DNA of 64,000 nt from Octopus sinensis (taxonomy: Eukaryota): contig NW_021831404.1 of assembly GCF_006345805.1 (NCBI RefSeq), positions 1 through 64,000 on the forward strand, in the 5' to 3' direction. The first letter of the stretch is position 1. Each line of letters starts with the position of its first letter. Positions 1 through 64,000 of the stretch are shown here, piece after piece. A program made the position numbers and the translations under genes. The notes beneath the pieces were generated by a model. It ran no database searches, had not been told where the DNA came from, and saw nothing but the letters and a program-made list of their open reading frames with translations.

Positions 1-52
1 ACCAATGCGCATGCACAAACACATACGCACACACACATACATAGATACATAC

Positions 53-108
<56 letters not shown>

Positions 109-375
109 TCGTTATGTGTGACAGATGCAGTATTAGTTTAAAATAGCAATCTATATCATAGTTTATGCAGCTGCATCACGGATAATCAAATTAACTGCAA
201 TATCACACACACACGCACACACACCACACACACACAGTTATCGTTTTCGTCATAAGACTTCAGAAACTTCTAGAGAACTTCAAATTCAATTGTTAGAAAA
301 CAAAATTTTGCACACACACACATATATATATATTATATATATATATATATATAATATATATATATATATATTTCG

Positions 376-413
<38 letters not shown>

Positions 414-517
414 TATATTATATATATAATATATATATAACATAGCATATATATATATATATATATATATATATCATATATATTATATATATCATATATA
501 TATATTATATATATATA

Positions 518-552
<35 letters not shown>

Positions 553-1106
553 TCATATATATATATATCTGAATCTTCAGATCTTTCAATATGCTAGGCC
601 ACTGGTTTTAAATTGATATTAATCAAATTAATATTCAATTTTTCACCCTTATTATTTAAATATATATATATATACATACATATATGGTGGAAAAATTATA
701 CAAAATGTATAAATAGATGATGAGTAAAGCACCGGCGCAGTGTTTAGGTTACCTGTTGTTTATCCGCAGATTTTCTCCAGGAACTCCGCAGTGGCAGTTG
801 GGGTAATAGCATTAATAAAATAGGAGATGGAATGTGTTTTAGACTAGTTTGATGAGCCCGCTCTGCCTCATTCCCTCGAGTTTGGCAAAGGAATGCAGTT
901 GTTATACTCTTACACAGGAATGAGTACGTCTATTATATTGACCCTAGTGTTCAGCTGGTATTCATTTTATCCAACCCGAAAGGATGAAAGGCAAAGTCAA
1001 CTTCGGCAGAATTTGAACTCGGAACGTAAGGATGGATGCAATGCTGTTTAAGCATTTCACCTTTTTATTAAGGTGGTGAGCTGGCAGAATCGTTAGCACA
1101 CCGGGC

Positions 1107-1657
1107 GGCGAAATTTTCTTCCCACGAGAGTTCCGGACCCCAGTTATGAACTCGTTTTCATACAGCCAATCAGAGCTCAACTATCAAACTATTTTATGAG
1201 CGCATAACAAGTGATGAGCGATAAAATAAGGTCACTTGGGTAAAGAATCATCATGCTTCTTTTCTCTTTTGATAATGCTTGCTGTTCTTGTTCTTGTTTC
1301 AACCATGGCTGCCTCTGCGTAGTTATTTGTGTTGTTCTTTACTTTGTAAAACAGTAAGGGGAGAGGGATGCTAGCACATCGCCCTCTACCCACATTTTTC
1401 CCATCCATATCTTTACCATATGGGGCCCTAACAAAATCCGGTAATAGATAGAGATGCAAATCTATCTAATTACTTGTCTCCTTCTAAAATCAGGCATAAC
1501 TTGGCGATCGATCAATCGATTCAAAACACCGTTCTTCATCTTGAGTTTACTTGGTGCAGTGTGTTTGTTAACTTGACAAGATCAAGATCAAGGTGAGCTC
1601 TGATTGGCTGTATGCAAATGAATTCATTACTGGGGTCCGGTATTCTCAAATTTCGCC
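1107..1657. mobile_element. About 550-bp TIR element inserted into a SINE
   Basis: About 70-bp imperfect TIRs (1107-1179 and 1594-1657). The host SINE resumes at ccgggcgaaatg with a short duplication. Exact TSD length (3-7 bp) is ambiguous. Confidence 0.7.
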
Positions 1658-1855
1658 GCCGGGCGAAATGCTTAGCGGCATTTCGTCTGCCGCTACATTC
1701 TGAGTTCAAATTCCTCCGAAGTAGTCTTTGCCTTTCATCCTTTCGGGCTCGATAAATTAAATACTAGTCAAGTACTGGGGTCGATGTAATCGACTATACC
1801 CGTAAAAAAAAAAATTGCTGCCCTTGTTGCAAAATGTGAAACCATTATTATTATT

Positions 1856-1892
<37 letters not shown>

Positions 1893-2415
1893 ACATCATC
1901 GTTGTTATTATTATAAGGTGGTGAGCTGACAGAATCGTTAGCACGCCGGGAAAAATGCTTAGCGGCATTTTGTCTGCCTTTACGTTCTGAGTTCAAATTC
2001 CGCCGAGGTCGACCTTGCCTTTCATTTTTCGGGATTAACATAATAAGTACCAGCTGAGTACTAGGGTCGATTATCGTTGTCTATCCCCCTCCCTAAAATT
2101 ACAGGCCTTTTGCCAATTACACAAAGAATTGTCGTTGTTGTTGTTGTTTTTGTTGTTGTTATTTGTCATTTGTCATTTGTCATTTGTCATTTGTCACGTC
2201 ACAGTAGTCTCTTCAATGAGTTTTCTATGACAGGGATTATGGTTTTCCCTTCCTTTGTAGATCTGACATTGTAAAATATAAGGGGGTGAGGGGTAAAATA
2301 CTTTGAGTTTGTGTGTGTGTGGATGTACAAGCACATGTATATGTCAGTGCACAATTGCAATTAGAACGGGGTGGCTGTGGATTGCTTCAGTGTGAACAAA
2401 CGTGTTACATTTCTC

Positions 2416-2479
<64 letters not shown>

Positions 2480-2487
2480 TGTGTGTG

Positions 2488-2538
<51 letters not shown>

Positions 2539-3410
2539 GAAATACATGGCATGGAGGTAATAACTTGTAAGTTAAAAGGAGGGTTGTACCAAATGCCTTT
2601 TTGCTTTTAGTATTAGGATTGCTGTTTCTGCTTGAGTGATTTCATTGATTTCTTTGAATACTTTCAGTTAGTTTCTCTTTCTAATAGTTAGGGATGAGAG
2701 TGATCAAGGTTCAAAATGACATCTTGGAAGTCCAGTATTTTAATATCCGTATTCAATGTAATATTAAAAGCCTTCTTAAGAATCGAATACTACATTTTTT
2801 ATATTCACATCATTTCTACATGAATTATGCTGTTGGCAAAAAGATCCTTGTAACAAACCACGTCTCCAACAAGAAATTACTACCAATCAATGTTCACTGT
2901 TTTTGATCTGCTTGTTTTTGTACCCGAAGTCACACAAAATGAATTTAGCCCTTTTCAAACCGATAAAAAGACCATACTCTCAATCTAAAGTATGCTATAT
3001 TGACTTCCACTTAAATGATTTTCCTAAAAAGGGCTACTTGTTGGTAGGATATTTCTTCTAGATACCCTAGCAGACACGCTTATCCGTTCACTTCTGAGCT
3101 TACACCAAGTTCAACAGTCTTTGTCGTTTACGAGTTATTAACCATTATTTACGTTTTCGTCACAAGAGCCAGGCATCAAAGAGTTCAGACAACCATCGTT
3201 TTTTCAATTGATCAACTCGTCTGAACTCAGCACTTCAAAACATCAACTGTTTCTCTTCACATAAAACAACTTGTCTTCACATCAAACAACAATTATCGTG
3301 AAGCTATCACGTAACAAATTCACCACGTGTAAACAGACCACAAATACTTCTGTCTTTTGATTTCGTCAGGTCTATCTAAACAAAACAAAAAAATATTTCA
3401 ATTACTATTT

Positions 3411-3462
<52 letters not shown>

Positions 3463-4537
3463 CTGCTTTACTGAAACTCTTGTATTATTAAACTGTCCGT
3501 TGTTTTGCTGATGAAATCTGGTTATGCATATTTTAGCAGTTTTCGTATCGTCTGAAATTTATGTATATCGTCTGCTTGCTTTGATTCTGCTGTTGCTGCG
3601 CACTAAATGCAAGCAGACAGACTAGTGCATTCTGACGATATTTCGTCGTTTGCTTTTCGACATCAGCATATTTTAGTATTTTCTCATTCATGTATGTTTA
3701 ATATGCATTAAACACACACACACACACACACACACACACTACACACACATATTATCGTTTGTTTGTTGTTTTTTTATCACAAGCTTGTGTTTTCTCTGTT
3801 CCGTAACTTTATGCATTCAATATAAATATATTCATTTTTTGTTATGATGTGTTCTTCATTTCAACATAACTTGAAATAGTTTAATTCTTCTGTGAAATCT
3901 GTTCAATAAAAAATTTCCTTTCGTTTTATATTTTGGCTATACGCGAATCGCTGTAATTCATTCAAAGTTTTGTTCCATTAAAAATGTATTTATTTCAATG
4001 AATAAAAAACTCATTTCACGTTACTTATGTTTTGGTGTCAATATTTGTATTTTGGTCTCTTGGAACGGGTAACGGTGCCAAACTTCATTTGGCATCCTTC
4101 CATTTCCACCAGCAAAAAGAAAAAAGATTTTACAATTCTACATATATATATACATACATACGTACCTATATAAATGTGTGCGTGTGCGTGTGTGTCACTA
4201 TTCAGTTTTATTTCAAGATTTCTTGCCAATAAAGAAATAGCCAGTTTCTAACCTAGATCCCAGACTCCTTCATTGGAATTTCAACATCAACAGGGTAAGT
4301 ATGTATGTATATGTGCATATTTGTATGTTTTGTTTTATGTATGTATTGTCATGTATATAGATGCATGTCTAGACATGCTCATATATTGTATGTATGTATG
4401 TGTGTACAAACATAAATGTATGCAAGTATATATCACCAGTGTATTCACAAGTGTAAAGTATAAATTTGTTTCCGTACATAATGTTCTTAATGTTCAGTGA
4501 TCTTCCTCGGCCACGACTGGACGGTCATTGTGTGTGT

Positions 4538-4577
<40 letters not shown>

Positions 4578-4778
4578 AGTAAATTGTTTTTAAAACGATA
4601 GCATATGGAATATTCTTTTCTACTGTAGGCACAAGGCCCGAAATTTTGGGGGAGGAGGCCAGCCGATTAAATCGACTCCAGTATGCAACTGGTACTTAAT
4701 TTATCGACCCCGAAAGGATGAAAGGCAGAGTCGACCTCGGCGGAATTTGAACTCAGAACATAAAGACAGACGAAATAC

Positions 4779-5010
4779 TTATTTCTTTATTACCCACAAG
4801 GGGCTAAACACAGAGGGAACAAACAAGGACAGACAAACGGATTAAGTCGATTATATCGACCCCAGTGCGTAACTGGTACTTATTTAATCGAGCCGTAAGG
4901 ATGAAAAACAAAGTCGACCTCGGCAGAATTTGAACTCAGAACGTAGCGGCAGACGAAATACCGCGAAGCTTTTCGCCCGGCGTGCTAACGATTCTGCCAG
5001 CTCGCCGCCT
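4779..5010 (-). mobile_element. tRNA-derived SINE family A, representative young copy
   Basis: Head ggcgagctggcagaatcg with B-box-like gagttcaaattcc and central gtcgac..tttcatcc..taagtaccag. Other copies at 25700-25885, 35945-36185, 39100-39334, 50578-50810, 53705-53935 and many more. Confidence 0.85.
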
Positions 5011-5681
5011 TATAGCATATAGAATACTGGATTGAGAAATTCCCTGCATCGAAAAAAAAAAACCAAGACTGCCCAATGGTTAGAGCAACTGTCAGAATCA
5101 CAAAAACTGTGGGTTCGTGTCCCACAGGCAGCTTTCTACATTTTTTCCATCCAAGAGGGATTGTCAACTTAATTTTCACACACTATTATTTATAGTTTCA
5201 TTTACTTCGACTTCCATCGTTAAAAATATCGTTTATTTTACATCTCTTCAAGTTTCTAAATTCTTATAATGCAAGTACACATATATTGCATTGCATCATA
5301 AATTTCGAGTTGGCTGAACCTCTAAGAACCACCGAACAGTTTATTCAACCAGTCCTGTTGAAACGTCCATATTTCCTGTATTCAAATGTCTCACAGAAAC
5401 TAAAATTGTATAGCCATAGTTCATGGGGAATCAATTTATTATTATTCTGCTTCTGATTTTTTTTAAGCATATTCCCCAGGAAAGGATTCGGAAGGTATTT
5501 TTCACTACCTTTCTAAGTCAGTTATGGCTTTTCGGTGATACATAAAGTGACCATTCTGTTATTGGTCTGTTAAAATATTAACCATCTGTGATATCAACAA
5601 CTGATATATATATATATATACATACATATATGGAAAAAAGTCAAGATAGAAAATGCTAAAATAATTTTATAAAAAACATTT

Positions 5682-5718
5682 CAGTATCGGTTTCAGTCAT
5701 TGAGACTTTTTCAACTGT
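5682..5718 (-). ncRNA. Degenerate hammerhead-like motif, U3:A8 core variant
   Basis: cag-TTGAAAA-agtc-tcaat-gact-GAAAC-cg-ATA-ctg. Stem I is only 3 bp and position 16.2 is mutated. Confidence 0.4.
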
Positions 5719-5843
5719 ACGCATGGAAAACAATTAAATTTAGAAAAATTAAAAGAAAAGTTTTTTAAAAGAATATTTGTATAGTATTCAAATACAAGTG
5801 GTATTTTCCTTGTTTCTGCCTGTCTCTGTTTCTCCTCTCTCCC

Positions 5844-5876
<33 letters not shown>

Positions 5877-5887
5877 TTATACTATAG

Positions 5888-5946
<59 letters not shown>

Positions 5947-5950
<4 letters not shown>

Positions 5951-6222
5951 GCGCAATGGCCTAGTGGTTAGGGCAGCGGACTCGCGGTTTCGATTCCCAG
6001 ACCGGGCGTTGTGAGTGTTTATTGAGCGAAAACACCTAAAGCTCCACGAGGCTCCGGCAGGGGGGGGGGCGATCCCTGCTGTACTCTTTCGCTACAGCTT
6101 TCTCTCAATCTTTCTTCTGTTGGCCTGCTCGCCTAGCCAGCGGGGTGGCGTCATTTGAATGCTAAAACAATGCGAAAGCAACATCTGATAGCCTGGTCGG
6201 TCACGGTGATCACGGTGATATA
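5947..6222 (+). mobile_element. tRNA-derived SINE family D, representative copy
   Basis: tggcctagtgg A-box and gtttcgattcc B-box. Copies at 54864-55175 (3' tail duplicated to 55305), 44098-44375 (minus) and a divergent copy at 37386-37680. Confidence 0.85.
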
Positions 6223-6242
6223 TATATATATATACTAGTAAA

Positions 6243-7230
6243 AATATTTGGTTAATAATTCCTTACGGGAGACAAATTAAATCTAATCTCCCACTGCTGT
6301 TTCGTCACGCTATTGTTAGGAATTTTCCAAAAAATTCTAGGTATTACTCTATTATCAATTCACATACGGTTAGGATCGGTTTTCCAACACAAAAAATATC
6401 TTACAAATTATCGCTTCACATAATAACAAACTGTTAAATATTAATACATTTACTAATACTAACATTAATTTAGCTAATACTATCGAGCCCTGAAGAAATA
6501 TTAATAACAAGGTTATTGTATCTGAAGTCAATTCCAATAGAATTAAGTTTACGTCAAGTAACTCTAAGATTAAAAATTCTATATACTAGTGTATAATCAG
6601 TACTCGTACCAAAGTACGATTTTACATTGGAAGCACATCGTTAGAGTTATCTAAAAGAATTTCTATCCATTACTCAACATTTAGAGATAGAAATAAACGT
6701 AATAGTACCGGTCTCAGCAAACTGATTTGGGATCTAAAAGACCACAATGAACAATTTCATTTAGAATGGTTGATTCTCTCAATCCCGATACCTTATGACA
6801 AAGGCAAGGAATTCTATCTTCTCTGTAATTCTGAGCTATTTTTCATTATTTTTTCTAAAATTTCCCTAGTAAACACGGTTATAGAGCGAACATACAGATG
6901 TAAACATTGGCAAAACCACCTTTAGTGCATATAAGTAGTCTCTATCATTATATCTAATATTTAAACTTTAATTTCCTTTATATTTAACATTCACTATTAA
7001 TATCCCTACTCTTTCTGTTAGCTACTTATGACGTTATATCATATAACGTCTTTTTAAACAATATTAATAGCGTTCAGTTAATCGCTATACAAATCCATCA
7101 TTTTTTGCTAAAATGTCTTATTGACGAGTTTCGTTTTTTCACTCTCCTGAAGAGAAGATTGCATTGTTCATACCATTTATTCTTTTGAATAATATCAGTG
7201 GAATTTTCGAAACATGTGTCGAAAGTAAAA
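6243..7230 (+). mobile_element. 5'-truncated, degenerate Penelope-like retroelement: RT C-terminus/linker, GIY-YIG endonuclease and terminal region with hammerhead
   Basis: Manual translation: NIWLIIPYGRQIKSNL...RNFPKNSRYYSIINSHTVRIGF / IIASHNNKLL / IY*C...FYIGST...KRISIH...NSTGLSKLIWDLK...W.IL...LC..E...LVN...E...CKH. One frameshift near 6385, stops near 6491 and 6587, end stop at 6925. Confidence 0.85.
7136..7230 (+). ncRNA. Type I minimal hammerhead ribozyme motif at the 3' end of the Penelope-like fragment
   Basis: ttttcactctc-CTGAAGA-gaagatt..aattttc-GAAAC-atgt-GTC-gaaagtaaaa. Core intact, stem I has 2 mismatches, palindromic ACATGT at stem III. Confidence 0.7.
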
Positions 7231-10200
7231 ATATTTTATTTATACCTGCGTTAAACTCCATTTATTTATTCATGTATTATATATATATATATATTGGTAG
7301 AAACGGTAAGATAACAAAAGAAAGAAAGAGACCTCAATGTTATGTAAATAGAGGAAATTAATATATATATATATATATATATACTCACACACATACATAT
7401 ATACATTAAGTTTTATCTTAATTCTGATGTGCACTCTACAACCTATCTCTATTCTATCTCCCTCTCGTTCTTCTTCCTTTCTGTTTTTCTCTCTCAACCT
7501 TTCTCTAATTCTTCTCCTCTCCCATTCACCGTTCACCCCCTCTCTCTCTCTCATGCACTCTTCTTCCTTGACTCTCTCGTTACTCACGTGACCAACGGAT
7601 ATCTTTCTTCCACTTCCTTCCTAAAGAGAAGACGTGCTTTTTGCCTGTCCCTTCTCAAAACTCATTTTTCCAGCGTTCATCACTTCACCTCGTCATGGCT
7701 TGACATCCCTCACCGTTTGTGTTTACTGTTTTGTTCTTACTGTCCTATTTTTGTTACCACTTTAACCCTACGCAAAAAATCCAAAATTTTATCTAATTTC
7801 CTTTGTGGGAAGGACGGTTTTAAGGAAGTCGCATCTAGCCCCTGCCTTCGAACGCGGTGTAGATAAAACAGGGGACAAATGATGATGGGAATGTTCTTTA
7901 TGTTGCCTGTCTTGTTTCTCTGTTTCTTTCATTGTTCGAAAAAAGTTCGTTTTCCATGCTTTTGTTTTTTATGTCCTCGTTTCTCATTTTCTCTGGTACG
8001 TTGATGATTCTACCAGTCACCACCTTCAGTGCCCTTTTAATAATGATAATAATAAAAACACAAACCAGAAAAAATATATTGTGATAGGGAAAAAATATTT
8101 AATCGATGGAAGTATACCCATCCACCCACCCCAATATATTTCTGGTACTTTATCATTTCAGACAAAATTGACCCAAATCAAGTTCAGGATTCATCACAGA
8201 TTTGTAAGAAGAAGAAGAAGAATGAAGATGAAGAAAGGAGGAGGAGGAGAAGGAGGAGGTGAAAAAGAAGAAAAGTACATTTGTTATTTCAAAACAAGGG
8301 CAGTAATATTAAAACATTAATAGTCATGGTTGTTTTCTGAGAAGAAACAAATATGTCGTAAATTTTTAAATATATTTTTTATTTAAATTTTACTTTTTAT
8401 TTCAATTTCATTTTTATTTTATTCTTTCATCATTCAATCATTTTCAAACCAAATAGAATTTTTAATTGTTTATTTTTTTGTTAAAAATAAATGAATAAAA
8501 ATAAAATTTGAAAATTTATTTAACAAAATAATAAATAAATAAAAATAAAATATTTTAAACAATTTTTCATTGGATTTTTTTTAATCAAATATTTTTCCTC
8601 TTTTTTTTTAGATTAGAGATATCTAAATTTTTTTTTTTGTGTGTGTGTTTGTTTTGTATTTGGCTTTTGTTTTTCTTGTTGTTTGAAACAAAGTAAGCAG
8701 TTAAAACAAGGCATTTTAAAAATTGTCTGATAGTCTTTAACAAAAAACAAAAAAAAAAAATTGAGCACGGAAATTGGATCCATAACAAGAGACCCAAGTT
8801 TAATAAACTGAGCAAGAAAAATAAAAAATAAAAATGAAAAATAAAAATAATTTACTGTCATCCGAATCACTATAATTTTGAACACAAAACATAAGATAAT
8901 GTACTGAGTATTGAAGTCTGAGTTTTGCATACTGAGTACTGTTGTCTGAGTTTTGTGTAATGAGCAAGAATTTCTGTGTTAATAGCAGTAATAGTGTCCG
9001 AGTGGAAATACAAGATTTCATAAGAGTTGTCCAAGTTAGTGTGTTTAGGAAAATCCTGGGCTAATAATGTTGTGTCCGAGTAGGATTATGGAATTATGAA
9101 CATTGATGACCAAAATTTAGCAGGCTCAAAAATTATAATGGTTTTCCACAGCTTAGTCCAAAGAGAATCAAGATTTAAAAGAGTGATGTCCAAATATTTA
9201 TATATGTGTGTGTGTGTGTGTGTGTGTGCGTGCGTGTGTGTGTATAAACAGTGGTGTCTGAAGTTAGTTTAGCCACATGGCTCACTATGGATGTGTCTGC
9301 ATGTGTGTGTGTGTGTACATATATATATATAAATATATATATATACATATACACACACACACACACATACATACATATATATATGTATATATGTATGTGT
9401 GTGTGTATATATATATATATATTGCTTTCTTATAAAATAAGTTATAAGAGGAAGGCAAAAATAACACTGCACAGGTACTGCCAAGATTGGTAGGGAAGTA
9501 TGGAGAAAAGTCACCTTCAGGCTGATATCCTGGCCCAAATGCCTGAAAATGAGTGGGACTCCTTTAAATGCAGTCAAGAGCCAGGTCGCAGTGGTGGTGG
9601 TCATCATCACCATGGTGGTGATGTTAGAACTGGTAACAAAATTAAGTCTCCAACCCAAAAATATGCATTAGATGTTTCATAGACAGCCAAAGTGTGATTA
9701 GAACACTTACAACTGCCTAGAAATAATATGGGATAACTCAGTAATGCTCGGGTACAATGAACTAAGTGACATCATTATATATTAATTGATATAGAGTAGT
9801 CTCTCCTGAGGCAAAACTAGGGATATGTTGGTGATAACCCAGCAGAAGCATAGGATAAACAAAGCAATGCCCAAGGTTGGCATAATGAACATCATTAAAG
9901 ATTAGTACAGTTTTGTCCAAGCAGAAACAAGGATATTATGATGGCCTAGTTTAATGTACTAAGCAAAATCATGTGGAAGCAACAATGCATATTCATTAAT
10001 ACATAGTCTTTTCTCACCCCTGAGGCAAAATTAAGGATATATCATTGATATCCTACCGGAAGTATGAGATAATGAAGGAATTCAACAAAGTCACTGTGTA
10101 CAATGGTTGTGACTAAGTACAAAAAAAAGGATAAAGTGAATTCCTAGTTTAGTATATAGATATGGTGAAATTCTAGTTTAGTGTACAGATATGGTGAAGT

Positions 10201-11169
10201 CCTAATTTAGTAAATAGATATGGTAATATCTTAGTTTAGTTTAGTTTACAAAATATAATCATGTAATTGTATATGGTAATATCTTAATTTAGTATATAGA
10301 ATACAATCATATAGTTGTTTAATTGTTTAAGCAGATGCAATAAATATTCAGTGATATCCTAGCACAATCAAGCAACATTATATCAATGATTATATATTTA
10401 GTGCAAAAGGACAGAAAATTTTAGTGACATCCATACAAAAACACAGGATATCGAAGGAATATCCAAAGAGGACCAAGAAATAGTTTAGTAATATCCAAGA
10501 AAAATGTTATGGACATCTGAGCAGAATCAATAAGCAACTTAACCTATCGTTCTTGCTTCCAAAAAATAGTCAAAGCACACATCAGATATCCAGGAAGCAT
10601 GAAACACAAATGATCCCTGAGTCATTTGTGATCCAAACCATGGCCATTTTGTCTTTTATTCAGACTTGTTATATCTTCTATTTTTTACTTGTTTCAGTCA
10701 TTAGACTGTGGTCATGCTGGGGTACCACCTTAAAGAATTTTAGTCAAACCAATCAACCCCAGTACTTTTTTTTTTAAAGTCCAGCACTTACTCTATAAGT
10801 CTATTTTGCTGAACCTTTACTTACAGGGACATAAACACACCAACACCGGTTGTCAAGAGATGGTGGAGACAAACACAGACACAAAGACACACACACACAT
10901 ATATACATATATACATGTGACAGGCTTCTTTCAGTTTCCGTCTACCTAATCCACTCACAAAGCTTTGATTGGCCCAAAGACACTTGCCCAAGGTGCCGGG
11001 CAGGGGGACTGAACCCGGAACCATGTGGTTGGGAAGCAAGCTTCTTACCACACAGCCATTCTGGCGCCTATCTAGAAATACCTTATTGAGTATAAACTTC
11101 TCTTGTTTTAAGACAGTAGCATGTGACTATAGGGAGATTTGTTTACTATTTCTAGCAGTTTGAAAGACA

Positions 11170-12261
11170 ACATAAAAGCTATCTTGGTGATCATGTCCAT
11201 GATTTTCAACTTTGGCACGAGGCCACAATATATACAATGATGATGATAATGAGGAGGAGGATAATGGAACCTAACATAGGCACAAGGCCACACATTTGAG
11301 GGAGGATGCAGAGGTGTATGCAAACCCTCAGAACTTGGCTGGTACCTCACTTTATCGATCCCCTTGAAGGATGAAAGGTAAAGTCAATCTTGGTAGAACT
11401 GGAACTCAAAACATAAAGAAATAATAATAAGAAGAAGAATCCTTTCTACTATAGGCACACGGCCTGAAATTTTGAACCCAGAATGTAAAGACAGATGAAA
11501 TACTGCTAAGCATTTTGCTCGGCGTGCTAGCAATTCTACCAGCTGACTGCCTTAATAATAATAATAATAATAAATATAATAAATATAATAATAATAATAA
11601 TAATAATAATCCTTTTTACTAAAGGTACAAGGCCTGAAATTTGGGAGGCAGGGACTAGCCGACTGCATCGACCCCAAACCTGCACCAAAAGGATGAAAGG
11701 CAAAGTCAAACTCAGCGGAATTTGAACTCAGAACATAGCAGTAGGCGAAATGCCAATAAGCATTTTGTCCAACGTGCTAATGATTCTTCCAGCTCACCAC
11801 CTTGATAATAATAATAATAATAATAATGGGCTTCGTATATTTTACCCCAGTGTCACTTTGATGGCATGCACTGCTCTCTCAATAATAAAAATGATGACAA
11901 TAATAATAATAATAATTTCTAGCATAGGCACACGGCTGCAAATTTGAAAAATGGGGTTGGTTAACCTTTTAGCATTTAAACCAGCCATGTCTAGCCAAAA
12001 TATTCTACATATTTTAGGTTCAAACTAGCCAGATCCAGCCTCTCACACCTACTCTACAATATCCTTATAGAATAAATCATATCATCGAATCCTTAAAGGT
12101 ATGAGATAGTGAATGATTAATTCAAAATAAGCATTACATTTGACGGAATAATTTGAATGCTAAAGGGTTAAAAATTTTACTGGTAGTCTATTGAACCCAA
12201 AAGGATGTAACAGATAGAAAGTAAGTCAACCGTGGCAGGAACAGGGCTCAAAACAGAGGAA

Positions 12262-12293
<32 letters not shown>

Positions 12294-13700
12294 TGATAAT
12301 AATAATAATATGAAGAAATGATTTTCTACTTTGTACAAAGTGTTTGCTAGGGGGACTTCGTGTGTTCAAAATAATAATAATAATAATAATAATAATGATG
12401 ATGATATGATGATGATGATGATGATGATGATTGTTTCAAATTTTGGTGCAAGGCCAGTAAATTTTAGGGAGGGAGATAAGTAGATTACATCAACCCCAGT
12501 ACTCAACTGGTACTTATTTTATCGACCCCGAGAGCATGCAAGGCTAAGTCGACCACAGCAGAATTCAAAGACAACGTAAAGACAGACGAAATGCCACTAA
12601 GCATTTTGCCCAGCATACTAACAATCCTACCAGCTCACCACCAAAATAATAATAATAACAATAATAATAATAAGAATAATAATAATGATATTAATAGTAT
12701 TAATAATAATCTTTTCTACAATAGGCACAGGGCCTGATATATTTTGAGGGGAGAAGGTAAGTTGATTACTTCGACCCCCCCCCCTCCCCAGTGCTCAACT
12801 AGTACATATTTTATCAAGCCCTGCAAGGATGAAGGGCAATGTCAACCTCAGTGAAATCTGGAATAATAATAATAATAATAGTAATGATAACAGTTTGTGA
12901 TTTTAGGCACGAGGCCAAAAATTTTGAGGTGATGGGGTTTAGTCAATAAAACTGGCCCCAGGGCTTGAATGATACATGGTACTTTATTATATCAGTATGG
13001 TACTTCATTTCATCAACAAACAGTAATAATTAAAATTTCCAACAGTGGAGCAAGTTCACAACATTTGTCATCAGAGAGGATGCAGTTGAATAAACTGACC
13101 CCAAGACTTGACTGGTGTTTGTTGTATTAACCCCTTGGAAACATGGAAAAGCAAAGCTGACTGACAAGGTTTGAACACAGAATATTAGTGGATACAACAA
13201 AATACCATAATGCCAGCTCTCTACTATTTCTGTCACCCTTTTACCCAATAATAATAAATTTAGGCATGGAGCCAAAAGTTTTAAGGGTGAAGAAGGTTCA
13301 GCGGTTACGTTAACCCAAGGATTTTAATGCTAAATTATTTATCGACCCCAGAAGAATGGAAAGCAAAGCTAACCTCAGTAGGATTTGAACTCACAATACA
13401 AAGAGCCACATAAAAATATTACAAGGCATTTGTTCCACACTCTAATAATTTTGTCAGTCAACAGCCCAGGTAATAATGATAATAACAATAATAATGATGA
13501 TGATGATGATGATTTCAAATTGACAAAAGGCCAGCAATTTCGGGAGAAGGGATAAGTTGATTACATCGACCCCGGTGCTCAACATTTTTTATTGACCCCG
13601 AAAGAATAAAAAGCAAAGTCGACCTTGGTGGAATTTGAACTTAGAACATAAAAACAGTGCTTTGATGATTCTACCAGCTCACCACCCTCATAATAATAAC

Positions 13701-13734
<34 letters not shown>

Positions 13735-13969
13735 GCTTCAAATTTTGGTAAGGGGGCCAGCAGTTTTTGATAGGGAGGGTGAAGTTGATTACTTAGACCC
13801 CAGTACTTGACTGGTACTATTTTTATCGACCCCCCGAAGGAATGAAAGTAAAGTCGACCTCGGCAGCATTTGAACTCAGAACGCAAAGACGGACGAAACG
13901 AGGCTAAGTATTTTATCCAGCATGCCAATAATTCTGCCAGCTCGCCACACTGAGATAATAATAATAATA

Positions 13970-14007
<38 letters not shown>

Positions 14008-14500
14008 GCTTTATGAATGGTAGATAAAAAATGGGAAAGAATTCTAAAATATTCCATATGCCATGCAGTTTGTCTTAAAGTGTTTTTTAAACACATGATA
14101 ATTTCTGGGTTCCATACGTCTCCAGATACTGAAGTCATCGAGTAGATAATTGGAGAAAACACAGCGTAACATGTATCTGAGGGCAAACACAGATAAACCA
14201 GGAAGCTGCAGAAAAGAAACAAAAGAAGGAGAAAAAAAAAAACTTAGAAAAGGCAGTTTACTATTGTCATCAACATAATAATAATAATTTTCTGCAATAG
14301 GCACAAGGAATGAAATTCTAGGGAAAGGGGTTTGTTATTATGTTGCCTCTTGTACTTTGAGTGGTACCTTGCTTTATCAACTCCAAAAGGATGAAAAGCA
14401 AAGCCCACCTCAGTAGGCTATGAATCCTACACTGACAAATGCCATGTGAGAGAATTTGGTACGCAGAAACTATGCCAGAGTCTATCGTATACATATATAT
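11170..14500 (-). repeat. Array of roughly a dozen co-oriented family-A SINEs separated by (AAT)n
   Basis: The ggatgaaaggcaaagtc..gaatttgaactcag core recurs every 200-300 bp. Confidence 0.8.
11961..12170. mobile_element. piggyBac-type MITE, family 2
   Basis: ttaaccttttagcatt...aatgctaaagggttaa. Related copies near 28760-29000, 35590-35760, 57367-57596, 58120-58800 and 61915-62130. Confidence 0.75.
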
Positions 14501-14526
14501 ATAAAGGATACAATACACGTCTTTAA

Positions 14527-14581
14527 GTGCTACTAATAGTTTCATATGTTGAGAAATGTCTCAAATATATTCATCAGGCAC
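14527..14581 (-). ncRNA. Type I hammerhead ribozyme motif
   Basis: gtgc-CTGATGA-[atat..ttgaga catt tctcaa..atat]-GAAAC-tatta-GTA-gcac. All core nucleotides present and three stems can form. Confidence 0.7.
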
Positions 14582-15004
14582 AAACCACACATCATAACAA
14601 ACTAAAAAAAAATTGCATAAGAGAAAGAATGCGGAAAAAACTGAGAAGGCAGCAAGCATACAGAAAACACAGGAGGATAAAAAAAAACAGAAAATGTAAA
14701 AGTAAAAACTAAAATTTAACAAGTAAAAAGGTAAAAGAGTTATTCTCCTTCGACCCTAAATTATAAGGCTGTATGAACATATTAAAGATATTCACATTTA
14801 TAGACATTTTAGTTTAAGGTCTAAGGAGCATAACTCTTTTATCTTTTTTGGGTTTTTTTTCAATTTTTTACATTTTAGCTTTTCGTTTACCATTTTTTTA
14901 ACCTTCGACATTTACTATATGCTGCCTTCTCAGCTTTTTCGTGCTTTTGTCTTTTATTCAATTTCTTTTAGTTTGGTCTGCTTGTAATTCATAAATAAAT
15001 AAAT

Positions 15005-15254
15005 AAATATATATAAGCAAATAATATATATATATATATATTATATTATATATATATATATATATAATTATATATATATATATAATATATATTATATATA
15101 TATATATCTATATATATATATATATATATTATTATATATATATATATATATATATTATATTATATATATTATATATATAGTTATATATATATAATATATA
15201 TATATATATCTATATATATATATATTATATATATATATTATTATATATATATAT

Positions 15255-15294
<40 letters not shown>

Positions 15295-15362
15295 TATTAT
15301 TATATATATAATATTATATATATAATTATATATATTATATATATAATATATATATATTATAT

Positions 15363-15410
<48 letters not shown>
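15005..15410. repeat. Long interrupted (TA)n followed by (GA)n; similar tracts at 323-570, 2420-2535 and 5846-5950
   Basis: Direct reading of the sequence. Confidence 0.95.
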
Positions 15411-15412
<2 letters not shown>

Positions 15413-15684
15413 GAAATTAAAGATGGAAAATGCACACACTTTACATAGTTTAATATAATTTTTAATATATTCTTTTATTCTTTTGCTTGTTTCAGTCATT
15501 TGACTGCAGTCATGCTGGAACACTGCCTTTAGTCGAGCAAATCGACCCGAGGACTTATTCTTTATAAGCCTAGTACTTATTTTATTGGCCTCTTTTGCTG
15601 AACTGCTAAGTTACGGGGACATAAACACACCAGCATCGGTTGTCAAGCAATGCTGGGGGGACAAAAGCAGACATACAACCATAT

Positions 15685-15751
<67 letters not shown>

Positions 15752-16516
15752 TACGATGGGCAACTTTCAGTTTCCGTCTACCAAATCCACTCACAAGGCT
15801 TTGGTCGGCCCGAGACTATAGTAGAAGACACTTGCTCAAAGTGCCATGCAGTGGGAGTGAACCCGTAACCATGTGGTTGGACAGAACAAAGCTGTCCGAC
15901 GAATGGGAATGTGAAACTCTGAGTAACAGTTTTTGTGATACTTTTGCTGCTTTTTAATAAAGTATATACACACACACACACACATACCTATGTGTGTGTG
16001 GGTCTTTGTGCCTGTGTTTGTTCCCCCTACAGTTTGTTTATGTCCCTGTAATATAGCACTTCAGCAAAAAAGACAGAATAAAGTGATGCCCCAGTATGGT
16101 TGCAGTAAAAAGATAAAGATATCTCTCATCATAATCCTCAACCTTTTCCCGTCCATTTTCCCATGCTTTCATAGGGTCAGGCAGCGTAATTCATTGAGTC
16201 AGATTTTCTACAACCAGATGCATGCCTGTCATCCACCCCCATCTGTTTCCAAGTAAGGTAATTATTTCCCCCCTTGGCCCACAGAAGAGTGGAAATCAGC
16301 ACCACCACCTGTATGAAGCTGATGCCTGTTTACAACTCGGACAAGCTTAGCAAGATGAACAGACATGAACATGAGCTTTCACATCAGTCACTGGACTGCA
16401 GCCATGCTGGTTCACCACCTTCGAGAGTTTGAGTCAGACAAACCTCTCCTTTCAATAATTGGGATGTAAATAAACCAACATTGGTTGTCTAGCAGTAATA
16501 AGGGACAAATATACAA

Positions 16517-16578
<62 letters not shown>

Positions 16579-17144
16579 AAATATTAGGGAATAAATCCAA
16601 ACTTACAGGGAAAAATCAGATTTAGGATTGAATCCAATTTTATAGTAAAATATTATATTATATTAAATTAGTGATAAAACCACTATTAGGCAAATCAAAC
16701 AATGAAAAACTTAAGTCAATACATAAAATTAATTAATTTATATTATTTTATATATATATATATGTATGTATGTATAATCCACAGTATATGGATTTAACTA
16801 ATCCGGTGGTAATCACAAAAACTGCCCTTAGTGAACCAGGCTACAAACCAAATAGTGAACCAATATAGAGGGGTGTACGCAATTTATAACATACATACTA
16901 GAGCAGACACATAAAATAATTTATTATACACTAAAATAAATTCTTTTTCCAAAATGTTGGCTGCGAATCTTATGGATAACAACTGGTGAAATAAATATAT
17001 TCACCTCATACCTCCAGACTTTATATATATATATATATAAAATCAATAATAATAAAGGGTAAAATTAATTAATTAACTAGTAATTAATAATTCTACCAAG
17101 TAGAATTCGGCATGAAAAAGGACCATTTTTCGGTAAACTTAAAC

Positions 17145-17338
17145 AATATTTTATAATTACGAGTATAATTATAATTAGGGTTCAGCAAAGATTTATTTCG
17201 AGTATTTTGTTTTGTCCAGGAGTCTCTTCTTATAGTAGAAGAAATAGCTAAGGTTCTTTGCCTGCTATTTCTAAACTTCGGTATGTGGTAAAGCAAATCT
17301 TTGCTGAACCCTAATTATAATTATACTCGTAATTATAA

Positions 17339-17344
<6 letters not shown>
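17145..17344. repeat. Perfect 50-bp inverted repeats around a 100-bp spacer
   Basis: 17145-17194 is the exact reverse complement of 17295-17344. Confidence 0.95.
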
Positions 17345-17404
<60 letters not shown>

Positions 17405-17999
17405 ATATAAAGTGTAAAGACTCCATCTGGTCATGAGTGACCATGGGTTTGCACTGAGAAAGTTCCTCTCCAAGACACAAGACTGAGCAGGGTTGTTTAT
17501 AGAAAACCAGCAGTCACCCAGCCTCCCCTCTCCACTCCACCGATGTTATCCAAGAGAAAGGCAATGGCTGATAGATCTTAGCACCAGTGATATCGCAACT
17601 CGTTTCTACAGCTGAGTGAACTGGAGCAACGTGAAATAAAGTGTCTTATATAAGATGACTTCTTTCATTTTCCATCTACCAAATCCACTTGGAAGACTTT
17701 AGTAGAAGACATTTGTCCAAAGTGCCAGGAAGTGGGACTGAACTTGGAACCAAGTGGTTGGGAAGCAAATTTTTCTTACCACACTGCTATGCCTGCAGCC
17801 TTTCCTTTTCTCTTTTTATGCATTTCAGCCGAAAGACTGAGGCCATGCTGGGGCACCGCCAGTAAAAAGTTGCCAGCTGGTGGCTACAGGAATCAGAACC
17901 CTGGCCTCTCAGATACTGGCCAACAGCTCTGTACTGTTAAGAAGAAATAAGTATACTTATTTCATCTTATTTCGCATAATTTTCAGATTTAATTTCTCA

Positions 18000-18005
18000 T
18001 TTATT
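18000..18005 (-). terminator. Candidate AATAAA polyadenylation signal for ZZEF1
   Basis: First AATAAA I noted on the minus strand, about 245 nt after the stop. The hexamer is common in such AT-rich DNA. Confidence 0.3.
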
Positions 18006-18247
18006 TTCTTATAATTATCTCATATATCAGAAATGCTTGTTCAGGCTACAACCATCAACCACCATGTTAAATCCCAGATTAAAAAAGAATAAGGTTTAAA
18101 AAATATTTTAAACAGATTTCAATATTTTCTCTTTTCTCTTTTCCTGCTATTTTTTGTTACATGACAACCATATTAATCAAAACTTGTTAATTAAATAACC
18201 AATTAATTTGATAATTACAAGCTTTGGATTTCTGGCATTGCACATTT

Positions 18248-18337
18248 TTAACTTGATTTTGATTTTCCCAAAATAGCTTCTAACGCAGAATTCTTCACTC
18301 CAAGAGCAAGTCCAATAGCAGCGATTACACAAGCACC
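18248..18337 (-). CDS. ZZEF1: ZZEF1 terminal coding exon (GACVIAAIGLALGVKNSALEAILGKSKSS*)
   Basis: ttttacag acceptor. IAAIGLAL resembles IAAISLAI. TAA stop at 18250-18248. Confidence 0.9.
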   Translation of the reverse strand, partial: GACVIAAIGLALGVKNSALEAILGKSKSS

Positions 18338-18619
18338 CTGTAAAAATATATAATTAAAAATAATAACAATAATAGTAGTAATCTTTTCTATTATAGGCAC
18401 AAGGCCTGAAATTTGGGGAGAGGGAACTAGTCAATTACATCGACCCCACTTTTTCACTGGTACTTAATTTATCAACCCCGAAAAAATGAAAGGCAATGTC
18501 AACCTCAACGAAATTTGAACTCAGAACATAGCGACAGGCAAAATACCGCTAAGCATTTCACCCAGCATGTTAATGATTCAGCCAGCTCACTGCCTTAACA
18601 ATAATAATATTAATAATAG

Positions 18620-18667
<48 letters not shown>

Positions 18668-19299
18668 CAATGATGATGGTCACTTTTGTCAATTTCGATG
18701 TGTGTGTGTTTGAAAGAAAGGATTAAAAATATAAAAAGTGAGATTAAGAGAGTGATAAAAGGAGTCCTATGGTTTGTTTGCTTTTTTTTATATGTGTATG
18801 TGGGTCTTGTGTAGTTATATTGTTTTCTTTGTTTAATTAAATTATATTTTATTTTTGTTCCCATTTTTATACATGAATATGTCAGCCCCACATTAGCATA
18901 TATATAGAACAGGATTTGAAGAAATTTTATAAACAAACATCAAAGAAACCCTACCTCCATAAAACATGAAGGTTAAAATCCCTCTATATTAATCACATTG
19001 CTTATAGAACAATGAACACCTAAAGAGAAACATATAAACGTACAATCTTTACTCAAATACTTTTGTGAACATCAAAGCACAAGAGAAACCATTTTCTATA
19101 CTAATAAATCCATGACATGCCTGACTAATAACCCCCAACCTTACAAATGAAAACAATAAATACTCCAAATAATAACAAGTAAAGAAATGACTAACTTAAA
19201 CTTACTACATAACTGCATTCTTTTGCATAAAAAAAATAAACACACCCAATTACTAATGGATTAATTACTGGACTTTGTACCTTTGTCAAAGTAAAGGGA

Positions 19300-19771
19300 T
19301 TAACTGTTTTGTTACCAACCCGGCTGAAACTGGCTCTGGCTCTGTAGTACAAATGTCTTGTTCTCATAAGTTTTGAATTAAAATCTTCCACCAAACCTTC
19401 GTCACAATTTATATTCCTAACATTAGCTTGATGATAACTAAATTATTTTACTAAATTCTTTGTTATATTTTAAATTAACTGAAAGAAATACAGAGCATCT
19501 CAACAGAAATATGGTAACAAAAGGGTTAGCAAATGATTAATTTAACCCTTTTGATACCAACCTGGCTGAAACCGCCTCTGGCTCTGTAGTACAAATGTCT
19601 TGTTTTCATAAGTTTTGAATTAAAATCTTCCACCAAACCTTCGTCACAATTTATATTCCTAACAGTAGCTTAATGATAACTATATTTTTTTACTAAATTC
19701 TTTGTTATATTTTAAATTAATTGAAAGAAATACAGAGCATCTCAACAGAAATATGGTAACAAAAGGGTTAA
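19300..19771. mobile_element. Tandem pair of family-1 piggyBac-type MITEs
   Basis: Two roughly 225-bp copies (19304-19526 and 19546-19767) similar to 63447-63666, bounded by TTAA. Confidence 0.8.
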
Positions 19772-20333
19772 CAAATGATAAATTAAAACCCAATATCAAA
19801 AGCAACAAAAATACTGTCACACTGTGCCTGCATAATAAAGGAAGGCCTACACACTTGTTTATAAAGTTCTACATTCATGAACAAATTCTAAACAATAGCA
19901 TAATCCCAAAGTTAATCAATAAAAATTTCTTCAAAACACCTTTCCATAACAACCAACCCTAAAAATATAATTACCACACCACCTAACCCCACACACCCAA
20001 CAGAGACTATATGAAGCCAAGATTAACTCTCATGCATTATAATTCAACAATAGCTTATCTGGCCAAAACTTCAAAGTCACTGTCAACAAGATTCTTGTTT
20101 AAGAATAATAAATTAGGGAGTGTGTGTGTTTGTGGGTGTGTGTGTACACAAGAATGAGTCAGAACGTAATGCAAATAAAAATTGCATTACTTTCTCTCTC
20201 TCTCTCTCTCTCACACACATACACACACAAATACTACACACATAAACAACAAACTCCTACCTAGACATTCCCACATACCCAAACACTCATTGAAATCCCT
20301 TTAGTCTAAAGGATAATCAACTCCCACCATTCT

Positions 20334-20372
<39 letters not shown>

Positions 20373-20473
20373 CGCCCAACCTTTACTATTTACCTGACAC
20401 TCCCCTGCTATCTCTTCCATTTAACATCAAAAGAACAATAATAAAATGGCAAATTCTTTGGGGATAAACTTAC

Positions 20474-20545
20474 ATGAAAGACTTTAGCCAGGATTTCTTT
20501 GGGCTCTTGCAGAGCAAGTAGGTATTCCTCTTTGATGTCCCATTC
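20474..20545 (-). CDS. ZZEF1: ZZEF1 exon 24 (EWDIKEEYLLALQEPKEILAKVFH)
   Basis: YLLAL motif, tctttcag acceptor, gtaagt donor, phase 0-0. Confidence 0.9.
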
Positions 20546-21020
20546 CTGAAAGAAACAAATGGCATTGTTGTTGTTACTGGTGTTGTTGTTAATTTGTTAA
20601 TGTTATTTAACTCCAGGTTAGTCCTGAGGATACTGACCACTCATCAAATACATTCAATCTATGACCAACCTACTGATTTACAAATATATAGAACTACATT
20701 ATTTACTGGTGTTTGACCACCTGATTCTTGAGTGCCCTTAACTGCATTTACTCTGTTGCAGCTTTCTGAACCAGCTGTGTGGTTAAGAAGCTTGCTACCC
20801 ACCCACATAGTTTTCGGTTCAGTCCTACAGCATAGCAGCTTGGGCAAGTGTCTTCTACTACAGCTTGGGGCAAACAAATGAGTGTCTCATCAAACAAGCA
20901 GTGACCCTTTGTTTCCAGTTTCTGTGAAAACATATCTGGCCACAGGGAAATACAACCTTGCTCGGAAATAGTTATGGGTTGGTGACATACCCATATTTAT
21001 TATTTTGCACATTACTTAAC

Positions 21021-21180
21021 CCTAAGATTTTCAGTATGTAAGAAGAGTTCGGTGAGAGCTCTTTGAATCGGTAGAGGTTGCTGGTTTGGTTGCTGGGATG
21101 TAGTTCGGCTGAGGGATACATACAGCTTCCAGAGTGGACGGAGAAGTGTCAAGTTGATCAAACTCTTGTTTTCTGGATGC
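21021..21180 (-). CDS. ZZEF1: Duplicated exon 23b (...SLSRTT...TENLR); candidate mutually exclusive alternative exon, or a pseudo-exon
   Basis: About 185-bp copy of 22635-22819 with 3 substitutions and the same acceptor. The native donor is absent, but AGG/gttaag gives phase 0. Confidence 0.5.
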
Positions 21181-22263
21181 CTGAAAGTAAGGGCCATCAT
21201 TATCAAAAAAACCTTGCTTGGAAATAGTTATGGGTTGGTAACAGGAAAGGTACGTGGCTGTAGAAAACCTGCCACCCACAAAGAGTGCCATCCATCCATC
21301 CATACATGTATGCATACACATGGACACACACGCACATTTTTTGTCCAACCCATGCCAACAAAAAATACAGAGGCTAAATACCCTGTCCTGTATGTGCTAC
21401 ATGACCGATTAATTATATCTTATAGAGATAAAAATAGTACATCATTATCGTCATCGTCAATGCTTCATCCATTTTTCCATGTTTCCATGGGGCAGAGTTT
21501 CTACAGACGGATGCCCTTTCTGTTGCCAACCCTCACCTATTTCCAAGCAAGGTAATATTTCCCTATGGCCAGACATGTCTTTTTCATGAAAGACTGGAAA
21601 CAAACAACACTGGTTGCTTGTTTTCAATCATCACATGTCAAGACAAGGATACAAAAAAAAAAACACTCACACACACAGATATATATATATATATTTCAGT
21701 ATAATTATAATAAGGGTGTTAGCATAGAGGCGCTGTCATTTCAACACCCTTATTATAATTTTATAATTATACTGAAATATAAATTAACCGTTATGGTCTT
21801 GTTAGTACGCTGGCCACTGATAAATCATTAAATAATGACTTTATCCTAATTATATATATATATATAATAATAATAATAATATATATTATAATAATAATGA
21901 TAATAATAATAATATAATAATAATAATAATATGAGGGAATATTATTCCAATCTTACAGGGAAAAATTAAATTTAGAAATACTAAATCAAATTTCACAAAA
22001 TATAATATATATATATATATAAATTAGAAAAAAAAACACCTTTTATCAGTTCAATAATGAAAAAATTAAATTATACCTTTTAGAAAAAATACATCTTATA
22101 GAAAGATTAAATATAAGGTAAAACATATAACAATGATTAAGTAATGTGCAAAATAATATATAAAATGTATATATAATATATACGTTTTTTCTAAAAAGTA
22201 TAATTTAATTTTTTCATTATTGAATTGATAAAAGGTGTTTTTTTTCTAATTTATATATATATA

Positions 22264-22610
22264 TGGGATGAGGTGGTGAAGCATGACCTTCGAACATTAG
22301 GCCTCACAGAGGCAATGACAAAAGACCAAGACCTCTGAAGGTATGTTGTGACTGAGAAGACCCGGCAAATAAAGTGAGTCCACAACTATAACCTACACCA
22401 GTGTCACATAACCAGCCCACTCAAGAGTACCTTGGATCATATGGCAAAGTGCTGTGCTTGAGGAGACCTATTGAGTCAAGTACATCAACATCAGCAATAT
22501 CAAAATCAAATCAAAATGGAAATTGTAGTTGTGAGCCCCATGCCAGTAACACGTAAAAAGCAGCATCCAAACGTGGCCAGTGCTGCTTTGACTAGCTTCC
22601 ATGCTAAAAG
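22264..22610 (+). mobile_element. Degenerate RTE-type LINE 3' fragment
   Basis: WDEVVKHDLRTLGLTEAMTKD..L*RY.VTEKTRQIK*, followed by 3' UTR sequence shared with other copies in the window. Confidence 0.7.
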
Positions 22611-22628
22611 AATGAAGACAATACAAAC

Positions 22629-22791
22629 CACTGCAAGATTTTCAGTATGTAAGAAGAGTTCAGTGAGAGCTCTTTGAATCGGTAGAGGTTGCTGGTTTGG
22701 TTGCTGGGATGTAGTTTGGCTGAGTGATACATACAGCTTCCAGAGTGGACGGAGAAGTGTCAAGTTGATCAAACTCTTGTTTTCTGGATGC
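22629..22791 (-). CDS. ZZEF1: ZZEF1 exon 23a, ancestral copy (HPENKSLINLTLLRPLWKLYVSLSQTT...RALTELFLHTENLAV)
   Basis: LLRPLW and RALTELF..TEN motifs. actttcag acceptor, GTG/gtttgt donor, phase 2-0. Confidence 0.9.
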
Positions 22792-22959
22792 CTGAAAGTA
22801 AGGGCCATCATTATCAAAATTAATTTATTCAATGTTCACCACACACACACACATGCGTGCACATACAAATATGCACATCTGTCAACTGTAAAGAAAATAT
22901 GAAAAACCAAAGGAAAATGCAAAAAAATTAAATTGCTACAAGAGAAAGTAAAGACGTAC

Positions 22960-23076
22960 TCTAATTGAATATGGAGTATTCTCAGGAGTAGGAAGATGGT
23001 GTTTAATCGTTTCACATGAGTTTGCTTACAAGCAACATGGACCAGGTGTGCCCAGATGTCTTTAATAGGTAAATAT
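22960..23076 (-). CDS. ZZEF1: ZZEF1 exon 22 (YLPIKDIWAHLVHVACKQTHVKRLNTIFLLLRILHIQL)
   Basis: Resembles LPLAKIWEWLVGVACRQTGHQRLKAIHLLLRI. ttctgcag acceptor, gtacgt donor, phase 2-2. Confidence 0.93.
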
Positions 23077-24402
23077 CTGCAGAAGGAAAAAATAAACTTA
23101 AAACAGTCGAGAAAACAACTACAACATTAAAAACAACATCAACAACAATACAATATTACCATATTTTATGTCATATAAAATGGACATTTTTTCAAAAAAA
23201 AATGCCCCAGAAAAATCATCCTGGGTCCAATATGCAAAGCTGGGCCTCCAATAAGCAAATTTTGTCCCTTGCTCACTACTTAAAGCTAATTTAAATCCAG
23301 ATGATCTTTTCTACATAGCTTGACTCCGTAATAATATATAAACATTATTATTCTTACTTTTACTGCAAAAAAAATTATAACAATGGACTACTAGGATGCT
23401 TTAAAATATATGCTTTAATGCATTAAGGTTTTAAGGTTTTTTACCTTTTTCCTGAATATACACTGCTGATATTGAGGTACATCTAATACGCTTGTGTCTT
23501 TTATGCCGACCACCAACACCTCTTATGTCCATCTCCGATGTTCCTGCCTTTAGGTTTTCACTTCATCATACAACCCAGCACAATTTGATTTGTTCTCAGT
23601 CGAAAGACACCTGTTGTTATATGCTTGTTGTTTGTATTTGTAATTGTGTACCATGTTCTCCATTTTTTGTCTTTGTTGTTGTACACATTCGCTAGCTTAC
23701 TTACAAAAAAATCTAATGCTCTTAACTTAGGCTTTTTTGGGTAGTGGGGGGGGACAACCACATCAAACTCTCTCAAGTCTAACTGTCCAAAACAATAAGG
23801 ACTTCCGGTAACTTGACTGAAGAAAGAAGACCACGAATGACCCATCTTCATCGTTTAACGTCAGTTTTCCATGCTAGAATGGGTTGGATGGTTCAACTGG
23901 GGTCTGGGAAGCCAGTAGGCTGCGCCAGGCCCAGTCTGATCTGGCAGTGATTCTAGAGCTGGATGCCGTTCCTAACGCCAAAAAAGAGCGTGTGAGACAG
24001 CGCCAGTGGTTTCAAGGTAGGAAGAATTCAAGTAGAGTTCAGATTAACAAAGTAACCACACGTCTAAGCCCACAAAAGGATAAAAAGGCAAAGTTGGCCT
24101 CAGTGGGGTTTGAACTCAGAGCAAGGAGACAGGGAATAGACACAAATACAGCAATACAAAACACTCTATTCAATATGCTATATTTGAGGGCCGTTGCCCC
24201 TTCTTCAGCACTCATCTAACAACAGTGTTAAGTTATTGGATATACCAATTCACATATTAGACACATTCCTGGGGCTGGTATGTAAACATTAAAGATTAAA
24301 GAAGTAGCAAGTACCTACAGATCTTTCATTATTACTATTATTATTCAGCAATTGATGCAGACACATAATATATAGCAGACACATATGTACATACATATGT
24401 CA

Positions 24403-24727
24403 AGGTGCAAGGCTCAGTGGTTAGAGTGTGTCAGGCTCACCATCAAGAGGTAGTGAGTTCAATTCCCAGACTGAGCTGTGTGTTGTGTTCTAGAGCAAGA
24501 CACTTTATTTCACATTGCTCCAGTTCATTCATCTGTAGAAATGAACTGCCACGTCACTGGTGCCAAGCTGTATTGGCCTTTGCCCTTGGACAACATTGGT
24601 GGCATGGAGAGGGGATTCTGGTATGCAGAAGTGACAGCTGGTCTTCCATAAAACAACCTTGCCCAGACTTGTGCCTTGGAGGGTGCAATCCCAGGTCATT
24701 CATGACTGAAGGGGGTCATTACCCTTT
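24403..24727 (+). mobile_element. tRNA-derived SINE family C (CORE-like centre), representative copy
   Basis: ggctcagtggttag A-box, gagttcaattccc B-box, gcaagacactttatttcac centre. Copies at 17420-17650, 26690-26995, 29418-29735 (11-bp TSD caaacactact), 35180-35520 and 49990-50295. Confidence 0.8.
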
Positions 24728-24845
24728 ACTCTATGCACATTCACATAGCATAGGCAACATGTACACACCATACACACATGTTGGATGTCAGAAAAGGAGT
24801 AATAGCATACAAACTGCTATATACAGTACCACATTGATGACTTAC

Positions 24846-24987
24846 CTTGATAGATCGGAGAAAAGCAGAGTACGCAGGATCAAATAGCCAGTGGTGAACC
24901 GGTCCCTGAAGCCAGCAACCACAGTGAATTTGTAACCCCAGAATGTGTTCTCAGAATCACTGGTGAAGTTATAATACAAAGAGTCAC
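24846..24987 (-). CDS. ZZEF1: ZZEF1 exon 21 (GDSLYYNFTSDSENTFWGYKFTVVAGFRDRFTTGYLILRTLLFSDLS)
   Basis: Resembles GDTLYYRFTSDMSNTEWGYRFTV. gttacag acceptor, AG/gtaag donor, phase 1-2. Confidence 0.95.
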
Positions 24988-24989
24988 CT

Positions 24990-25330
24990 GTAACAGAGGG
25001 AAAGAGACGAGAAATGAAAGAGATGTAACACTGCAGATAAGGAGGTAGTAGAGAAGTTACATGGTGACAGAGATGCAAAGCTAGTAGTGAAGGTTTGTGA
25101 CACAAATGAGGAGATGGTAGTGACGTCGCATTGTGACAAGGATGGAAAGTTGGTAGTGAATGTTTGTAACACAAATGAGATCGTAGTGAAGTCGCACTGA
25201 CAGGGATGGGAAGCTGGTAGCGAGGTCATGCTGTATCACAGAGACATAGAGTAGTAATGAGGTTAAGTTGTGACAGAGATGAAAAGGTGGTACTGAAGTT
25301 ACACAGTGACACAGAATAATGAGATGGCAG
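24990..25330. repeat. Degenerate tandem repeat of about 35-40 bp next to the exon 21 acceptor
   Basis: Recurring gtgacagagatg(g/c)aaag..gtagtga units. Confidence 0.7.
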
Positions 25331-26513
25331 AGGTGATGTCATGTTTTAACAGAGAAGAGATGTTAGTAAGGTTATGTTGCATCACAGAGAAATGAGAAAG
25401 TACAGGTAAGGTTAAGCAAGAAAGTGAGAGAGAGAGAAATGGAGAGACTCCTTTAAAACAGGAAAACTGTAAATCAGAGAGCATTTTGTATAACATTCTA
25501 TTTGTGAATTAAGAAGTTTCCTGTGAGGTAAGGAGTCTCTGTATGATAGGGAACATCATCATTATAATCATATAATGTTCACCTTCTGTTCCCTGTTTGA
25601 AATAAGGAATCCCCTGTTTAAATAGGGAGTCAGAATTATCATCATCATAATCATTTAACATCCATTTTCCATGCTAGCATGGGTTGGACAGTTTGACAGG
25701 AGCTGGCAGAAACGTTAGCACGCCGGGCGAAATGCTTAACAGTATTTCGTCTGCCGTTACGCTCTGAGTTCAAATTCCGCCGAGGTCCACTTCGGGGTCG
25801 ATAAATTAAGTACCAGTTACTGGGGTCGATGTAATCGACTTAATACCTATGTCTGTCCTTGTTTGTCCCCTCTATGTTTAGCCCCTTGTGGGTAATAAAG
25901 AAATAGGTTTGACAGGAGCTGGTGAGTCAGAAGATTGAATCAAACTCCATTTGTCTCTGATTTGGCATGGTTTCTATGGCTGGATGCCCTTCCTCAAACC
26001 AACCACTTTAGAGAGTGTACTGGGTGCATTTTATGTGGCACCACACTGGTACTTTATATATGACACCAGCACGAGACCATTATACGAGGCTTCAGCGTAG
26101 ATGCTTTTTATGTGGCACCTGCACAATTGCTTTATACGTGGCACCCGCACAAGTGCTTTATACATACCACCTGCACAGGTACTTTTTATGTGACACCAGC
26201 ACAGGTGCCTTTGATGGGGCACCAGCACTTAAATCCATTGACAAAGAGAGTTTCTTATTGAAGCAGGGAGTGTCCTGGTAAAATATGGGGTCTCCCCTTA
26301 AAATAGGGAAACTCCTGTTGAAATAAGGAGTGTCCCACTGAAACAGAGTCCCTCATCTATGTAAGGAGTGTCATGTAAAGAAAGGAGAATCTATAACATA
26401 AGGGGACTCTTGTAAACACACTGGGTCTTCTGTAATGTAGCAAGTTGCTTGTAAAGTGGGGAATATTCTGAGACATGGACATTAAAAGTGACAACAAAAG
26501 AAAATGCACTCAC

Positions 26514-26632
26514 CTGGAACTTGAAACGACGTCCAGTTGCTTCGAGACACACCACTGATTTCATGAACATTGCTTTGGAAATCTGGAGTTGTTGAAAATT
26601 CCAGCTCATCACATCCTTCTTCAGTGGAACAC
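26514..26632 (-). CDS. ZZEF1: ZZEF1 exon 20 (CSTEEGCDELEFSTTPDFQSNVHEISGVSRSNWTSFQVP)
   Basis: Contains the C-x-TEEGCDEL motif. ttttcag acceptor, gtgagt donor, phase 2-1. Confidence 0.95.
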
Positions 26633-27177
26633 CTGAAAACATTTGAATCAACTACATTATAAGCTGAATACGTGTGTGTGCGTGTGTGTGTGTAAATGAA
26701 TATGATTCCAGTCAAGTATGACCGTGGGATTGCACCAAGAAAGTTCCCCTCTGTGGCACAAGTCTGGGCAAGTTTGTTTATGAAAGATAAGGCTTCCCTC
26801 TTGATGCCACCGATGTTATCCAAGAGAAAGGCAAAGGGGTCGATACAGCTTGGCACCAGTGACGTTGGAACTCATTTCTACAGCTGAGTGAACTGGAGCA
26901 ATGTGAAATAAAGCGTCTTGCTCAAGAGCACAACAAACAGCCTGGTCCAGGAATCGAACTCACTACCTCATGATTGCGAGCCCAGCACACTGAGCCAGAA
27001 TATGTAATGCTAATGATAATAAGGATTTATAACAGACACAAACATGTAAAAGAGGGACCACCATCATCTTCTTATCACAAACTCCCAAATAACAACATTA
27101 AAGAAGAACTTTTGTTTCAGTCACTTAAGCAGATAGCAACATGCAGAATTATTTTGTCCTGCATGAATTATCTAGGC

Positions 27178-28562
27178 CAATGGTTCTCAACTGGGGTCCT
27201 GATGACCTTTAAGGGTCGATATAAAATGTTGTTGTTAAAATTTATTAGCAATAAATCGGTTATACTTCCACGATACACAAAATATTTAATCATCATTTTT
27301 TTACATCATCATCATCGTTTAACATCCATTTTCCATGCATGCATGGATAGGATGGTTGACAGGAGCTGGCCAGGTAGAAAAACTACCCTAGGCTACTGTG
27401 TCTGTTTTGGTAGAGATTTTACAGCTGGATACCCTTCCTAACACCAACTATTCTGCAGAGTGGACTGTGCTTTTTACGTGGCACAAGCACAAGTGAGGTT
27501 AGTTTTGGCATGATTTTTACAACTAGATGCCCTTCCAAATGCCAACTACATTACAGTGTGGACTGAATGCTTTGAACGTGACACTAGCATTGGCAGGATA
27601 ACCAAGTAACTCGCAAGACAAGGAATTATGAGAGGGGTAAAGGCATTTGAGGAGAAGAATTTGTGTTGGAGGATTAACGGTTAGAATGTGACAAAGAGAC
27701 AGAAGCAGGTGTCTTGCCACAACAGAGGAGGCATTAGAGAAGGTGATCCAGTATCAGATGATGAAAGGTAACAGAGAAATAGAGAGACAGAAATAGGTGT
27801 CTTGCTATAGAGAAGGTACATGGTTACCCAATGAGAGAGAGAGGTATAAGAAAGAGGCCAGAAACAAGTGTGCTGATGTAAAGGAGATAATTGGTTACCT
27901 AATCAGAGGAAAAACAAAAGAATGACAGAGAGTGACGAAGAAAAAGGGAGAGAGAGCAAGAAACAGCAAATGTGTAAGAGAGAGCAGAAGAGAGATGATG
28001 TAGTGCTAGGGTATACTCACAAGTTACAATGATCTGAGCATAGAATCTTGGTAGTAAAATAGGGTGTGGATGTTGGGAGAGGAGGGAGCAGTGGTACAGT
28101 GAGCAGGGCAGTGAGGGTAAGAAAGGGGATTGGAAAACATAGTTTATGAAGAGGAAATGTGAGGAAGTAAAAGATGCAGTTTAGAAGGGGAGTTGTAGTT
28201 CGGTTTCTCAGGGTAGAGTGGGTGGAAAGTGTGTTGTTATATGTGGGTGGGACACAACTCATCTAGCACTCAGTTTCATGGATGGGTCTTCTCCAGAACC
28301 TCATATAACCAAACATCTCGGTCCATTGTCATTTCCTCCATGTGCCCCAACATCCTAAGATCAGTCTTCACCACTTCATCCCATGTCTTCCAGGGTCTCC
28401 CTCTTCCACATGTACCATCCCCTTTCAGTAACAGGCACTTCTAATAATATTTAATTATAAAAATAGAATAGGATTTTTTTTTTTTTAACATTTAATGACT
28501 ATGAGGGTCCACCTAAAAAATCAAGAGGATTCATAGGTAAAAAAAACGGTTGAGAAACTCAG
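27178..28562. mobile_element. Old hAT-type MITE interrupted by nested SINE and RTE insertions
   Basis: caatggttctcaac ... gttgagaaactcag ends, flanked by degenerate CTAG-centred 8-mers (atctaggc / gcctagac). Confidence 0.5.
28270..28442 (-). mobile_element. RTE-type LINE C-terminal fragment
   Basis: KCLLLKGDGTCGRGRPWKTWDEVVKTDLRMLG...DRDVW...LEKTHP*. Confidence 0.75.
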
Positions 28563-28999
28563 GCCTAGACAAATAGTGGTATGCAGAATCATCTTGTTTT
28601 ATACGATCAAGGTAGATAACTCTGATCGTTTTAGTTGGTCTGACCAATGAGAAAGAAAAAGACCAAAAATCTTTCTTTAATGCTTCAATTTAAATACCTT
28701 AACATTTCAAACCTGTTTCTCTTTACATTATATTTCTAATTGTGTTTTTTTTTTTAAAAGCCCAACCCTTTAGCATTCAAACTATACTGTAAATGTGATG
28801 TTTGTTTATTCACATTGTTTTTAATTAATCATGCATTATCTCGTAGCTACGAGATTTCAATGATGAGATTGTTTATATTGAGAATGATATTGTTGAGTAG
28901 ATGGGAAAAACCAGTTCTGGTCAGTTTGAACATAAAATATGTAGAATATTTGAGCCAAATATGGGTGGTCTAAATACTAAAGAGCTAAATTCCAGAGTT

Positions 29000-29860
29000 G
29001 TTAAACAGGTTATCAAAAGGTGACAACTACAAGGAGTCAGGCCACCATGACCACCACCAAAAACTGCCATCCCTCCACCCACACTATTTATGTTGGGAGA
29101 AGTGATGACTGAGATTGCAACCATGACCATCACCATCAACAACCACATACACACGTTAGCTACATGGTACCAAAGGAGACTACAAACATTGCATGTCAGT
29201 CAACCATGACCACCACCAACTACTCCACACATATGCACTCACATGCTATTTATAGGTTATCAAAAGTGACCACTAAGGTTAGATGTTGCCTGTCCACAAC
29301 CATCACCACCACCATCAACTACTGCCTAGACACTACTCACATGTTACCAAAAGCGATAGTAAGGTTGGAAGATGCTAGTCCTCAATGACCACCACCAACT
29401 ACTACCCAAACACTACTGGCACTCCATCAGTTATAACAAGTGCTCCAGTTGATCAGATCAACACAACAGCCTGCTAATAAAATTAATGTTCAAATGGCTG
29501 AGTACTCCATAGATATGCACACCTTTAATATAGTTCTGAGATAGTTTCAGCATAAATCAGAATGTGACGGATCTGAGCCCTTTGAATTACAGGTAGTACT
29601 CATTTTTGCCAGCTGAGTGGATTGGAGCAATGTGAAATAAAGTGTCTTGCTCAAGAACGCAATGCCCTACCAGGAATTGAACTCATGACCTTACAATGGC
29701 AAGCCAAACACCCTAACCACTAAGCCACGTTCCTTCAAACACTACTTACATGTTATCAAATGTGACAGTGAGGTAAGACGTAAACCTGTCCCGGACCACC
29801 ACATCATCAATTACAACCCAAACGCTACTTACATGTTGTCAAATGTGACAGTAAGGTAGG
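29000..29860. repeat. Degenerate 83-95 bp minisatellite derived from the exon 19 3' end and donor, split by a SINE
   Basis: 29737-29779 is about 88 percent identical to 29820-29862. Older units lie near 29005, 29150, 29237 and 29331. Confidence 0.75.
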
Positions 29861-30029
29861 AAGCCCCTGGAACATGTATCTTCTCCTCCTCTTTTGTGTT
29901 GTTGTCGTAGTTGTGTTTTGACTCGCGGCAGATTACGACATCATTGTCTTCTTCCAAGAATTGGCAGGCCATCAGTGCCACTTCAGGTAACAAGGCCAGA
30001 TCACAACGCTTCGTGCCATTCTCGATGGC
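29833..30029 (-). CDS. ZZEF1: ZZEF1 exon 19 (AIENGTKRCDLALLPEVALMACQFLEE...RESKHNYDNNTKEEEKIHVPGASYLTVTFDN)
   Basis: Strong match to ACQFMEE...RESKHPYNNNTNFEDKVHIPGA. acaacag acceptor, gtaagt donor, phase 0-2. Missed by the ORF track because it has no start codon. Confidence 0.95.
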
Positions 30030-30529
30030 CTGTTGTCATCATACAAGGGAAAAAATGAAAATCAGAAACATATTTAGATAATAAAAGGAAAAAAAGAAAC
30101 AGATATTATTATTAGTTTAACAGATTCCAAGTAAAAAGATATATTTAGGTCAAATCATTAAAGTGTGCGTGTGTGTGTGTGCGTGCGTGTGCGTTTTCAC
30201 TTCAATGGGTTCCCTTATTACATGTATTCACTTGTTTCATGTGTTCACTTGCTCTATGCATTTACTTGCCCTATTTGTTCATTTGAGTCACATGTTTTGC
30301 TCAAGAACACAACACGTCAACAAGTCCAGGAATCGAAACCACAATCTTATGACCATGAGTCCAACACCCTAACCACTAAGCCACAAGCCTCCACAAATGT
30401 ATACTTGACCACAAAGTCATGCCTATATCATCTTTAAAGATTCACAATAGCAGCAAAGACATGAAAAATAACCAACTCTAACCATCATGACCACCACCAA
30501 AAATGACAGTCTATCTATGTGTTACATAC

Positions 30530-30869
30530 CTGGTCAGTCACCTTTTTAGGCAGGACACCATGTAAAAGATCAAATATACAGGATACTTGGTGACCATCAG
30601 AAACCCCGAAGAGTTTTGCCCCGACTGGTGCAACCTCATCTGGCCAGGCAGAGAGTAAAGACACTAGTAACTGGCGAGAGTAGAGAACAACAATAGCTCT
30701 GGCCAGCTTTAGCAGGTAGATGTCCGACACACGGCTCTTGTGTTCCTTCTGCAACAGTTCAGCACTCTTCTTGTGCCGTTCTTGTTCAATGTCATTCTGA
30801 ACTTCGTCTGGCAGTGTGATCAGGTCTTCGAAACAGTGTGGCACTTCTTCTGTGGTGCAGCTTGTCAAA
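30530..30869 (-). CDS. ZZEF1: ZZEF1 exon 18 (LTSCTTEEV...KKSAELLQKE...VLYSRQLLVSLLSAWP...KVTDQ)
   Basis: Within ORF 30515..30868. KSAELLQKE and VLYSRQLLVSLLSAWP resemble KSAALLHKE and VLYARHVLASLLAEWP. gtatgt donor. Confidence 0.93.
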
Positions 30870-31060
30870 CTTGAGAGGAATAGAAGAATGAAACGAATTA
30901 GGATGGGGCAGAATAGAATGAAATGGAATGATACAGAAGAGAATAGGACAGAATAAAAATGAATGGGAGAAGAAAGAATAAAATATACTGGATATAGAAT
31001 GGAATAGAATAACAGAACACATTTAGAATAGAATAAAGAGAATATGATAAGATAGAACAG

Positions 31061-31414
31061 AATGCATTCGAGCTTTGGTGTTGGAGAAGACTTTTACGGA
31101 TTCCATGGACAGCGAGGCTCACCAATGGAGAAGTTCTTAAGCAGATAAGGCCGAAAATGTCGCTAGAAGCTAGGATCACCAAGCATAGATTGGCATATTT
31201 CAGTCATATTATGCGGAGAAAATCCCTGGAGAAGGACATCATGCTCGGAATGGTCAGTGGCAAGAGAGGAAGAGGCCGACCAAGAACCCGCTGGCTTGAT
31301 ACCATCAAGAGTGATACTGGAATGGACATAGCCAATCTGAAAGAAGCAGCCCGGGATAGAACTGACTGGAGGACACTGATCCAACGGGTGACCGAGAGTC
31401 GACTTCGACTGAGC

Positions 31415-31450
<36 letters not shown>
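31061..31450 (+). mobile_element. Young 5'-truncated RTE-clade (BovB-like) LINE with (AG)n tail and 12-bp TSD
   Basis: Open frame NAFELWCWRRLLRIPW...YFSHIMRRKSLEKDIMLGMVSGKRGRGRPRTRWLD...RLSG*. TSD agaacagaatgc at 31054-31065 and 31451-31462. Confidence 0.9.
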
Positions 31451-31455
<5 letters not shown>

Positions 31456-31904
31456 AGAATGCTGAGATAAGTAAAAAACAGTCTTCCACACATACAGGAT
31501 TATCTCTTCAGGTGCCAGTGCTACTTAAAAAGCACATGTGACAGTGTTGCATTAACACACCTGAGCTGGCAGCAGGTAAAAAAAGCACCCAGCACACTCT
31601 GTAAAAGTGGTTGGCATTAGGAGAGGCATCCAGCCATAGAAACCATGCCACAACAGACAGTTGGAGTCTGGACAGCGCCCTGCTAGCCAGCTTCCATGCC
31701 AAACCATCAGACCCATGTCAGCATGGATAGTAGATGTTGAATCATGATGATGATGATGATGATGATGAATATAATGGTTTCAGATTTTGGCACATGGCCA
31801 GAAGCTTTTGAGGGGAGGAGGAAGTTGATTACATCAATCCCAGGATTTGATGGGTACTTATTATTATCAACCTCGAAAGGATGAAAGCCAAAGTAGTGGT
31901 GGTG

Positions 31905-31983
<79 letters not shown>

Positions 31984-31985
31984 CG

Positions 31986-32017
<32 letters not shown>

Positions 32018-32030
32018 GAGAGAGAGAGAG
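31905..32030. repeat. Compound (GGT)/(GTA)n/(GCA)n/(GA)n microsatellite; similar tract at 63105-63228
   Basis: Direct reading. Source of the poly-S/V/L/Y ORFs. Confidence 0.95.
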
Positions 32031-32048
32031 CAATGTTGTGATACTCAC

Positions 32049-32159
32049 ACTTCTTTGATTCCTTTGAATTCCAAGAATTGAACACCAGAATCTATTGTTT
32101 GGTCGTTACTGGAAGTTGGTAAGATATCATCACAGGGGTTCAGGGGGTCACTCACAGAA
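32049..32159 (-). CDS. ZZEF1: ZZEF1 exon 17 (SVSDPLNPCDDILPTSSNDQTIDSGVQFLEFKGIKE)
   Basis: atctctgcag acceptor, gtgagt donor, 111 nt, phase 2-2. Confidence 0.8.
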
Positions 32160-32341
32160 CTGCAGAGATAAAAACAGGGGAGAAGACAGGGATTAGAAAG
32201 GTGTATATGGGGAGTAAAATAAGGTGGGTTGAACGTTTGCACAGAACGGAACACCTTTTCATAAAATATATCCATTTTATTCAAATGACTATATCAGTAC
32301 ACATGCATAAGTAAAAATTTATTATTCTTAAACAAGACATA

Positions 32342-32720
32342 GGCATAGGAGTAGCTGTGTGGTAAGTAGCTTGCTTAAGAACCACACGGTTCCAGGTTCA
32401 GTCCCACTGCGTGGCACCTTGGACAAGTGTCTTCTACTATAGCCTCGGGCCAACCAAAGCCTTGTGAGTGGATTTGGTAGACGGAAACTGAAAGAAGCCC
32501 ATTGTATATATGTGTGTGTATGCGTTTGTGTTTGCCCCTCCAACATCCCTTGACAACCGATGCTGGTGTGTTTAAATCCCCATAACGTAGTGGTTCAGCA
32601 AAAGAGGCCAATAGAATAAGTACTAGGCTTACAAAGAATAAGTCCTGGGGTCGATTTGCTCGACTAAATGCGGTGCTCCAGCATGGCCACAGTCAAATGA
32701 CTGAAGCAGGGAAAAGAACA
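32342..32720 (+). mobile_element. tRNA-derived SINE family B, representative copy
   Basis: gctgtgtggtaag A-box-like, ggttcagtccc B-box-like, internal (TG)n. Copies at 10670-11060, 15470-15880, 38255-38640, 38690-39062, 48000-48390 and 59805-59990. Confidence 0.85.
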
Positions 32721-32733
32721 GAATATATAAATA

Positions 32734-33038
32734 CTAGCAGTATCGCCCGGCGTTGCTCAGGTTCGTAAGGGAAATAACTATATAAGCATTTTTAGGGAGT
32801 TACTTCCCTTATATAAACCGAGCAAAGAATGCATTAAAAAATGAAAAAATGATGGTAAATTTTTTTTTAAATTGTAGACTCATCGTAGACGTGTGCTAAT
32901 ACCCAGAAGGGCTCGATATGAATCACGACTATAAGATACCCGCATTTGGTTAAACTGCACCGCAAAATGTGGGAGTAGTTAGGAATCTAAATCGGAGGAG
33001 ACAGACTCTCACACACACAACTTCAGTTTTATATATAA
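32734..33038 (-). mobile_element. Non-autonomous Helitron/HINE-type element
   Basis: On the minus strand it ends in a GC hairpin plus CTAG/T (32734-32762). The 5' end tatatataaaactgaagttgtgtgtg is typical of such elements. Confidence 0.65.
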
Positions 33039-33082
<44 letters not shown>

Positions 33083-33136
33083 AAGTATGGTTAACAGAAG
33101 ATACAATTTATATCATTATTTGTTCCCCCATTGTAC

Positions 33137-33205
33137 CTTCTGCAGTGGGTGTTCAAAGTGCAGCTAGATGCTGAACCACACCAGTTCTTCAGGGGAACAC
33201 TATTG
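33137..33205 (-). CDS. ZZEF1: ZZEF1 exon 16 (NSVPLKNWCGSASSCTLNTHCR)
   Basis: gtgttag acceptor, AG/gtacaa donor, single open frame, 69 nt, phase 2-2. It could be skipped without a frameshift. Confidence 0.65.
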
Positions 33206-33220
33206 CTAACACAGATCAAA

Positions 33221-33251
<31 letters not shown>

Positions 33252-34411
33252 GTGAGAGAGTGTGTGTATATACACACACACACACATGCATGCATGTTGC
33301 TATGTAATGATTCAGGGACCCACCAGAGTGGTACAATGTGTCCTACTCTGAAAGGACACTGGCATGCTGTGGAAACTCCAGAGTAACAGGACACCAGACT
33401 AGCTTAAATAAACTGTGTGTGTTATGTGTCCTTGTGTGTGTGTGTGTGTGTGTGTGTGTGCACGCAGGCATGGCTATGTAATAAAGAAGTTCATTTTCCA
33501 ATTACATGCTGTCAGGTCCAGTTCCACGGTGTGGCACCTTGGACAAGTGTCTTCTATTATAGACTTGGGTCGACTAAAGCCTTGTGATCATAGCTCTAAT
33601 TCATTGGAGCTGACCCAGGGTGCTAAACAAGAGCAGCAGCAACAATAACAATAACTGTTTCAAATTTAGACCCAAGGCCATCAATTGAGACCATAAAGCT
33701 ACTCAATACCATTGATCACAGTACATGAGTGATACTTTTATTGTACTGAATCCAGAGGGGTGAAAGACAAAGTTGACTCCAGCAGGATTTGAACTCAGAA
33801 TGTAAAGAGCCAGAACAAATACCAAGAGGCATTTTGTCTGGCACTCTAATGATTCTGCCAAACCCAATTAATAATATTGTTTGCTAATTTATGCACAAGG
33901 CCAACAATTTTGAAGAAAGGGGGTTAGTTCATGCCATCAACCTTAGTATGTAGCTGGCTGTGAAGGTATGTGGTTTAGTGGTTAGGGTACTCAGCTTACA
34001 ATCATAAAGTCAGGAGTTCGATTCCTGGTGGCACATTGTGTGTCCTTGAGCAAGACACTTTATTTCATGTTGCTCCAATCCACTCAGCTGGCAAAAATGA
34101 GTTGTACCTGTATTTCAAGGGGCCGGCCTTGTCGCACTCCATGCCACACTGAATCTCCCTGAGAACTATGTTAAGGGTATACATGTCTGTGAAGTGCTCA
34201 ACCGCTTGCACGTTAATTTTAGGAGAAAGCTGTTCTATTGATCAGATCAACTGAAATTCTTGACCTTGTAACCTACAGAGTGCCATTTTTTTTTTTAACT
34301 TATTTGGCTGGTACTTTATTTGTTGACCCCTGGAGGAATGCAAAGCAAAGGTGACCTTGGTGGATATGAGATTGAAACAAAGAGTAACAAATACAACGGC
34401 TATACACTTAC

Positions 34412-34482
34412 CTGTCTTCAGCTTTCTTGGATAAGAAATTTTCGACAATAACTTCAAAGGAGTCTGTCTGATGGAATGGATG
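34412..34482 (-). CDS. ZZEF1: ZZEF1 exon 15 (HPFHQTDSFEVIVENFLSKKAED)
   Basis: catttcag acceptor, AG/gtaagt donor. The phase 0-2 reading joins exons 14 and 16. A second open frame (IHSIRQTPLK...) does not fit the neighbours. Confidence 0.75.
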
Positions 34483-36482
34483 CTGAAATGAGGAAAAGAC
34501 AATCCAACTCAGTCATCCACATATATTTCTCATATACAACACAATGAAGGAGCCACTATATAGTCGTCTGACATTCTAGAAATAACAACCAAATGCCCAT
34601 CAACCCACTTCTTACGTCTTGAGAAAAAGAAACAACACATACAATTATGTAATCCTAGATACACAATGTCTGCATAAAAGACATGATTGTCAGAGTTGGA
34701 ATGTCTTTGATCCTGTGTCTGTTCAATCAGGGTAGATTTGGAGATGGTGAAGAAGGTTCACAACAACAAACAGGAAGACGCAGTGAAAAACTGTTGTTGT
34801 TGTGGCTGTTATTGTTGTTGTGGTAGTTATGGAGTAACACTTCCACATTCACTCAAATGTATTTAGGTAGCTCACTCCCTCCAAGCCACTGAAGTAATTG
34901 AGTGAACATTTAGCTGGTATTTATAGTTGGGTCTATCCTGCCTTCATTGCAGGGCCCAACTGTTAAGGACCTCAAATCTCTTTCCTTTTATTCTTTTCCT
35001 TATTTCAGTCATTGGCCATACTGAAGCACCAGCATGAAGGGTCACCTACTCCTGCCCTCAAGAGGGGCAACAATCTTGACACGCTTAAGGACTCCAATAA
35101 CACAAATTTCATTTGACCTCTATAAGCACGAAAAAAAGACATTAGCCCTTTAGCATTCAGACTACTCTGTCAAATGCAAAGAGTAAAGACCCTCTTCGGT
35201 CATGAATGACCCTGGGATTGCACTTAGAAAGTTCCCCTCTGAGGCACAAGTCAGAGCAAGGTTGTTTATGGAAGACCAGCAGTTGCCCATGCAAAACAGC
35301 CTCTCTTCTTCATGCCACTAATGTTATCCAAGGGGAAGGCAAAGGCCAATACAGCTTTGCACCAGTGATGTTGCATCCCATCTCTACAGCTGAGTGAACT
35401 AGAACAACGTGAAATAAAGTGTCTTGCTCAAGAACATAACACACAGCCTGGTCCTGAAATCGAACTCACTACCTCATGATGGTGAACCCGACACTAACCA
35501 TTGAGCCATGTGTCTTCATAACAATGATGAACACCCTTAATCAGTTTCTAATCTTATTGGATCCTCATCAGAGGCATCCACATGAATCTGTTTTGAATTA
35601 ATCAGGTATTATCTCATAGCGTCAAGTATTCAATGATGTGACTGTTCATTTCGAGAATGACATTGTAGAGTAGGTGTGAAAGGCTGGATCTGGCCAGTCT
35701 GAACATAGAACAGACAGAATATCTGGGCCAGATATGGCCGGTTTAAATGCTAAAGGGTCAATGATTACGATACATATACATTTAATGATTACGATACATA
35801 TACACATACATACATACATACATACCAAAACAACTAGACATACATTCCTTATGGGATCACCCCCAGAGGGGTAACTGAGTTGCTCCTATGGGCATGATCT
35901 CCTAAGAAATATATACTTAGTGGGGATGGAAAAAAAAGGGAGGTCTTTATTTCTTTATTGCCCACAAGGAGCTAAACATAGAGGGGACAAACAAGGACAG
36001 ACAAAGGTTTTAAGTCGATTACATCACCCCACCAGTGCATAACTAGTACTTAATTTATCGACCCCGAAAGCATGAAAGGCAAAGTCGACCTCGGCAGAAT
36101 TTGAACTCAGAACGTGTAATGGCAGACAAAATACCGCTAAGCATTTCGCCTGACGTGCTAACATTTCTGCCAGCTCACCGCCTTTTTATCAACTGGTGGA
36201 ACCAGCTCCACTTTCGGGGAATCAGACTAGACCAACAACAGCAACTTCGACAAACATACAAGTGGCTTTTACATGGTCTAGAAACAACAGCCAAATTCCC
36301 TCAGATCATACCCTTTAAAAAAAAAAAGACTAAAGTTATAGTGGCTGATATAAACCAAAATATGCACAGAAACAAGACAGTCACAGATAATGTGCCTTTT
36401 ATTATAACAGGGTTGACACAGGAGCAAAACCAAAATCAAAAACAACACTTTGAAGATTTGAGACAAATATTGTAGAACTTAC

Positions 36483-36674
36483 TGTATTTTCTATGTCTGA
36501 TAAGTCAGCGAGTACTAGTTTCTCAACTTTTACACTGCTTGCATCTGGGATATCTAAGTCCTGCAATTGTCTACTCTGGGAGTCCATACCTCCAAATTTC
36601 GGAGACTTTTGGCTTGCTTTCTTGGCATTGTGGATGGAGTTAGATTTCGTCATATATTGCAGTAACATCAACAA
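36483..36674 (-). CDS. ZZEF1: ZZEF1 exon 14 (LLMLLQYMTKSNS...VLADLSDIENT)
   Basis: (t)10-aag acceptor, gtaagt donor, 192 nt, phase 0-0, within ORF 36402..36779. Confidence 0.8.
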
Positions 36675-36711
36675 CTTAAAAAAAAAAAATAAACATATAA
36701 ACACAAAAATA

Positions 36712-37200
36712 TCTCTATATATACATATATAAATGGCAAAATGTCTGTGTGTGTGTGTGTATCCTTTATACAAATCCACAATTTTTCAGTTAGAGGGCTC
36801 GCACTTTCTATGGTCATTCAAAACCGTCTAAGGGTGGTTGTGAAGATCTTTTCATTTCCCCAGTTACCCTTGAAAGCCATTAAAAAAAAGAAAATTGATA
36901 AACCGACCCCTTATGTTTCAGGTAGCAAAAGTCTTTAATACAAGGGACGTAACTCCAGCAGTTTATTCTAAAGATATTAAAGCATAGCAAGGGAAATAAC
37001 TCTTTACAACTCTGCATTTCCTTCCCTTTGTTATGTATCACACCTCTTTGGCTTTCAAATGTGCACGCTTTTTTCATTTGAGAAATGCAGGGAATAATTA
37101 ACGAGTTAGACCAAGTGAATGACAAGAGAGCGGGATTTTCATGAAAGACCAAATATACTTGACTAGCACTAAACCCGACAACGCCGGGTCATAATGCTAG
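36712..37200 (+). mobile_element. Non-autonomous Helitron-type element
   Basis: 5' TC, 3' CTAG, hairpin acccg..cgggt (37173-37189) just before the end, inserted between A (36711) and T (37201). Internal (TG)n near the 5' end. Confidence 0.75.
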
Positions 37201-38413
37201 TTTTTAAATAAAAAAAAATTAGTTATTTTTCTTGACTTTCACCACTCCCCATAAAATATTTGCTTGTGATGTAACACACTAATCATATGCAAATATGCAA
37301 ATCAGCTCTCACTACCACTTTCTATTGGCCAGTAAAAATAGAATGTGTACTACATCATATGAAATGTGGAGAATTGCAGATAGTGGAGGCACATGACCTA
37401 GTGGTTAGAGCAGCAGACTCGTGGTCAAGGGATAGCAGGTTCGAATCTCAGACTGGGTGATGTGTGTGTTTATGAGCGAAACACCTAAGCTCCGCGCGGC
37501 TCTGGCAGAAGGCAATGGCGAACTTCTGCTGACTCTCCACAACTTTCTATCACTCTTTCCTCCAGCATCTTGCAGCTCACCTGCGACGGACCGGCGTACC
37601 GTCAAGGTGGGGGACCTATACGCCAAGGAAACCAGCCCTTATGAGCCAGGCGTGGCTCGAGAAGGAACAAACAACAACAAACCCTACTATCAAAACCAAG
37701 TTAACTCAGTCCCCATGTCTCAAGTACACATGCACCAAAACAAGTATATTCAGTTCCCCAACTGTAATGGCTAATAAAGATTTCTGATATAGCCTCACAG
37801 CTACATGTTCAAGGGAGGTGGTGTAGTTGATTATATCGATCCCGGTACTTTATTAGTACTTTGTGGTGAGGTCAGGCCTAGTGTAATAATGGAGATTTGC
37901 TATAAGATAGGCTCTTTCCAATCCATACCAGCAACGAGAAAAACAAACACTACATAGCTGCCTGACCTGCTGAAAATAACAGTTAAATCTTCTTCAAACT
38001 GCCTTCCACTATCCTAAAACGAAAAAACAGACTGAATTATGCTTTTCTAGATATCCAAAGCATAACAGAGAGAGATGATGGTCATAACTGAAATGCCTTT
38101 GAGTTCTGTTCAGTAAGAACTCAACAACGGAAGCCTTTAAGATGATGATTATAGCCATGACAATAATTATGACAATGAACAAGGTGTGAGGCATCTTTCA
38201 AAGAATTTCGACATCACCATCCCCCAACACCAACAGCATTTCGTTTTGTTCTTACTCTCTTATTTTTCTATTTGTTTCAGTCATTTAACTGCGGCCATGT
38301 TGGAGCACTGCCTTTAGTTAAGCAAATCAACACCAGGACTTATTTTATCAGTCTTTTTGCCGACAACCAGCAGCGGTTGTCAAGCGATGGTGGGCCAACA
38401 AGCACAAATACAA

Positions 38414-38466
<53 letters not shown>

Positions 38467-38470
38467 ATAT

Positions 38471-38503
<33 letters not shown>

Positions 38504-39099
38504 GACAGGCTTCTTTCAGTTTTTGTCTACCAAATCCACTCACAAGGCTTAGGTCGGCCTAAAACTATAGTATAAGATACATGCTCAAAGTGCCATGCAG
38601 TGGGACTGAACCCAGAACCATGTGGTTGGTAAGCAAGCTACCTGAGATCTGCAGAATAAGTAAACTCACACATATCTAAATATATATTCTTTGACTTGCT
38701 TCAGTCAGTTGACTGTGGTCATGCTGGGGCAATGCCCTGGAGAATTTTAGTCAACCAAATCAACCCCAGGACGACTTATTTGTAAGCCTGGTACTTATTC
38801 TGTCAGTCCTTTTTAGTGAACCACTAAGTTATGGGGCGTAGGACATAAACACATCAATACTAGTTGTCAAGCAGTGGCAGGGGACGGGGACACACACACA
38901 CATATATATTTGATGGGTTTCTCTCAGTTTCCATCTACTAAATCCACTCACAAGGCTTTGGCTAACCCAAGGCTATAGTAATAGAAACTTGCCCAAGGTC
39001 CCAAGCAGTGGAACTCAACCCAGAACCTTGTAGTTGAGAAGAAAACTTACCACATAGCCACACCTAAAAATTCAAAACCAACAACAATAACAGAATATA

Positions 39100-39334
39100 T
39101 ATATTTCTTTACTACCCACAAGGGGCTAAACACAGAGGGGACAAACAAGGACAAACGGATTAAGTCGATTACATCGACCCCAGTGCGTAACTGGTACTTA
39201 TTTAATCGACCCCGAAAGGATGAAAGGCAAAGTCGACCTCGGCGGAATTTGAACTCAGAACGTAAAGACAGACGAAATACTGCTAAGCATTTCGCCCGGC
39301 ATGCTAACGTTTCTGCCAGCTCGCGGCCTTTAAT
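39100..39334 (-). mobile_element. Young family-A SINE with 14-bp TSD just inside the intron after exon 13
   Basis: TSD aataacagaatata at 39086-39099 and 39335-39348. Confidence 0.85.
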
Positions 39335-39361
39335 AATAACAGAATATAGAAACATTCTAAC

Positions 39362-39552
39362 CTCCAAGTCTTTGAGTAACCATTGTTTACTGAGTCCAGT
39401 ACCCTGGCTGGCAAGATCCACAAGACACTGGATTAGCGCCGGATCATAAACATCTTTCACAAAGAGTGCACTAAGATTGGTGAAGATTTGGTAGAGAAGT
39501 TTTTGTAACAAAGCCATCACCCAGGTGAGATCCATACAGAGTTTCTTTTTGT
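39362..39552 (-). CDS. ZZEF1: ZZEF1 exon 13 (DKKKLCMDLTWVMALLQKLLY...LASQGTGLSKQWLLKDLE)
   Basis: GTGLSKQWLLKDLE resembles the vertebrate GTGFSKTWLLRDLE. gttgcag acceptor, gttaga donor, phase 1-0. Confidence 0.93.
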
Positions 39553-41723
39553 CTGCAACAGAAAACAAGAATTTACTATTATTTTTAGGTTAGTTTATTT
39601 TTTGTTGTTTTTTTCTAACCCTTTTCTCACCATATTTCTGGTGAAATACCTTGCATTTATTTCAATAAATTTTGAAAATAATGAAAATTTCAGCAAAATA
39701 ACATTGTCATTATAATGTGGGGTGTTTGGAACATAATTTAAAACGAAATTTTCATGGAAGGTTTTAATTTAAATCGCTTTAAAATATGAAATTTATATTA
39801 TAAATCCAGGGTGATTTCAGGCAGGCTGGTATCAAAAGGGTTAAAACTCACATCATCATTATCATCGTTTAACATCTTCTTTCCATGCTGGCATGGGTTG
39901 GACGGTTTGATATGGAACTGACAAGTTGGAAGCAGTCCAGACCCCAATTGTCTGTTGTGACATGGTTTCTATGGCTGGATGCCTTTCCTAATGCAAACTA
40001 CCTAACAGAGTGTGCTAGATACTTTTTACGTGCCACCGACACAGGTGTGTTCATACAGCACCTGCACAGGTGCGCTTATGCAGCAGCAGCACAGGTGCTT
40101 TTTATGTGGCACTAGCATCTGAACGGACAAGCTTGTATGTATGGAAGACAGTGGTTTTGCTTATCAAGTACAGCAACATCATCATCATTTAACGCCCATC
40201 TTCCATGCTGGTATGGGATGGACAGGTTGACAGGAGCCAGCAAACCAGAGAGCTGCACCAAGCTTCAATTATCTGCTTTGGCATGGTTTCTACGGTTGGA
40301 AGCCCTTCCTAATGCCAACCACTTTATAAAGTGTACTGGATACTTTAATTTACTTTGGTAATTAGAGATGCAACTTTACTTTTAGGGATTTCATTTGCCT
40401 TTGTCTCTTCTTATAAAGGGCAACTATACTTTTACTTTTCAAGCTAAGTAAAAGCATAGTTGCCCTTACATGCAGTCTAGTCCCTTACAACCCTCTTTAG
40501 CTGAGCATCCCTAATCTTGCGAGCTCATAAATGCTGGTGCCATATAAAACATACCTCTACTGATGCTCTGTAAAAGCACCCAGTACACTCTGTAAAGTGG
40601 TTGGCATTAGGAAGGGCAACCAGCCAATGGAAACCATGCCAAAACAGACAGAGCCTGAATAGCCCTTCAGCTGGTCAGCTCATGTCAAACCATCTAACCT
40701 AAGCCAGCATGGAAAATAGACGTTAGATGGTGATGATGATGGTTTATGTGTCTGAACATGGAAAATTCCTTCCAAAGGCATACCACCATCATCATCATTT
40801 TAAAGTCCATTTTTTGATGTTTGCATGGATCAGACAGTTTATTGAAGCAGATTTTCTGAAGTCGGGTACCATTCTTGTTGCCAACCCTCACCCGTTTCCA
40901 AGCAAGGTAAAATTTTTACAAGGCTGGACATGTTTCGCATGGAAGATAGGAAACAAGGGATAACGCTTGCATGATGGCGATATTCCAACTCTCAAATAAT
41001 GCCAAAACAAGTGGACACAAACACTCACATACATACATATAGGAAGGGCATCCTACCGTAGAAACCATGCCACAACAGACAATTGAAGTCGGGTCAGCTC
41101 TTATCAAACTGCCCAACCCATGCCAGCATGGAAAACGGACATTAAACGATGATGATGATATATTTAAGTGACACTCAGTAGGTTACGATGACACGAGTTT
41201 CAGTTGATCCGATTGATGGAACAGCCTGCTTTTGAAATTAACATGCAAGTGGCTGAGCACTCCACAGACATGTATACCCTTAATGTAGTTCTCAGAGAGA
41301 TTCAACATGGCACAGAAATGTGACAAGGCTGGCTCTTTGAAATTCAGGTACAACTCATTTTTACCAGCTGAGCAATGTAAAATAAAGTGTCTTGCTCAAG
41401 GGCATAATGCACTACCAGGAATTGAACTCATGACATTTACAATCATGAGCTGAATACCCTAACCACTGAGTCACACAATGTTGCTTCTTTCAGTTTCCAT
41501 CAACTAAATCCACTCACAAGGGTTGGGTTAGGTTGGCCTAGGGCTATACAAGAAGACTCCTGCCCAAGGTTTCATGTAGAGGGACTGAAATGTGAAACCA
41601 TGTAGTTATGAAGCAAAACCCTTAACCACGTAGTTATGCCTGCGCCTGGGGAAAGATGGAAGAAAATCATAGAAAATGTAAAGAAAACATAAAAAAAAAA
41701 ACACACAACAAAAGACAACTTAC

Positions 41724-41838
41724 CCTTGAAAATTTTGCACAATTGTTTTATTAAATTAATAACGAGTTCGATGAATTTGTGTTCACACCTGGATATGTCA
41801 ATGCCCTCGTTAACGACTGAAAAACTGTCATCATCTAC
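41724..41838 (-). CDS. ZZEF1: ZZEF1 exon 12 (VDDDSFSVVNEGIDISRCEHKFIELVINLIKQLCKIFK)
   Basis: cttacag acceptor, gtaagt donor, phase 0-1, within ORF 41572..41892. Confidence 0.82.
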
Positions 41839-42029
41839 CTGTAAGAGATGGAAAACAAAGATGAAAGCCCAAACAAGTGTATTTAGGATCACATTATTTT
41901 TATTTTATTTTATTTTATCTAGTTTCAGCTCACGTGCTGTGGCCATGCTGGGGCACCACCATTATCTAGATTTTCCATTTTTTAAAAAATTTTTGTAGCT
42001 GTGTAAAGAAGTGCTAATCTTTAACTGTG

Positions 42030-42405
42030 GAGGGAACCTATGGAAGACACAGGAAGATACGGGACGAGTTAGTGAAGCATGGTGTTTGAACATTGGGCTT
42101 CAGAGGTGGTGGCAAGTGACTGGGGCCTTTGGCGATATGCTGTGCTTAAGAAGACTCATCATGCTAAGTCAAATTGTAATCGTAACCAATGCTGGTAGCA
42201 CATAAAAGTACCCATGCTGGTGACAAGTAAAAGGCACCCAATACACTATGTAAAGTATTTAGTGTTAGGAAAGGCATCTGGCCATAGAAACCATTCCAAA
42301 TCAGACTGGAATCTGGTGCAGCTCTCCAGCTTACCAGTTCCAGTCAAACCATCTAACCCATGCCAGCATGGAAAGCAGATGCTAAATGATGACGATGATG
42401 ATAAT
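42030..42405 (+). mobile_element. Degenerate RTE-type 3' end with (GAT)n tail
   Basis: Similar to 22264-22610 and 62760-63100. Its tail region is shared with numerous short repeats in the window. Confidence 0.6.
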
Positions 42406-42472
42406 GAAAATAGTGTGTAATTTTGAGGGATGCTTGGCTGCTATTTCTAGCAGGGTGTGAAACCACATATAG

Positions 42473-42671
42473 CAATGGTTCCCAAGCTTTTTAATAAATC
42501 CAGGTCAGATCTAAAACCTGGATCTGTTTAGGAGGCCCACACTTAAAAGCGTAAAACACAAATCAATTAAATAAAAATCTATTATATTTATAGAGGGAAG
42601 ACTATTGGGGGCTATCAGAAGGATACTGGAGGGCCGCATGTGTCCATGAGAGTCACAGTTGAAAGCTGCTG
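42473..42671. mobile_element. Short hAT-type MITE
   Basis: caatggttcccaagc ... gttgaaagctgctg termini. Confidence 0.5.
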
Positions 42672-43379
42672 ACATAGAGGCTCCTTCTATTGGCTTGACT
42701 AAATGCCATTGTAGATTCTGGTGGCGGCCCAAACAGCACAACAGATTCTGGTGGTGGCCCAAACACCCATCGAAGGTGTCATGCTGTGGGACTGAACCTG
42801 GAACCATGTGGTTGGGAAGCAAGCTTCTTACCAAGCAGCCACACCACATTCATTTTGGCAATGAAGTTTCTCAGGAGGGCATTCAAAGTGTTTCCATTGC
42901 CCACAATTTTAGTGGGTGTGCTCACACCCTTGTACCACCCACATCATATTCCCGAGTCCATGCACTAGACTCAGTTGGAGTCAATTTTTATTTAGAGTCA
43001 CTGCCCACTTGGACAAGCTGAGGATCATCATGCCTCGCACATGTTCTGTTGGCATGCTTCCTACTCTACAGTGTACAGGTGTTATCCTCTTCGTCCTTTT
43101 CTGTCATCCTCTTTGTCACCATCATCATCATCAGAGTGGTTTTGGATGTAATTTGAGTATGATGAGGTTAATCATTAGAGTTGAGTCTGGGTGACCCTCT
43201 GGGTCAGATCTAAAACAAAATGCATACAGTTTAGGGGTCTGTGTAGGGGGTGTAAAGGTCAACCAGCCCAAACAGAATAGGAATAAACACCACATCTCTT
43301 TATGCTAATAGTTAAGGGAGGATTTTAACCAATCACAACAAGCTCAGAAAAGTAACAATTAACATATTTACTCATGAAT

Positions 43380-43740
43380 AAGCCACACTACTACACTCCA
43401 TGTCACACTCCACTCCACACCACGCCACATTCCACGCCACGCCACACACGACACCATGCCACACTGCATCACACCACACCACAACCCACATCACATTCCG
43501 CACCACACCACACCACACCCCGCATCACGCCACAATCCACATCACATTCCGCACCACACCCCACCCCACATCACACCACACTCCACGTCAAGCCACACTC
43601 CATGCTATGGTACACTCCATGTCACAGCACACTCTGCCTCGAGCTGCATCGCATCACACCACACTCTGAATCACACTACGCCCCACTCCTCCACACCAAG
43701 TCGCACTGCATCCCATTCCACTCCACTACCACTCCGAATA
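43380..43740. repeat. Degenerate (CACAC)n pentamer tract next to the exon 11 donor
   Basis: Low-complexity sequence that produces the spurious His/Thr/Pro-rich ORFs 43374-43859. Confidence 0.85.
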
Positions 43741-43745
43741 CTTAC

Positions 43746-43877
43746 ACAGTGCACCTTCTTGCTGACCACATCAGCAATCAGAGTCTGACGTTTTTCACAG
43801 TAAGTTTTCAGTACAATTCCAGGTTTCTCCTTCTGACCATTCCAACTGTAGTGAATTAATGAGCCTATGGACGGAAT
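43746..43877 (-). CDS. ZZEF1: ZZEF1 exon 11 (IPSIGSLIHYSWNGQKEKPGIVLKTYCEKRQTLIADVVSKKVHC)
   Basis: ctttacag acceptor, gtaagt donor, 132 nt, phase 0-0. Confidence 0.88.
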
Positions 43878-44648
43878 CTGTAAAGAGGAGTAGACAGAGA
43901 GAAATAGTCAGACAGAGATAACATGAAAGATGGAGATACAGAAACTGACAGATTGAGAGACAGAGAAATAAATAGGAAGAATAAGAGAGAGAGAGAAAAA
44001 ATTGGACGAATGAGACAGCAAGAGCATAAATGAACTTAAAAATTGGAGGCAACATGTGAGATGAACTAGAGATGTATTTTTTATTTTATTTATGCGCCCT
44101 TTTCAAGCCTAGCCAGGCTCATGGGTCCAGGTTTCCCGGTTTCTGTGGCGTATATGTTCTCCCCAGCTGGACGGACGCCAGCCCATTGCAGCGTTACTCA
44201 AGAAACAGGAAGAAAGAGTGAGAGAAAGTTGGGGCGAAAGAGTACAACAGGGGCCGCCACCACCCCCTGCCGGAGCCTTGTGGAGCTTTAGGTGTTTTCG
44301 CTCAATAAACACACATAATGCCTGGTCTGGGAATCAAAACTGCGATCCTCCAACCGCGAATCCGCTGCCCTAACCTTGTGAGTGGATTTGGTAGACGGAA
44401 ACTGAAAGAAGCCTGTTGTATATATACATATATATGTATGTGTGTATATATCAAAAGAGACCAACAGGATAAGTACCAGGCTTAAGGAAAAGGTACTGGG
44501 GTCAATTCATTCAACTGAAAGCCTTTAAGATAGTGCCCCAGCATGGCCGCAGTTGAATGACTACAGCAAGTAAATGGTAAAAGATTACTTTTCCATTATT
44601 GGATTTATCTGATTTGTTTGATATACAAATATTATTATTATTATTATT

Positions 44649-44685
<37 letters not shown>

Positions 44686-44839
44686 CAGAAAATTGCACTA
44701 CTAGGCACTGCACACATCCTACGCAGAACACTTTCCATACAATAACCATCAGAGCATCACAACAAATCACAGCACATACCCAAGGCACACAGAGCTGCGC
44801 TCGGTAGTGAAGTGAAAGCACGCTATAAAAATAAAACTA

Positions 44840-44878
<39 letters not shown>

Positions 44879-44882
<4 letters not shown>

Positions 44883-45790
44883 GCCCTGATGCAGTACCAG
44901 GCAGTGGCTCTCATGGCTTCTGATCTTAACTGATTGGAAGTGTTATCATGTACATTGTTTTGTCTTGGTATAAAAGATGGGCTACAGCAAATATTCTGCT
45001 TAATACCACAGATTTGCTTGTCAGTTGTTTGACCTTAACCAGTTGAGCATGTCCCTTAGTGGCTGACGATATGTGCATCTCTGATCACGAGCAGAAGTAG
45101 TGGGGGAGCATCATAGCCATGTGTTGAGAGGGATTCTTTGGGATTTGAATAATTCACCTCTGGAAACATGGGTGGTTCTTTCAACATCCTTAAACAACCC
45201 TTATTCAGGGACCTTTTGAGCGAGATGGGCTACTCAACCTGAAGAAAATTCTAACTGGGCCCCACCTGCAAGGTCATGCGCTGTTTATCTTGATATGAGA
45301 TCACCATGTCGCGCACATATGGTTGTGATGCATGTGCCTGGTGTACCCTTATCAGACGGGTAGTCATGATGGGTATATTGGGCTTCGTATATTTTACCCC
45401 AGTGTCACTTTGATGGCATGAACTGCTCTCTCACTCAATAATAATAATAATAATAGGGAGCATCATAGCCATGTGTTGAGAGGGATTCTTTGGGGTTTGA
45501 ATAATTCACCTCTGGAAACATGGGTGGTTCTTTCAACATCCTTAAACAACCCTTATTCAGGGACCTTTTGAGCGGGATGGGCTACTCAACCTGAAGAAAA
45601 TTCTAACTGGGCCCCACCTGCAAGATCATGCACTGGTTATCTTGATATGAGGTCACCATGTCGTGCACATGTTGTGATGTACGTGCCTGGTGTACCCTTA
45701 TCAGACAGGTAGTCATGATGGGTATACTGGGCTTTGTATATTTTACCCCAGTGTCACTTTGATGGCATGCACTGCTCTCTCACCCAATGA
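44879..45790. repeat. About 560-bp interspersed repeat plus a partial tandem duplicate; class unknown
   Basis: 45456-45790 repeats 45100-45440. An inverted full copy lies at about 62160-62715 and a fragment at 11825-11885. Bounded by (AAT)n. Confidence 0.85.
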
Positions 45791-46338
45791 TAATCCTTTC
45801 TACTAAAGGCATAAGGCCTGAAATTTTGGGGGAGCGGGCTAGTCGATTACACTGACCCCAGCACTCCACTGGTACTTATTTTATTGACCCAGAAAGGATG
45901 AAAGGCAAAGTAAACCTTGGTGGAATTTGAACTCAGAATGTATCAATGGGCATAATATTGCTAAGCATTTCATCCAGCATGCTAACAATTCTGCCAGCTC
46001 ACCATCTTTAATAATAATAATAATAATTCATCATTCACCATCTTTCCAAGCTGACATGGGTTGTAAGGATTAGACAGGAGCTGTCTAGGCAGAAGACTAC
46101 ACCAGGCTAATAATCATTATTATTAAATCTGTGTTTGTTTTGATATCAAAATTGAAGAAATTGGCTTTGTTTGTAAAACATTTTAGAGCTGGGTTTTGCA
46201 CCCTCTAAGCAAGTTTCGTTCTTGCACTTCTGGGTCAAGTGCAACCAAAGCAAGTACAGATGTAAACAGATGTTAAATGACAATAAAAGATGGTAATGAT
46301 AATAATAATAATAATAGTGATGATATGTGCACACTTAC

Positions 46339-46392
46339 GTGAGGGAATCCTGTGAGTACAAACATGCAGAATAAAACCAGTGGGGTACCTTC
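46339..46392 (-). CDS. ZZEF1: ZZEF1 exon 10 (EGTPLVLFCMFVLTGFPH)
   Basis: cacttgcag acceptor, gtaagt donor, 54 nt, phase 0-0. VLTGFPH resembles VLVGFPQ. Confidence 0.88.
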
Positions 46393-46951
46393 CTGCAAGT
46401 GGAAGAAAGGAAAACATCAGTTTTAGGTACAAGCAAGACAATAACAGAGTTTGATTAATCCTTTTGATACCCCCTGCCCCCTGCACAAGACTACCCTTGG
46501 CCTGATGGCAAAAAACTTCCTATTTTGAAGTGGTTGAAATCATGTAAACAGTGAAATTGACATACTCACACACAAACACACACATACAAACATATACACA
46601 TACACAAAAACACATGCACACACTCAAACACATACACACACACACACACATATATCTGCACAAAGGGATTTGTACAGTTTCCATCTACCAAATTCACTTA
46701 CAAGATTGTGGTTGGACCAGGGACATAGCAGAAGACACTTGCCCAAGGTCTTGCACAGTGGGTCTGAACCAGAGACCACAGAGTTGAGAAGCCAACTTCT
46801 TAACCACACAACCATGCCCATGCTTACACAAAAACTAAAAACAGCAGGGTCACAAATGAAATGCTTTTGACCAAATGTCATCTGCTGGACCTGGAGTTCA
46901 ACAACAACAACAACCACAACAAAAGAAAATTGTACTATAAATATTACATAC

Positions 46952-47087
46952 AGGATTTGAGGCAAGTTTCTCAAAGAGTGGTGAGATGCACTCATAGAGG
47001 CAGTTAACCACCACTGGGTTCCAATGTTCAGTCTTGTTCAGCCTTTGTATCATACAAGCAATTGTGCACGCTTGCTGCGTGTTTCCA
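46952..47087 (-). CDS. ZZEF1: ZZEF1 exon 9 (GNTQQACTIACMIQRLNKTEHWNPVVVNCLYECISPLFEKLASNP)
   Basis: ctatttcag acceptor, gtatgt donor, phase 2-0, within ORF 46898..47125. Confidence 0.88.
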
Positions 47088-48819
47088 CTGAAATAGAAAA
47101 ATAAGATCAGAAAATTTAAGTTCACTTTGCATGCTTGTATATGTTTTGATAATATGTTAAATCAGTCCTTAATCAATATTTCATGTATACTGTACCAATA
47201 TGTTATATCATCATCATCATTGGTTAATGTCTGCCTTCCATGCTGGCATGGGTTGGACAGTCTGACAGGAGTTGGCCAGGCAGGAGACTGCACCAGGCTC
47301 CTGTGTCTGTTTTGATATGGTTTTTACAGCTGGATGCCCTTCCTAACACCAAACCACCCAGCATAGTGGACTGAGAGCTGCATAGATATTTAATTCTATA
47401 TTTTCATAATGAAGTATTGATACATGTTGACATGCTTTCATTCCTGGTCAGTACCATGTCAATATTATGTCAAAATCACATTAGTATTACATCAACACTT
47501 TGATATCATCACCATTTATTATCCACTTTACTATGTTGGCATAGCTTTGACAATATCCTGCCAACACCTTCTCAATATTGTGTTAATACTTTGTCAATAT
47601 TACCTTGCAAATGCTGTGTCAACACATTGTCAATATGCCATGTCAATGCTGTGTCAAGACTTTGTCAATGTAACATGTCAATGTGGCATGTCAATGTGAC
47701 ATGTCAATGCTTGGTCAAAACTGTATCAATGTCTTGTTACTATTGTGTAAACACTTGTCAATATTTTATCAATATCTTGTAAATATTAAAACAAAAGTCT
47801 CATCAATGTTGTATATAATTATGTATAATTTCAAGCCATTTTGTGTCCAGCCATTCCTGACATAGATATTTCTCTATTCATCAAGGCTTTCTGATATTCT
47901 TCCAAACAGCCCTTCAAGGACCTCCCATTTCCAGTTGCACTCACAACTACCAACTGTCTACATTTAACTGTCAAGAATCAAGTTAAAAATAAAACATATA
48001 CAGGTGCAGGAGTGGCTGTGTGGTAAGAAGCTTGCTTCCCAATTGGATGGTTCCAGGTTCACTTCCACTGCATGGCGCCTTGGGCAAGTGTCTTCTACTA
48101 TAGCCTTGGGCCGACCAAAGCCTTGTGAGTGGATTTGATTGATGGAAACTGAAAGAAGCCTGTCATACATATGTACATATGTATTTGTGTGTCTGAATTT
48201 GCCCCCACCCCCACCATCACTTGACAACTGATATTGGTGTATTTACATCCCCATAAATTAGCAGTTCGGCAAAAGACACCGATAAACTAAGTACTAGGCT
48301 TACAAAGAATAAGTCCTGGGGTCGATTTGTTCGACTAAAGGTGGTTTCCAGCATGGCCGCAGTTAAATGACTGAAAAGAGTAAAAGAATAGTGGTTGACT
48401 TAGAAGACATAGCAGCCAAATCTTCCCTAAATCACACCTTTATTATCTCAAACAGAAATAAGAAAGGACACATTAGCTAATATACTATTGGATGGGTTGG
48501 AGGCATTTTTGGCACAGCTGTTTTGGTACCACTTATGTGACATCAGATGTTTTAATGTTTCTCTCATTTTTCCCTCTCTCCAACCTTCTTTCTGTTCAAG
48601 TGTGAGAATATTTCTATTTTGGGAGATGAGGAGGGGGAAAAGTGTTTAGGTCAGTCAGGTTCAATCATTAAACTGTAATCTATCTCTCTCTCTCACACAC
48701 ACACTTTCTCTCTGTCTCTGTCTCTCTCTCTCTTTCTGTATATGAGTGTAAGCATATTTCTCTTTATGTAGATGGAGAGGGGGTAAGTATTTATGTCAAT
48801 TATGTTCAATCACTAAATT

Positions 48820-49215
48820 GTAATCTCTCTCTCTCCCTCTATCTATCTCTCTACCTATCTATTTCTATCTCTCTATCTATCTACTTCTGTCTCTATCTAT
48901 TTCTATCTCTCTATCTATCTACTTCTATCTTTCTATCTATTTCTATCTCTCTATCTATCTATTTCTATCTCTCTATCTATCTATTTCTATCTCTCTATCT
49001 ATCTACTTCTATCTCTCTATCTATCTACTTCTATCTCTCTATCTATCTATTTCTATCTCTCTATCTATCTATTTCTATCTCTCTATCTATCTATTTCTCT
49101 ATCTTTCTTTCTATCTATCTCTCTATTGCTATCTCTCTATCGCTATCTTTCTATCTATCTATATCTCTATCTATCTCTCTGTCTATCTATATCTCTATCT
49201 ATCTCTCTATCTCTC
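48820..49215. repeat. (TCTA)n-based compound satellite with a higher-order unit of about 22 bp
   Basis: Repeated ctatttctatctctctatctat. Confidence 0.9.
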
Positions 49216-49641
49216 CTTATGTGTGTCAGCATATTTCTCTATATGTGTACAAGGAGAAGGGAAAGTGTTCATGTCAATCATGTCCAATTAATAAATTGTA
49301 ATCTCTCTCTCTCTCTCTCTCTCTGTGATCATATTTCTCTTTATGTGGATAAGGAGATAGAATGAGTTTAAGTCAGTCATATTTAATTAATAAATTGTAA
49401 TATCTCTCTCTTTTTCTCATTGTGTGTGTCTGTCTGTCTCTCTCTCTCTCACTCACTCTCTCACTCTCGTGCCAAAAAGTACTGTCACTAAATCAGCTTC
49501 ACCCAACTATCTCATTCCAGTCCTGGATGTATCAAAAGTGAGACAAGATGGTCATGGTCGGAGCACTTTATAAACACGGATGTACATGACTGAGCAAGCA
49601 GAGATTAAAAAAACAACATGACACTGAGAAGTTAAACTCAC

Positions 49642-49763
49642 TATTCAACATTACAGGCACCTTGGTGAAGAAGGAAATTGATCATTTTCTCGCCGATCTT
49701 TGCTGTAGCCGAAGGGAAGTCAGGAAGATCACCAGCCAGCGATTCTATCGATTCATCAGCACA
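49642..49763 (-). CDS. ZZEF1: ZZEF1 exon 8 (CADESIESLAGDLPDFPSATAKIGEKMINFLLHQGACNVE)
   Basis: ctttcccag acceptor, gtgagt donor, open frame, phase 0-2. Confidence 0.85.
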
Positions 49764-50985
49764 CTGGGAAAGAATGCAAGAAAGGAAAATTCAAGAAAAA
49801 TTAGGAAAAATTAAACAGAATTCATTCATAAATGGCTCTCATGGAAGATGAAGAGCCTTTAAAATATTAAGATTAGGGGTTAGAACAAGCAAATAGTAAA
49901 ACAATAGATTCTCTTTTCCTTTTTCTCTCTCTCTTCGCCACCATAACTATCTCTGCCGCCACCATCACTACCATTAAATAGACCCCATACAGTCATGAAT
50001 GACTGTGGGATTGCACCCAGAAAGTTCTCCTCCTAAGCTCAAGGCTGGGCAAGGTTTTTTTACGGAAGACCAGCAGTTGCCCGTGCATACCAGCCCCTCC
50101 TCTCCACACCACTGATGTTAAAGACCGATACAGCTTGGCACTAGTGATGTCGCAGCTCATTTCTACAGCTGAATGAACTGGAACAACATGAAATAAAGTG
50201 TCTTGCTCAAGAACACAACACACAGCCCAATCTGAAAATCAAACTCACTACCTGATGATTGTGAGCCCAATACTCTAACCAATGAGCCATGCACCCTCAC
50301 TACCATTATTTCCCAACATTTTAATATGTTTCTTCAAGATGGTAGGTGTTGGATGGTTCTTCCATACACCGTCCATTTTAATCATCTTGAGTCTTTCAAA
50401 TTCTTTTCTCCAATGCAATCTTGAGATCAGATCTAAGCAGGTTTTCCCCGGCTTTTCCCCTCCACAAATACTTTCCACTGCCAGCACACACCTCTACTTT
50501 ACCCAGCAAACAGCTTCTACTCTGAGAAACATGTCCACACCAATACATTCCTTAGTCATCCTACAAACATCAGCTTCTTATTTCTTTATTGCCCACAAGA
50601 GGCTAAACATAGAGGGGACAAACAAGGACAGACACACGGATTAAGTCGATTATATCGACCCCAGTGTGTAACTGGTACTTATTCAATCGACCCCGAAAGG
50701 ATGAAAGGCAAAGTCAACCTTGGCGAAATTTGAACTCAGAACATAACAGCAGACGAAATACCGCTAAGCATTTTGCCCGGCGTGCAAACGATTCTGCCAG
50801 CTTGCCACCTTACCAAGCAAATACTAACACTAAAAGACTAGACATAAATAGTTGACTAAAAGAACTTAAAAGCAGACCCTTAAGATGGCTGCAGTCTAAT
50901 GACTGAAACCAGTAAAAAGAACAAAAGGATAAAACATGAAAGATACAAGAAAAATTAAGGAAAAAGGTTAACGAAAGGAATATAC

Positions 50986-51067
50986 CTTGAGGGAGCTTCT
51001 ACAGAGGAGACGTGTCAGCAGCCCAGTTGCCATAAACCGGGTTGTGCTGTCGTAATTGGTGTCAATG
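50986..51067 (-). CDS. ZZEF1: ZZEF1 exon 7 (IDTNYDSTTRFMATGLLTRLLCRSSLK)
   Basis: atttgcag acceptor, AAG/gtata donor, phase 2-0. GLLTRLL resembles GLLGQLI. Confidence 0.8.
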
Positions 51068-52315
51068 CTGCAAATATAAAGAAAAGGTGCAATCAGAAAT
51101 GTGTAGTCTAAACAACGCAATAGATTTTACTGAGCTTGATGTGTCTTCTGAAATATAGCGGACCGGATCACCAGACGTCTCGATGACAAGGGACTGAGAC
51201 TTCAAGTGATTCACTGTACCTGAGAAGACACGACAAGCTAAGTAAAATCGCAGCCCATCCATACATACAGGTATGTCGTTTATGGCCGTGCCCCCCACCC
51301 CCACCCCACCCACTCCCTTTCCCAGCTGAGAGGTCTTTGTCTTTTAGGTACTGGTTCCACATAAAATGCACTCATGCCTGTGGCAGGTAGGAAGCACACA
51401 AGCCGTTCCCACATTAAACACACTCGTGCCGGTGCCATGCTGAGTGCACTGGCGTCAATGCCACATTAACTGCACTCGTGCCAGTGGCGCATAGGGGCGC
51501 CCATGCCGGCAGCACATAAGCACCCAGCACACTCTGTAAAGTGATTGGCATTAGGAAGGGCATCCTGCTGTAGAAGCCATGCCAAAACAGACAATTGGAA
51601 CCTGGACAACTCACTGGCTGGTCAGCTCCTACCAAACTGTCCAACCCATGCCAGCATGGAAACAAACATTAAACGATGATGATGAGATGTATATTTGTTT
51701 TTTCTACAATACTGCTTTGCATAGCTATTATATAATTTGTTTGAACCAAGCAGCCTTTGTATTCTGTCAGTAAATATTTTCCTGTGCTGGTGGCATGTAA
51801 AAAGCACCCACTACACTCACAGAGTGGTTGGCGTTAGGAAGGGCATCCAGCTGTAGAAACACTGCCAGATCAGACTGGAGCCTGGTGCAGCCTCCTGGCT
51901 TCCCAGACCCCGGTCGAACCGTCCAACCCACGCTAGCATGGAAAACGGACGTTAAACGATGATGATGATGCTGATGAAAGCTACAACTTCTGAAGTAATT
52001 TTAGAGTTATCTTGCTTGGTATCTGGGGCTGACAATAGCTAAGGAATTTGAGGATGTGCTAAGATGACTGTTGGTGTTTCATCAGCTGTTGTCTAAAGGA
52101 AGAATTTTCTCCGTGGCAAACCACAGTGAAAATAGCCTTTACATGAGTCAAATATGTCCCAAACATATCCAAACTGATCTAAAACAACATATATATGTAT
52201 ATACATAAATAACAAACAATAAGAATGAGTATTCAAGACCATATTGATTGGTAAAGATTCTTTATTTGTGTACTAAGACTACCATTGGTTTCAGGTTAAG
52301 GAATACCTCAACAAT

Positions 52316-52365
52316 AGGCTTGATAATTGTTGAGGTATTCCTTAACATGAAACCAATGGTAGCCT
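52316..52365 (+). ncRNA. Hammerhead motif with U3:A8 core, in a small foldback (52261-52380)
   Basis: aggc-TTGATAA-t-tgttgagg tatt ccttaaca-t-GAAAC-caatg-GTA-gcct. Confidence 0.6.
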
Positions 52366-52591
52366 CAATACATAAATAAATATTATATATATATATCAAT
52401 GGAGAGAGATAACTCTAAAAGTAAATCAATAAATATGGATCAATACAATGACCACTTGACAAAATACTAAGGGCTGGGGTGATATAATTAACTAAAATCC
52501 TTAAAGATGGTATCCCAGCATGGCCCCTACCCATCAGCTAAAACCAGTAAAAGAATGAAAATAAACAAATAAGAAGAAAAAGCCTACATAC

Positions 52592-52668
52592 AATGATATT
52601 TTCAGCATGGTTTTCAAGAAATGTGTGAAGGTCTCGAGGCTCATATTTTCACTTTTGTTGGCAGTTAT
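52592..52668 (-). CDS. ZZEF1: ZZEF1 exon 6 (ITANKSENMSLETFTHFLKTMLKIS)
   Basis: ttttccttaccag acceptor and gtatgt donor. Phase 0-2 is exactly what exons 5 and 7 require. Sequence similarity is weak. Confidence 0.7.
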
Positions 52669-52859
52669 CTGGTAAGGAAAAACAATGATCGTAAACACCA
52701 TGCCAAATGAGACAAAGAAGTCTGGAGTAGACTCCTGCCTGGCCGGCTCCTGCCTGGCCAGCTCCTGTCAGACTGTCCAATCCATACAACCATGGAAGGC
52801 AAGCATTAAACAATGATGATTTAAACAATGCAAACTTCAGGTGGAAAAGCATCAAATAT

Positions 52860-54119
52860 AAAACAATTTCAAATTTTGCCAGTGGGCCAGCAGTTTTGGG
52901 GGTCAAGGGAAGAAGTTGATTACACTGACCCCTTACTTGACTGGAACTTATTTTACCGACCCCAAAAGGATGAAAGGCAAAGTTAACCCCTGATGGAATT
53001 TGAACTCAGAACATAAAGACAAAATGCTACAAAACATTTTGCCTGATATACTAACAATTCTGCTAGTTCAAAATTTAATAATAATTCTTTCTTTTATAGG
53101 CAAAAGGCCAGAAATTTGTGGGGAGGGGCTAGTCGGTTACATTAACCTCAGAGTTTGGATGGTACTTGTTTTATTGACCCTAAAGGGATGAAAAGCGAAG
53201 TCAACCCCAGCAGAATTTTAATTCACAACAGGAAGATAGACAAAATGCCACAAAACAATTTGTCTGGCATGGTAACAATTCTGCTGGTTTGCTGCCTTAA
53301 TAATCCTTTCTATTATAGGCACAAGGCCTGAAATTTGGGGGAAGAAGACTAGTCGATCACAATGACCACAGTGTTTCACTGGTACTTAATTTATCAACCC
53401 CAAAAGAATGAAAGGCAAAGTCGACCTCAGTGGAATTTGAACTCAGATCACAGCAACAGACAAAATACTGCTAAGCATTCTGCCAGCTTGCCACCATTTT
53501 AATAATAATAATACTCCTTTCTATTACAGGCACAAGGCCTGGAGTTTGTGAGGAGAGGACTAGTTGATTATATCAACTCCAGTGTTTCACTGGTACTTAA
53601 TTTATCGACTCCAAAAGGATTAAAGTCAGAGTTGACCTCGACGAAATTTGAACTCAGAACGTAGTGGCGGAATTTGAACTCAGATCATAACGACAGGCAA
53701 AATACCTATTTCTTTATTACCCACAAGGGGCTAAACACAGAGGGGACAAACAAGGACAGACATAGGTATTAATTCGATTACATCGACCCCAGTGCGTAAC
53801 TGGTACTTATTTAATCGACCCCGAAAGGATGAAAGGCAAAGTTGACCTCGACGAAATTTGAACTCAGATCATAACGACAGGCAAAATACCATTAAGCATT
53901 TCATCCGGCATGCTAACGATTCTGCCAGCTCGCCACCTAGATAATAACAATTCTTTATAGTATAGGCAGAGAGCCAGAAATTTGGTGGGTAGAGGATTAG
54001 CTGATACCACTAATCCAACTACTTGACTAATAATTATTTCATCAACCCTGAAAGGATGAAAGGCTATGTGAACCTTAGCAGAAACTGAACTCGGAACACA
54101 ATGAACCACAATAATAATG

Positions 54120-54157
<38 letters not shown>

Positions 54158-54480
54158 TGTTTCTAATTTAGGCACAAGACCAGCATTTTTAATGGGAGAG
54201 GTTCAATCATTATCTTACAAAGACAGTACTTGGCTGGTAGATTATTTTGTCATTCCTTCACGGCTGAAAGAGACAAAAGTTGACCTGGGTAGGATTTGAA
54301 TAGAAAATGTAAAGAACCAGAACAAATACCACAAGGCATTTTCTCAGCTATTTTAATGATTCTGCCAATTTGCAACCTTAACAAACAACAATCCCTTCCC
54401 CTCAAAATGAATTTCCACGGCCAGCAATTTTGAGGGTATCATTTTGAGAGGAAGCGATACCCTTGGACCCAGTGCTTGAC
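52860..54480 (-). repeat. Second array of co-oriented, nested family-A SINEs
   Basis: About 8 copies in the same orientation, several truncated by the next copy. Confidence 0.8.
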
Positions 54481-55386
54481 TAATACTTTAGTGTACTAAC
54501 ACCCCCACCCCTCACCTCCAGAGCAATGAAAGGCAATGTGGTTTATATGATGGGAAATATAATTTCAAAATTTTCATGGTGGACAGAGTGAGGATCTGAT
54601 CAAAAGACTTTGCAATTAAAAGAAGTGGGAGAAAAGTGGAAATATACAAAAATAAACATTATTTTCCGTTTTACTGTTAGTTTTGTTTCATTTTGAAAAA
54701 TGAAAAATACACGGTTTATTATTGTTCATAATTTAAATTACATAACAGGGACACCAAAATCTTTTAAGTGCTTAGGGCTTCAATGGGTCTTAATCCAGCC
54801 CTGTGTGTTTGTGTGTGTCTATATATATATATATATTTATACATATACACACATACATACATGTGGAGACGCAATGGCCCAGTGGTTAGGGCAGCAGACT
54901 CGCGGTCGTAGGATCATGGTTTCGATTCCCAGACCGGGCGTTGTGAGTGTTTATTGAGCGAAAACACTTAAAGCTCCACGAGGCTCCGGCAGTAGATGGT
55001 GCTGATCCCTGCTGTACTCTATCGCCGCAACTTTCATTCACTCTTTCTTCTGTTGGCCTGCTCGCTTAGCCAGCGGGGTGGCGTCATTTGAAGGCTAAAA
55101 CAATGCAAAGCGCATTGTGACCAGCGATGTGTAGCAACATCTGATAGCCTGGTCGGTCACAGTGATCACGGTGATATACATACATACATACATACACACA
55201 TTTAAATGGCGTCATTTAAAGGCTAAAACAATGCAAAGCACATTGTGACCAGCGATGTGTAGCAACATCTGATAGCCTGGTCGGTCACAGTGATCACGGT
55301 GATATACATACATACATACACACACAATGGGCGTCTTTCAGTTTCCATCCACCAAATCTATAGTAGAAGATACCCGAGGTGCATAC

Positions 55387-55514
55387 CGTCGATTTAGAGT
55401 TTCCTGAGAACAATGTACCAAGCAGGGAGAGCAGTTTGAAGTGGATGTGGCTGGAGAAAAACTGTTCATCACATGTCTCCAGTAACAGTGGTTCTTTCAA
55501 GAAGTTCATTTCGT
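55387..55514 (-). CDS. ZZEF1: ZZEF1 exon 5 (EMNFLKEPLLLETCDEQFFSSHIHFKLLSLLGTLFSGNSKST)
   Basis: gtttcag acceptor, gtatgc donor, phase 1-0, within ORF 55294..55509. Confidence 0.85.
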
Positions 55515-57099
55515 CTGAAACAACAACAACAAAACATAAATAACATGGTGGAAATATTGAATGGCTAGACTTGTCTAATCATCATCATCATCGTTTAGCA
55601 TCCGCTTTCCATGTTAGCAATGGTTGGACGGTTCAACTGGGGTCTGGGAAGCCAGAAGGCTGCACCAGGCCCAGTCTGATCTGGCAGTGTTTCTACGGCT
55701 GGATGCCCTTCCTAACGCCAACCACTCCGTGAGTGTAGTGGGTGCTTTTTACGTGCCACCGGCACAGGTGCCAGACGAGGCTGGCAAACGGCCACAATCG
55801 GATGGTGCTTTTTATGTGCCACCGGCACGTGTGAATGAAAGTGAGGGAAGCGAAGAGCATAAGATCTGTAACTTGAGACTGGTCATGCATATATATTTAG
55901 CTTCACATGTATAACATATGGGTGCACGTGTGTTATAGGTAACTGTGCCACATACAAAGCACCCTTGCCAGTGCTATGTGCAAAGCACCTGTGGCAGTTT
56001 CACAAATAAGGCACATATGCCAGTGCCACATATAAAGTACCCATGGCAGTGTCACATAAAAAGCACCCGGTTCACTGTAATGCAGTTGGTGCTAGGAAAG
56101 GCATCCATCCAACCATAGCAACCATGCCAAAACAGGCAATAAGAGACAGGGTAACTCTGCAGCTGGCTGGCACCTGTCACACTGTCCAGCCCATGCCAGC
56201 ATGGAAAATGGTCGTTAAATGATAATGACAATGATGATGATGTGCGTGAGCATATGTATGTGTAGAATGGGGTGTATGTTTGAGTGTATAAACAATGCTT
56301 ACTATTCTTATTTAGTAAAATAACTTAGCTAGTGTTAGGAACATAAATTGTGACTAAGGTTTGGTGGAAGATTTTAATTCAAAACTTATGAAAACAAAAC
56401 ATTTGTACTCAAAGCCAGAGCCAGTTTCAGCCGGGTTGGTAACGAAAGGGTTAATGTTCTCTTTTCCATGTTTGAATGCATCGGAAAGAGTTTGTTGAGG
56501 CAGGTTTTCTAAGGCCAGATACCTTTCTTGTTGCCAATCCTCAGCCATTTCCAAACAAAGTAATATTTCTCCATGCCTGAACATGGTCTCGAAGAGTATT
56601 CGAAACATCAATCAAGTGATGTCAAAACAAGTACACACACATACACACACACACAATAGACTTCTTTCAGTTTGTCTACCAAATCCGCTCAGAAGATATT
56701 GGACAGCCCAGGACAATAGTAGAAGACACCCAAGGTGGCATGTAGTGAGACTGAACCTGAAACCATGAGGTTAGAAGGCAAATTTCTTAACCACACAGCC
56801 ATGCTCATAATTATAATCAAAAATACCAAAGCTATGATCATCTCATCATTTTGTTAAGGATAGCATGTGTCCTCATCTGTTTTAAGCCATTAGGATGTAA
56901 TTTGAAGAAATTTTTTACATGCTATTTTTTCCATGACTGCATACAAGTATCTATAGAGAAAATAAAGTTCATGTTGATTGGGACTTCAAATTTCACCTAT
57001 CAGTTCAGTCAACCAGTGAAGAAAGCTTCAATTTCTCACATCTGTAAAAGAAAAGCAATAGGATGGTGGGGTAGGCAATTAGATAAGGTATATACTCAC

Positions 57100-57294
57100 T
57101 CTCGCTGAACCCGTTCAGGAGGTCATTTAGTACCATGTTGATACAGTTGTTGTTGAGATTAACAGCCAATTCGTGGTACCGGATTCCACATGTGTCAGCA
57201 GGCTGGTGCGTCATCCTGTTTAACTGCAGAGCCAGGCAGCTATATAGGAGCCAGGCATGTTGTTGTATGTAGGTCTCTATCACAATGGACTTTG
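57100..57294 (-). CDS. ZZEF1: ZZEF1 exon 4 (KSIVIETYIQQHAWLLYSCLAL...NGFSE)
   Basis: Lies in ORF 57005..57340. YIQQHAWLLYSCLAL resembles the vertebrate YIHNYSWLLFAALAL. gtgtag acceptor, gtgagt donor. Confidence 0.9.
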
Positions 57295-58147
57295 CTACAC
57301 AAATAAACAAATATACCATTTTATACATAGGTTTGTACATGTATGTGTGTGGTTGTTGTAAGAAATTTAACCCTTCAGCATTTAAACTGGCCGTATCCAG
57401 CCCAAATATCTTACCTCTTTTATATTCTAACCAACCAGATCTTGACTGTCATACCTACCTTACATTGTAGTTCTAAAAATATACGATCTCATCGTAAAAA
57501 TTTTGAAGCTATGAGATAATGCAAAATTAATTCAAAACAGTCTGATTATAAGTAAGCATTATACTTGACAAAATAATCTTAATACTAAAAGGTTAAATAC
57601 AATGGCTTAAGAAAGAGAGATTTATCTTCGGTGCTAGAAAGAGTCACATGACAGGCAGCCATCTTTAACCGTTTCACCTTCCGTGTTCTCTGTCAAATGT
57701 AATGTTTATTTATTCAACATTGATATAAATTAATCATGTACTATCTCATAGCTTCAAGATTTGGATGATGTGATTGCTTATTTTTAGAATGACTTTGCAA
57801 GGCTGGTGTAAAAGGCTGGATCTGGTCAATTTGAACATAGAATGGATAGAATATTTCCATTATCTCCTTAGCTGGAAGTAGGCTTAGAAATTAACCCAAA
57901 TTACAATTGTACCATATTTGATGGCATAAAAGACACATGGGCTTATTAGACATATCCCAACTTCAGCAGCACAGAGTCACGAAGACAGCTGCCTTGTATC
58001 ACAGAGATGTTTCATTGTAGTCTTAACGTTTCTTAGATTAGTGTTCTACCATAACCAGTATTTGCTTTCATTTGCACTCCTCTCTCAGTAGTTTCCAAAT
58101 GATTATTGACGGAGCATATTTAAGCCTTCAGCATTCAGATTATTCTA

Positions 58148-58601
58148 CAGTTCTATATTTAAGAGATGAGGAATTATGAACATTATTTACATATGACAGA
58201 TATTTGTCCTCACCTTGTTTGTTGTTAACACAACATTTCGGCAGATATACTCTCCAGTTTTCATTAGGTGTCTTGGGGAAATTTCAAACCTGGGTTCTCA
58301 TTCCTAAGGTATTTTTCGATGTTGTTATTATTATTATCATTATTATCATTATTATTATTCAGGTCACTGCCTGGAATCGAACTCAGAATCTTGGGGTTAA
58401 GATTCTGAGTTCAATCCCAGGCAGTGACCTGAATAATAATAACAACAACAACATCGAAAAATACCTTAGGAATGAGAGCCCAGGTTCGAAATTTCCCCAA
58501 GACACCTGATGAAGGCTGGAGGGTATATCAGCCGAAATGTTGTGTTAACAACAAACAAGGTGAGGACAAATATCCATCAAATGTAAATAATATAAATAAT
58601 G
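58148..58601. mobile_element. Foldback element: two head-to-head truncated copies of a tRNA-like plus hammerhead repeat, with 13-bp TSD
   Basis: Inverted arms about 58180-58391 and 58400-58590. TSD tcagattattcta at 58135-58147 and 58602-58614. Confidence 0.8.
58501..58546 (+). ncRNA. Minimal hammerhead motif, right arm of the foldback
   Basis: gacac-CTGATGA-a-ggctg..cagcc-GAAA-t-GTT-gtgtt. The left-arm copy (58227-58272, minus strand) has core CTAATGA (G5A). Confidence 0.6.
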
Positions 58602-59100
58602 TCAGATTATTCTATCGAATATAATGCTTATTTATTCACATTGTTTTGAAGTAATAATGCATTATCTCATAGTTTTGAGATTTCAACGATGTGATTGTTT
58701 CTTTTCAAAATGACATTGCAGAGTAGGTGTGAAAGGCCAGATCTAGCCAGTTTGAACATAAAATAGAATATATGGCTGGTTTAAATGTTAAAGGGTTAAG
58801 CTTATCCAGTTGTAATGGATCAGCTGGTACTAGTCACATGGCCAGTACACTATTATGATAATTCCCTTCAGAGGACCAGTAATAATAATGATAATGTTTA
58901 ACAGCCATGTATGCACACATCAATGGATTGATGGATAGATACACACACACATGTACATACATAAATGGCAATGTAGTGTAATAAAAAAAAATATCCAGAT
59001 TTTGATTAGTGCTAGTTGCAATTAAAATACATGTAAATTAGAATAATTTTTGAAGAATCATAATAAAGATGGTGAGAGAAAGAGAGAGACCATAACTTAC

Positions 59101-59144
59101 ATTTGAGGCGAGGAATGATTTTGACTTTGTGACTAGTTTTGTGG
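59101..59144 (-). CDS. ZZEF1: ZZEF1 exon 3 (PHKTSHKVKIIPRLK; distal His ligands of ZZ2)
   Basis: attttag acceptor and gtaagt donor. 44 nt, phase 2-1, bridges the neighbouring exons in frame. Supplies the HxxxH motif. Confidence 0.8.
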
Positions 59145-59308
59145 CTAAAATATTAAACAATACAACAGTTAATTATATTTGATAAAACAATAATTATAAA
59201 TTTAACTACATAATGCCAAAATTTGCCACTAATATGGAAGCAGGATAATTGACAGATAATAAAAAGCACTGAATCAAAATAGTAACAAAATACAAACAAG
59301 TGTGTATA

Positions 59309-59373
<65 letters not shown>

Positions 59374-59464
59374 ATATTATTAGAGGCAAAACCACTATTT
59401 TGCAAAACAAACAAAGAAAGACTTAATCAATACATAAAATTTTAATAAAAAGTCAAAAAAACCG

Positions 59465-59507
59465 CCACTACAATTGTTTCTTGTCCTGATCGACAATCTT
59501 CAGGTGG
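59465..59507 (-). ncRNA. Intact minimal hammerhead ribozyme motif, mirror copy, sense to the ZZEF1 pre-mRNA
   Basis: Exact reverse complement of 59555-59597. Confidence 0.8.
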
Positions 59508-59554
59508 ACTTCCAATAAGTCAGTTTCAAATTATGAAACTGACTTATTGGAAGT

Positions 59555-59597
59555 CCACCTGAAGATTGTCGATCAGGACAAGAAACAATTGTAGTGG
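59555..59597 (+). ncRNA. Intact minimal hammerhead ribozyme motif
   Basis: ccac-CTGAAGA-ttgtc gatcag gacaa-GAAAC-aatt-GTA-gtgg. Palindromic ACAATTGT at stem III. Confidence 0.8.
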
Positions 59598-59771
59598 CGG
59601 TTTTTTTGACTTTTTATTAAAATTTTATGTATTGATTAAGTCTTTCTTTGTTTTGCAAAATAGTGGTTTTGTCTCTAATAATATTATATAATATTTTACA
59701 ATAAAATTGGATTTAATCCTAAATCTGATTTTTTCCCTGTAAATTTGGATTTATTCCCTAATATTTATTAT

Positions 59772-59805
<34 letters not shown>

Positions 59806-60124
59806 TCTCTTTACTCTTTTACTTGTTTCAGTCATTTGACTGTGGCCATGCTGGAGCACCGCCTTTAGTCGAGCAAATCGACCCCAGAACTTATTCTTTG
59901 TAAGCCTAGTACTTATTCTATCAGTCTCTTTTGCTGAACTGCTAAGTTACGGGGATGTAAACACACCAGCATTGGTTGTCAAGCGATGTTCAGCCAGTGT
60001 GGCAGGGTAGGCTCATTAAGCCAGTAAGATTTCAAGGTAAAATTCAGACTCCACATCAGAACATGGTTGGTGGAGAGAATATGCGGTGGCCTGCGGTGAA
60101 CTGAACATGGGCAGTCCAATCTAT

Positions 60125-60285
60125 TGTTTGTTTGTTTGTTTGTTTGTATGTACGTACGTATGTATGTACATATGTATGTATGTATGCATGTATGTATGTA
60201 CATATGCATGTATGTATGTATGTACGTACGTATGTACGTATGTATGTATGTATGTATGTACATATGTATGTGCGTACGTATACAC
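60125..60285. repeat. (GTTT)/(GTAT)n tetranucleotide tract
   Basis: Direct reading of the sequence. Confidence 0.9.
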
Positions 60286-60535
60286 TGGGTAAGAGCATAA
60301 AAAGTGTACCTCTCTGCCAAGCCAGTGCTGAGCGAGTGTGGCAGAGTAGGTTCATCAAATCAGTATGATCTCAAGCTGAAATTCATGGCCTCCACATCAG
60401 AACATGGTTGGTTGGAGAGAACATATGAGGTCTTCATCCTGCAGTGGACTAAACATGGGCAATCCAATCCAGTTCATCACTTCAAACAGAAATAAATATG
60501 AAAATATAAGGGTGAAAAAAGCAGATAGAACTTAC

Positions 60536-60646
60536 GGTGAAGGAACCTGTCCAAGCTTGTAACATCCGAAACAGACATGGTAGCTGCATTCAGCACATTG
60601 AACTCTGGTCCCCATAATATAACCGTTACAAACATCACAGTGATAA
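60536..60646 (-). CDS. ZZEF1: ZZEF1 exon 2; second ZZ zinc finger (YHCDVCNGYIMGTRVQCAECSYHVCFGCYKLGQVPS)
   Basis: tttacag acceptor, gtaag donor, CxxC..CxxC..CxxC pattern, phase 2-2. Confidence 0.92.
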
Positions 60647-60719
60647 CTGTAAATTGAGTAAATATAAAATAAAAGAAAAGAGAATCAGTCTTAAATAAAG
60701 TCATTACCATGATCATCAT

Positions 60720-61285
60720 CACACAGCTTATAATTAGACATGTACTATGTCCACAGCCAGGATATCTACATGTAGGTAAGTACCATAGTGTGCTACTTTA
60801 CTAAGTCTATGGCCACGATACACAACAATCATCAGCTGAGTCCACCTAGATATATGTAGGTACCACAGAATAGTAAAAAGCACATTACTGTGTCCACAGC
60901 CAAGATACTTAACTCTCACTAGATCGGTCCACCTAGCTATAAGTAAGGGCCACAATTTGGTATAGTTTTATAGCATTTATGGCAATGGACTCACTGTACT
61001 GAGTCAATTACCAATGTTAAATGTTGAAGACATTCGCACACACACCTACAGACACGCACAACATTACAATTTGTCAGGCTTTCATTAAACTTCTTGTGCC
61101 ATTATTACAATACATGTATGATGACCCCTTTCTCATTAAACCCTCCGATCATCAATCGGTTCACCTAGCTGTAAATAAGTATTACAGTCTGGTATAATTA
61201 GACAATGTTCTTGAACAAGACACTTAACTAACAAAATCCCAACCCACCAAGCTATAAACAGGTACCACAGTATAATATCATTCCC
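60720..61285. repeat. Old degenerate tandem repeat that hosts the CR1 insertion
   Basis: Recurring tccacagcca(g/a)gata, (t)ccacctag and taccacag motifs. The unit resumes after the CR1 tail (actgtggtcatagccaagac). Confidence 0.55.
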
Positions 61286-61657
61286 TGGGCATGGATTCAC
61301 TGAAGCTCCGGCGTCTGGCGACGGACTTGGTAAACGCCCACAAAGTTGTCAACCACCTCACCAATAACAACACTGAACACCTTTTTGATCTCCATGTGTC
61401 TAACACACGTGGACATGCCTACAAAGTCAGAAAACAACACAGCTCCCATGACTTTCGGAAACATTTCTTCACGCTTAGAGTTGCTGAAGCATGGAATAAA
61501 CTGCCTGCGTCAGTTGTTGACTGCCATGACACTGCATCCTTTAAGGCCCTCATGCTTTCCGAAATCCGTCGAAACTACACCTGATTATATATGCACTTTA
61601 GATGAGTTGTAGTGCACCTGAGCACTGTACACAATGTTTATTATTATTATTATTATT
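61286..61657 (+). mobile_element. CR1-clade LINE 3' end with (TTA)n tail
   Basis: ORF 61291..61584 has TRGHAYKVRK..RKHFFTLRVAEAWNKLPASVV..FK, the typical CR1 ORF2 C-terminus. Confidence 0.85.
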
Positions 61658-61821
61658 ACACTGTGGTCATAGCCAAGACCACTGTTAACAGCTCAGTGGA
61701 CAAGGCTGTTGGAGTTAAAACTTTTGGCAACAAAATCTGCATAGTATCCATCAGTGGGTATGAAACCCTACCACCCTGTCCATCCTCAGCAAACTGGTAA
61801 TCCTTAAGATAAAGTACTTAC

Positions 61822-61885
61822 GCTATGTATATGATATCATGATCTTCGTTATGGTCTTCATTTTCTTTATCGTTCTTGAAACAAC
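61822..61885 (-). CDS. ZZEF1: ZZEF1 exon 1 of 25 in window; end of first ZZ finger (xCFKNDKENEDHNEDHDIIYIA)
   Basis: Acceptor ttttctttttcccag and donor gtaagt. Only one frame is open. Resembles the C-F...H..DH end of ZZ1. Phase 1 in, phase 2 out. Confidence 0.8.
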
Positions 61886-63101
61886 CTGGGAAAAAGAAAA
61901 GCCACATTAATTCCTTAACATTTAAATGGGCCAAATTTAGCCTAAATATTCTACCTGCTTTACATTCAAACTGGTACGATCCAGCCTCTTGCGCCTAGCC
62001 TGTGATGTCATTCTAAAGATAAAGAATCACATTACTGAAATCTAAAACCTACAAGATAATATATGATTAATTCAAAACAATGTGAATAAAAATAAGTATC
62101 GTTTGACAGAGTAATCCGAAAGCTAAAGGCTTGAGTCAAATATGATATCATTATTATTATTGAGTGAGAGAGCAGTGCATGCCATCAAAGTGACACTGAG
62201 GTAAAATATACGAAGCCCACTATACCCATCATGACTACCCACCTGATAAGGGTACACTAGGCACATGCATCACAACCATATGTGCGCGACATGGTGATCT
62301 CATATCAAGATAAACAGCGCATGACCTTGCAGGTGGGGCCCAGTTAGAATTTTCTTCTGGTCGAGTAACCCATCCCACTGAAAAGGTCCCTGAATAAGGG
62401 TTGTTTAAGGATGTTGAAAAAACCACCCATATTTCCAAAGGTGAATTATTCAAACCCCAAAGAATCCATCTCAACACATGGCTATGATTCTCCCCCACTA
62501 CTTCTGCTCTTGATCAAAGATGCACATATTGTCAGCCACTAAGGGACATGCTCAATTGGTTACGGTCAAACAACTGACAAGCAAATCTGTGGTATTAAGC
62601 AGAATATTTGCTGTAGCCCATCTTTTATACCAAGACAAAACAATGTACATAATAACACTTCAATACAAGATAAGAAGCCATGAGAGCCACTGTCTGGTAC
62701 TGCATCAGGGCATTCATTATTATTATTATTATTGTTATTATTATTATTATTACTGGGCCTCATGGAGGCAATGTGGGCAATGCTAGTGGCATGTATAAAG
62801 CACCTTTCAAGCAGTGGGCTTCACAGAGTCAATGACAAATGACCGAGACCTTCAGGCATTGTCATGCTTGAGAAGAAGACCCAACAAGACAAGTGAAATC
62901 ATAGTCATGGCAGAAACTGGTGGCACGCAACTGGCACCCATGCCAGTCGCAAGTAAAAGCACCCACTCTGAGTGGTTGGTATTAGGAAGGGCATCCAGCC
63001 ATAGAAACCATGCCAAATCAGACGGGCGTCAGTTATAGCCCCTCAGCTTACCAGCCCAGGTCAAACCAACCAACCCATCCAGCATGGACAACAGACGTTA
63101 A

Positions 63102-63163
<62 letters not shown>

Positions 63164-63173
63164 CGGCAGCAGT

Positions 63174-63228
<55 letters not shown>

Positions 63229-63446
63229 AGTGATTCTCAAAACTTCCTCTATGATAAACATACCTTTGTTTTTCCATGATATATGTGTAACCCCTTTTAA
63301 TAATGCATCTACAATTATATAATACGGGTACGACCCTTTCTTGTTACACATTTTCAGTCATTACATATTATATTCATATTTGACATTGCCGCAATCTCTA
63401 GTACTTGTTTTATATTAAAAATTATTCTACATTTAAAACTGTTTAA

Positions 63447-63666
63447 CCCTTTCGTTACTGTATTTATTTTGAGATGCTCTGTGTTTCTTTCCATTACTTT
63501 AAATATAACAAAGAATTTAGTAAAATAACTTAGTTATCATTCAGCTAGTGTTAGGAACATATATTGTGACTAGGGTTTGGTGGAAGATTTTAATTCAAAA
63601 CTTATAGAAACAAGACATTTGTACTTAGAGTTAGAGCCGGTTTCAGCCGGGTTGGTAACGAAAGGG
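63447..63666. mobile_element. piggyBac-type MITE, family 1
   Basis: TIRs ccctttcgttac / gtaacgaaaggg flanked by TTAA on both sides. Partial copy at 56320-56454. Confidence 0.85.
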
Positions 63667-64000
63667 TTAAAAATACAACTACATGAGCATTAATTTAGAA
63701 ACAGAAATTATTTCATATTTAAACTTGTTCTATGTATAAAATTGTTTTACAAAATAAAAAATACATTTACAACAATATAACAAGCACAACTGTTTCAAAG
63801 TTCAATAAAATGTTGTGTTGGCAAGGAGTCATTTTGATAAGAAGCTGTGTCAATAACAAGTTGTGTTAATAAAATGCCATTCAATGCAAATTCATTCAAT
63901 TATGTTTTGGTCACTGAAAAGTTGTTTCAAAGCCCAAGCCAGCTTTCTTTCTTCCAACAAAGTTTATCTAGAACTTCATTATCTAATGTGTTTCCTTTTT

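What the first reader, a model, noticed from the sequence alone, without database searches (positions are those of the whole stretch)
21021..22791. Recent ZZEF1 exon duplication that can only be used mutually exclusively
Seen: about 185 bp covering the acceptor and most of exon 23a (22635-22819) are copied 1.6 kb downstream in transcript direction (21024-21208). There are only three substitutions: two synonymous (TCA>TCC, ACT>ACC) and one CAA>CGA (Gln>Arg). The native donor was not copied, but the flanking sequence supplies AGG/gttaag in phase 0, giving ...TENLR in place of ...TENLAV. Both exons are phase 2-0, so including both shifts the frame. Inference: this is a nascent mutually exclusive exon pair or a decoy exon. 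The Q>R change is what A-to-I editing of CAA would produce, which may be coincidence.
Basis: partly seen in the sequence, partly recalled or inferred. Interest (0 to 1): 0.7.

Follow-up and report, generated by a model that had tools for sequence, protein, structure and literature searches.

The report
Partial ZZEF1 exon copy inside an intronic repeat
A 222-base patchwork, mostly a copy of the third-from-last coding exon of ZZEF1, was pasted into a repeat element in the next intron by a DNA repair or replication accident, giving an exon look-alike that is more likely silent or harmful when spliced than a new alternative exon.

Summary
Bases 21024-21208 copy 22635-22819 (185 nt, 3 mismatches), and the codon changes, phases and AGG|GTTAAG donor are as described. 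The gene is ZZEF1, on the minus strand.

The copy is not a tandem exon duplication. It is a 222-nt composite insertion with two local templates: 185 nt of acceptor plus exon in direct orientation, and 26 nt copied in inverted orientation from the loop of a palindrome 1.1 kb away. Short fillers join the pieces. The insertion sits in an older dispersed repeat and is flanked by a 34-bp duplication of the target. That points to DNA-level template switching or end-joining.

The frame arithmetic holds, since only one of the two exons keeps the frame. Nothing here shows that 23b is used:
- A 23b-only protein would lose an alanine invariant in 15 of 15 ZZEF1 sequences and shorten a segment of invariant length.
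- A second donor 30 nt downstream brings in a stop codon.
- Including 23a and 23b together gives a premature stop 82 nt before the last junction.
- The predicted pre-mRNA fold loops 23b out.

Most likely this is a young, neutral or mildly poisonous pseudo-exon. No transcript data could be reached.

The parts
22960..23076 (-). It ends AGA|GTACGT and leaves 2 nt of a codon.
   Evidence: tblastn of P0001 residues 709-746 maps to 23078-22965.
22629..22791 (-). Exon 23a, 163 nt, the native third-from-last coding exon (...RALTELFLHTENLAV). Its donor is GTG|GTTTGT.
   Evidence: The spliced homologue P0001 reads ...AEDLAV|KW at the same point.
22635..22819 (-). Template A: 28 nt of intron (a yUnAy branch-point candidate read by eye at -23, pyrimidine tract, AG) plus the first 157 nt of exon 23a.
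22009..22264 (.). Near-perfect AT-rich palindrome (MITE-like), with arms of about 95 nt. Its loop holds template B.
   Evidence: I1: 61-nt arms, 97% complementary. DNA hairpin -68.2 kcal/mol, z = -16.4.
22137..22162 (+). Template B: 26 nt copied in inverted orientation into the insertion.
   Evidence: 25 of 26 identical, with a 22-nt exact run. It is the only other copy in the window (E about 3e-7 to 3e-6, depending on query length).
21491..21604 (+). Another copy of the dispersed repeat, in the opposite orientation to the one that received the insertion. It is complementary to both flanks of 23b.
   Evidence: (I2, I3).
21210..21243 (-). Upstream copy of the 34-bp duplicated target (TGTTACCAACCCATAACTATTTCCAAGCAAGGTT).
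   Evidence: (D4), 7, 42: 32 of 34 identical to 20954-20987.
20988..21209 (-). The 222-nt insertion, read 5' to 3' on the minus strand: t (21209), piece A (21208..21024), aggg (21023..21020), piece B (21019..20994), tgggta (20993..20988).
21021..21180 (-). Candidate exon 23b, short form, 160 nt. The donor AGG|GTTAAGTAAT is created at the filler/piece-B junction. Used alone, it is in frame (...TENLR|EWD).
20991..21180 (-). Candidate exon 23b, long form, 190 nt. The donor TGG|GTATGT is created at the filler/target-duplication junction. It contains an in-frame TAA (...TENLRVK*).
20954..20987 (-). Downstream copy of the 34-bp duplicated target.
20860..20953 (-). Continuation of the host repeat element beyond the insertion. 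It is contiguous with 21210-21290 once the insertion and one duplicate are removed.
   Evidence: the reconstructed empty site aligns without a break to four other copies of the element.
20474..20545 (-). Penultimate coding exon (EWDIKEEYLLALQEPKEILAKVFH), 72 nt, phase 0 at both ends.
18248..18337 (-). Coding part of the last exon (GACVIAAIGLALGVKNSALEAILGKSKSS, then TAA).

Best explanation
A single, fairly recent DNA-level accident inserted a 222-nt patchwork into an older dispersed repeat, in the intron between the third-from-last and penultimate coding exons of ZZEF1. A broken or stalled 3' end left the repeat at 20987. It then copied 26 nt from the loop of a nearby palindrome (22137-22162, opposite strand) and 185 nt from the acceptor and body of exon 23a (22635-22819, same strand). 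It re-entered the repeat 34 nt behind the point where it had left, which duplicated those 34 bp. Fillers of 1, 4 and 6 nt mark the three joints.

This is replicative template switching (FoSTeS/MMBIR-like), or polymerase-theta-type or NHEJ repair with templated patches. It is not tandem exon duplication and not retroposition.

The product is an exon look-alike. It carries the native 3' splice site and exonic sequence, plus two accidental donors that were both created at joints of the patchwork. It most likely evolves neutrally and is mostly skipped. When it is spliced in, the expected result is usually a premature stop and NMD, either because 23a and 23b are both included or because the GTATGT donor is used. 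A 23b-only mRNA is possible on paper but would encode a protein that breaks an invariant feature of ZZEF1.

Shown: the anatomy, the direction of copying (23a to 23b), the frames and the conservation. Inferred: the repair pathway, the splicing behaviour and NMD.
For: Anatomy:
- The 185-nt direct copy has 3 mismatches.
- The 26-nt inverted copy of 22137-22162 matches at 25 of 26 and is the only other occurrence in the window.
- A 34-bp direct repeat flanks the insertion, 32 of 34 identical.
- With the insertion and one duplicate removed, the flanks align without a break to four other copies of the same dispersed element. The repeat therefore pre-existed and 23b is the derived copy.
- There is no poly(A), 28 nt of intron are included, and one piece is inverted.
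- The source of B lies in the loop of a roughly 255-nt palindrome with DNA hairpin z = -16.

Gene identity: Pfam ZZ at 60535-60684. Homologues are named ZZEF1 in Lingula, Ptychodera and Branchiostoma, and the exon map runs to the stop codon.

Consequences of splicing:
- 23a plus 23b gives a PTC 82 nt before the last exon junction. The long 23b form gives TAA 93 nt before it.
- All 11 mapped donors of this gene have G at +5. GTTAAG does not, and matches the canonical register at only 4 of 11 positions. GTATGT is used twice elsewhere in the gene.
- The Ala of ...LAV is invariant in 15 of 15 sequences, and the spacing from TELF to Y is 15 residues in every homologue. 23b gives 14 residues and no Ala.
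- The MFE fold pairs the inverted repeat copy with the downstream flank and loops out 23b (z = -11.8).
- The substitution pattern (2 synonymous, 1 non-synonymous) is compatible with neutrality (P = 0.13-0.14).
Against: - No transcript, read-level or cross-species data for this locus could be reached. Searches found no same-species sequence, so non-use is inferred and not shown.
- The short donor is less hopeless than its consensus match suggests. /GUUAAGUA fits the published +1 shifted U1 register (/GUNAAGUA type; PMC4856993). Its U1 duplex energy (-7.3 kcal/mol) is as good as that of the native 23a donor (-6.4).
- 23b inherits the full 3' splice site and all exonic enhancers of a constitutive exon, so appreciable inclusion is plausible.
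- The joints carry fillers rather than microhomology. That fits end-joining better than classical MMBIR, so the exact repair pathway is open.
- Two synonymous against one non-synonymous change is also what weak purifying selection would give.
Confidence: 0.68

Rival explanations
1. Nascent mutually exclusive exon pair. 23a and 23b are both used, one per mRNA, and double or zero inclusion is removed by NMD. This would give a ZZEF1 isoform with Q>R and ...TENLR.
For: Lengths are similar (163 and 160 nt), phases are the same and the acceptor is identical. Only single inclusion keeps the frame. The short donor can pair with U1 in the shifted register (PMC4856993). The ORF is intact, and 2 of the 3 changes are synonymous.
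Against: - The isoform would delete a residue from an invariant-length segment and lose an invariant Ala.
- Nothing favours skipping of the constitutive 23a.
- The intron between 23a and 23b is 1448 nt, so there is no steric exclusion.
- Both copies of the complementary repeat flank 23b rather than being shared out one per exon.
- A competing donor brings in a stop codon.
- The substitution statistics are not significant.
- The copy arose as an accidental patchwork whose donor was created at a junction.
Confidence: 0.08
2. Poison or decoy exon with a real effect. 23b is recognised at an appreciable rate because it carries a constitutive acceptor and enhancers. This lowers ZZEF1 output through NMD or by stalling removal of this intron. 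The effect could be slightly deleterious or could have been co-opted for regulation.
For: The 3' splice site is identical and includes a yUnAy branch-point candidate read by eye at -23. There are two usable donors. Every inclusion pattern other than 23b-short alone gives a PTC more than 50 nt upstream of the last junction.
Against: The predicted long stem loops the pseudo-exon out. There are no expression data. A young insertion with about 2% divergence has had little time to acquire a regulatory role. For a constitutively needed gene, strong poison-exon use would be selected against.
Confidence: 0.18
3. RNA-mediated origin: a LINE reverse transcriptase copied unspliced ZZEF1 pre-mRNA (or an antisense transcript), switched templates, and integrated with a target-site duplication. 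The G at the Q/R site could then be a fossil of an edited inosine.
For: A flanking target duplication exists. On the plus strand the insert ends in a short A run, CAAAAA, next to the duplication. One of the three differences is A>G on the sense strand.
Against: - There is no poly(A) or LINE 3' tail. Four of the five A's are templated by the source.
- The two pieces have opposite orientation, in an order that does not fit twin priming.
- 34 bp is long for a LINE target duplication.
- The other two differences are A>C and T>C, so they are not editing-type changes on the sense strand.
- There is no significant RNA structure at the site.
Confidence: 0.05
4. Assembly or sequencing artefact, such as a chimeric read or collapsed haplotype that created a false insertion.
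For: It rests on a single assembly, and no reads are available.
Against: The copies differ at 3 of 185, 1 of 26 and 2 of 34 positions. The structure has a clean target duplication inside a repeat whose other copies are contiguous. Artefactual duplications are normally identical and lack target duplications.
Confidence: 0.03

Closest known systems
Tandem exon duplication giving mutually exclusive exons (Kondrashov & Koonin 2001; Ivanov & Pervouchine 2018, PMC6071210), with exclusivity enforced by frame and NMD as in FGFR2 IIIb/IIIc (reference 11 in PMC6071210)
   Same: The exon copy is homologous, sits in the adjacent intron, has the same phases and a similar length, and double inclusion shifts the frame. 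A duplicated sequence (the 34-bp target) competes for one complementary site, which loosely recalls the docking/selector model.
   Different: Only part of the exon was copied, with 28 nt of intron and no donor. It was copied as a patchwork insertion and not as a tandem block. Both competing sequences flank the new exon instead of one lying beside each exon. No evidence of use was found, and the variant protein breaks an invariant feature.
Complex templated insertions from replicative template switching (FoSTeS/MMBIR) or polymerase-theta/NHEJ repair, as seen at germline structural-variant breakpoints (Malhotra et al. 2013, PMC3638133)
   Same: Short segments were copied from templates within 2 kb, in both direct and inverted orientation, and joined in series at one site. 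The entry site is duplicated.
   Different: The joints show 1-6 nt fillers rather than clear microhomology. Here the insertion happens to carry a complete 3' splice site and most of a coding exon.
Poison exons and pseudo-exons (cassettes with a premature stop, coupled to NMD)
   Same: Inclusion is predicted to give a stop more than 50 nt upstream of the last exon junction.
   Different: Classical poison exons are conserved and regulated. This one is young, accidental and untested.
5' splice sites recognised by U1 in the +1 shifted register (Roca & Krainer 2009; Tan et al. 2016, PMC4856993)
   Same: /GUUAAGUA has the /GUNAAGUA pattern. Its predicted U1 duplex is -7.3 kcal/mol, against -6.5 predicted for the published shifted example.
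   Different: This is only a sequence resemblance. It was not tested, and use of this register by cephalopod U1 is assumed from the conserved U1 5' end.

Membership tests
Mutually exclusive exon pair | Two homologous neighbouring exons of equal or similar length and the same phases | tested here: met
   163 and 160 nt, both entering in phase 2 and leaving in phase 0, with 154 of 157 shared nt identical.
Mutually exclusive exon pair | Both exons have functional splice sites | tested here: inconclusive
   The acceptor is identical over 28 nt. The donor AGG|GTTAAG matches the canonical register at 4 of 11 positions but has a shifted-register duplex of -7.3 kcal/mol. A rival donor, GTATGT, lies 30 nt downstream.
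Mutually exclusive exon pair | Mature mRNAs contain exactly one of the two exons, and each is seen in transcripts | not testable with these tools
   No same-species transcripts or proteins were found in the searchable collections.
Mutually exclusive exon pair | A mechanism of exclusivity: steric hindrance, U2/U12 incompatibility, competing RNA structures, or frame/NMD | tested here: inconclusive
   Only frame/NMD applies. The intron between the exons is 1448 nt, so there is no steric hindrance. The competing complementary copies both flank 23b, and the MFE fold loops it out.
Mutually exclusive exon pair | Both variants are compatible with the protein family's conserved features | tested here: not met
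   23b removes an Ala invariant in 15 of 15 sequences and shortens an invariant 15-residue spacer to 14.
Templated insertion by template switching (FoSTeS/MMBIR type) | Inserted DNA is copied from nearby genomic templates | tested here: met
   Template A lies 1.6 kb away and template B 1.1 kb away, and each is the only other copy in the window.
Templated insertion by template switching (FoSTeS/MMBIR type) | Several templates joined in series, in mixed orientation | tested here: met
   A is direct and B is inverted.
Templated insertion by template switching (FoSTeS/MMBIR type) | Microhomology at the switch points | tested here: not met
   The joints carry fillers (t, aggg, tgggta) and no clear microhomology. 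This favours an end-joining or polymerase-theta-like variant.
LINE-mediated retrocopy | 3' poly(A) or LINE tail, spliced template, short target-site duplication at an endonuclease motif | tested here: not met
   There is no tail, intron sequence is included, one piece is inverted and the duplication is 34 bp.
ZZEF1 gene | ZZ-type zinc finger, and a C-terminal region homologous to ZZEF1 of other animals | tested here: met
   Pfam ZZ scores 22.9 bits against a cut-off of 21.4. Hits named ZZEF1 have E values of 1e-84 to 1e-70, and the best hit has 1e-177. Exons map in order down to the stop codon. The EF-hand part lies outside the window.
A-to-I recoding site | Adenosine lies within a double-stranded RNA structure, and a G is seen in cDNA but not in DNA | tested here: inconclusive
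   The local 301-nt fold is no more stable than shuffled sequence (z = +0.67). No inverted copy of the exon exists in the window. cDNA could not be tested.

The most novel reading that the evidence does not exclude
The patchwork insertion has created a working alternative exon. In some tissues 23a is skipped and 23b is spliced through its shifted-register donor, giving a lineage-specific ZZEF1 C-terminal isoform (Q>R, LAV>R). That would be a mutually exclusive exon pair caught within a few percent of divergence from its birth. It would have been made by local template switching rather than tandem duplication, with its exclusivity policed only by frame and NMD.
Probability: 0.08. Interest if true: 0.6.

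Novelty: new member of a known kind. Interest (0 to 1): 0.3.

Why it matters
Most mutually exclusive exons are ancient, so the first step of their origin is rarely visible. This locus shows one concrete route. A small, messy repair event can drop a complete 3' splice site and most of a coding exon into the next intron, and the joints of the patchwork can supply donor sites by accident. The locus also shows why most such births should fail: the donor is wrong, a stop codon comes in, and a conserved residue is lost. If transcript data showed real use, this would be an unusually young example. If not, it is a useful annotated pseudo-exon that gene predictors and splice-aware aligners could mistake for an alternative exon.

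Tried and rejected
1. Same-species transcripts or proteins that would show the junctions. The 117-aa peptide of exons 22-23a-24 gave no hit. The 499-aa multi-exon query gave only distant ZZEF1 proteins, the best at 62% identity, and all hits were 866 aa or shorter, so full-length cephalopod ZZEF1 does not seem to be reachable. One scan of metagenome contigs with a 25-nt exon word shared by both copies found nothing. The run accession of the best hit (SRR30931882) is not mentioned in the held literature, so the species of that relative and of the window stay unknown.

2. Pfam and PDB sequence searches on the C-terminal exons found nothing beyond the ZZ finger.

3. Transposon capture was considered and rejected. 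The insert has no terminal inverted repeats, and the 34-bp duplication fits no DNA-transposon family.

4. L1-type twin priming was rejected because the order and orientation of the two pieces do not fit and there is no A tail.

5. Rfam and tRNA scans of 18000-24000 were run to classify the host repeat or find an intronic RNA gene. The only result was a sub-threshold mir-466 match on a TG/CA microsatellite.

6. dN/dS-type and exon versus non-exon divergence tests have too few substitutions to say anything.

7. I first judged the GTTAAG donor as clearly inferior. The free-register U1 duplex calculation and the published shifted register made me soften that.
Full report
**Observation.** On the minus strand, 21208..21024 repeats 22819..22635: 185 nt with three mismatches. 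blastn E is about 1e-87 to 1e-90, and this is the most similar repeat pair of 100 nt or more in the window. The copy starts 28 nt upstream of the acceptor of an exon at 22791..22629 and stops 6 nt before that exon's donor (GTG|GTTTGT). After the copy comes AGG|GTTAAG, so a 160-nt exon 21180..21021 would read ...TENLR in place of ...TENLAV.

**Gene.** The reading frame across 23076..22960, 22791..22629, 20545..20474 and 18337..18248 is open and ends in TAA. An upstream ORF at 60684..60535 is a ZZ-type zinc finger (Pfam PF00569, 22.9 bits against a cut-off of 21.4). A 499-aa concatenate of candidate exons finds proteins named ZZEF1 from Lingula, Ptychodera and Branchiostoma (E 1e-84 to 1e-70). 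It also finds an unnamed 856-aa protein, P0001, at 62% identity (E 1e-177), encoded on a 2.8-kb Logan contig that is evidently a spliced transcript (no intron interrupts the ORF). tblastn of these proteins lays the exons out in order along the minus strand, from about 51 kb to the stop codon at 18.2 kb. The gene is therefore ZZEF1, and the duplicated exon is the third-from-last coding exon. P0001 reads ...AEDLAV|KWG..., which supports the LAV end of exon 23a. The number '23' and the word 'octopod' could not be checked. No same-species sequence is in the searchable collections, and every ZZEF1 hit is 866 aa or shorter.

**What the copy really is.** The 185 nt are only part of a 222-nt insertion. 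Read on the minus strand it runs: a 34-nt sequence TGTTACCAACCCATAACTATTTCCAAGCAAGGTT (21243..21210); one extra t; piece A (185 nt); aggg; 26 nt (21019..20994); tgggta; and then the same 34 nt again (20987..20954, 32 of 34 identical).
- The 26 nt equal the plus strand of 22137-22162 at 25 of 26 positions, with a 22-nt exact run. That is an inverted copy of a sequence that occurs nowhere else in the window.
- Both flanks belong to a dispersed repeat. When the insertion and one of the two 34-mers are removed in silico, the joined flanks align without interruption to four other copies of that repeat, at 21450-21650, 40800-41000, 56450-56640 and 16150-16330.
- The repeat was therefore there first, and the patchwork landed in it with a 34-bp target duplication. 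This settles the direction of copying as 23a to 23b.

**How it arose (inferred).** Two templates lie 1.1 and 1.6 kb from the target, one direct and one inverted, and they are joined in series. Together with the duplicated entry site, this is the signature of a wandering 3' end. Read on the plus strand, synthesis leaves the repeat at 20987, copies 22162>22137 from the opposite strand, then copies 22635>22819, and re-enters the repeat at 20954.
- This is FoSTeS/MMBIR-like template switching, or end-joining with templated patches. Such small templated insertions are known at germline breakpoints (PMC3638133).
- The joints carry 1-6 nt fillers and no clear microhomology, so a polymerase-theta or NHEJ flavour is as likely as classical MMBIR.
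- Template B sits in the loop of a roughly 255-nt AT-rich palindrome (61-nt core arms 97% complementary; DNA hairpin -68 kcal/mol, z = -16). A structure of this kind can stall forks and expose single-stranded DNA. This link is speculation.
- Retroposition is unlikely. There is no poly(A) or LINE tail, intron sequence is present, and the order and orientation of the pieces do not fit twin priming.
- An assembly artefact is unlikely, because all three duplicated parts have diverged (3/185, 1/26 and 2/34) and the target duplication is clean.

**Splicing consequences.**
- Frames: 23a alone gives the canonical protein. 23b-short alone is in frame (...TENLR|EWD...). 23a plus 23b gives a stop inside 23b, 82 nt before the last exon junction. 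Skipping both shifts the frame.
- Acceptor: 23b inherits the whole 3' splice site, including a yUnAy branch-point candidate that I read by eye at -23.
- Donors, both accidents of the patchwork: AGG|GTTAAG lies at the aggg/piece-B joint, and TGG|GTATGT, 30 nt further on, lies at the tgggta/target joint. The second would extend the exon to 20991 and bring in TAA (...TENLRVK*), 93 nt before the last junction.
- All 11 mapped donors of this gene have G at +5, and GTATGT is used twice. GTTAAG matches the canonical U1 register at only 4 of 11 positions. However, /GUUAAGUA fits the published +1 shifted register (PMC4856993; PMC9311317). Its free-register U1 duplex (-7.3 kcal/mol) is no worse than that of the native 23a donor (-6.4) or the GTATGT site (-6.5). 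Donor choice therefore cannot be predicted.
- The 731-nt pre-mRNA segment folds far better than shuffles (z = -11.8). In that fold the opposite-orientation repeat copy at about 21520-21620 pairs with the flank downstream of 23b, which loops the pseudo-exon out. This would favour skipping, but it is an inference.

**Would a 23b isoform make sense?** In an alignment of 14 ZZEF1 homologues, the stretch from RALTELF to the next conserved Tyr has no indel: the spacer is 15 residues in every sequence. The alanine of LAV is invariant in 15 of 15 sequences, counting the window. 23b gives a 14-residue spacer and replaces Ala-Val by Arg. The Gln/Arg site lies in a loop of variable length and sequence, and is Lys in P0001. 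Two synonymous changes against one non-synonymous change is not distinguishable from neutrality (P = 0.13-0.14), and exon and non-exon parts of the duplication have diverged alike (P = 0.67).

**Editing idea.** One A>G among three differences is what any transition would give. The other two differences are A>C and T>C. The local fold around exon 23a is no more stable than shuffled sequence (z = +0.67), and no inverted copy of the exon exists in the window. There is no support for the idea, and it cannot be tested without cDNA.

**Comparison with known systems.** In its frame logic the locus resembles a young tandem-duplicated mutually exclusive pair policed by NMD (PMC6071210 and references there). 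It fails one membership test, compatibility with conserved protein features. It has no exclusivity mechanism beyond frame, and transcripts could not be examined. It is best filed as a templated-insertion pseudo-exon, with poison-exon potential.

**Verdict.** The origin is re-explained as a composite templated insertion into a repeat with a 34-bp target duplication. The 'mutually exclusive exon' reading is possible on paper but unsupported, and I put its probability at about 0.08. A real poison or decoy effect gets about 0.18. A mostly silent, neutral pseudo-exon is the most likely case. Interest is modest (0.3): it is a clean, datable snapshot of how exon look-alikes are born, but it belongs to known kinds.

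Noticed in passing
window 29736-29778 and 29819-29861 (minus strand): This is a second partial exon copy in the same gene. The last 27 nt of the exon ending at 29833, its donor CAT|GTAAGT and about 13 nt of intron are repeated 83 nt downstream in the intron, at 90.7% identity. Use of the downstream donor would read through ATG TAA, so it looks like a dead decoy donor. It hints that small local duplications are common in this genome.
   Followed up: partly
window 22009-22264: This is a near-perfect AT-rich palindrome, MITE-like and bordered by TA microsatellite. Its DNA hairpin is -68 kcal/mol with z = -16. The loop supplied the 26-nt inverted piece of the insertion.
   Followed up: partly
window 19300-19541 and 19542-19783: This is a 242-nt tandem duplication (about 94% identity) in the intron between the penultimate and last coding exons. 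Part of it also matches 56327-56454 at 91%.
   Followed up: no
window 55079-55198 and 55207-55326: This 120-nt local direct duplication, 97.5% identical and 128 nt apart, is the only other repeat in the window as young as the exon copy.
   Followed up: no
window 59363-59694: This is a roughly 332-nt self-complementary palindrome (95.5%) in an upstream ZZEF1 intron.
   Followed up: no
window 44843-45452 and 62146-62751; 45104-45445 and 45456-45794: These are large repeat copies (610 nt at 94%, inverted; 342 nt at 95%, tandem) within ZZEF1 introns. Inverted pairs of this size could form long double-stranded RNA in the pre-mRNA.
   Followed up: no
window 60535-60684 (minus strand): This exon encodes a ZZ-type zinc finger (YHCDVCNGYIMGTRVQCAECSYHVCFGCY; Pfam ZZ above its cut-off). 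The window therefore spans ZZEF1 from a ZZ finger to the stop codon.
   Followed up: yes
window 39347 region (minus strand): A possible donor, GAG|GTTAGA, sits at the end of the exon at 39547-39347. It is another GTT-type donor in this gene. The exact boundary was not resolved, because P0001 continues ...KDLEVLLLL.
   Followed up: no
window 20125-20235 (plus strand): This is a weak Rfam mir-466 match (28.5 bits against a gathering score of 85) on a TG/CA microsatellite, almost certainly a chance match.
   Followed up: yes
protein search results: Every ZZEF1 hit returned was 866 aa or shorter, although ZZEF1 is about 3000 aa (size from my own knowledge). The 117-aa query missed P0001 even though they share long exact words. 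Negative results from this search should not be read as absence.
   Followed up: no
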